Below are positions 1-64,000 of a DNA stretch of 64,000 bases, piece after piece. Numbering within the stretch: the stretch's first letter is position 1; each line of letters opens with the position of its first letter. The stretch is from Ophelia neglecta (taxonomy: Eukaryota). Under the pieces are notes generated by a model. That model was not told where the DNA came from. It saw nothing but the letters and a program-made list of their open reading frames with translations, and did not search any database. The position numbers and the translations under genes are program-made. Location: positions 107,756,001-107,820,000 of the forward strand of contig OZ260661.1 in assembly GCA_965285935.1 (NCBI GenBank). The letters run 5' to 3'.

Positions 1-329
1 ACAAATATATGCTGCGCAAATTTTAAACAAATGTACTTCACACACAAAACTGAAAATTGAATTATGAAGAGGTAAGTAACATAATGTATCACTTCTTAAT
101 CCAATTTTATAGACATTTTTTCCCTCATGAGAAAAATGTCCCTTCTACGCAACCTCAGGCAAACGTGAACTAGAATTCCATTTCAACCAGTTGTAAATAT
201 AACACTAAATATATTATAATGTAGACAACAATTACCCTTTTCGCCAATGCACTTAATTGGATATATGTAAAGCTATGAACAAAACTCAACATTTCAAACG
301 AAGGAGCAGATAAGTTTTCAAATCAGTGG

Positions 330-680
330 TGGGCGGGAGGTGGGGGGTAACAGAGTACGCACCGGGAACTGTCCCAGTATTAATTAGTTGCCCCAAAGCG
401 ATAAATAATTAATATTCCCATACTGATACTAGGCGCTCCTCTGCTAGCTTCTGCTGTCAGCTGTTGCTAGCCTACAAAACTTTTCCAATGCCGAGGCTGT
501 GGTATAGCCTGTTGCTATCAGGTGTCAGCTCTGGAGCTGTCCAGCCCAAGTACCCAAGAGCCTCGGCCCTGCCACACAATAACCTGTAACGTTACCGTGC
601 AACAGTCTGATTGGAGCCGCGCAAGGCTAGTCACACTTGGCACCGGGCGGAACGCGGCTATTATCAAACAGGATTAAATA
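330..680 (+). promoter_or_regulatory. Putative promoter of the ankyrin gene (CpG-rich; GC boxes, CCAAT, X-box-like motifs)
   Basis: GGGCGG at ~331 and ~645, CCAAT at ~485, ATTGG at ~610, GTTACCGTGCAAC at 591-603; locally CpG-rich upstream of ATG 832. Confidence 0.5.
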
Positions 681-831
681 TCATGTCTCGTTGAGCTTGT
701 AAACAGTTACAGTCTGCACAATGGGATTAACCTTTCATTGGGGGTCGGTAGTCATGTTTTTTCCGTTTTTCGGAAGGCTAGCTGGGGCATGAGTTTTTAA
801 GTACACTTTTAAGCGTTCTGCGGACTTCTTC

Positions 832-3552
832 ATGGATGTCAGCATTGACGACGTGCTGCTGAGGTTGGCCTTTTTGGGAAAGCATCTGGAGGTTAGAGAA
901 TTGTTCAAACACCGACGTGATGAACTGGACATGACTTACTCGGCTGAGGACGGCTCCACTGCGGTCATTCAAACAGTGCAGGGAGCCAGGGAGAAAAAAG
1001 GCTCCATAATAGATGATCATAGGAAAACTCTATACGCCTTGGTAGAAAATGGAGCTAATTTAGACGCTCAGGATAACCAGGGGCGGACAGTCTTACATTG
1101 GGCGATTCTCTACAAAAATGAGGCGATGATTAAAGAGCTGATTGCCCTCGGCGCTGACGCTGAGAAGGAAGACACTGAAGGACACACTGTGACCCAATTT
1201 GCCATCAGACACAACAGATTAGAGTGTGTGAAATTTCTATTAGACAAGTACCCAAGAAAGGTAGGATGATAGTATGAAATTAAGCTAAAATACTTATCCA
1301 TCTAAAAAAAATATATTTCAATTAATAATATATTTTGTGATTTCAGGCCTGTAGTAGCTGAGAGTTAAATCTCATTGTCATGAAGTTGACACAGTATAGG
1401 CCTATTGTAGCTAATGTGTTGTAGCTTATGTGTTGTAATACAAATTAACAGACGTCTAGTTCCCTGACAGTGTATATTTTCGTTCTTGGATTGCCAAGCA
1501 ACATTTTCTGCCTTACAAATTTTGGCACTGCCTAATTTCTTAATTGCAAGCTTGTTTGTATATTAAACAATGTGTAGGAATTCTTTATGATGGCTTGGCA
1601 ACCATGTATACCAGGTTACCATAGCAGGATCCCTGTAGACCATCAGTTTAAGCTGAAATGCCTGATAGGGGAATTGAGTCAGTCCATGGCACAGGAATCT
1701 TCATTGATTTTATCAATCCAATCATGCGAATCTGTCATTACTTTGATGATCAGGGGTTGTTGCCTGACTGCGCTTGGCGTTCTGACTGCATATGTCTTGA
1801 AATTAGCTTATTAATATTCAGTGATGAACTGGTTTAGAAGATGCTATAAATGATGATGGATATTTGCAGACAGTAATTAAAGTGAAGAAGTTAAGCATAG
1901 AGTAAGAATGAAGATACAGGTATAACTATAAGACACTTATGTTTGAATTAACTTCACTCTCTGCAGAATACCAACTGTAGTAAAAAATTTGCATGCATTT
2001 ACCCAAACCCCATACATAATTTATGTGTATGTGGCTACATCCATGTGCACAAATATGTTGTTTATCATTTAGGATTAGAGATGTAACATTGTTTAAATAC
2101 TGTAGCATTTGTATAACCAGCATCTCAGCTTATACAAACTAGAGAACTCCCAGTACAGTATGTGTATATATATTTGTGATACGTTTTGCACTCAATGCAA
2201 TTCAATACAACTACCTAGTATAGCAACTGATAAACCATGAATCTGAAACAATTCAACTTCCCCTTGCCTCAGTTGAGGAATCATATTTCATTGAATACTG
2301 TATACATTAAGTCCTAGTGTAACAAGCTCATTTACAAAATACTGCAATTTAAAATATTTAAAAGACTACTCAAATGTTAAAATGTTTTTCTCTTGTATTA
2401 CCATTGGAATGTAGGCTGAGATTTTTAGTCCAGATGGGGGAGGGAGGGGGGGGGGGCATGCAGGGGGGGGGGGGGAGAAAGCTGTTTTTCTACCAGGTTC
2501 AGATTCATATTTAGTTTATTCAACCAACTCAGGTACATAAAGGCCAATTTTGGCCTGAAAAAGCCACCTGCGGAAGCCACCTGTGTTTTCCTGTTGTATT
2601 GTCATCCTATGTATGAAACTAATGAGAACAAAGCAGAAAATGCTGGTGGCAATTGCTTTAATGTGCCTGAGAATGTTCACTTACCCAATTTAACAATTAA
2701 TATAAATAATTGTGCCCAAGACTGTATATTCATGTATAGGTTGTTGAAAACTTGATACAAAATGACCATGTGACCCAAAAGACCACCATAATATTTACAC
2801 AGCTTTCCTAAAGGCTTTGCTATGTGTGCTTGGAACAAGAAAATTGCACAAGCTTTGTTTGAAATCAAATAATAAGTTGGTGTTCATGGAAGCCCTATAG
2901 ATTCAGTGATATATACCCCCGGTTACTGTTTACTCTGCTTCTCAGACTAACTAGGGATAGTTTCTCATTTAATGTATATAGCCTATAGTTTATTTTGGCT
3001 TTAAGTTTAGTGTTTAAAGTGCCAACAACAATGTAAATAAATTCATTGGCAATATTGAAATGTATAAACACAAGCTTTTTAGCCTTAGGGTGCAACTGGT
3101 TTGACCAATATATCCCCAAACCGCAATTGGTCTCAAGAACATGGCATGTTGGATGTACACCAAATGTTATAATTACTTGCGGTAAACCTTTACCGGCAGT
3201 GTTATGCTATGCTCTATAAATGCATTATTAACACCTTGGCAAGTTTATTCAGTAGGAGGTAGCTGGTAAAAAGTATGCTCTTTTCAATTAGGCTCAGTGG
3301 AAAAGTACATGTCGAATTGTACAAAAAACCATGGGGTTTTTTGCCCAGGACTGCTTAGCAGGGCTAGATGTAGGAATCAATATGTATGTATATATATTTA
3401 TATATATATATATTTGTATATATATGGACATAAACATGTTTTTGTCTGAAAATGGATGGAAAGCCAAGCAGCCAGTTGGTTGTCATTGTATGGATACTAG
3501 AGATTTTCATGCCTGTTCAGCAGGCAGAGCTTGAAAATGTCCCTTATTACCA

Positions 3553-3610
<58 letters not shown>

Positions 3611-6600
3611 TAGCTGATGTTACATTTTGTGAGAGAGAGAGAGAGAGATTATTAGCTGATGTTACATTTTGTGTATTGGAGTGTGTCACAACTACAATGG
3701 CTTGTTGGTTAGTTATACCCAAAGTAATATTTTAGAAAAGTCTTTTCTATAGATCTTTTGCTGCAAGATTATTTTAGTTACTTTATAAGCCAAATCTTTT
3801 ATGATTCCTTTAATGCATTAATTTTGTTCAGTAATTATTTGAAATAATGGGCTAGCTAGGATTGATACTTGCAAAGAGTAGTCACCAGCAGGCAAAACAG
3901 ACAAGTCAATAACAGATATTGATAAACATGCGGTATCTATGTATGAGCATATTTTGGGGTTTGGCAATTACAAAACAACAGGCAGTACTTTGCACCTGTT
4001 AGCAGCAGATTTAGCCTTGCAGGCAAAGCTACTCATGTATAAATCAAATTAAATCACCAGTTTTCTGTTTGACACTTGTTTCACATTATCCATTAAGTGT
4101 CTGATTTCATCTATGAATGTTTGACTCTGTGCTAATTCATGGGTGTTAAACTATTAATATCTGATGATATAGATATATGGATATTATTAAATAGTTTTTA
4201 TACCAGAAAACCAGTGTTATAATTTGATGTACACTTATGTTCAACATACTAAAGTATTTAGGAATGTTTGATTAAAAAAAAAAAAAAAAAAACTATGAAT
4301 GAAGGACTAGAATACATATAACATTTCTCTGGTGCTAATGGTGTTAAGACATAGTTGACCCCTTTCATTATATTTTTTTTGGCTGATGAATCATTTTGAT
4401 AAACTTTATAACGTTTGAGAGACACACATACTATTGTATGTTTACAAAAATAAATTTTGATTTAAAATGAAAATAAAATATATTTATAAAATGACTTGAC
4501 AAAATGTGTACCGGTATCCATAACTAGTCTAAATATTTTGATCTTCAGAACATTACTAGGTCACAAGAGAAGGAGATTTGAGAGGTAATTATATGGTAGA
4601 TTTATGGGGAGTAAAACCTACATAAGTTAGGTCAGTTCAATTAAATACCCTAGGCATGGAAAAGCAGCAGAGATGACAGTAGTTCAACTGATGTTCATCA
4701 GAACATCTCTCCCCACAGAGAGCTGCTCTGGTTCATAACCCCTGCAACTTGTGGATAAAATGCCCAGTGTCCTCTGTCCAAAGAATATTCCACTTTACAT
4801 TATTTCCGGACATGTTAACTCTAGGAAACTGACCGATTCGTTTTGCCAGGGGTTTTGTCATTACAAGAAGTTCCTGCTGACATCAGATAGTGCTTGATAT
4901 CGCTTTAAGACATAGTAGTGAAAGGGAGTCCGGTGACAGGGGACAGGACTATAGTTCACACTTCAGTGTACCAGGAAGTGTACTTGGCACACTTCTATAT
5001 ATGTCAACACTAAAGTCACCTATGGCATTGAGGGTTAAAGGGTTAAACTATAAAATTTTTAGAACCCTGCTATAAAGGATTAAAGAATAATCCATAAAAG
5101 TAACTGCAGGGAAACCTGTAACTTAAGACCACCAAAGGGATTGGACAATACTGATCTGATTTTGAAGGTGGTCTGTTTAGACAGGTTACTTAACAATGAA
5201 AGTATACAGCAACATCCAAATATTGGTGGTCTGAATTGACAGGTGATCTGATTATAAATATGGTTTTAAAGGCAGGTTTCACTGTATAAATAGATAAACA
5301 TATTAACAATAAAACAATAATCTTACAATTTTAAGAGCTTACAATAAATGCAGGCAGCTTTAGTTATAAAGGTGAGAAAATATGAGTTATATCAGCAAAT
5401 AAACATGTTGACATTAATTATAACCCTAAATTTGTTCAAGTTCAAGTCAGGTAATTTGTCATCCTAAAAATGGCATTGATTATTGATAGTTAAAGTATCG
5501 AAGGCCAAATTATACTTATTTGGTCTTGTACATTGATTTACTATAGGCCACCTCACAGACCTGTATTTATATATTATATATATATGATATTCCTCTAAAT
5601 TTCTCTAATATACATAACTGCAGAGGATTTAATGCTACATGTGACAAATTGCTTTTTGGAGTATATCTTCATATGTAATTGCTTACAAATGAGTAAACAC
5701 TTATTTACAATATAACTCATTCAATGTATCATATATCTTGAAAATATAGAGGTGTGTGGAAAAGTGTCAAGCTTATTCTGTGGTAGCCATAAATTGATTA
5801 CTTGCTTCCCATGAACATCATACAATAGGCTGTAATGGAGCAAGCTTAATAAAACGTAATGAATGGTTACTATGGAACCTTCCCCCAGCAACATAGATCA
5901 TTTGTACTATTATATTGATGTTTTATAGTTAATGTTTTCGAAGCTCAAAGGCAACATTGGCCAATATTTATTTCTTAAATGTCTATTATAGTAAAGGGAA
6001 TAATTCCAATCCAATTATATTCATGACCTTTGAGTCCATAACTGCACTTGAATTGTTCACAATATTATGTAGGTTGCCACTAGTGAAAACTAATTCAGTT
6101 CAAAGAGGCAAAGTAGTAACATTTACAACTTATCTCCAGAAAAGTAGGTGTCTATTTGTACAACAGCTTGTTGTTTCTGTGTGCCATGTGTTGTAACCTC
6201 TGTCATCTCTGGTTGGCCTAATTTATGACCTCCCCCCTCCCACCCCTCACTCACCTGCTAGCTTCCCAGTTATGTTGCATCATACGCTTATTCATAGGAT
6301 GAATTTATTTATTAAACATATACTGGATTAGTTATATCAGTAACACACTCTTTCATACCCGTTTGCATGTTAAGCTGTATGGAACAAAAAATAGTCAGTC
6401 CTATAGTTGCACAAGTTTCTTTAGCTAAAATTTGCCTTGATGTGCCTCAGACAACAAAATAACCTTCCATATAACCAGTAGTACAAAAATGTACAAAGGA
6501 TACCCTTTGTCATAACCGGGATGCATTGAGCCATGTGTTTCGCGAATAGCAGACACCCGCGAAAATTACCTGCTCGCGAAAATTTCGTGTCTAAATACTA

Positions 6601-9600
6601 CTAGTTAAATCAGTTGCAACGCATGACATACTTCACTGTTTTGGTATTGAGCGCGAAGTTTTCCTGGCGCGAAAATATCCTGTGGGGATTCCTGCGAAAT
6701 TTTCCTGTCGCGAAATTTTCCTGGTTTACAGTATAGATCTAAGCATAAGAAGTATTAAATATAGTTTCTTAAGGGACATACAGAAGCAGCAGTAGGCCTG
6801 TCTTCAGTGATGCATTATGTTTCTTGTGTACTACTTAATTTATTGAGGTAGTCTTTAACAGAATAAATGTTAAGTTATACCCTACTGCCATCGCAATTGT
6901 CTATTTTAATATTACCCCTTTTCCAATAGAAAATAGAACATTCTCAATTATCCAAATCACCTTTTGCCTTTCTTCTCAAAAGCATTGATTTCTCAATGCG
7001 CAGTCCTAAGAGTCCCATTCTCAGTTATCAAAATAAGTATAAACATCCCTCAAGTAAAAAGAATTTCTGAAATAATGGAGTTGACCATTTATTTTACAAA
7101 CTATTTCAGCATTTTTTTACTTTTCATGGGTTTAATGTGAAATTACGTGCAATTTTGTTTCCTAACTTTAACTGCCAGAGTTCAGAATTACCTGATTTTA
7201 GCTGTGCAAATAATCAGACTAAATTCAGATCAATAACCTGACTGCTGGCAAATACTAAGAGACAATTTGATGTGATTGAAGGAGGCTGGCCTCAAAAGGC
7301 ATTTGTTGAACCAGCCATTCCTGATGCTTGACATGCAAGTCACAAGAAAAACAATTTCAGTTGTTTACTGGCCAAGGGCCCATCTGTTAAAAAGGAGTTC
7401 ACTGGCACATACATTTACCTAGTACTTGTGACCAAGTGCACTGTTAAAACTGGCCATAAAGTACATTGTAGTAGAGAATGGTAGTAGTGGAGATGTGTAC
7501 AAAATGTAACAAGGGAATGTCCTGGAGTCTCGAAAAAGTTAAAAAAGCCATGGCGTTCTGCACATATTTGCGTAACTCTACTACAGGAACATATGTCATC
7601 ATCTTTGAATGTGGCTGAGCGATAATAAATCCTTTGTGATGGAATTTAGTGTCCTGTATACAAAACAACCCTAGCCTTTTTAAAGACCTGATAATAAAAA
7701 TCTTTGGATATTAAAGCAAAATACTGGTAAATAAAATTTGAATTCTTCAAGTTAGGAGACTGAAATACCCAACAGCACATGAATTTATTCAAATTATTTT
7801 TCAAAATGTGTCATTATAATAAGTTTATACCTGGATATAGCCCTACCAAGTACATGAACATGTGCATGGTTGTTTTCTCCAAGGGGTTCAATCTTTAATA
7901 AAACAATCAGTCCCATGAAATAATATTCAGTATTGTTATTTCAGATTATAGACTTACCCAACAGTCATGGAACGACTGCTCTTATCTATGCAGTGAGGCT
8001 AGGGAACTATGAGGCATGTGAGCTGCTGCTTAAGTTAGGAGCAGACCCAGATGCTCAAGAACACCTCAAATCTGGCCGTACGGGACTACATTACGCCATT
8101 TACAATGAACAGAAAGAGATATTTAAACTACTTATCAGGTAAGACTAACTATTAACTGAAAAATATTTACACCCTTAAAAGTTTTTTTAAACTAGGTTGA
8201 CACATATTATAAGTCATGCTTTTCCTTGCAAAGAAGGTTCACTTCTTTCAATATTCACTGCTTACAAATCTGTCATAGGTGTCGTATATTAGACCAGCTT
8301 CTCTGCTGTATGAGAAACAGTTTATTTAATCATTTTCATGCAGGAGTCTTCCTTGGCAAAAGAAATGAAGAATCCTACACTGAAATACCAACACTGTTGA
8401 AATTGTTGGGCCTGGTACCTTGAAGACCCAAATAAATAAATATGTTAAAACTATAAAATAGTTCTAGGTTCGACATACTTATTTGTGTACTGTGGTGTAT
8501 ATACCTTGCATTTCATGTATGAATTGCTTCCAAATGCTTCTTTGCATTGCACATCAGTAAAAAAGATATGTACAGTGAAACCTGCCTTAAAGATAACCTC
8601 TGTAATCAAACCACCTGACAATTCAGACCACCTAATCAAAAACTACACTGTATATTTTCAATGTAATATAAACTGTCTAAACAGATCACCTCCATAATCA
8701 GATCAGTTTTTTCCAGTCCGTTGGGTGGTCTTAATTCACAGGTTTCACTGTATAAAGAACACACAGAGGGATGCCATTTAGTTTAAGAATAGGTTATTAT
8801 ATAACTTCAAAGAAAAACAAAAATAAAGTCCTCATACGTATAGTATATAGTATATCCTTCAGGCAGTATATCCTTCATGGAGCGCACTAGGTATGTGCCC
8901 ATAGTTAGGGACTTTGAATCATGTGGCCTGAACACTGACATTGTACACAATTGCTGAATCATTAATCCATTTCCTCTGTGCAGCGAATGCAATTATCTAT
9001 CTGTAGGCAATCTGAATACAGGAAAACTTTGACATGGAAAAGCTTTTTATGTGTTTTTCTATATTTGATATTTTCATCTTGATATCAATATCTGACAACG
9101 GTGTCATTTGCAAGATAATAGTGAGGTAACTGTTTTGTGAGTGTGTTTTTCTGCGTGAACTGCATATCACTGTAGTATACGCACTTAAAAAGACACAGAC
9201 GAGCTATTGTTAACAACTTTTGAATATTGTGGAGACTCTATTTTTACCAAGTGATGTCTTCATGGTTAAACTTTCTAAACTGTCCTGAAAATTTGCTGAA
9301 TTAAGGGAATGCTTTATCCATCAACAAACAAGGTTTATTTATAGGCCTATTAAATACAGGTACAATTAAAAATGGAGAGCAATTGCAATCTGTGTCATTC
9401 CCAAATAAACAAAATTAATTTTGTGAAAAAATGCTTCTACACTTCCAAATGAATCTTGATCATGATAAGGCATTGGTTTTAGGATTTCGTCATCGTCATT
9501 GTTAATCAGTTTGTGTAACTTATTGTACAGTGGTTTATTAAGTACAAAATATTATTATTTATATCCTTTACCTGAACGGTGAGTTGTAGAACTCATCAAT

Positions 9601-12600
9601 ATGTGGTCAGTATTAACTATTAATAGCGCTTTCTTAAACCACCCAATTATTTAGACATGGCATTGTTATTGAATTAAACTGGTGAAATTATCAACAAGGC
9701 AATAAGAAACGCAAGGCCCCACCAGTGAAAAGGGATAGTGAACATGTCAGTTAGAATCCCTCCTGGCAAAGTCAAAGCAATACTGTGTCCCCCCTCCCCC
9801 TTGCAAAGTCAAAGCAATACTGGGTCCCAACCCCCCCCCCCCCTCCTGGCAAAGTCAAAGCAATACTGGGTCTCCCCCCCCCTGGCAAAGTCAAAGCAAT
9901 ACTGGGTCCCCCCCAACCCCCCAACCCCTGGCAAGGTCAAAGCAATACTGGGTCCCCCCCCTGACAAAGTCAAAGAAATACTGGGTCCCCCCCCCTGGCA
10001 AAGACGAAGCAATACTTGGTCGCCCCCCCCCCCTTAAAAAACGAATAGGTTCGCATGAAATGGCGAGAAAAGGAAAAATACAAATTTAGCTCAATTTGCC
10101 ACTAAAAATCTCATATGTGGGAAAAACAAAGAACAAATTTTGACTTTGAAAAAGCAAATGGTGGCAGTCGGGGCGGCGGAGCTAGTGGCCATTTTTCATA
10201 TCCCCCACTTTTTTCAAAACAAGGGTGGGGGCAATAATCTCGTAGGGGATATAGTTTTCCTTATTTTTGATTAATTGGTTTCGATGAATAAATGTAAATG
10301 TTAAATACCATTAGGCAGTTAACCATAAAGATGATATTAATTGTTGACCATGTAGACTAATAAAATTGAACAGTATGCCACACAGCAAGTTGTTTAAATC
10401 AATTAGGAGTTAACATTATTACTAGCTAGAAATCAGAAAAGCTGGTGAAAAATAAAGAGGTTGAGAAAAATAATAATGGCCTTGGCATGCCAACATTGAT
10501 CTGTTCAGTAAAGATCCTATATGTCATTCCCCTTACTTAAGCAATCACAGACATTATTCAGATTATTAAAGGTACAATCTGGTACTCTCCTTTACAATGA
10601 TATATTTGTTAATATGAATTGCTTACATTAGGTGTGACAGAGGAACATGGTCACCAGGCCTTCATGTTTCTTAAAGGGATTGCCGATCAGGTACTTCAGT
10701 GTTGACATATACGGTGGCATTTGCTCAGCGAACAATATTGCATTGATCGCACCTGCTAGGGCTGGGAGGCACTACGAGTGAAACCAATAGGGCTTGGCAA
10801 AACACTGAAACCTTGTTTCCATAACTCACAAGGGTAGTATGTACGCATGAAGTCACACATTGACTATCAACAGACAAGACTGGAGATAGATTCCATGTTG
10901 CTATGGGTACAACTGACGGGATAGAGCTGGACAGTAGCTTTCAGAAAGTAGCATTTTATTAAAACTTGGTAGAAAGGAAATTTCAGAATCATTTGATATG
11001 GCATGTTGTGTGTGTGAGATATAAGCGAAACAAGATACACAAAAACCACCATATTGTTTGGTCATGTGTCGACAAGGTATAAGACCTTATTCGGTTATCT
11101 ATTACAAGAAGGATCATCTGTGGGCCATGTCACTATAACTTGGATTAAGGTGCTTGTTTTTCTATGAGATCAACCTGCAGCCGTCACTGAAGTGGTTTTT
11201 ACTAATCTTTCACATCAAAACTGTTTCTGAAAAGTGTGAAGCATTGTAAGAATGGAGAAGATTTTCTGCAAATGGTACAGGATATTTTTAAAGGTGATGT
11301 ACTGTTTCATACATCAAAGATCTAATAATTTGTTCCATGGTTTTCCAGATTTCTCAGAACTGCTAACTTGTCATAAACTATAACTAAAGTACCTTCTTGT
11401 ACAGCAGATCTATTTACAGGTAATCTTCTGGCTAGGTCAGTGATCTATTAAGTAAACTATCTGAACACTATGGAGTATAGACTAGTATAAACAAACTGTC
11501 AAACAGTTTTTGAAGAGAAAAAAAATAAAAAAATATATCATTTGCTATAAAAACTAATTGCAACTTGTGGCTTTATGCACAGTAAGCCTTTAAAAGTTCA
11601 AAAAAGTGCAATATTCTTCCAATTTGTTCATACAATTTGTTGTTTTTATGGCAGTGAACAAATTCGTCCTTAGAATTATTTTTCTAGAAGAAAGTGTATT
11701 CATACACCCACCAATGAAAGGCATGAGACGATAAGCACTTGTCGTTCTTTACTCTATGACTGTGTTTAATACTGCTTTATCCATTTTGGCCTGGCAGGGT
11801 TGAATATGTTTAGAAATATTGACTATTAAGTTGGCTGGTTATCTTATGTATGAGAGGATTTCACTTTTAACATATTTGCTCGATTATAGGTGCTAGCCTA
11901 TAATTGTATTTGGCTATTATTTTATTAATCATTATAATATCCAGGGATTAAATGTTGGGGTTGCCCTTTTGCATTTTGCATAAAGGAATAATGTAGACTA
12001 CTGCATGCATGTGCAACATTCACATGAGGGAATTTAATTTTCACATGTATGATAAAAATGAATGAGCCTAAAATAGTCAAGGCAATTGACTAAGGGGTAT
12101 TCCACTGACCAAATCACAAAATATACTAGGAATTGTCATATTCAATACTATATGTACAGCATTTATGATACATGATATTTGTCTAAAAATTGATGTTATT
12201 CTTTCAGTGTCAGTCCCCCTATTTACATGTATTCCTACTCCATTTTACTTGTATGTGCTGTGTTTGCATATTCCATGTACCCAGTGTGTAATTTTACTAT
12301 GATTCTACATATGGATTTCTACCATGATTTTGCTTGCAGATTGTTTGAGAGGCATGTTGTACGTGTATGATAGACGCATATGTACATGTATGATGGTACA
12401 TTCCTCTGCAAAATGCATAACAATTATCTAGTTATGTTGTACATTTTATTTTTCTCTTTTAAATTTGTTGCCAGTTGGTTGAATATTATGTTCATGATTT
12501 CGGTATTTGCATCTCCGTCTTTATGACTAATGCTCTCCCCCCCATATATGGATGTATGTACATTGTTTAAGAACAACAGCTCAACAGAACATTCCTTAGT

Positions 12601-15600
12601 TTACTTTTTGACTGTCAGAGATTCTTTGTTCCCTAGGAGCAAGTAAATTGTATCGAGCTTTTTCTAAATTCAAGAGGTGCTGATATGGAATTTAGTTCTC
12701 ACATGGGGTGTTATAGTGGTTTTGGTTTATCTCATGAATAAAACAACAGATGCCATAAAATTCAAACCCCTAAGTTTTTCTGACCTACAAGGCCCACTAC
12801 ATGATCATCAGTAATTGCCATGCCAACCTATTGCCTAGTAACAATGTTTTCAATGGGTTTGTATACACTGGTACCTGTACTGTGTAGTATTATGGGTTTG
12901 CCCTATTTACAAGAACAATTAAAAGTCCAGTAGATATGTATGCCCAAAATATAAAGTGCTTATCTGTAATCTGCAATTTAATATGTAATGTGATGGTTTC
13001 ATCTAAGGTTTAAACCAAGTAAAACAATCTTTAGTTAACTATGAATGGTAGTTTACATGTACATCTGGTATAAACCTATATGCAAATTATTCTGCAGCCA
13101 CATCCCTAGCTATGCAAGTTCAGTTCTCGTGGTTTGTTTGGATTCAGATTTAGTAAACCATTTTCCCTTCAGGAAATAAGCCCATATCAACACCAAAAAT
13201 CATATCTAGGTATATTTGACATGTTGAATGTTTTGAATCATATTCAAATAATTTCCAAATGTGATTTTTGTGGTGTAAGAGGCAACCTTGACCTTCATTT
13301 AGGACTTGTGCAGGACTTAAATCATTATAAGAAGAGATTCTTTAATCTGTTTACTTAAACAGAATATTGATTATTGGTCCTTGGCATGGAAAGACAGGAC
13401 ACAGAGTAGCAATCTGAGTAACTAATTATTACAAATAAAAGTTCAGAAAATCATTATGTTTTATTATGTAAACGAAATGTATATAAAGAAAAACAATGTT
13501 GTGCAGGTGATAAGGATATAAACTGCAGTTAATTGATATGTAACTGGGTAACACAATTTTGCAGCAATGAGTAGCTCTGAAGGAATAGGAAGAACAACAG
13601 TATGTTAACAATACAAGGGTCCACTGAAAGAACATATCCTCTTTGTCTTTCTGGATAAATTTACACTGGCCTTTCCATCATTGGCTGTTAAGAAGTAAAC
13701 TGGATTTTGGACAATTTTTTTAAAGTCCAACCTTAGACCTAACACAAACAAGAGGCCTCCATGCACCCTCTTTTGTCTGGATTTTAACCTTTGTACATAC
13801 ACTAAATTGTCTTGAACTAAAATTAGATATATTTGCAATTTGATAAGGAAAGACTTTGTAGGGTAAGTATATGTTTTTAGTGTCAGAATGTGAATGTTCT
13901 TTGATTGTCTAGATTCTAAACCAGATGTTTTACCAGGCAATTTTTTATTGGTTGTTTGGCTGGATTGGTCTTTTAAAATGTCAGGTCGCCTTTTTCATTG
14001 AGTTTGCTTTGCACTCAATGAGATGACATTTAGAACTTTATAAGAAAATGACTCTATAGAATACTCTACCCCAAAAGACTGAGCCTTACTGATGTGTCAC
14101 GTGTACTTAATGAATTTTTCTAAGCTAATATTGTTATTGTTTGGAGAATATATAGGTTTCAATTCATAGATATCGATCTAAAGTAATGATAACGAATGTT
14201 CCTCAGAAGATATCATCTTTTCCCTCAGGATCAATAATGATCTATTGGTATTCACATGGGCTTACTCAAATCTGTTCTGAAAATAACAAGTAATAGGGAC
14301 AGCAATCTTGACTGGTAGGCAAACATTTAATTTCCAGCCAGTGGCATAGCTTCCTATGTTGCTAGGCAGAGATCATTCCGGGTGAAATGGCCCTTGGTTT
14401 CAAGAAGTATTTCTATAAAAACAACAAGATACAATGCAAAAATATTCAGTGTGAACTGGGATTTTTATGCATTTAGTCTGAACATTTCATGAAATTGCCT
14501 TGACAGCATAAATCAACATTCCAACAGGACACCATATTTTGGATACTCTTTAATGAATCACTTTAGTTGGTTTGATCAGTGTCATTTAGTCCCAATTTTC
14601 ATGAAATATTATTCTGGAAACTTAGAAAATAACTTTTGAAACCTTTTTAAGTGCATTTTTTGTAACTTGTTAATCTATTCAAATAGGTTAAATTCTGCAT
14701 GTAGGTTAATAAATTGTGTAATTGAATCTGTTAGGCTCCCCAATACATGAGCCACACACCAAGGGCTATTCCACAGGCATGTCAATGCGCCGTACGGATC
14801 ACAAGGGAATTCCTATATAAATCATGAAGCAAATAGTTAAATGTGCCAGTAGCATATATTGTGACTTATTAACATTGCCGAAGGACTTAGTTCCAGTGTG
14901 TCCTAGCACTAGTCATGACTCAAGTTGCCACTTAGGTTTGCTGCTAAGAGAGGCAACCCTTAAGCAATGACGATATACACTTTTTGTTCTACCTTACTAA
15001 AGAACATGTTGTTGTGTTTGGAATAATCATACAAATACCAAGGAGATAAGAAAATATACTGGAAACCTGCCATCTTTTTATCATTTTCTCACTACGAAAC
15101 ACAATACATTCTTACTCCAGATCTATTAAAATAGCAATCTACTCACACCAGACATGTGCTGGTCGTACCTCATTTTATAATTATACATGAGTCTGTATAG
15201 ACACAACGTCATAGTTATGAGGATACTGTCAAAACATGAAACACAAATGATCAATTCCTCTGAAGGTGCTTTGTTAATTGATCGGATTTTCATCATCTCA
15301 ATGTTAACTTTGTTGTTTTGAATATTACATTAATGTCATTGCATCATTGCATTATGTTTAAATAATAATTCCTTCTTTATATTTCAGGGCTGGTGCGAGG
15401 GCTGACATACCCGACTGCCACCGTAAGTGTGTTATCCATAAGGCGGCTTATATTCCTGACGTTTTCTATCTCCAATCCATAATGTCTAGCCTATCTGACA
15501 GTATGACCTCCATGGAGGCAGAGAATGCTGACGGAGCCACCCCCCTCATGCTTGCCTGCCAACGTGAGGAGATTGAGCATGTCAAGGAACTGCTTAAAAA

Positions 15601-18600
15601 TGAAGTAAGATCATCCATTTTATAGCCTTATAACTCATATATGTATCATCTAAGCCCTCATTACAGGTTATGTTTATGCTATAACTAAAGTCAAGTTTCA
15701 CTGTTCCCACAAGTTTTTCGATGATCTCTTGTATAATAAGAATTTTATCATGAGCAGGAAATTTGAATTTTGTGGATCTTATTTCACCATCTATTTTCGA
15801 TGGGAAATATCTTTGCTGTAAGTGCTGAGAGTGGTTTGCTACAGAAATAAGGGTATAATTTAGGGTAATGACATAAAGAAAATATATTTAAGGAGGAAAG
15901 TTTTGCGAATTTGGCGATCTGGCAACATTTTCATCTGCTTATAAAAATTTCCTGGTTTATGGAAAAAAAAATTAAAATTATGTGACACTGAAGCATACAA
16001 ACTAATTCATGGTGCCAAATATTAGATACATCACTGTCAGTAGTGGCACAAACCCTCCAGCTATGTTTCCAATAAGTATTCTCAAAATGATAAGGTGCTG
16101 TGTCAACAATATTAATAATGAAACAGACATGAAAGCGATAGGTAAATAGTATTGTACTATATCACACATGGAAGTCATATAGTTTCATTTAACTGTCTGT
16201 ACAGTTTCATTATATTTATTAATTATTTAGTTTATTAATTTATTTGTTATCAGTGCAGTATAGGTACATGTTAATCTAATTAGATGGTAGAGTATAGTGG
16301 TATGAATACATTTTTATTTTATTTTCCCCCAGGCTTCTGTCACAGCATTAGACAACACAGGCAAAGGATTACTACACTATTGTGTGGAGAATGAATCTAC
16401 TAATGTTGCGGAAATGGTGCTTAATATAGACAAAAGCCTTGTGGATAACAAAGATTCTGAAGGCTATTCTGCTCTTCAGTTGGCCGTTATCGCATCTAAT
16501 ATTCCTATGATAAAATTTCTCCTTAAGAATGGAGCAAGTATTAAGTCTGTGGATGGTGAAGGGCATAATGTGGTTCATTGGGCTACAGGTCAGTAGAAAT
16601 TGAAAAAACAGATGCTTGAAATGATTGTGACTGAACATGTAATTTGTCCTACCGGTAAATAGAATCTAAACAAACAAGTGCTGGTCAGCCTCTGAACCGA
16701 CTAGAAGTCCCCTTATTATCACCGTGTGTCACTCAGAAATGAAAAACGAAGCTGGGCACACTGGGTGTATGATCAATACCTCCTCCAACTTCCAATCACT
16801 TAAGATGCCTATCAACCTGAGTTTGACAAAATATCATCTTATATCTTCCCTTTGCATTTGGCATTATTATATATATTTGCATTGGTAATCAAAAATTAAA
16901 CAGCAAACATAAAGGGAAAGCAGCTCCTTTTTACCCCCCCCCCCCCCCCCCCCCCGCTAAAAAATCGAGAATGATACTTAATTTCAATGAACATAATTTA
17001 ATTGTTTCCCAATAAATGGATGAAATTAATTTCAGTGTGTGGACATGTTGACCTGATCGACTTATTGGAGTCAGAGGGGGCAGCACTGTCAAGTCCAGAC
17101 ACCCACAAGGCATTCCCTCTTCATTATGCTGCCCAAATGTGTGGAACAACAGGCGAAGGCACAGACCCCAAAGTAGGACTGAAAATGCTCAATAAGCTTC
17201 TTTCTAAAAAATGCAATGTTGACTGCAATGACCAGGATCTACGAACTCCCTTACTGTGGGCTGCCAGCTCAGGTGAGCAAGCTTTATGTAGAATGCATTG
17301 CTGAAAAACGTCTGCCTTTAAAATACTGAACCTAAAACTTATGGCTTTGCAAGACTTGAGTTTATTAAAATGTATGAATTATCATGCTGATTTACCCTTT
17401 TAAAGGTAGCAGTGAGGCATGTGAGGTGTTACTCAAGGGAGGTGCCAATGTGGAGTCATCAGACAAAGATGGACTCACAGGTATAAATATACATTTAAAA
17501 GCACTTGTCTTACCGTAAATTAAATTGCTCAAGGAAACAAGGCAGGGTAACAGGCTGACATTGTGTCATATTTTGATAAGCTGTATACATGTATATTGAT
17601 TATGTCACAGGAACATCCCAGTTAGAATGTCTGTAACCTATAGTAACAGTTTCTCATAGGCGTATGTAATTTAATGTGGAAATATCTCAGAATCACCTTA
17701 GTGGGAACATCATAACATCAAGTGAAAACATAAGAGCAGGTGATAATGTAATAATTTGATATAGGAACATAATCTTTTCAATCCAGTATATAAAATAACG
17801 TTAGATTTTAACCTAATAATAGAACTTGCTTACATAACGTCAAAATCATTTCCTTAATGCTCCATAGTCCATATATACAGATATTCAACACTTATTACAC
17901 TTCAATAAATTATTTCTAGTAGTATATATACTATATAATACTGTATTATTTCCTCATAGCACTGCACTGTGCGGCATCTAGAGGCCATTCTAAGTGTATA
18001 GAAGTTCTAGTCAAGAAGGGTGCTCATATGGACTGCACAGACAAAAATGGCTGTACTCCCTTGTTCTATGCAGTCACACTTGGACATGTGGATTGTGCTA
18101 AAGTACTCCTTAACAAGAAATCACACCCAAGTCACCAGGACAAGAAAGGCAGAAGGTTAGTCTGGTTTCTGTTCCCTAGTCCTAAAATGGTGTTATTCCA
18201 CCTGTAGACTATGTTGGCGTTAGAAATGTTTGATAAAATTTATAGTGTTTTTTTAATGTTTTTTTTAGCCCTGCACATTGTGCAGCTGCCAAGGGTTCAA
18301 TAGAATGTTTGCAGTTGCTCAAAGATAAGAAAGGAGAACTTTGGCTTCCTAACCTAAAAGGAGAGTGTCCAATTCATGAAGCATCACTAGCAAAACAAAA
18401 CGGTAAACTTTTCTATAACATTATTACAAGCATAAATTACCTTTATTTTTGGCTTAAATTAATTGACTGGAGTATGTCTTCATATAATATTTCACTTAAG
18501 TATTGTTTCATACATGTAAATCATGGAAAGGTAAGCTTTGAACAAAGTTTTTGGAACAGACATGTCATAAAATGCACATATACACATGTATATATGAAAA

Positions 18601-21600
18601 TGTACAAATTTATGCATTGAACAATTAGTGGTTTCTTCCCTGTTAACATGTCTATGCTTTCATAACAGACACAGTCCAGTGGTTACTGCAACAACCTCAG
18701 GATGCAAAGAAATATTCTGACCTTGGCAACCAAGATGAAAGAACCCCTATACACATTGCAGCGCTCACAAACAATTTACAGCTATGTAAAATACTTTTAG
18801 ATAATGGAGCAAAGATAAATCCTCTGATGCTGAACAAGGTAAGTTTTGCAGGTCAGGCATCCATTACATTTCTTATAGCTTAACTCCTGTTTATTTTTTA
18901 TGAAGCAGACATATATTGCTTTGACTGGCCTTTATTTTATTTTACAGGGAGTTAAGCTTACACCTTATGATGCTGCATTATTGAAAGAACACAATGAAGT
19001 TGCTGAATACTTGAGAATAAAGGGGGCAAAAGAGGCTACTAAAGTTTCTGAAGAATTAGTTGGAGAACAACCCGAAATGATTGAGAAAGAGAAACATAAA
19101 GCTGAAAAACCAGAAGAAGAACTTCTGGAAGGACCTCCAGCAGAAGAGAACACAACTAAGGAAGAGTCAGTTGAGGAAGAAAAGGACAAATCAGATAAGG
19201 AAGATGAAGATAAAGAAGAACAAGGGGGGAGCCAAGAGATAACACAGAAAGAGGATACTGAGGAACCTGCAGAGAAGGCAGAAGTGAAGGATGCTAAATG
19301 CAAGGAGGAAAACCAAGACCCTGCTAACCCTGCTAAGGACCAAGAACATGTATCATTGGGAGCGGAAGAACCAGAAGAAAGAGTCCTAAAGAAAGATGTT
19401 GAATCAGAAGCTAAGACTTCTGATGAAACACCTGACAACCAACCAGAAAATGTGTTGGATGAGGAGCCGGAACAGACTGAATTAATTAATAAGAAAGAGG
19501 AAGAACAATCCCCACAGACCAGCAGAAAAGAAGACCTGATCAAACCAAATCCCCCTGAAGAAGTTGGAGAAAGTTCAGCACAGCAGGACACTAACAATGA
19601 AGAAAATAGAGAACCACCTGAGCCTTCAATGGATGACGACTTACCGCCAAAATCAGTTGAAGAAAATATATATACTCCCTCTAATCAAGAGGAAGGCTCA
19701 GAGACAGAAGAGGAAAGTGGAGAAGCAAAGTCTGCAGATGAACATGAAAATGAAGAACCATCACAGGAAGTAGGTGAAAAGGAACAGTCTCAATCGCCAA
19801 GTGAGGACAGTGAGGAAGCTACTCCTTCAGTTACAGAGGAAGACAAAGGAGAGAAAATTAATGAAAAACCTATCCATAATGGAGAAGATGATGTTCCTGC
19901 AGTGGTTACAGCTGCTGCAGTGGCCAATGTTACTGCTGGTGATAAACAAACAAAGGTCACACAAAAGAAGAAGGATAGCAAAGAGAAGAAAGAGGAAAAA
20001 AAGATACAAGTCAAGAAAAATAATGATCCAAAAAATCAAAAGAAAGGTGAAGCCAAGGCAGCAACAGAAAAAAAGAAAAAGATGCTACAGCAAGAGAAAC
20101 CAAAAGAAAATGAAAAAAAACCTACAAAAGAAACAAAAAAAAGCAATACACCCTCTGTATCTAAAGGCGAGGAGACTTCTGAAAAAAAAGAGAAACCAAA
20201 GGGTGGGCATAAAGAAATATCAAAGGTTGAGAAAAATGACCCAGAACCCCACCTTCAGAAAGAATCTGCTGCAGGTCCTAGTAGGGTGAAAGATGAGCCA
20301 GTGACTCCTGCAAAACAGGTTCAAGGCGGTGATAAGCAAAGTGGAATTAATCCACCTCCAAAGAAACCAAATGCAAAGGAAGAGAAAGCAAGCACTACAA
20401 AAAAGATCAATAGTGAAGGACAAAAAAGTGCCAAGAAGGAAGATTCAAGCAAAGTTAAGAAACAAAATGGAGAGAATGAGAAAAGATATTTAAAGGAACC
20501 AAAAAAAGTGGCGAATAAACCAAATGAAAGTGCCTTAGATTCGGGAAAGAAAACTGTGACAGATATTCCGCAAAATGGCTCCAGGGAGGCAAATGAGAAA
20601 GACGAGGGGAAATTAGTTAATGTCAAGAAAATAGATAAGCCAAAGGATAGTGTTCAGAAAGTGTTGCCAGAAAAGAAAACTAAACAAGCCAAACCTAGTG
20701 ATTCAGAGGAGACAAAAACAGAAAGGGACAAATTACCATCACAGAAAACAAGTGAAAAGAAAATGCCACAGGAAAAGGCACCTGCAACCACAAGTAATGA
20801 CAATGATCAAGACAAAAAGAAGACTGGTAAAGTGCAAAATAAGCCTGAGGTACCAAGACAGATAACTGCAAAGGAAAGTAAAGGCAATAATAAGGAAACC
20901 AAGCCAAAAGTCCCTAAGAAAACACTTTCTAAAGAGGAGGTTCCAAAACAGATAACCGAAAAGGAAAGTAAAGGCAATGGAAAGGAAACCAAAGTAAAGA
21001 GCCTTGAGAAGACACCTTCTAAAAAGGAAGCAACAAAACGGGTAACTACGAAGGACAGTAAAAACAATGAAAAGGAAACCAAACCTAAGAGCCCAAATAA
21101 AACACATAATAAGGTGGAACAGCTGTACACCAAAAGTTCTGATTCAATTGATTCCCAAATTGAAGAAAAGGAAAAGGAGCCAGAGAAAAATATTTCTGTA
21201 CCTAAAAAGATAACACAACCAACCAGTAAGTCTATTAAAAATGAAAACCAAAAAATTGTTGACAAGGAAAAAACTGCCGAACCTCAACAAGTAATATCCA
21301 AAGAAAAGGGAAAAGACAATCAGAAACAGAAACGCCAAGGAAGCCCCCCAAAATTAAAAACTGATAGGGATAATTCCAAACCACTGACAGAAAATACAAC
21401 TCCAGGACCCAGTGCAGACCAACAGGAAATAAAACAGGACAATTCAGTTAAAAAAAGCAAAGGCCCAAATGCTTCCACTGCTGCTACAGCTAGCAATGGT
21501 ATCAGCCCTCCTTTCAGTCCAATTGAGAAAACATCTATGCCAAACAAATCTCCCAAAAAAGAAAGGGAAAAATTGAAGAAAAAAGAGACAGAAAAATTAG

Positions 21601-24600
21601 TTAAAGAAAATAAAGAGGTGCATGTCCAAAATAAGGAAAAAGAGAAACACATAGAAGTGCTACAAAAGAACAACAGAGGACAAGAGGAGGAAGAAGATAA
21701 AAAGGAGACAAGGGAGGATAAAAAAATCAGACACAAGTCAAAAAAAGAAATTACCAAAAACAAACATATAACATCTAATGCTCAGGAGAAATTCAATGCT
21801 ATTGGAAAGGAACAGTTCCAGAATGATGCAGACAGAGAAAAGCTATTGCAAGACCCTGAAGAACCAACCCCTGAGCAACAGCCTAGGAATAAGAAAAAGA
21901 GAAAATCTGCTGATCGGCGAAATTCCGCCAGCAGACGGAAGCTTCCTCCAGAATCTCAATCTGACTCAGAAACTGAGCAAACAACTCCTGTGAAAATGGC
22001 GACCAGGAAGAGAAGTCCACTACCACCATCTCTCTCTGACAAACAAAAGTCAGCCAAAGAGGACCCCAACGCTACTGACCCTGATGATTGGGAAGATTTC
22101 AGTGAGCCTGATATCGATAATGAAGAAGTAAAACCTACTAAAAGTGCTAATTCACTGAAACATCCCAAATCAAAAGCATTTGAAAACAAAAAGGTCCAGC
22201 GAAAAGGAGCAAAACCTATTGCATGGACCAACCCACATCAAGATACTGATCACCGTGAGCCTAAAAGTGCTACAGTTAGGAAACCTGTGAATCATCAATC
22301 AACAAAGCCAAGGCAGCCAAAATGGGCAGATCATGTGACACATGATGAGAGTGAAAGTGAATATTCTGATGACAGTGAGGAACCTCCTGAGAGGCCATTT
22401 ACTACAGGCAGAAGAACAATTCAGAGGGATATTTCTCCCAGGCGGAAAGCGGACAGGGAGGCCAGACCAATGACTGTGGCTGTTGCAGATCGTAACAGAA
22501 ACCATGAGTACCCAAAGAGAAAGCTTGCTTATGGCATGACGCCTACAGTCTCCAATCTGAGAAGAAGCAAGACACAGCCACTAATTGAATCACGCAGACA
22601 AAAGAAGAGGGCAGAAAGGAAACAGAAGAAAAAGAGAGAACAAAATGCAAAGACCTATGGATTAAGTCGAGAAAAAACGGAAGTAGATAGTAGGCCTGTG
22701 ACTCATAAAGGGCGGCCAAAAGGCAAAGTCAAAGTACGAAAAATGCATTGTAGGAACTATATCCAAGAGTTTGTGAGGATCTTCGAAACCAAGAAATTAG
22801 CAACGCAACAAATACACCGGAATAAAAGGTTGCAGATAAATAACATGTATAGGGGTGGTATGAGTGAAAAAGGACTTGTGAAAAAAATGACCGGGGAGTA
22901 CAATTCAAAAGCCAGGTACAAACAACAGGCAAATGATGACGAGTTCGATGATGTTCAAACATGGGAACAATATCTTCATGGTGAGTTCCAAAATATATAC
23001 TGTAAACTGCATCTTTCCAAAGTACATGTATATGGCATATGATCTGTAAAATACACTTTTTTTTACCTACCAGTATAATTCACTGTATTTAAACTGGGTG
23101 GTTTAATAAATTGTATATGATTTTAGAAACAATACATCAGGCAGATGAGGATGAAAAAATACTTAAAAAGAAAAAGGATCTAGTAAGTATTTCGAATTTT
23201 GTTACAGTGTATTTAATTGTGATAAAGTGGTTTTCAGTGGATATAACTTTCTACAAGTAGATCTGTATACATGTTTGTGATAATTAATTATAATATTCCA
23301 TGGTTAATTTTCTTTGTACTGCTCACTTGTTTATTTAGAACTTTCAGCTAAACTTGTCAATGACCTGTTTGGCTGTCTACACCGCACAATCCCAGTATGA
23401 ACCGTAGATCACGCATGAGTGCATTCATGCATGCAGTTCTGCATCTTCATGCTTCAGAGTATCAGTACCGTAAATCTTGAAGCTCCTTCCCCTTAGAATA
23501 GTGAAAACCCATAGTCTCCTTCCTTCTAAACATACCGAACATCATTCTTTTGCATGAATTGTATTATACTATTTTTGTCTGAAAAACATGGAATCTATGA
23601 AGCACCAAGCACACATGTTTTTCTTGGCTATGTATATATGTTGTCACAACTTCAATCCCACTCACTGTCTTGTTGTAATCACTACAGTATATGGATCACT
23701 ACAGTATATGGGAATGTCGCTATGACAACTTATTAATATTCTTTTTCTTCATACTAGTACTTTTCACAGGTTGAAGTGTTTGATCCAAATGATCCAAAAG
23801 GTGATAAAGATACTGATAAAGGGGATTCCTCCAAACAAGCCCCCCTGTGGACAGATGGCTTCATCCGCTCCACAACAAACGATGACAGCAACGCTCAGGG
23901 AAAGACAAGCGATCAAAGGAAGAAGGACCTGCAAGCCGCTAAAGAATATGAACATAGAAGGAAGTTGAAAGAGGAGGAATACAATCGCAAAGTCCGAGAC
24001 GCCTACAAGCCCATGCTCCCATTTGAATTGCAACAGGATCTAAGTGAGTATTTTTTTCTTGTATTTTCTTAAATTATTTAATTAATTGGCATGTTTTGTT
24101 GGAGGTGATAATCCCTAGATGTTCATTAAACTACCCAAAAGACAGTAACACATTGAAGTTTAGATATGGAAAGAGGACCTTTACAGAGGACCTTACAACA
24201 TTTCTGATGTCCTCACAAATTTGTAATATGTATTCATGAAAGTGAAACTTTTTTTCAATAGAAATAGGCAAGTTATGGCTTAAATTGATGATGACACAAG
24301 GTACTATGTCAAGGTTTCTGGTCAGTGTCCTTTTTCAAGACCTACATATTGTTGTGACCTGGCAGAATATCACAAACTCTGCCATAAGTAATGGCACAAG
24401 TGCATCTACTGGGGGGTAAGATTCTTACCTGGAGACCTAAAATAGCAAGGTCCGTCTGCAGCATTGAGGGGATTACAGAATTAGTCTTCTTAAAAAAGAA
24501 GGAACATGGCAGCAAAAACAAAATACAAGCTTCCCTCATAGGCTATACAGCAGGAACTGCCGGCAGCCTGGCAAATGATAACAAAAAATAGTGAGAAGAA

Positions 24601-27600
24601 CCACTGGGAGGACCTCAGAATTCAGCAGGAAAAGAAATTCACTGATGGGTCATACGTTTGAGTGTAGGCTAATATAATTCTAACCCTTTTAGCCCAGTCG
24701 TTTGACAAGTTTTGAAAGCCACTTGTCCATGAAAAACACATGACAATATTTTCTTTCATGTACATGTTCATGTAGGTAAAAAAATCCATTAATAAATTCA
24801 TTTCAGCAACATGTGCATACCCTATTATCAGCTAATCTGAGCATGATTTTTTATTTTCAGGAAAAATGTTGTACTTTCAGCTCAAGCCATTTAACAGTTA
24901 AGACTTTAAGAACAGTTAAAAAGCACACCTTCAAGATATGCACAAACTAATTGGCTGCTGAACATGCACACTCCAATTTCAGGGGTCTACACTAACTTTT
25001 CTCAGCACTTGCCCGAGGGCAAGTAGCACCAGGAAACTACTTGCCCGCACCATAGGCTCACTGTCCCAAAATTATTTGTACATAAAGAATATACAAGATA
25101 TCCAACAATCGGCGATTTGGGGAATTTTAGCAGGTTGCCCGGCGGGAAGTTAGTAACTAAAACCTTTGTGTCCGCAAGCAGATTTGAGGTGCCCCGGGAC
25201 GTCGGGCAATAGTTAGTGTAAACCCCTGCAATTTTGGGCTAATACATTCATCTGGGGCCAATAATTTTGGGATGTTGGTAGCCAATTTTCAATAATACCT
25301 CAGATTTGTTGATTTACATCACTAATTATGTAGCAAGCATTGAAACAGCTGACAGGCATCCAAAAACAAATCGAGCACTATTGGACACTGGTATTCAATC
25401 AGAATCAAATCTGCATGGCGGCTTAAGCTGTATGCCTAGGGTGGGAACAAACTGGACAAAAATAAGCCTTTTTATTTGTAACTTTAACTTAAGCTTAGGG
25501 AAGTTCTGTGTGCAAATTTCAACAGGTGCTTAAAAGAACCAGTGACTTTTAACTGGGAGTATTAGCATTGATGCTACTGATATTGCACAACAATGTAAGT
25601 TAAAAGAAAGGTAAACTGATTTTTTTCATGTTGCAGATGCTATAAAAATGCAGCAAAAACAAGGTACATCTAATGAGAGTTACCACTCAGATAGGGCCAG
25701 TTCACCTCATGGTAGCAATACATCACTACTACCTAAAATCAGTCCCGAACCTGTTCAACATATGGCGAAAAAGAACCGATCTTATTCTGATAGGCCCAAT
25801 GGATCATCCACTCCCAATAGCAGACTGGTCAATGGCAATGTTCATAACGGGGAGAGTGGTTCTGGAGGCAGGACTGGACCACCACCTTTGTTTACAAAAC
25901 CCAACAAAGGCACACCAAGAGGTTAGTTCTAAGATAAAATTGTAATTATGCCAAATAACTTTAAAAATCAACCATCTTTTCGTCTAAATACAACATTTTT
26001 CTGTACATGTAATGTAGAAGTGTGATTTTGCTTCAAATTTGCTATTAAAGTTATATTAAACAAGCTTTAATTATATATCATTTGATTTGAGTGTTATGAT
26101 TTGCTTTCTTTATTTTCAGTTTGTTTTATAATGCTTAAAGCTTCTGTTGCTACATGGCTTGGCAAATTAAGAGCAATTAGCTTGAAGTACCTATTTGTTG
26201 CTGATTAATCATCTTATTTCTAATTAGTATTTATTATTGACTGTTTTAATTTGCATTTTGCATGACCCAGTGGTCTACATAAATCATATGTGCTTGAAAT
26301 ACCACATGTCCAGTAGAATTAATTCTTAACGCCCTGTGATTTTCAGATAGTCATTATCATCGACAAAATACAAGGTAAATATGGAATAGATTTTTGATAA
26401 ATGCACACAATTACAAAACACAATTTTAAATGCACACTATCTTTAATTTTTACCTATCCTTTTATTTTCATTGTACTATGGTATTTGTCAACATGTTAAT
26501 TGTAGCATGAAAATCGAATGCTTTGATTGAACATAGATGGAAATCTTATAAGAATATATTACATAAAAATGAGAACACTCTTTCATTAGAACTTTTTATT
26601 TTTTATTTTATGATTTAAAAAAGATTTTAAACGAAAACTGCAACTCAAACACCTGTTCCACTTGGTATGATTTTTTCTTATTTAAAGGTTACATTAAAGT
26701 AATCAAATATATCTATAACATAATAGCAAGCACACTTTCTATGAAATATAAGCCTTAGTGCTACCCAGTCAAAATATTTGTTTTATTATATAATTAAGCT
26801 GGTGCAGTAGGCTTCAAGTTCATGGATGATTGGTCAGATTTAAAAGTAAAATGGCCTTCTGCGACTACTGAATTCATTGTGTTTTGTGTATTAAACCTCA
26901 AGTCATACCAAGTACTACTGTTTCCTCTTCAACATAAAAAATCTTTTTAAACAAGATATGCACATATCACTGTTGTTTTGTGATGCACTTAAAATGGCTG
27001 TATGTTAAGCCAGTGAATACACCAAATTATTTTGTTTGCCTTTAGTTGATTTATTACTATACACTATGTATTTATTATATGTTCCGTTTTAATATTCATA
27101 GAGTTAAATCGGCTGTATTTTAAGAGGTAAATTATTTATCTTGTTCAGCGGGTTGTGGATAATATACCGGTATATTTAATTCTACCATGTGCATGATCAG
27201 GCTAACTTGATTCTTCAGGCAACAGGTTTGGACCCAAAAAAACTATTGACAACACTGCCTGCCACAGTTAACCCATTTAATAAATAAATATGTGAAACAT
27301 TAACTTCTAACAATATATTATTTGACCATTAATCCCTAACTTATTCAATATTTTCTCATTGTATTTTCACAACTAGTGTGGATGTACTAGTTCTTCCAAG
27401 CATTGTTGAAGGTACTAAGCAAACAGGGTGGTGTGTAAAGTGACTTTTGAGTGTTTCGCCACTAACATGGACAATTCCCAGCCAGCTTGGTTAGCCCAAA
27501 TTAGTATATTTTGCATATAAATATTTGATCAGTTCTTGTATTATATTTGTGGTGATGGGATCAAATCTTTATATACCTGTGTGCTATGAAAGTGGAGTAT

Positions 27601-30163
27601 AGTTTTCCGTGAATTGCTTTGCTGTTTTTACAAGAACACTTATTGACATTTTTGTGTCCATTAAATAAATTGGACTCAATTTGATACATACTAGTACATT
27701 TCATTTTGCCACATTTAATGTTCATTCTTTCATTTTGAATGTCAGGTTGTGTGTGTGTGATTTTTTTTTTTATCTGACTGATCTTTTTTAGATGAAGCCT
27801 GATAATCCAACTGGATTTTGTGTTTGAGAGATTTTATTTGACCACAGTTTGGTTTTGTTTGTTTCATTGACCAAACCCTGCTTAATTAACAACATATTTC
27901 CATCCTAGCAATCCGTGTCAAGGGGTCTGTAAATGAAATTTTGTATCCTCTCAAATGTAGAGTTAAGCTGGGGTCAGTAAGTTTGTAGCTGATGTTTTAT
28001 AAAAGTTGTTAAGTTTCATAATACACATGGTATAAGGTGATTAACTTGCCATTTTGTGAACCATGAAAGTTGAAACTATAGTTCATATCCAGATATGTTT
28101 GAAGAGATAGGATATAGTGGGGAAAAGTAAACACATCCTCACACACTCTGACACAGATTGAGTTTACAGTCGTCAGGCAGTCTCTTGTCTCACACAGCCA
28201 GACAGTGAATCCAGTGAATAGGGGATAAACTATGAAGCTAGGTGACTAACTAAAAACTAGCTATGAGTCCGAGTTTTTACACTGGCAGATAATACCAAAA
28301 TTTGTTAGATTTTAACTAAAGCACAAGTTTTCCGCTTATTTTACACAGGACACAGCTTTCCTTCAAATACATATTATCTGATAATAGTCAAAATTCTAGG
28401 GATCCATTTTAATAAACCCCTTAGCTTTTAATCCACTGATTTATTTCCAATCACAGTTTTTTCATAAGACCGTGTGCAGTGGGTAAACTGCAGTGTCAAC
28501 CTTTTATTGCCTTAGTTATACATGTGTATATATACACCTACAAGCATGGTGTTCAGTATGTAGTTGATGCTTATATTAATTCATTCACTGCTGACTTTTC
28601 TGGACGAGATCAACTGCAGTGAATGAGGTATTTAAACACGAGTGATGACCCACTAGGCCCATGCACTTAGCTGAAGCTCTTATTGATTCACATATCTGGT
28701 TTAACAGGGCCTGGGCAACAATTGTGAACTTCCTTCATGAATTGTCCTGTGTAGTTTGTGATTGCATTGGTGTACAAGAAAGCTTGTTTCGAATAAAATC
28801 TGTTGAATGTTCTATTTCAAATGATTTTATGTATGAAATAGTACAAAAGATTAAACAGACTTCTTTTAAAAAGTTATAATATGTATACATCTATATTGTA
28901 GTGTTTAAAATTGTTTTCCCTGTGTGAGATATTTAAGATAATTTGACATTAGCCTTTTTCTGTTGTATGATAACTAACATCTTCTATTTCAAGTTTTTCA
29001 TCTGTTATTTGATTAAGGTAACTAATACTGTATATCATACAAATATAAGTCAGGTGACTGGATAGGTTTAGACTTTGTTTAGTATGAATTGCTGCTTTCC
29101 ATGTGAAAATAGGTATGCTGAATTTAATATGTGCATTATTACATTGCTCCAAAATATTATTATATGTATAAGTTTCACTAAATCTATGCAGAGAATAATT
29201 AAATTTTGAGCAGTGCCATTATAGTTTTATACTGTAGCAATACTTGCCCCTTAACAAATCAATATTTTGGCTCTCTTTTCTATCTTCAAATAAAGCAATT
29301 CCCAAGTCCTAAAAACATACACGTTCAATAGTAATAAGTTATCAAAAGAAAGCACACAAATGTAAAAATTGATGAGAATTAATTATTTGCCTTGTGTAAA
29401 TGTAGGGCAACTGTGGATAAAGCTTAGAATAGATTGCCATAAAATTATGGACTATGTAATTCTGGTTGTAGTCATTTTGTAGTTATGTTTGAGTTAAGTC
29501 CCAAGAGAGGCCCTCTTTTCATAAATTTGGAAGTAAAACTACAAGAAAAATCGGTGGTGGATATTGTGAAACCAATGTCACTCTCTAAGGGTCTACAGCT
29601 GTTTTTTGTTTTTTGTGTATACAATGAGCTTATGAGTGAGAATCTCCTTTTACGTTAAACATTTTCACTAAGTTTGTCTATTGGTTTCATTTGATTGTTT
29701 TAGGAAGTGAAAGAAGTGAAGAAAATACTGCTTATGGGGATAATCTGCAAGGTAAGACACTTGAATTATTAAACAGGACACAGGTAAGTATTTTAATATA
29801 CTCATTGCGTATGATCCTTTTCATGGTAGACATCTATATGCAGATTGGAGATAATATTTATATTGGTTTTATTTTATAGACTATTACACTCCTAAATATG
29901 ATGGAGGATTGAGGCCAAGATATCCGCTAATGTATGTCGAGCCTGAGCTTTATGACACGGAGAGAGAAAACATCAAAGAAATAAGGAAACAAGATTTTCT
30001 GCGCCATCTTTTGGATAATAAGAGCAGCTCAGGCATCACCAGCCGGTTTACGCTATCGGATATTTCCCATCACCAGTCTGGAACTAATGGGACAGACACA
30101 TCCAGGTCATGTGAGAGACAGTCTCCAAACACTACCACAACTACTCTACCCAGTATTGTTTGA
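832..30163 (+). CDS. Large multi-exon ankyrin-repeat protein (inversin/ankycorbin-like N-terminal ANK array, long charged low-complexity region), ~2316 aa
   Basis: Phase-consistent GT-AG exon chain: 832-1260, 7945-8138, 15388-15604, 16333-16588, 17036-17272, 17406-17480, 17960-18155, 18269-18402, 18669-18838, 18948-22980, 23127-23182, 23770-24043, 25637-25921, [26347-26374, 27377-27411 candidate micro-exons], 29704-29751, 29880-30163 (TGA). Total 6951 nt, divisible by 3. Many ANK motifs (GRTVLHWA, GTTALIYA, GRTGLHYA, GATPLMLA, GYSALQLA, FPLHYAAQMCG, RTPLLWAASSG, GLTALHCAASRGH, GCTPLFYAVTLGH, RTPIHIAA). The 3' exons are less certain than the ANK exons. Confidence 0.9.
3555..3672. repeat. (GA)n microsatellite with internal duplication
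   Basis: Two GA tracts, each followed by TTATTAGCTGATGTTACATTTTGT. Confidence 0.95.
5107..5284. mobile_element. Tc1/mariner-pogo-type MITE (CAGTGAAACCTG family), degenerate copy
   Basis: CAGGGAAACCTG...CAGGTTTCACTG|TA; the interior is similar to the reverse complement of 8573-8750. Confidence 0.75.
6510..6733. mobile_element. Non-autonomous DNA transposon remnant with CGCGAAA subrepeats
   Basis: Repeated (T)CGCGAAAAT motifs in an otherwise CpG-poor intron, ending ...CCTGGTTTACAG|TA; the left end is degenerate. Confidence 0.6.
8573..8750. mobile_element. Tc1/mariner-pogo-type MITE (178 bp) with TA TSD
   Basis: TA|CAGTGAAACCTG ... CAGGTTTCACTG|TA; perfect 12-bp TIR. Confidence 0.85.
9757..10035. 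repeat. Tandem repeat, ~32-40-bp unit CCTGGCAAAGTCAAAGCAATACTGGGT(C)n, ~7 copies
   Basis: Repeated unit directly visible, with variable poly-C spacers. Confidence 0.9.
18948..22980 (+). CDS. Giant internal exon (4033 nt) of the ankyrin gene: last ANK repeat, E-rich then K/E-rich disordered region, helical C-proximal segment
   Basis: Stop-free frame within the ORF-track ORF 18900-23042; acceptor tttacag|GGA at 18947/8, donor CATG|gtgag at 22980/1. Confidence 0.9.
20847..21120 (+). repeat. Coding 90-bp (30-aa) tandem repeat, 3 copies, inside the giant exon
   Basis: EVPRQITAKESKGNNKETKPKVPKKTLSKE / EVPKQITEKESKGNGKETKVKSLEKTPSKK / EATKRVTTKDSKNNEKETKPKSPNKTHNKV. Confidence 0.85.
24980..25228. 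mobile_element. hAT-like MITE (249 bp)
   Basis: TIR CAGGGGTCTACACTAACT / AGTTAGTGTAAACCCCTG; flanking direct repeat CAATTT at 24974-24979 and 25229-25234; internal TTGCCCG/CGGGCAA subterminal motifs. Confidence 0.8.
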
Positions 30164-33100
30164 GTTTAAACTCAGTCAGTATTTTTATTAATAAAACCCA
30201 AGACACAGCTTTTAGTAAATAGCTGATGTTTTAATTTACTTGGAAGTGCCACAAAAATTTGTTTAATTTCGTTTTTAATTTTTGAATTTCTAATAAGTCT
30301 CTCAGTCATTACACATATTTTTATTGTACAGTGGAATATGTTGATATTCATTTAAGTATAGCTGGAACCACTAAACTGGGTTTGGTTGATCCAGAGTATA
30401 GGTACATGTATGAACACAGAGTTATACTAAAAACAGAATATAGTAAAACAGAATTATCGGTCATAAACAGCATATAAATGTCATACACAACTTTGTACCT
30501 AACTAAATATGTCATATATGTGAAGACAACTGGCTGAATTTGCACAGCAAAAAAAGGCTAGAATCAAGACTTACTCTAATTTAATGGAAATTTATTTCAT
30601 TACAATGACATACGCATTATGATACTTTGATCATTTGAGGAGAAGTGTGTAAAGAAAATTCATTGTAACAGTTAGGGATAATTAACTTTAAACCTATGTG
30701 CAATAAATTAATTTAATTAACGACTTGTTTTCTAATTATATATGCCATGGATTTTTTTTAAACTGTTGCATTTGCAATTATTTCTTCACCCCTTAATAAG
30801 CAAGGTTCTGAATTTCAGGGCATGCTGTGATCTGAAGGTTCTTTGATGTATATACAATACAATTGCCTATATACCACCATATAATTCCAATAAGGGATTA
30901 CACAGAGGGGCACTCCTGAGCAGAAAATTATTGGGCGGTTTCTTAAAAAGAAGGTAAAAATTGCATGGCAAAGAATTGATTATCGCAGAGCCACTTTCAG
31001 GCATGATGACATGGCTATGCTAGCCAGTGCACAATAGTATGAAATCATCCCGGTTTGTAACTCCAGGATAGTCACCGTTACCTATCTCCACTTTTAAGAC
31101 CTCCTGTCCTTTTAACTTGGTTTGGTCCCTGCATGTAAACTAATCATTAATGACTATTTCAGGAGTAACCCGGAGGCTCTATCCTCAGTCAGCCATGCTT
31201 GATAAGTTGTTAATGAATTTACCTGCTTAAACATTTTCCTATTAAAGTGTATACTAGTTATTTACTATAGTATTGGTGGTTTTCAAGAGGAAATGGGTTA
31301 ATGCTTTTGAAATATTAGTCACAGTGATTCTGTTCAGTCTTTTCCTTGATGTGTTTATCTTCTGATTGTTAATCCTTCATTGTTTCTCTTTTATCTTGTT
31401 TGTACAGAAAATAAAGTTGATCTCAAATATATAACTAGTACACATGCACATCCAAGGTAATGTACTGGACAATTTGAATGTAGATTCTGGTGCTTTAATT
31501 TATTAATATGTATACTTGTATCAACTTTGAAATTAACACAATGGATGTTGTGCTCAAAATGATTATCAATCTGTGATAAATAGAACCCTGCACATTTCAT
31601 GATTGTTTTTTGTTTAACATATGAAAAGTAAACTTAATCGGACAAGAAAATGTTTGGCATCTAGATATTATGTAAGTATGAACAAAATGTTTCTGTTTGT
31701 AAAAAATATTGAGCTGTATTTTGTATCAGTCACATTCATATGAAAATAAATTATTGGTAAATACACAGTCCACCTTCAGTCTTAAATTGCTATCAAGTTT
31801 GAACTAATAGGACTAATGTCAGCTCAGAAATGTTCACTGGGAATTAGTTCAACAAATTTCATGTACATCGCAAATTAATTCGTGCTAGCATTTCTGAGTT
31901 TACAGTATTGAACTATACAGACACACACAAGATGTACATTTAGTTGTAAAATAATATCTTTATTGAGTACACGAAATGGAATTGTGTATTTCTCATTATT
32001 TATCAAATCATAATATAAATCTTGGACAATTCAGTTTCATCAGTGCCCAGTATGTATTATGTTAAGTTCACCAACAAAAATGGGTGAGTTTTAATGCAAA
32101 CAGTACAGTTCCATTATGAACTCGTCACTTCACTGTGGAGACTAAATCTGGACAGGCAAAGTAACAGGGCCAGTATTATACCACAGACATGTACAGCATG
32201 TACAGACATGACCAACATCTCTGCCCAACCCAGGTATTTATTATAACAATATTATTGTATGTATATTGCCTCTAACACCTGATACACTAGGAGCTAGATC
32301 AAAGGAAAATCAATTAAACAAAAATGTGATTAAGTTAATGTAGTATTGGTACTGTTGAACACCAATTATAATAATAAACTTATTTCATATATCTATTCTT
32401 ACAATTAAATAAACATAATAATTACATTGCTTTGGTAAATAATTAACATTCTACACTAGAATCTAGGTCTTGTAACCTCTTGTACAACAAAAGCCAGCAC
32501 CAAATCAATAATATTCTCATATTTTTTATATGTGCATTAGAAAACCAAATGAAATGCTTCTTGTACAAATAAATTAGACACACATGCCTGTAGTGGTCCC
32601 TCCGGTACCACTTAACATATTGGCCATACTCAATTATATGAGTTACTTTCAGCCCTAGCTAGTCATCAGGCCTCAAAAAACCCTTTAATACATCGAAAGT
32701 ATAAAAACACATCTTAAACACTATCAGTAACAAGGTTGTAGGGTGCAATCTGCCCCCTTGTAAAGGCATAGACCATTCTGGGTATTGCATCCAGTTGTTT
32801 TTCTTAATATGAATATAATCATAAATCAGTTCTACGTCATTTTTGGTAACCCAGAAAATGAAACCAATTCAAACACTGAGAAATGATAGGAAATCTTACG
32901 TCATGATTGTGACATCATATTTATTGCGGCATGACAAAGAACATCACTTTCTAACCTCAGTGACGTAGGAGTTCCAGTCACATTTAAGGTAATTCTTAAC
33001 ATGTGTGAAAATTCAACAACTAATCAATTACAAATAATAGGTAGGAACTTTTCATCCTTAACAGAGGCATATGCCAGACATTAGGGGTCAAGAACAGAAA

Positions 33101-34536
33101 AGAAAGAATTTGTTCTTTCTTTCAATTTCAACCCCATTTTAACCTTGAAAAAGGTCAGGGTCAATTTGATAACAGTATCATAATTGCAAGATATTATTTT
33201 CAATACAGTTCATTTCTTACATTTCATAGACCCCTTATTGCACAATTTTGCAGTGAGGGTCAAAACCATGAAATTAAAAAGGCCCACGCAACTTTGAGGA
33301 CCAATTGGGACCTATTGTAGATGCCTCTAAATTCTAAATTTAAAAGGGGCGAAATAATTTGTGAGCCAAAACTGGCTTCTATATTAAAGTATTTTACAGT
33401 ACAATTTGGAAGTCTAAGTGGACCAATAAAAGTATTAAAACTGTTTATTAAACTGTATATACATGTATGTAGTTACTATGACAAGGAAGTATTATCAAAT
33501 TGTCCTTAACAGTTAGTTGGCAGTGTCCCATCATATGTTAGTTTTCACAAGAGCAATTTACACTTATACTTCGTCCAAATTGGTCAAGTACTTTGTAACT
33601 TTGTTAAATATCTAATGGCCATGGCAACACTTTTGGAAATGCCAAAATATAGGCACACACATTTTTTAAAAGTTCACTTTCCCAGTCTCTCCCTGCCTGT
33701 AAGCACATAATATTTTATAACCCCCCCCCCCCCCCCCAGGTCACTCCTAACCGCATCTTGTGTATAAATAGTATAAATACACAGTTAGTAGTTAACAGCA
33801 GGGTCTCTTGCCTGATATTTTTAACAGGGACAGGAAGTTTAATAGAATTCATACTGATTACAGCTTTTACCGAGAGAGCAACCGTACACAAATAATATTG
33901 CAATGAATCAGTGATTACAAAGTTTCTGAAAAGTATGATATAAACTCCTCAAAGATAATCCTACGAAAAATAGGCTCTGTACATTGGTCAGCTTGTCTTA
34001 ATACTCACAGCTAAGCTTAAGAGCTTTTAATATTCAGTTTTTTTGTAAATATTAAAACGCTCATAATCCCACAAAATATCCAGAAAGTGTTATAAATACT
34101 GTTCTTAAGTGCACGATGCTTCCAACTGCCCATTATATACGTCTTTATTAAAAACACCTTAAGTAACCTCACTTGTTCACTTGCTGAGTGGTGCGGAGTA
34201 ATGGACTTATCTTTCCCCTGTCGAGAACCAAATTCAGGATACTAGTTCCTGTTCAAGTTACGAACCAGGAGAAGGCAGAAGAGCACTGCAGTAAGAGGAC
34301 AAGACAAAAGAGTAGTACATATACTTCCTCCACGGTTCTCCCTTTTACAGTTGTTTTTGGAAGGCTCCAGTGTATCTAAACTACTCTTTATATACATTTC
34401 TTGGTGTACACGTGTACACATCATTGATTGGGCACACAAAGTTATCACAAATCAATGCATGACACAGTATAAATGTTGACACTTCAAGCAAGTATCATCA
34501 CTTGATCCATTATAGCAGGTACAGGATTAAGTGAAA

Positions 34537-34837
34537 CACAGAAGATATCATCAGAGCTTTCAGGCCCATATTCACAGTAGATATCATCAGGGCTTTCAGG
34601 CCCATATTCACAGTAGATATCATCAGGGCTTTCAGGGCTATATTCACAGTGCATATCATCAGGGCATTCAGGCCCATATTCTCAGTAGATATCATCAGGG
34701 CTTTCAGGCCCATATTCACAGTAGATATCATCAGGGCTTTCAGGCCTATATTCACAGTGCATATCATTAGGGCATTCAGGCCCATATTCACAGTAGATAT
34801 CATCTGGGCACTTGGACCCATATTCACAGCCGATATC
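34537..34837. repeat. 36-bp minisatellite, ~8.3 copies, in the STYX 3' region
   Basis: Unit CACAGTAGATATCATCAGGGCTTTCAGGCCCATATT starting at 34537, 34573, 34609, 34645, 34681, 34717, 34753, 34789, partial at 34825. Confidence 0.97.
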
Positions 34838-35004
34838 CCAGTAAGGAAGTGAATTCCTTCACGACTGTCCACTCCTATATTCAGCACATATCGCCCTATT
34901 GCCAGTACACCCTTGTCAGTATGATTATCCTTTGAGCACAAACAACCATATCACATATTTTGGTTTTGAGGAGAATGTGTTGTTCCTACGGCATTCAGGA
35001 TTTG

Positions 35005-38000
35005 TCATGAATATTCCATATCTTCTGATGAGGCAGAATCATCCTCATGTTTTCTTTTTAGCATAGCTGGAAGGTGCAAAGAAGGTAATCATTATAACTT
35101 GTTGTTTAACATATTTATGAATGACACACACCTGTTGATATAAAGATTGTCTGGATTGTTATTACAAGAGAAATAAATGAGAGAGGACTAACATTTGAGA
35201 TAAGGGTAAAACCTACAGCCTAGAATTGCAAAATTAAAGGATACAAATAATTCCAATTACAAAGCTTCTAACATAGAGTGTAGAGTGAACATGGAGATTA
35301 AGGCCTAACAGTAAATGCAAATCAACTTAATGGTGTGATTTTATATAAGAACGCACCTTTTTCCACAGAAGGCTGTCCTTTCTCAAGTGTAAGGCGGGCT
35401 CTGTAAATTGGCTCGTACTCTGTCAGCTGCTGGGCAAACCCTTCATTGGGATTTATGCAAAATCTCCTGTTCTGAACATAATGAAGGGCATCTCTGAAAT
35501 GAAAGACCATCATTTGTTAAATGATGCACCTTTAACACTTGGTTACTTTGTTCAATGAGTTCCAGCCCTTTATTTTATTTTCCGTGCTTTTAAATGTTGT
35601 CAGTCATGTTAGCAGCAATATTTTTTTCACAAATTGGAGTATCAAAAAGCATATAGCACGCTCTTATTTCATGATTGTTTTCAAAAAGAAGAATGCATGT
35701 TTTTAATTTCATTTGGTTAATTTTTCATAAAAATAAGAGCTCCCCTACTCATGTAATTAAGTTTGGCAACACTTGTACTTTAGCATGCTGTGATTTCTGC
35801 AAAAAAAACCCTTTTTCTGTTCGGATCTCTGAGGAAAAATCTATGTTAAGTTCCAGTGTTTCTGAGTTAATGGCATTTTCAGAGGTAGAGCGTTGGCATA
35901 GAAAACACCGAAAAACATTCCTCCACATTTTGGGTGGGAGACATATTTTTTATGGGATTCAATTTAAGAAATAATACATTTACTAAACCAGTACATTTGA
36001 AAATCATAGACAGGAAACTGAATAAATGGCCTTACTTGTAGGTTAAACCAAATTTCTCCATCACATAAGCAATCATTAAGGCAGCACTGGAATAAAAACA
36101 CCATACAAATCATTTAACACCTAATCATCCACCATACATAAATTAATATTGGCACACTTAAACTTGATTTGATTTCAGGGCTAAATGTATTCAATTAAAA
36201 AATTACTTGGGAATGGAACCCTTCTTTTTGTACCAATCAATTAACCCTTTCAGCATCAATTGTTATTCTCTTTTCAAATATTTCAGTGCAAAATGTTTAT
36301 ATAATCATTTTGTCATTGCACACACTACTTATATTGGTTAATGTTAAAACCTTCATTGGGTCATTGTTAGCTAGAGTGGGCAGCATACACAAGAACCAGA
36401 GATGACTGTAGTTGAAATTTCATTGTCACTCGCTGCATGCTTACACTTCTAAGTGTACATTATATAGCTTAAATAGCGTTGCCTATGACTCCATAGCATT
36501 AGGTTGAATTATGTAGCCAACGGTATTGAAAGGGTTAATAGCATTTTCTAAAAAAGAAAAGTTAGAGTGGGCCTCAGACAAATAATTTTTTTTTGCAAAT
36601 TTGCACTGTATTCTGGGTAATACCTCCTAGATATTCCAGCATTCCCATGAATGAGGACCCTGCCTTCTGTGCTTAATGTGTCATCGATGAACTGACGAAC
36701 CTGGAAATCAAATAAATCAGGCACTACAGCATATAGCCATTGGCATACAGAAGAAATACAGTATACTTGAACATATAGCTAAATACTCTGAACAGGTTGG
36801 AGAATATAAATTAATCTCTAATAAATCAGGCACCATACCTTAGGAAAGTGAGTAATGATATTTTCTGTGACATTGTCAGCAATATCCAGCACCAGATACC
36901 TTTGAACAGATGTTTTTAAAATCAAATCAATAAAATGATTACAGATAGTTCATTAGATCTCCGACAAAGTCTTTGAGGAGATGAACAGCTGCATTTTTAC
37001 TATACCAATAGGTAACTTTAGAAGTCCTTCTTTTATAAATTATATTACAATCAATACAGAAATTTCCTCGATTATCTCCAACTCCCATTTTAACATCGTA
37101 CAGAGGCAGTTTACTAATGAAATTGTTTAACACATCAAAACCAGTATGAAGAAAAGAGTTAAGGGCTAGTCCATTTACTTTTAGGTGGGGGAATGATACT
37201 GTATTCATACTATGGGGGGAGAGGGAGGGGCCTGAATTATGAATTTAGAGCTTCCTTCTAGCACTTAATTATCAGACATAATTTTCCATCCAATCAAAAG
37301 TCTAGGGGTGTCAGTTTGATCTTGGGGCTCTATTTGAACTCCAATATTATGTGAAAATATTGCAGATCTATGCATGTGCTCTAGATGTAGTATCTCCTTT
37401 GCTCTAATTGATATTTTTTCCTCTGTTCTCAAACTATATAGCACATTATGTTGTTAATTCAGTACTAGAAATTTGAATTCGGGAATCATTGTTCCGTATA
37501 AAGTTTGGAATTTGGGAACAGGGGCTGGCATAAATTTGGAAAATTCAGGGAACCTGGCAGTGTCAACAAATTGAGAATTTAGGGTGATAGGTAGGGGCAG
37601 GAGGGAGGGGAAGGTCAGCCAATTCACCCTTCCCCACTGCCCCACCTTGTTTTAATTGGATCAGCTCTCAGTTCTTTGCCTTAATATACATATTATAAAA
37701 TACAAAAAATGTATTCAATACATTCAGATTATGACTGAATTGAAATGATATTTAAGTGCACTGCCAATAACTATTAGATCACTTGTGAATACTCACTTGA
37801 AATCCTCAAGGAAGTTGGGTTTTATGAAATTGGCTTCGACTTGGTGTCTTATACAAATGATATGTGTTATACCATGCTTTTTCAAATTCTCCAGCTGGAA
37901 AATGATAAGAGGTCAAATAAAGTCTAGCTTTTTAAACATACCAAGGAATGGGGTCAATATAATATAATTTATGATAATTTTGGAAATTACATTTAAAATA

Positions 38001-39883
38001 CTATGCATTTAGTTGTTTGGTAAAACGTAATGTAAATATTTACCTTTGCTTTGTTTGCAGCTGCATATGGTCCTAGGAATACTCCTGGAATCACCTCCTG
38101 AATAATTTAATTTATGCATTTATTATTTACAAACCCAATATTTTTTTCTTAGAATATATAGGAATGTCTAACTTCCAATAAGGGAGTCACATGCACATCT
38201 AACTCAATACCAAGAGGAAATTATTAAGATCTATACCCACTTGCATTTCTCTGCGCATTGCATAGGCCCAATCCTGAAATAAACAAGATATGATAAAACA
38301 AATCCATCATGCTCACAGGGAACAAGTTCTGGCAGGAACGCATTTTGTATTTAAAACTCTGTACTGTACAGTACAGAGTTTGCCCAGGAATTTAAGCAAA
38401 TATAGGCAGAATTTTGTGGAATTAAACATGTAGCAGACAATTGATTTGCTAGGATAAGTTTAATTCAATTTACCTCTCTTCAATACCAAGAAACAAGCTT
38501 TTATAAATGAAGAAATGTGAAACCTAGAATGCTTTAGTCTATCATAATTTAGTCAGCCCTGAATTCACATCTACGGGTACTAGTAATCAAGAATTTTTTA
38601 TCAGACATTGAATATACAAGTAATATATAAATTTAAAGGCTTCTCAGGATCACACCCATTCTGTACACGCATGATTTGTATATATATTTGATTCTGAAAA
38701 TAAAAATCTTAGCTTTACCTTAATTTTTCGTCATAGATAAAACTGTTGGAAATGCATCGGGAGCCTTCAATTTAATGAAACGTGGAAAACAAAAACAGTT
38801 CTTTTTATAACTGTGTCAGATTATTAGGTCTAGTTAGACTAATCATACTTTAGATTTTTAGTTCAATCTACTCATTCTTTTTTTTTTTGACATAGTGGAG
38901 ATTATTTCCATTATAAGAATATAATTATATGTAGATTGCCCTTATAAATAGTATTAAACTGATAATAAATGCTACTTGATACTTTGACATGGGCGAGTTT
39001 AAGCCTTAATATCACACCTAGGCGACTTGCTAATACCGATGGGCGGGAATCGCTAGTACTAAACAACGAAACCGGGCGAAACCGAGCGAAACCGAGCATA
39101 AATATATAGAAGTGGGTGCCGAGGAGGGGTTATTTGGTTGTTTTAAAGCTACAGATATACTTCAAATTAAATATCTGTCATTTTATCATTGTTTTTTTGC
39201 TAAATTATACGATTGTTGTCTCCCGTCGATCTTGTTTACATTGCAAGGAGGAAGTAATCAACTGTATAGAGTTGCGCATGCCTGAACTAATTCGGATGCC
39301 ACAGTTTAGTCACAGTAGGGGGCAGCGCTCGTATCTCGATGGTAGATGTTACGAAAATGTCCAAAATATGGATAAAATCGACAAAATAAGAATCCAAAAT
39401 GATAAGGAGGGAAATTTATATTAGTGCGTTATACAAACGACTTGTTATATGCCCCAAATATAACTTGCTTTGGGTTGGTTTTCAGTCGCATGCCCCGTGG
39501 ATACCCCAATGGCTGACATGACAACACGATCGACGGGAGACAACAATCGTATAATTTAGCAAAAAAACAATGATAAAATGACGGATATTTAATTTGAAGT
39601 ATATCTGTAGCTTTAAAACAACCAAATAACCCCTCCTCGGCACCCACTTCTATATATTTATGCTCGGTTTCGCTCGGTTTCGCTGGGTTTCGCTCGGTTT
39701 CGCCCGGTTTCGTTGTTTAGTACAACCCGGCGAGACGGCTAATCGGCGAGATACTGTCTAGGCGAGTTGGCCTGTACTCATACTTACAGTTCCCATGTCA
39801 CTCTTGTTAGGTATTGAGGGAAATCGGATGGGATCCATAGTTCGAAAGTCACGTTCATCATAATCATAATCATCATTTAACAT
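35005..39883 (-). CDS. STYX: Serine/threonine/tyrosine-interacting protein (catalytically dead dual-specificity phosphatase), 222 aa
   Basis: Exons (minus): 39883-39788, 38273-38241, 38097-38044, 37894-37797, 36899-36839, 36700-36624, 36086-36036, 35493-35357, 35066-35005 = 669 nt, all GT-AG. Translation ...FPSIP..DWAYAMRREMQEVIPGVFLGPY..HGITHIICIRHQVEANFIKPNF..YLVLDIADNVTENII..VLIHGNAGISRSAALMIAYVME..YVQNRRFCINPNEGF..LKRKHEDD closely follows vertebrate STYX, including HG(x5)R in place of HC(x5)R. Confidence 0.97.
36245..36534. mobile_element. piggyBac-like MITE with TTAA TSD
   Basis: TTAA|CCCTTTCA ... TGAAAGGG|TTAA; interior motifs resemble a degenerate copy at ~4645-5045 that ends in AAAGGG|TTAA. 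Confidence 0.7.
39052..39727. mobile_element. Long-TIR (foldback/Mutator-like) non-autonomous element in STYX intron 1
   Basis: ~175-bp near-perfect inverted arms (39056-39231 vs 39528-39723) with 10-bp CGAAACCGAG subrepeats (3 on the left, 5 on the right); no clear TSD found. Confidence 0.9.
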
Positions 39884-41135
39884 TTTGCAGTACGTGTCAA
39901 CAGATCAATAGAATACATTTGCGACCAAACTTTCACGAAACCGCCGACATAAGGTGGATAAACGAGTAAAAACAAACCAGCATGGTAGACCGGAAGTTGT
40001 TTATTTTCACTAAATGGCACGCAGCAAAATGCGTTTAAAATAACGTGAGCAAAACACACGTGGTAATTATCTTTCTTTTTGGTATCAGCTGGGCTTGTTG
40101 AAAATTGAATATAGTGCTATGCATTTAAAACGTCTTTCTTTGCCCCTCCGCCCCCTTTTCAGCAACCTGCACTGGTAACACCGTCACGTGGTTTGAGTTT
40201 GGGCGCCTAGTAGCTTCACTCGAAAACCAGGTGTGCAGGAGTCTCCCCCTAGCGAGTCAGGGGAACTAATTTTTGTTCCACTACTTGATTAAAATAGCCG
40301 ATTATCTCCTTTTAGAAAAATATCTACCGAATAAAGAGGTAAACAGTCAGGTATTATTAGTATTGAGGATGTTGTATTGTGAAAGCTCATTTTGATGTGG
40401 GTCAATCATATATTCTCATCAGTAGGCCTATTGCTATTGACTTTTTCCACATAGGCCTATATATATATATATATATATATTATAAATAATTTTTGTTCAA
40501 ACTATTGACAAATATGAAATTGCCTTAGGCCTATACTATAGATAAATTGTGTTTAAATTTATGGCGGGGGGGGGGGGGGGGCCCTCCCCCCCAGGTGATA
40601 ATTTCTCACCGGTCCCTTCCCTAGTGATATCATATTTGTTCATCTATTTGACTTTAATCTTAGATTAATTTTATTTGCAGCCAGAGGACTTGGGGTTGAT
40701 GTTTGTGATACTGCCGAGCTGCAAGACGTTCCTGTTGACTTCGGACCAATTTAACGGCTATTTCCTGATAGATGATAGGGCATACATGTTTGTCTGCCAG
40801 ATACCCTCTCCCGTTTATCGTTAAACAGTCCTATCCCTGAATAGATTATAGCTGAATTATGTACACTTTTTCACAAACACTCATTACAAAATCTATACGC
40901 TCTACCATTTATCAAGTGCTCTTAAGTCTGATATTGCAAGTCAGGATTATAACATAGGCCAAATTGAATAAACAACAAGATCGTCGTATTAACCGTAGGC
41001 CTATACGTGAACGTTTTTGTTGTTGGTGTTGAAATGTGTGCTTGCTATCAGGTTGAACTTTGACAAACGCCAGGTCAACCACTGATAGTTTTAGACCCAG
41101 CAAGAAAGATTCAAAGCCTCAATAAGAGTTAAAAA
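39884..41135. promoter_or_regulatory. Divergent (head-to-head) promoter region between STYX and the M28B peptidase
   Basis: Start codons are 1.25 kb apart and face away from each other; ETS ACCGGAAGT 39989-39997, E-boxes CACGTG 40057-40062 and GTCACGTG 40183-40190, GC box ~40143-40155; CpG-rich. Confidence 0.6.
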
Positions 41136-44100
41136 ATGGAAGGAGATGCGGAGAAAATGCCATTGTTGCAGAGCATGTCAAAGAATGAAGAGAAGCAGGC
41201 AGCGGCAGGGGCTGGATCCAGCGAGGACCCCGCCACCATAGCCCGTCCCGAAGGTATAACCACTACCCAGGATATATCGGCAGTCATAACTGGTATACTC
41301 TACTCAACTTTAGCACTACCTTTATTATCACGGCTATCTATTCATTGATTTTGACATTTGGACCGAAGGTGTTATTGACAAATATGCCTTTGTATCATAG
41401 TAGGCCTGTTAGGCACATATTTTTTGGTAGGCTATACTACTCACATAAGTACAAATTCTATGTATACTATATACACACAAATTTATGCTGTTTGCCTATT
41501 CCCACAAATGAAAACTATTGTCGCAGTGTAGAGAAATCACTTTAGATCCTACATTAGTTTACTTCCATGGTTTAAAATAGTTGTCAGCCAAAACGTTGTT
41601 TGTGCCACATTGGCATGGATACTTGCCAGACAAGGTATTATCACTTATCACGTAAAATCTCATTAAGTCAGTCCAATATCTTCAGGAAACTAAGTTTGGT
41701 TTCGAATCGAACCGTTTCAGATCCAAAACCAAGCGAGGCGCCTGTGTCCAAGCGGGCTTTTATTGCAGTAGTCTTGGTAACTCTGATAGTCGGTGTGGGC
41801 GTAGGAATTTCGATAGGATATTTCGCCCTAACACCATCCGCACAGGAGAAGTTAATGGAGAAACTGACGGCGGATGCCAACCCAAGTATACAGCAGAAAT
41901 TACTGAACACTATATATTCTAAAAACATACGTGATTACCTCAAGTACGTGAGTTTTTTTTATGTCGTCCAAAGCTCAATTATTAGTGTAGTGTTCCGTCT
42001 TGTTTCGGGTCAGACAGATCTTTTTGAACCCCAAAATGTACATTTTCTCGGGCGTGATATGGAGTGACTTTCTATTAGGCCTAATCACATAATGAATAGG
42101 TTGTTTATTTCATTCATTCTTTAATTACGTGGGTGTCATTTACATACAGGTTCTTTAGAAGAACTGCTGCGAGGGCCCCGATATCAATTTCTCATTGATG
42201 AAAAGACCAAATTAAATAAAGGCATTTTTTTTTCATTAATTTTTGTATTGAATTGGAAAAATAAAAATAACTTGGAACAACATTTGTTTAAGCAGCTCGC
42301 CCACAACTCGCCATTCGTTATCTATTTTCACATGTATATCACGCAGGAAACTGACTGAGCACCCACACCTAGCCGGGACCCCAGCCGACAAGCAGCAAGC
42401 CGAAAAACTAGGTCAGTTCTGGGACGCCCTGGGTCTGAGAACGGAAGTGGTACCCTATCACGTGCTGCTGTCCTACCCGGACAAGGACAACCCTAACCGA
42501 ATAGAGCTACAGGACAGCTCAGGGGCCGTAGTTTACACCACCCAACTTGTAGAGAAAATCGTCCGACCGGAACAGAACCAGTCAGACGTGGTGCCGCCAT
42601 TTATCGCATATTCAGCACCTGGCACTCCTAAAGTTATTATTCTAATTTACAATTTTGACCAGTTTTAACGACATCATCTTGATGTCTTATACGGACGTGA
42701 TTAAATATAGGCCTACTCCATTACACTTGTTTTCTTTATGCATCGCTGATCAAAGTATCTAATAGACATATTAAACTTATTTAGTACAGGTTAACTCGTT
42801 CCAATCGTCAACTTCGGTCTTAGAACCACATTTTGTATATCGTTCATAAGTTTATTCATATAGGGCGATTTAATCTATGTGAACTATGGCACCATTGAAG
42901 ACTTCATGTGGCTGAGCGAGGAGCAGGGTGTGGATTTCAGTGATACAATTTGTATTGCCAGATATGGCCGTATTTTCAGAGGGGACAAGGTAACTTCCTT
43001 CCTAATTGGTTAGAAATATAGTTAATAAACACCAAGAATTTGTAAAATCGGACTGAAGGGTCCGGATGTGAAATAGCATAAAAAGTTCGATGCACAATAC
43101 AAAGAGACTCGCCCAATACCCAAAATATTGAAGCGATAACACGGCAGCAAAATTATAATCGGTGATCAGGGGACGCATTTAAAAATAGCAAGGGGCGGAT
43201 ATATTTTTCGAATAACACTTTCGAAAAAGTTGAAAAAACATAGGTCCGCCTTGTTTCCACGTTTGTTGCATCAACTTTTGTTTTTTTTGTAAAAGAAATG
43301 CTTGTTTATTCTCCCTAGAAATTTTCTAGCCAGCGACTCTTCATTTAAGACCCCATAAGCCGATAGGTAACCGTACATCCGATTGTATATCACACCGAAA
43401 ACTTCTGCTCGGTTGGCTGCCCCCCCCACCCCCCCCCCCCCCGTCCCGCGTGTTGTGGAAGAGAACACAGCGACATCTAAAGTTCTCTAATGTGGAACTG
43501 CCACTCAGGGTTGTGAAATTCATGTCCCTGCGGAAATGGATAATGTAGTCCCTAACTAAAGGAACCATGGAAAATTATCATTACCATGGTAACCGGACTA
43601 TTTTGAGGGCACTATTTCTGTTATTATATAGGAATCTACTAGCTATACTTAACAAACGATTATTTTATGATGAAGAATGTTTTCGCAAATTTAAGCATTT
43701 TGAACCTCTTGAACATTAAAAAGCAGTTACATTTCTGCCAACTGAGGTTCATTGTACAAATAAGATCCATATTAATGAATATATTTAGCAAACAGTTGGC
43801 TGCAGACGTTTATTCGCTGTGTCACTTTTTAGGCGAAGAACGCTGAGCTTTACAATGCCACCGGCCTGATATTGTACACCGACCCACGTGATTACGCCCC
43901 GGCGGGGTTGAGCGAGGTGTACCCAGAGAGTTGGCAATTACCCGGCACCGGGGTTCAGCGAGGCTCGATCTTCTTGATTGATTGAATTGATTGAATTGAG
44001 TTTATTTGGTGCTACATAGACATCACATCAACATGTACAAACTAGCAATACATTGGTAACGAAACAAAGTAACACCAGGACGCCAGTAATAGCCGAGGCC

Positions 44101-47100
44101 GTGAGGACTGGACGCCCTATGACATTTATACATATATACAGGGGAAAAATGAACATGACATTCAAAATGATTGATATTATTATGAACAGATTTACAATAA
44201 AACAGCTATATCTTAAATAAATCAGCAGAAACAAAGATCTGTGAAAATGAAGGCAACACTGGACGTCATAGTGTATTGTCAAATATGATTATACTTAGTT
44301 AACGATGACCGTAAAATTCAACATACGAAGATAAATCACGATGGAGCAAACATTGTGTAATCATAATCTGTCAACGACAAAAGGCAAATAATATCAATAG
44401 TAATATGGTAGCTAATTAGATACTCCTAAATTACGCAGGAAATAAACAGTAATCAACATACTGTTACAATCGGTGGCACAAAACGCATGCAAATTATCAA
44501 AATAAAAAACATCCATTGAGCATCTTATAAGCAGTTCTAAGTTAAGCAGTAATAAACTGTTACGATGCGCTGCATCACGTGACATGGCATAAATTTTAAA
44601 TTATTGTGCACTTTGTAAACTATTACTTTTGACATTGTCGTGACTGTACTTCACCCACTGAGCATGTTGTCAGTCAACAAACACAGTCACCGATCGCCTG
44701 AACCAGTTGTCAGACCCTGACTGTCGTGACTGTACTTCACTCACTGAGCCTGTTGTCAGTCAACAAAGACAGTCACCGATCGCCTGAACCAGTTGTCAGA
44801 CTCAATGTCTACATGATTATCATAATGCATGTCTGCAGAGTATCTCTTACGATGTTACGATGCGTTGCATCACGTGACATGGCATTAATTACATATCATT
44901 GTGCACCATGTAAGCTATTACTTTGACATTGTCATGACAGAACTTCACTCACTGAGCCTGTTGTCAGTCAGCAAAGACAGTCACCGATCGTCTGAACCAG
45001 TTGTCAGACTCAATGTCTACAATATTTATCATAATACACGTCTGTAGAATACCAAGCTCAACATGAATTGAGAATACAACAAACAGTTGTGAATTAAGCA
45101 GGAATAACCTATTAAATTCGTTGAATATTAGGCAAAATTTTTATGGAGAGTGGTGGTTCTGTGACATGCATAACAATTGGACATATAACATTTATCGTTA
45201 TACTGTTCAAGAAGAGCCTTTTTAAGTTCAGTTTTGTTTTTGTTGCACCACTTCTTAGCAGTGATGAAACTATTCACAAGGTGTATTTTATAGGAAATAC
45301 ACTGTCGCAGAACATTCGTTCTCATGTTTGGCAATTCAATACCAGTTCTGTTCCTAGTGTTATACCTGTGAGAAGTCGCATTGGTCACTAGACGCTGGAC
45401 AATAAACCTGGGGCAGTCACCAACCAAGGCCTTATTGTACAGGGAAACACACTGTTTTATAAACAAGTCTTCAAGTTTAAGGATGCGAAGTCTTTTAAAA
45501 ATAGGGTCGGTATGAGAAATGAAATGTTCCTTATCGATAATACGCATGGACCTCTTTTGCAAAGACGATAATCGGTTTGTGTTAGATGAATAGTCATTGT
45601 GCCACACCAGAAGGCCATATGTAAGGTGTGGTTGAATCAAGGCAGAATAAATAATTTTTAGAACATCACCAGGGAGCTGGAATTTGAGTCGATTTAGAAT
45701 ACCGTTAAGTTGAGCAAGCTTTTTGCATTTAATATCTGTATTTGTTTGCCAATTTAGGTGCTGGTCAAACCAAATACCAAGAAATTTATAGTGTTGAACT
45801 TGTTCAAGTATATTGCCGTCCAATTCAACCGTCAATGTGCGATGATAGGTGGGTAGCGCTTTTTGAGGATTGCGAAAAATTATATATTTAGTTTTCTTTA
45901 TGTTGAGGGATAATTTATTAGCTTTCAACCATTCGTGCACCGCGTCAATTCCTATGTTCATGTCGTAGTATAAATCAATTAGGTCTCTGTTTGTAAATGT
46001 GAGGCTTGTGTCATCAGCAAATAGAATATCTTTTGAGGTGTTTGAGGCTTCGCATAGGTCGTTCACATATAATAGGAACAATAACGGTCCAAGAATGGAT
46101 CCTTGTGGTACACCACAATTTATAGCCATCAATCGTGAGGAGTGTCCATTGTATGTTACGAATTGCTTACGACAAGACAGGTAGCTTTCTATTAATTTTA
46201 AACACTTTCCTCTAATACCGTAGTACTGTAGCTTATATAGAAGAGTTGAATGGTCAAGCGTGTCGAACGCCTTAGATAAGTCTATGAAAATTGTTGAGAC
46301 TAAGGCCTTATTGTCGAGGCCTTTGGCTATGTGGTCAAGTAGTTCCAGAGCGGCGTGCTCTGTGGAATGCTTAGAACGAAAGCCATATTGGGAGGCGTAA
46401 ATTATTTTATATTTTTCTAGGAATTGAACAAGTCTATTATACAGAAGTCTTTCGAAAACTTTTGATATCGAAGGTAGCAGAGATATTGGGCGGTAATTTG
46501 TGAATTTAGAATGGTCTTCATTTTTAAAGATAGGTATCACTTTGGCAACTTTTGCAGAGTTCGGAAATATTCCCATTCTTATCATGGAGTTGAAAATCTT
46601 GACAAGGACATGTCCTATAGGATTAATGGTCATTTTCAGTAGTTTAGGAGTGATGTTGTCAGCACCACAGCTAGATTTAGGTTTCATTTTATCGACAATT
46701 TTTAGAATTTCTGTAAAATTGGTATCCCGAATAAATATGCTATTTGTAGAAGGCTTCTTGAGGTAAGAGCTAAAGCTACGCGTAGGAGTTATTTGTTCAG
46801 ATAGAGATGAGCCTACATTAGCGAAGAAAATATTAAAATTGTTCACTATTTCTACTGGGTCGGTTAATTTTTTATTATTTCGGTCGTAAAATATAGTTTG
46901 TATATTCTTCGAATTATTTTTATTTAGGACGACTCTAATGTTGTCCCATGTTCGTTTAATGTCATTTCTGGTGTTCTGAAAACGTTGATGCCAGTGCGAC
47001 TCTTTGGCTAACTTTATCACCTTATTCAATAAAGATCTATAAGCCAAATATTTCCTGTCAAGTTGCTCAAAGCCAGGAAGATGTTTACTCTTAGCACGTT

Positions 47101-50100
47101 TTCTACCGAGGAAGTCCCGATTTTGTGTCGATTTGAGTATACCTAGAGTAACCCAGGGGTGAATTTTGTGCTTATATTTATTAAAGCGTACTTGTACTTC
47201 GGGTATTATTTCATCTAGTGTGGCATTATATTTGTCTATGAATAGATCATATGCCTTGTCCGGATCATTATCAGCAACACAAACAACATCATCCCATATT
47301 AATGAAGACAGAGCCTGTTTAAACTGTGCAATGTTCTGATCAGTTAGTTTCCTGTACTTTACATAGTTGGGTGATGTAGTCTCTTTCGGCTTCATTTCAT
47401 ACATAAAGAGAAAATTCGGGAAGTGATCTGAGATTTGGGTGGTAAGGGTACCAGTCGTGAAGGAGAGTAAGGGGTGATGTTTTAGAAATATATGATCAAT
47501 GAGAGTTGCTGAAGATGTAGTAACTCTGGTGGGCAATGTGATCAATGGAATATAACTGTTGCTGATGAACATGTCTAGATAGTCATTAGTTTCATTGTGC
47601 AATGAGACCTTGAGAAAATCTACATTCATATCCCCACATATAACACAGTGCTTACCCTCTCCCTCAATTTGACAGATCCGCTGTTCAATAATTTTAGTAA
47701 GATCATGAATATTGCGTTTACTTGGCGACCTATAGACAGTACCAATTATGATATTGTGATTGGACGCGGCGCCGGAAGATATTTCAACAAATTCTTGGAT
47801 GACCCCACCTCGCCAGGCTACCCAGATATAGGTATTGCAAAATTACACTGGCGCCTTGAGTCGACCGTTCTGTAGATAGTGCTTAATACAGTAAGGCCAT
47901 TGATAAACATTGAATGTATTATTGAGCCGATCAAGATAAAAAGGTTGCTGTATTACTACTGATTTCGGGAAAACTAACTGCTAGACCGCAAAGTTCTTTT
48001 TAATTTTCTTAATATTGTCCCTTTGCATTTTTCTTTGACATGTAATGAAACAGATGGAGACATTTGTGACAGTTTTACCTGGGTGACCAAATTCTGTTAG
48101 TGACTATATCTTGTCCGACAAAAAATTGCACCCGTTCCTTTTCCACAGTTTCATTTTAACAGGCTCCAGAAAACTATTATGTTTACAACAAAGGTCCCTA
48201 CAAATACCAGGAGGACGGGTAACATGAAATGTTTGCAAATTGTCCTTGCCATTCTACAGATTTCATTAGAATGCCTCTCGAGCAGTTATAGATTAACGTT
48301 TTGATTATACCACCTATCTATCACCCGAACAGAGAGTGCTCATTGGATAAAGGAAGAAGATTCTGGTCTACCCAGAATTCCGGTACACCCAATCGGATAT
48401 GACGACGCCTATCATCTGCTCAGGTTATCCCTTACATACAAACAAATGGCTAAGGTATTTCATGTTTGTGTTATTGTTTATCTTTCCAACTATTTTATTA
48501 TTAAGTTAATCAAATTCCCTCTGTTTTTTCTCTCTAGTCGTATTGGTGGACAGAATGCCCCTGATGATTGGCAGGGAGATCTTAACTTTACTTATAAACT
48601 GGGTCCAGGCTTTACTGAACCAAACTGGTAAGTTCTGGCGAATGATCAGCCATGAAGTTGGAAACACTAAATTAATATCCCTTAAATGACTTTATACTTA
48701 TTCATAGAAGGGAATTTAAGACTGAAGTGCAGTACCAATCATTTGTTTTGTAGGAAGGTTCAGATGCACATATCAACGAGTAACAGAAATGCCACCATCT
48801 ATAACACTTTCGGTTTCATTAAGGGAAATGTAGAGCCAGGTGAGAAAGAGCCAGAAGGTGCCTATACATCCACTACCATTGAGGGATGGCAGTTTATAAG
48901 GGCCCGGTCACTAATTGTCAGGAGGTGGTGGTGGTTCGGGGTAAAAAATTTGCACAATTGAATTTCCACTTATAACCCCCCACCCTAAAGTATGTGAATA
49001 AATTTGATGACCTCCCTCATGATTGAAAAAGAAACTGATAAACCTCCCTATCGAAAATCAAAATTACTATTACTGACTGATATCGAATATTGACACCCGC
49101 CTTTTGGGGGACACTGGGGGGGTGGGGGGGGGGGGGATTCAGTTATATCAACTTGAGCTTTAAAATCAGAAAAAGGGAAATTCAAGAGTGCCATTGAATC
49201 AAATATTTTGGACCCTTTGCTTATGATTTCCTATATATGGTCATTATAGTGCATTTGATATGTCCATCTTGCATCATTAGCCATTAAGAGGCAAAGGTAG
49301 ACTCAATTCAGTTTTATATTGGAATCAGACCAATGTCAATTTAATATCACCAATAGGCTCCTTGTACATGCATATGACTTCCTATCAGTTGTAAATATTT
49401 TGCACCGTTGTGCCGTTTCTAGACGGGTAGGTATTCGGTATTGGTAAATTGACCTTGAACAAAAGGTCAAATTTAATATCAACTCTATATTCCTAATTTG
49501 ATTTTTTAATGAGGTCAAGGTCAAAATAAAATGGCGTCAAATACCTCTATAATGATTTCTTATTAGTGAACAATGAATTCGATACACCTATCTTACACTG
49601 TTCAGGATCTAGACTCGCAATAAAAACATTAATCGTCTCGATTGACTTTGAAAATGAGACTCATAGTCATATTCAAGATCATCACTGGATTCCTTGAATG
49701 TGATTTCCTATTAGTGTTCAATACGTTTGACCTGCATATCTTGCATCGTTAAGACATGAGAGGGCATTGCAGATTAACTTTTATGTTCGGAAATATGTTA
49801 ACATTGTCATTACATCAAAGTTGGTCAAACGTTACGCTTTGTACAACTTTTGTACAGGGTTTGCTGAGAAATTGCAATTGTAGGCCTATTGATGAATGGT
49901 TATCGGACAACATGATTTAACGAGCTCAGCTTAGCTTTTCACCCCCCCCCCCCCCCCCCCCGAAATTACCCTCCGCCTCCGTCTGATAATTAGTAATCGG
50001 CTCCTCAATGTAATGTAAACTTAAATGTGTTCAAAGATATCTGAAGAAGGGATACCATCAGAAGAAATTATAGAGGCGCATATTTGTTTTCTTTTTCAAC

Positions 50101-53100
50101 ACAGACCGATATGTATTGTTGGGAAACCATCGAGATGCCTGGGTGTTCGGAGCAGTCGATCCCACAAGTGGCACAGCAGTTATGATGGAACTATCCAGGG
50201 CAATGGCCGAACTGGTTAAAGAAGGTCACTCATCAATATGACTTTTTTTTAAAACATATTACACTGGCGTGTTTCTAACTTTCCTCTAGCGGCTTACTTG
50301 ATTTCACGCATGCACACTCCTGTCATTTTTCACACAGGTTGGCAACCCCGTAGAACTATAGTTTTCTGTAGCTGGGGGGCAGAGGAATTTGGTATAATAG
50401 GGTCCAGAGAGTGGGTCGAGGTATGACACATACATCTTGATACGCCATGCTCATAAAATACTAACCAACTATGTACCATTTTCTAAAGAAGTAGAGTTAT
50501 TGGAGCTATAACCCAGGGTTTTTTCTGGTAGATCCGACAAATGGGATTGTGGTTACGATAAACAGTTTTTATAAATATAATTTGCAGCATGTTGGTCAGC
50601 TCCTCGGAGATCGGGCAGTGGCTTATTTAAATGTGGATACTGCTGTAAATGGTAAATCGTCCATGCATCCGCGTACACAAAATAATGTGTTAAAAGCAAT
50701 TTACCTTCTCTGGCTTTTTGCACGCAACGTACCCATATTGATTTCGAAAGAAACGGATGTAAATCCACCCTTAACAGACTTTATTCTTGACTAGGAACGA
50801 CTTAAATAATATCCACCTAGAATGACCTATAAAATAAATATAATTGTCCTTCGTATATGAATGCTTCTTTAATTCTGGTTTTGGAACTTCCTAAAGGTAA
50901 TCACACTTTCCAAGGCAGAGGTCTTCCAATGATGTTTGATCTGATGTTTGATGTCGCAAAAACGGTAAGTATAGTACCACAGGCCTCCCTCTATAGCAAC
51001 GCAACATCCTACTGCCTTATCGTATAGTTACAGATGTGCAATGAAAACTTACTAAATGAAATAAAATGAGTTTTGGTGGTATATATATTCAATTGTGTGG
51101 AATATACAAAGGTTTTATTTGGTAAATCTGTCATACCAAGGTTCCCAATCCTAACGGGGAAGAGATTGCCAATGGTAGGCCGACTATGTATGATACCTGG
51201 TTGGCCGAACTCCCGGAGACGGGCCCTTCTGGTCCTACTGGCAGGCCATGGTAAGTTTACAATCCAGAAACATATATGATAAGTTCTTAAGGCCTATTAA
51301 AACAGAAAAAATCATACCTATTGAAATATTTTGTGCTTAGGTCGACTCCAATGAAGATCAGATTCAGACACATAACCAAAAATTTCTATTAATATTGAAA
51401 TAATAACATAACACAATTAACCAAATAGTTTAGTTCTTAAAAACAGTTTCAAAATCTCAATTATTATTGTAGTTAGGCGACCCCTTGCTAAATCATTTAA
51501 CAGAGATTATAAATAGTAATTTACAGAAATATTGTTAGAACTCCAGTTTGTTGCTATTATTGCCTTTGCGTAATTTCAACAGTTATGCTCTTCGGTCTCG
51601 CACAAAACCACAATCGAACAGATAATTATCATAACCAAAGCAGCGATAGGTTAACATGCTTTAACACGACGGGCAATATTGATTCTTGTAGTTATACCGG
51701 AACATAATTTAGTCACGTGTAAATTTATATTGCAATTTTGACTATGATGACGACTTTTATCAATATACCTATATGTTACACGCAATTTCCCGATCTGCGC
51801 GATCTTAGAATTGCGCAGCACAAAGTACCGATCGCCACTTCGCGCGGCAATCTTAAGATCGCGCCCTCGTCCTAACACTGCGCAGCGCAATCATCCGAAT
51901 GATCACGGAAGCTCCATAGTACAATTAGGCCCTTTTGGGGTCGATATGGTTGATAACTCCAACACCCTCCTGTCTGTGCCCGGGAATAGAGCTGCTGGCA
52001 GATTGACCCTTAGAAATTTGCTGGTCCCAGAGTCACTACTTGTCTGAAACACAAGGAACATTGTAGCAAGGTAAACAACTACACCAGTGCACTGGTGATT
52101 AATCTCAAAGTTATTACACACAAACTTGGATTTAATTTATCTAAACCTAGCACTGCACAATCTTCAGATTGCCCTGCACAATCCTAAGATAACCCGGCAC
52201 AGTCATTAAATTATCAGAACTATTAAATGCTATGTAGCATTAAGAGGGCCCGAAGTAACTTTCAATTATCAAAACTTTGCCTTTATTTAAAACTATATCG
52301 TACTAAACTACATTCGTGATTGTTCATCAAGTCACGCGTTTATTGTTTTCACACCTGTTAGCAGCGACCGGCCCCGTTTTTAGATAGTCATCAAATGGCG
52401 CGTTTGGTTTTTTTCTACACTTGTTTAATTGTTTACATCGCCGAAGCACGGTCCATCACCGACAACTTCCATCGAAAAGCCAATGGCAACCAAAGGTAGG
52501 CGTGGCTTATATCTACATCTTATTAGGGTGTTACGACGATACTACAATGTAGTCTAGATATATCCTACGATTTAGTAAGGATTGCTGAAGACCGCTTACT
52601 TGCGATTAAAGGGGCGATTTCATTGAACAAGCATATTATTTTTAAAACGGGAAATATTAGGCTACAACAGCGAAGTTATGGTGAGAAGCAGGGTTGATTG
52701 GACATTTCATGTCGATCAGAAGATTGCGCAGATAGTTAAATTGCGCAGTGCGATCTTTAGATTGCCGCGCCAAGTTAGGATCCGTCCTTTGAGCTGCACA
52801 ATCTTAAGATCGCGCGGATCGGTAGATAGCGCGTAACATATATATAAACACATTATCTAGTGGTAATTTCATTTCTACATGAGCAACTGCACGCCTACAA
52901 ATGGCTTATATGAGCATGAATCCGAAGGAGGGGTGCTGAGGTGGGACATAATTATGTTAGTGTATATTATGCTGATAATTATCAACCTACACTGCTATCA
53001 CATAAAGTAACTATCAATATGCAATACAAAATAGTTTTCAACAGTGTGTCAAATTTCCGCCGCGAACGACGTCAAAACTTTCGCTTGTAATGTAATGGGA

Positions 53101-63580: not shown

Positions 63581-63796
63581 CGGCTTTGTGTTAACAGCGA
63601 AAGCGAAAGGTGCGGCGAAAGCAGAATTGGTAGCACAATAATCTATAATATCCGACATATTATAACCCAACCCTAAACCCAAACACCTCGATACAAGTGG
63701 GTAAGGGTAGAGTAATTATTGTGATCATACTGGCTCATTTTAAGAAGCCAAGCTGCTTTCGCCGCAGCTTTCTCTTTCGCCGTTAACACAAAGCCC
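63581..63796. mobile_element. MITE with ~45-bp TIRs
   Basis: GGCTTTGTGTTAACAGCGAAAGCGAAAGGTGCGGCGAAAGCAG vs CTGCTTTCGCCGCAGCTTTCTCTTTCGCCGTTAACACAAAGCC. Confidence 0.8.
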
Positions 63797-64000
63797 ACAC
63801 ATTCAGGTGTGTATGAGCTGACGGTAGTAGGCTATAATGACAGTAAACTAGTTAAAAAATGTTTTAATTATGCATGCATGAATTGTAAACCTTCGATCGA
63901 TTCAATTTGTATCGACCAGAGCCCAATTCAAGTGCCTTTACGCGCATATATATTAGGAACAATCAGCCAAAAACGTATGAAATACTGGGCTAACAACTAA

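Follow-up and report, generated by a model that had tools for sequence, protein, structure and literature searches.

Has a transposable element within a coding exon destroyed a working peptidase gene, and does an uninterrupted version of that gene still exist in the same sample? The question is raised by a 64,000-nucleotide stretch of the Ophelia neglecta genome (contig OZ260661.1, positions 107,756,001 to 107,820,000; hereafter the window, from whose first letter all positions are counted). Our analysis indicates, with a probability that we put at roughly 85%, that a LINE inserted into exon 4 of a functional peptidase gene, that the resulting filled allele is probably null, and that the empty ancestral allele is present in the same sample. 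The gene and its tandem neighbor are laid out as follows.

41615-55632, + strand: GCPII/NAALADase-like M28B peptidase gene, from tblastn of full-length homologues and collinearity with the paralogue
41615-41943, 42347-42632, 42864-42989, + strand: coding exons 1 to 3
43833-43976 and 47798-47831, + strand: coding exon 4, interrupted
48333-48423, 48538-48627, 48754-48839, 50105-50224, + strand: coding exons 5 to 8
50338-50420, 50588-50651, 50897-50964, 51141-51250, + strand: coding exons 9 to 12
53416-53593, 54687-54858, 54951-55032, 55139-55231, 55422-55632, + strand: coding exons 13 to 17
50105-50420, + strand: exons 8 and 9, with the His and Asp zinc ligands and the Glu-Glu pair (WGAEEFG), by alignment to solved chains
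53416-53593, + strand: exon 13, with the last His ligand, by alignment to solved chains
55232-55233, + strand: GC donor (not GT) of exon 16, CAG/GCATGT, from the splice-site check
60472-60799, + strand: first coding exon of the tandem paralogue, from tblastn and collinearity

The model comprises 17 coding exons; its start codon and a possible upstream exon are uncertain, and the 5' end is without transcript support. Each exon was checked singly for length, phase, openness and splice dinucleotides. The coding sequence totals 2367 nt (0 mod 3) with consistent phases, the 16 coding exons besides exon 4 are all open, and the splice sites are AG/GT except for the one GC donor. The original prediction had numbered the hit exon as the fifth of 18; it is the fourth of 17 in the present model, and the statement that all other exons are stop-free holds for 16 of them rather than 17. 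Single-exon Pfam searches gave the domain order of M28B peptidases, PA (apical), Peptidase_M28 and TFR_dimer. PA on exon 4 (E=0.0015) is below the Pfam cut-off; Peptidase_M28 scores 20.5 bits on exon 8, slightly below its cut-off of 21.3, and 24.9 bits on exon 9, above it; TFR_dimer scores 33.2 and 43.8 bits on exons 16 and 17, both above 27.1; and most of the short exons, each searched singly, gave no Pfam match. The closest solved relatives are NAALADL1, GCPIII and GCPII, and the named relatives in a protein search come from annelids, molluscs, amphioxus and a hemichordate. A hydrophobic run of 25 residues in exon 1 is a candidate N-terminal anchor of a type-II membrane protein.

The catalytic residues were said to be intact, and alignment to solved GCPII-family chains bears this out, with His, Asp, Glu-Glu and His all in place. 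The first His and the Asp align to positions 377 and 387 of the 750-residue chain 9hlw_A, the Glu pair of WGAEEFG to 424/425, and the His of PLYHTVYET in exon 13 to 553. In human GCPII numbering, we take His377, Asp387, Glu425 and His553 to be co-catalytic zinc ligands and Glu424 to be the catalytic residue. Asp453 is a further zinc ligand in that numbering, with AVAYLNVD as its candidate counterpart motif; this motif is present in the peptidase gene and identical in the paralogue. Exon 10, which on its own (21 residues) gave no match to solved structures, is covered by tblastn of an amphioxus NAALAD2-like protein.

The interruption of exon 4 has the following anatomy.

43833-43976, + strand: left part of exon 4, 48 codons (AKNAELYN...GVQRGSIFL), starting after AG
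43971-43976, + strand: left copy of the target-site duplication TTCTTG, read from the sequence; these are the 6 ambiguous letters at the empty-allele joint
43977-47791, - strand (antisense to the gene): 5'-truncated non-LTR retrotransposon (LINE), 3815 bp, with RVT_1 and partial Exo_endo_phos
43977-45127, - strand: LINE 3' UTR, about 1.15 kb, with internal repeats, read from the sequence
45128-47791, - strand: LINE ORF2 remnant, 887 codons plus stop, open from the truncation point in the middle of the endonuclease domain
43983-43985, + strand: premature TGA in the gene frame, two codons (I, D) into the insert, from frame reading
47792-47797, + strand: right copy of TTCTTG, read from the sequence
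47798-47831, + strand: right part of exon 4, 11 residues plus 1 nt, with donor GT at 47832

The coordinates and the frame agree with the original prediction that a 3815-bp antisense LINE splits a peptidase exon and is flanked on both sides by TTCTTG. On the 750-residue chain of human GCPII, the left part of the exon corresponds by alignment to residues 215-258; it falls within the PA/apical domain. Every zinc-ligand and catalytic position that we checked (50105-50420 and 53416-53593) lies 3' of the premature TGA, as had been claimed; the predicted filled-allele product, given earlier as about 314 aa, is 297 aa in the present model.

The repaired junction had also been described as shorter than usual, with a small target-site deletion as a possible cause. 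Compared with human GCPII, the loop after GVQRG does lack about 5 residues; a deletion is ruled out, because the uninterrupted paralogue exon is equally long and reads GSLFLDDPISPGYPDI. An empty-allele contig that skips exactly the insert plus one duplicate copy also speaks against a deletion. Across the junction the paralogue exon reads GVQRGSLFLDDPISPGYPDI. The short loop, common to the hit gene and one version of the paralogue exon, is a lineage feature and not damage.

The element itself is a recognizable member of a young family. Its 3' end carries AATAAA followed by a short tandem-repeat tail of the TCAAT/TCAA type that adjoins the target site at the left junction. A target-site duplication, a 3' tail at one junction, a 5' truncation at the other and no LTRs together make up the traits of an APE-type non-LTR element. 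RVT_1 is found at residues 432-676 of the remnant (E=1.6e-32), and Exo_endo_phos is represented by its C-terminal part alone (profile positions 139-225 of 225; 31-225 in a longer family copy). The claim that ORF2 has no stops is correct for the 887 codons present, in a remnant that is truncated inside the endonuclease domain; the complete ORF2 of a longer copy has 1042 aa, and the closest proteins in the database, none of them named, are 42-47% identical across most of the query. At least 78 matches occur in the same genome. The search for near-identical full-length copies that had been proposed returned copies 99.0% and 98.8% identical across the whole insert and copies that continue 1675 bp further 5', giving a family length of about 5.5 kb; other copies are truncated at other points. 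Since the insert lacks about 1.68 kb of this length, it is incapable of autonomous movement. Of the earlier suggestion of an active family, recent activity of the family is therefore upheld by the 98.8-99.0% identity, and activity of the inserted copy is not. The same identity, together with 15 private differences of the insert in 3831 compared columns, accords with a very young insertion. The locus shows a LINE family that has been very recently active in this genome and is still producing predicted loss-of-function alleles in conserved genes.

What does the insertion do to the gene? Without the insert exon 4 is 178 nt long, which confirms that skipping it shifts the frame. Because the stop precedes the catalytic domain and exon skipping offers no in-frame product, the filled allele would most likely be null. 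Exon skipping or cryptic sites at times partly rescue a gene with a transposon in an exon, as in mouse cases (PMC6466679), and the filled allele might by analogy escape through in-frame cryptic splicing of the insert, or yield a working protein, making the insertion nearly neutral. We regard such an escape as improbable, even though it fares best among the alternatives. The ends of the insert differ from GT...AG, its gene strand contains neither a GTAAGT or GTGAGT donor nor a polypyrimidine-AG acceptor, and the same strand carries 12 AATAAA/ATTAAA signals. Besides the frameshift that skipping would cause, the hit gene has no alternative exon 4 to use: in tblastn, the three versions of this exon in the paralogue match only 43833-43976 and 47792-47830 of the hit gene. 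Loss of function of the filled allele thus remains the preferred prediction.

The second question is whether the gene was still functional when it was hit. A paralogue had been placed next to the gene, and a tandem copy was indeed found from 60472 onward, with its remaining exons past the window end (window-equivalent 66429-79590). This 81%-identical paralogue also holds three tandem versions of exon 4, which look mutually exclusive. Comparison of exons 2 to 17 between the two genes gave a dN/dS of 0.09 at a dS of 0.74, counted exon by exon over whole codons, with split codons and exon 1 left out. The hit gene was under long purifying selection before the insertion, and the view that it is otherwise intact is borne out by this ratio and by its open exons. 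An older second defect could be sought in the GC donor of exon 16, at a position that is GT in the paralogue, or in a regulatory or 5' defect hidden by the uncertain start of the model; constraint could have been relaxed, given the intact paralogue next door and a more distantly related third gene, and the LINE would then have landed in a gene that was already dying. This history is slightly less credible still than an escape from loss of function. A minority of normal introns are of the GC-AG type, and CAG/GCATGT is a good GC-donor context, off the donor consensus at +2 and +4 only; the reading frame is open across 2367 nt at a dN/dS of 0.09, and the catalytic residues are intact. We therefore retain the reading in which a functional gene was interrupted.

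Evidence for the empty allele comes from Logan contigs (not raw reads) of three public runs, X1, X2 and X3. These belong to one sample of one study and are probably the source of the assembly, and so they are not independent of it; a single sample yields no allele frequency, and a pooled sample would be compatible with the data. An empty site in the reads of the same sample had been proposed as a check and was found here in contigs: those of X2 and X3, two of the three runs, join 43970 to 47792 and skip exactly 3821 bp (3815 + 6). The joint contains 6 ambiguous letters, as many as the duplication predicts, and its short side has 24 letters that are unambiguous; their sum of 30 is the overlap expected for a 31-mer graph, with k=31 assumed. 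Over 47792-48400 these contigs differ from the reference at two positions only (47912 G>A and 48310 C>T), and they are therefore allelic and do not derive from the 81%-identical paralogue. The filled allele is represented by an X1 contig (43429-44003) that continues past the unique flank through 27 nt of the element with zero mismatches, an extension below the 31-letter rule; none of the contigs listed for X1-X3 bridges the right junction. The reference alleles at 47912 and 48310 are found on an X1 contig stopping at the junction and the alternative alleles on the empty-joint contigs. The empty joint in X2 and X3 and the filled left junction in X1 and in the assembly together establish that both alleles exist, which agrees with the idea of a polymorphic insertion, and the sequenced sample probably carries them as a heterozygote. 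In the assembly, the flanks match nothing besides this locus and the paralogue, and a second haplotig carrying the empty site is absent.

Two other joints were seen in the contigs. One, 43441>48105, occurs in a single contig with a side of 21, and is suspected to be a repeat artefact because its start lies in the high-depth bin 43300-43470. The other, 44485>45407, lies within the element and suggests a deletion variant among LINE copies.

That the assembler wrongly placed a LINE in an exon whose true genomic state is empty alone is the least plausible account of all, for although read-derived contigs contain the empty junction, none of those listed spans the right junction, the assembly was probably made from these very runs and a second haplotig for comparison is missing, a misjoin would not yield a perfect 6-bp duplication with the tail at one copy and a clean truncation at the other, the X1 contig enters the element without mismatch, and the two SNPs separate a filled reference haplotype from an empty alternative one.

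Our results are thus consistent with a model of a genuine insertion in which target-primed reverse transcription placed a member of a recently active LINE family, about 5.5 kb long and encoding ORF1 as well as an ORF2 with endonuclease and RT, in exon 4 of a working gene for a zinc peptidase of the GCPII/NAALADase (M28B) family, a predicted type-II membrane protein. The + strand would have been nicked after TTCTTG, whose TTG end could pair with the TCAA-type RNA tail of the element. An early halt of reverse transcription would have left 3815 bp of the element, cut short within the endonuclease domain, and a second nick with a 6-bp stagger would have produced the TTCTTG duplication. In the filled allele, translation would stop two codons beyond the junction, leaving 295 native residues and omitting the entire catalytic domain, and the mRNA would be degraded or the protein truncated. 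The insertion has not become fixed; the simplest arrangement would be a heterozygous reference individual from which the assembler retained the filled haplotype. More tentatively, and at slightly less than even odds, this individual may carry, in the heterozygous state, a new knockout in one member of a tandem pair of GCPII-like genes; the LINE would have hit the very exon that is tripled in the paralogue, and the locus would show a first step of paralogue loss in a wild invertebrate. If so, the apical-domain loop of the gene pair is being diversified through exon duplication, and the animal is a natural carrier for testing dosage and buffering between the two genes.

Both the gene and the element have well-described counterparts. 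Human GCPII (FOLH1/PSMA), GCPIII (NAALAD2) and NAALADL1 (e.g. 9hlw, 3fec, 4twe) share the order PA-M28-TFR_dimer with the window peptidase, have the HRD..D, AEEFG and YH motifs at the aligned zinc-ligand and catalytic positions, and possess a hydrophobic N-terminal anchor, for which the window peptidase has a candidate in the hydrophobic run of exon 1. Identity to solved M28B relatives is about 50-70% on those exons that yielded matches; carboxypeptidase/dipeptidase activity is a prediction. CR1/L2-type LINEs likewise have two ORFs with an APE endonuclease and RT, are frequently 5' truncated, and end in short tandem repeats instead of poly(A), the repeat number varying among copies of the window family too; the likeness is one of structural traits and not a phylogenetic clade placement.

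The reference haplotype carries a broken allele, and automatic annotation will therefore probably call the peptidase a pseudogene or split it; that the species has an intact allele as well is a warning to annotators. The insertion is also a ready PCR marker and a natural, predicted knockout of a GCPII-like peptidase in an invertebrate. In humans, an L1 insertion into exon 14 of F8 is a disease-causing interruption of a coding exon. In these exonic L1 cases, as here, an endonuclease-type LINE enters by target-primed reverse transcription with a target-site duplication; the insertions are usually 5'-truncated, disrupt coding sequence and segregate as loss-of-function alleles, the loss being predicted in our case. 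A full-length antisense L1 in exon 5 of mouse Nr2e3 (rd7) is another such case (PMC6466679). The window LINE differs from L1 in belonging to another family whose ORF1 has a coiled coil and an FP-like domain, and in its short tandem-repeat tail instead of poly(A) and its 6-bp duplication. The insertion is a further example of a well-known kind of mutation, textbook insertional mutagenesis and not a new mechanism; what is new is the presence of the empty allele, the 5' truncation of the element, the uninterrupted paralogue junction and the dN/dS of 0.09. In contrast to the L1 cases, the host is an invertebrate and the finding comes from sequence alone, since a probably heterozygous site in a reference assembly, and not a mutant, led to it.

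Exon 4 of a GCPII/NAALADase-like M28B peptidase gene is interrupted by an antisense LINE, and we put the probability at about 0.85 that the insertion is genuine, recent and still segregating, with a probable null allele as its result. In the window (G000:C1:107756001-107820000, from an animal genome of 762 Mb), the exon's frame is open from 43833, right behind an AG, through 43976 (48 residues), and the same gene frame resumes at 47798 for 11 residues, ending at 47831 before a GT. The hexamer TTCTTG occurs twice, at 43971-43976 and 47792-47797, with a foreign stretch of 3815 bp (43977-47791) between the copies. Removal of the element plus one TTCTTG leaves a 178-nt exon with the frame kept, as the original prediction had stated, and every coordinate in that prediction is correct. 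In the interrupted state, ATT, GAT and TGA follow 43976 in the gene frame. Alignment places the interrupted exon at GCPII residues 215-258, within the apical domain, and the premature stop (TGA, 43983-43985) therefore lies upstream of the whole catalytic domain and, as had been claimed, ahead of all the zinc ligands.

The insertion had also been proposed to be polymorphic, and an empty site was found in contigs built from public reads. Three public runs from a single sample (X1, X2 and X3), available as Logan contigs, were aligned with 43300-48400. Over 47792-48400, one contig from X2 (1622 nt, depth 21) and one from X3 (1766 nt, depth 13) differ from the window at only two positions, 47912 G>A and 48310 C>T; both then jump from 47792 to 43970, so that 3821 bp are missing, which is 3815 plus 6. 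At this empty joint, 6 letters are ambiguous between the two sides and a further 24 belong to the left one, giving the 30 shared flank letters expected for a 31-mer graph (k=31 is assumed). In a graph of that kind a repeat of 6 bp cannot produce the joint, so the empty junction must be present in reads. Derivation of these contigs from the 81%-identical paralogue is contradicted by their two differences in 609 bases, intron included, which make them allelic. The filled allele is represented in X1, where the contig covering the left flank extends into the element by 27 nt, all matching, and the one covering the right flank has the reference alleles at both SNPs and ends at 47792. Loose ends behind 47791 lead on into 5' sequence of longer copies of the LINE, and no contig bridging the right junction was found among those listed for X1-X3 over 43300-48400. 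The simplest reading is that one individual carries two haplotypes, filled with G/C and empty with A/T at the two SNPs, and that the assembly took the filled one; all three runs derive from the same sample and are probably the data behind the assembly, and the short sides of the joints fall below the tool's 31-letter rule. Separately, contig depth at 43300-43470 is 100-700, against ~25 in the neighbouring intron, which marks this intron stretch as repetitive. A joint of 43441 to 48105, seen in one X2 contig with only 21 letters on its shorter side, is suspected to be a repeat artefact.

On the minus strand, the insert holds one open frame of 887 codons, from the junction at 47791 to a stop at 45128, which matches Pfam RVT_1 (E=1.6e-32) and only positions 139-225 of 225, the last third, of an endonuclease profile. 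The remainder of the element is as follows.

43977-45127, minus strand: LINE 3' UTR, 1.15 kb, with internal repeats, downstream of the ORF2 frame

The 3' end consists of AATAAA and a short TCAAT/TCAA repeat tail adjoining the left TTCTTG. Among LINE copies, both the length of this tail and the number of internal repeats (~80-120 bp; loci L002 and L003) vary. A genome search with the insert returned at least 78 matching pieces, and the two best span it entirely (99.0% and 98.8% identity) and extend upstream past its truncation point. These two copies are 98.9% alike across 5498 bp, and the family is therefore ~5.5 kb long; the insert is without the first ~1675 bp, which comprise the 5' UTR, ORF1 and the first 155 ORF2 codons. 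One long copy encodes a 295-aa ORF1, with a coiled coil and a Baculo_FP_2nd-type domain, and a 1042-aa ORF2 that contains the endonuclease and the RT; the second has its ORF1 split into two pieces. The long copy on C3 has an additional ~970-bp 5' fragment of the same family 2.8 kb upstream. Private differences of the insert number 15 in 3831 columns (0.39%) relative to ten sampled relatives, among the lowest in the set. Given these few differences, the close relatives and the missing 5' part, the insert is a young copy, unable to move by itself, from a LINE family that was active recently. The family is unnamed, and its database relatives reach no more than 47% identity over most of the query.

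The anatomy of the insert fits target-primed reverse transcription. The plus strand would have been nicked behind TTCTTG, the TTG end being complementary to the CAA in the tail repeats of the element; reverse transcription would then have been abandoned within the endonuclease-coding region, and a second nick 6 bp away would have produced the TTCTTG duplication. On the gene strand, the insert has 12 polyadenylation hexamers, and neither GT...AG at its ends nor a strong donor or acceptor motif was found in it. There is no alternative copy of exon 4 in the window gene, and skipping of the 178-nt exon causes a frameshift, in agreement with the original prediction. Because strong splice motifs and a spare exon are lacking and skipping frameshifts, the filled allele should, judging from its sequence, give truncated or decayed transcripts.

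Apart from the insertion, the gene appears intact. Exons were placed by full-length homologues found via exon 13 and by collinearity with the downstream paralogue, and all gene searches and substitution counts were made exon by exon. The model has 17 coding exons (41615-55632, totaling 2367 nt), whose phases all fit and which are each open in their own phase. The 5' end is uncertain, both in its start codon (ATG, 41615) and in whether a further exon lies upstream, and this probably accounts for the 18 exons and ~314 aa counted previously, compared with 17 exons and 297 aa here. Splice sites are AG/GT throughout except for the exon 16 donor at 55232-55233, which is GC (CAG|GCATGT), where the paralogue has GT; it marks either an ordinary GC-AG intron or a splice site that has become weaker. 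Single exons match Pfam PA (the hit exon), Peptidase_M28 (exons 8 and 9) and TFR_dimer (exons 16 and 17), and the best-matching solved structures are human NAALADL1 (4twe), GCPIII (3fec) and GCPII. By alignment ranges to the 750-residue GCPII chain, the His and Asp of one 12-residue motif fall at 377 and 387, the Glu pair in WGAEEFG at 424/425 and the His of PLYHTVYET at 553, which are the known GCPII zinc-ligand and catalytic positions. These residues are in place, as predicted. The motif YLNVD, with the fifth ligand (Asp453), is conserved in the paralogue; its 21-residue exon gave no structure alignment.

A tandem paralogue bears on what the gene was like before the LINE arrived.

60472-60799: exon 1 of the tandem paralogue, which starts inside the window and extends to window-equivalent 79590

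Exons 2-17 have the same lengths in both genes, and the paralogue's sites are all AG/GT and its exons all open. Its uninterrupted counterpart of the hit exon (...GVQRGSLFLDDPISPGYPDI) has the same short loop, which rules out the suggested small target-site deletion; the loop is a lineage feature and not damage. The original interpretation is otherwise supported overall, apart from the implied integrity of the element, which its 5' truncation refutes. The suggested comparison of the two genes gave dS 0.74, dN 0.066 and dN/dS 0.09, a ratio which implies that both lineages were under strong purifying selection for nearly the whole time since duplication. Identity to the paralogue is uneven: 95% in exon 2 (42347-42632), 89-90% in exons 16-17 (55139-55632) and 70-83% in the middle exons, and a 94% match at exon 2 extends into flanking non-coding sequence, a pattern suggestive of gene conversion close to both ends of the gene pair. 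The same chromosome carries a third gene, 55% identical, at a distance of 61 Mb (C1:46079381). Past the window end, scattered pieces of a third peptidase copy (locus L017, about G000:C1:107841680-107843867) match a full-length homologue at residues 262-295, 541-592 and 658-707 and are probably the decayed remains of a partial duplication, separate from the 55%-identical gene. Also past the window end (loci L016/L014), the paralogue has three tandem versions of the LINE-hit exon.

G000:C1:107824113-107824305: exon version 1, 193 nt, open
G000:C1:107827710-107827893: exon version 2, 184 nt, open
G000:C1:107829469-107829646: exon version 3, 178 nt, open

Each is bounded by AG...GT and has a length of 1 mod 3, and they diverge mainly in the loop after GVQRG (…TTKPSSGGLGDPLTPGYPAL, …TLALGLGDPLTPGYPAT and …SLFLDDPISPGYPDI). 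They look like a mutually exclusive exon cluster of the apical domain; the window gene has the 178-nt type only.

Gene knockout by a LINE that lands in an exon is a classic phenomenon, with human F8 as an example. According to a review of mouse germ-line cases, 5' truncation affects most new L1 inserts, and of 12 mutagenic L1 cases half are exonic, among them an L1 in antisense orientation within exon 5 of Nr2e3 (PMC6466679). Specific to the present case are the host, an invertebrate as judged by the named peptidase relatives, the unnamed LINE family, and the presence of the broken allele in the reference assembly alongside an intact one in the same sample. The insertion, accurately read in the original prediction, is a further case of a known kind of mutation.
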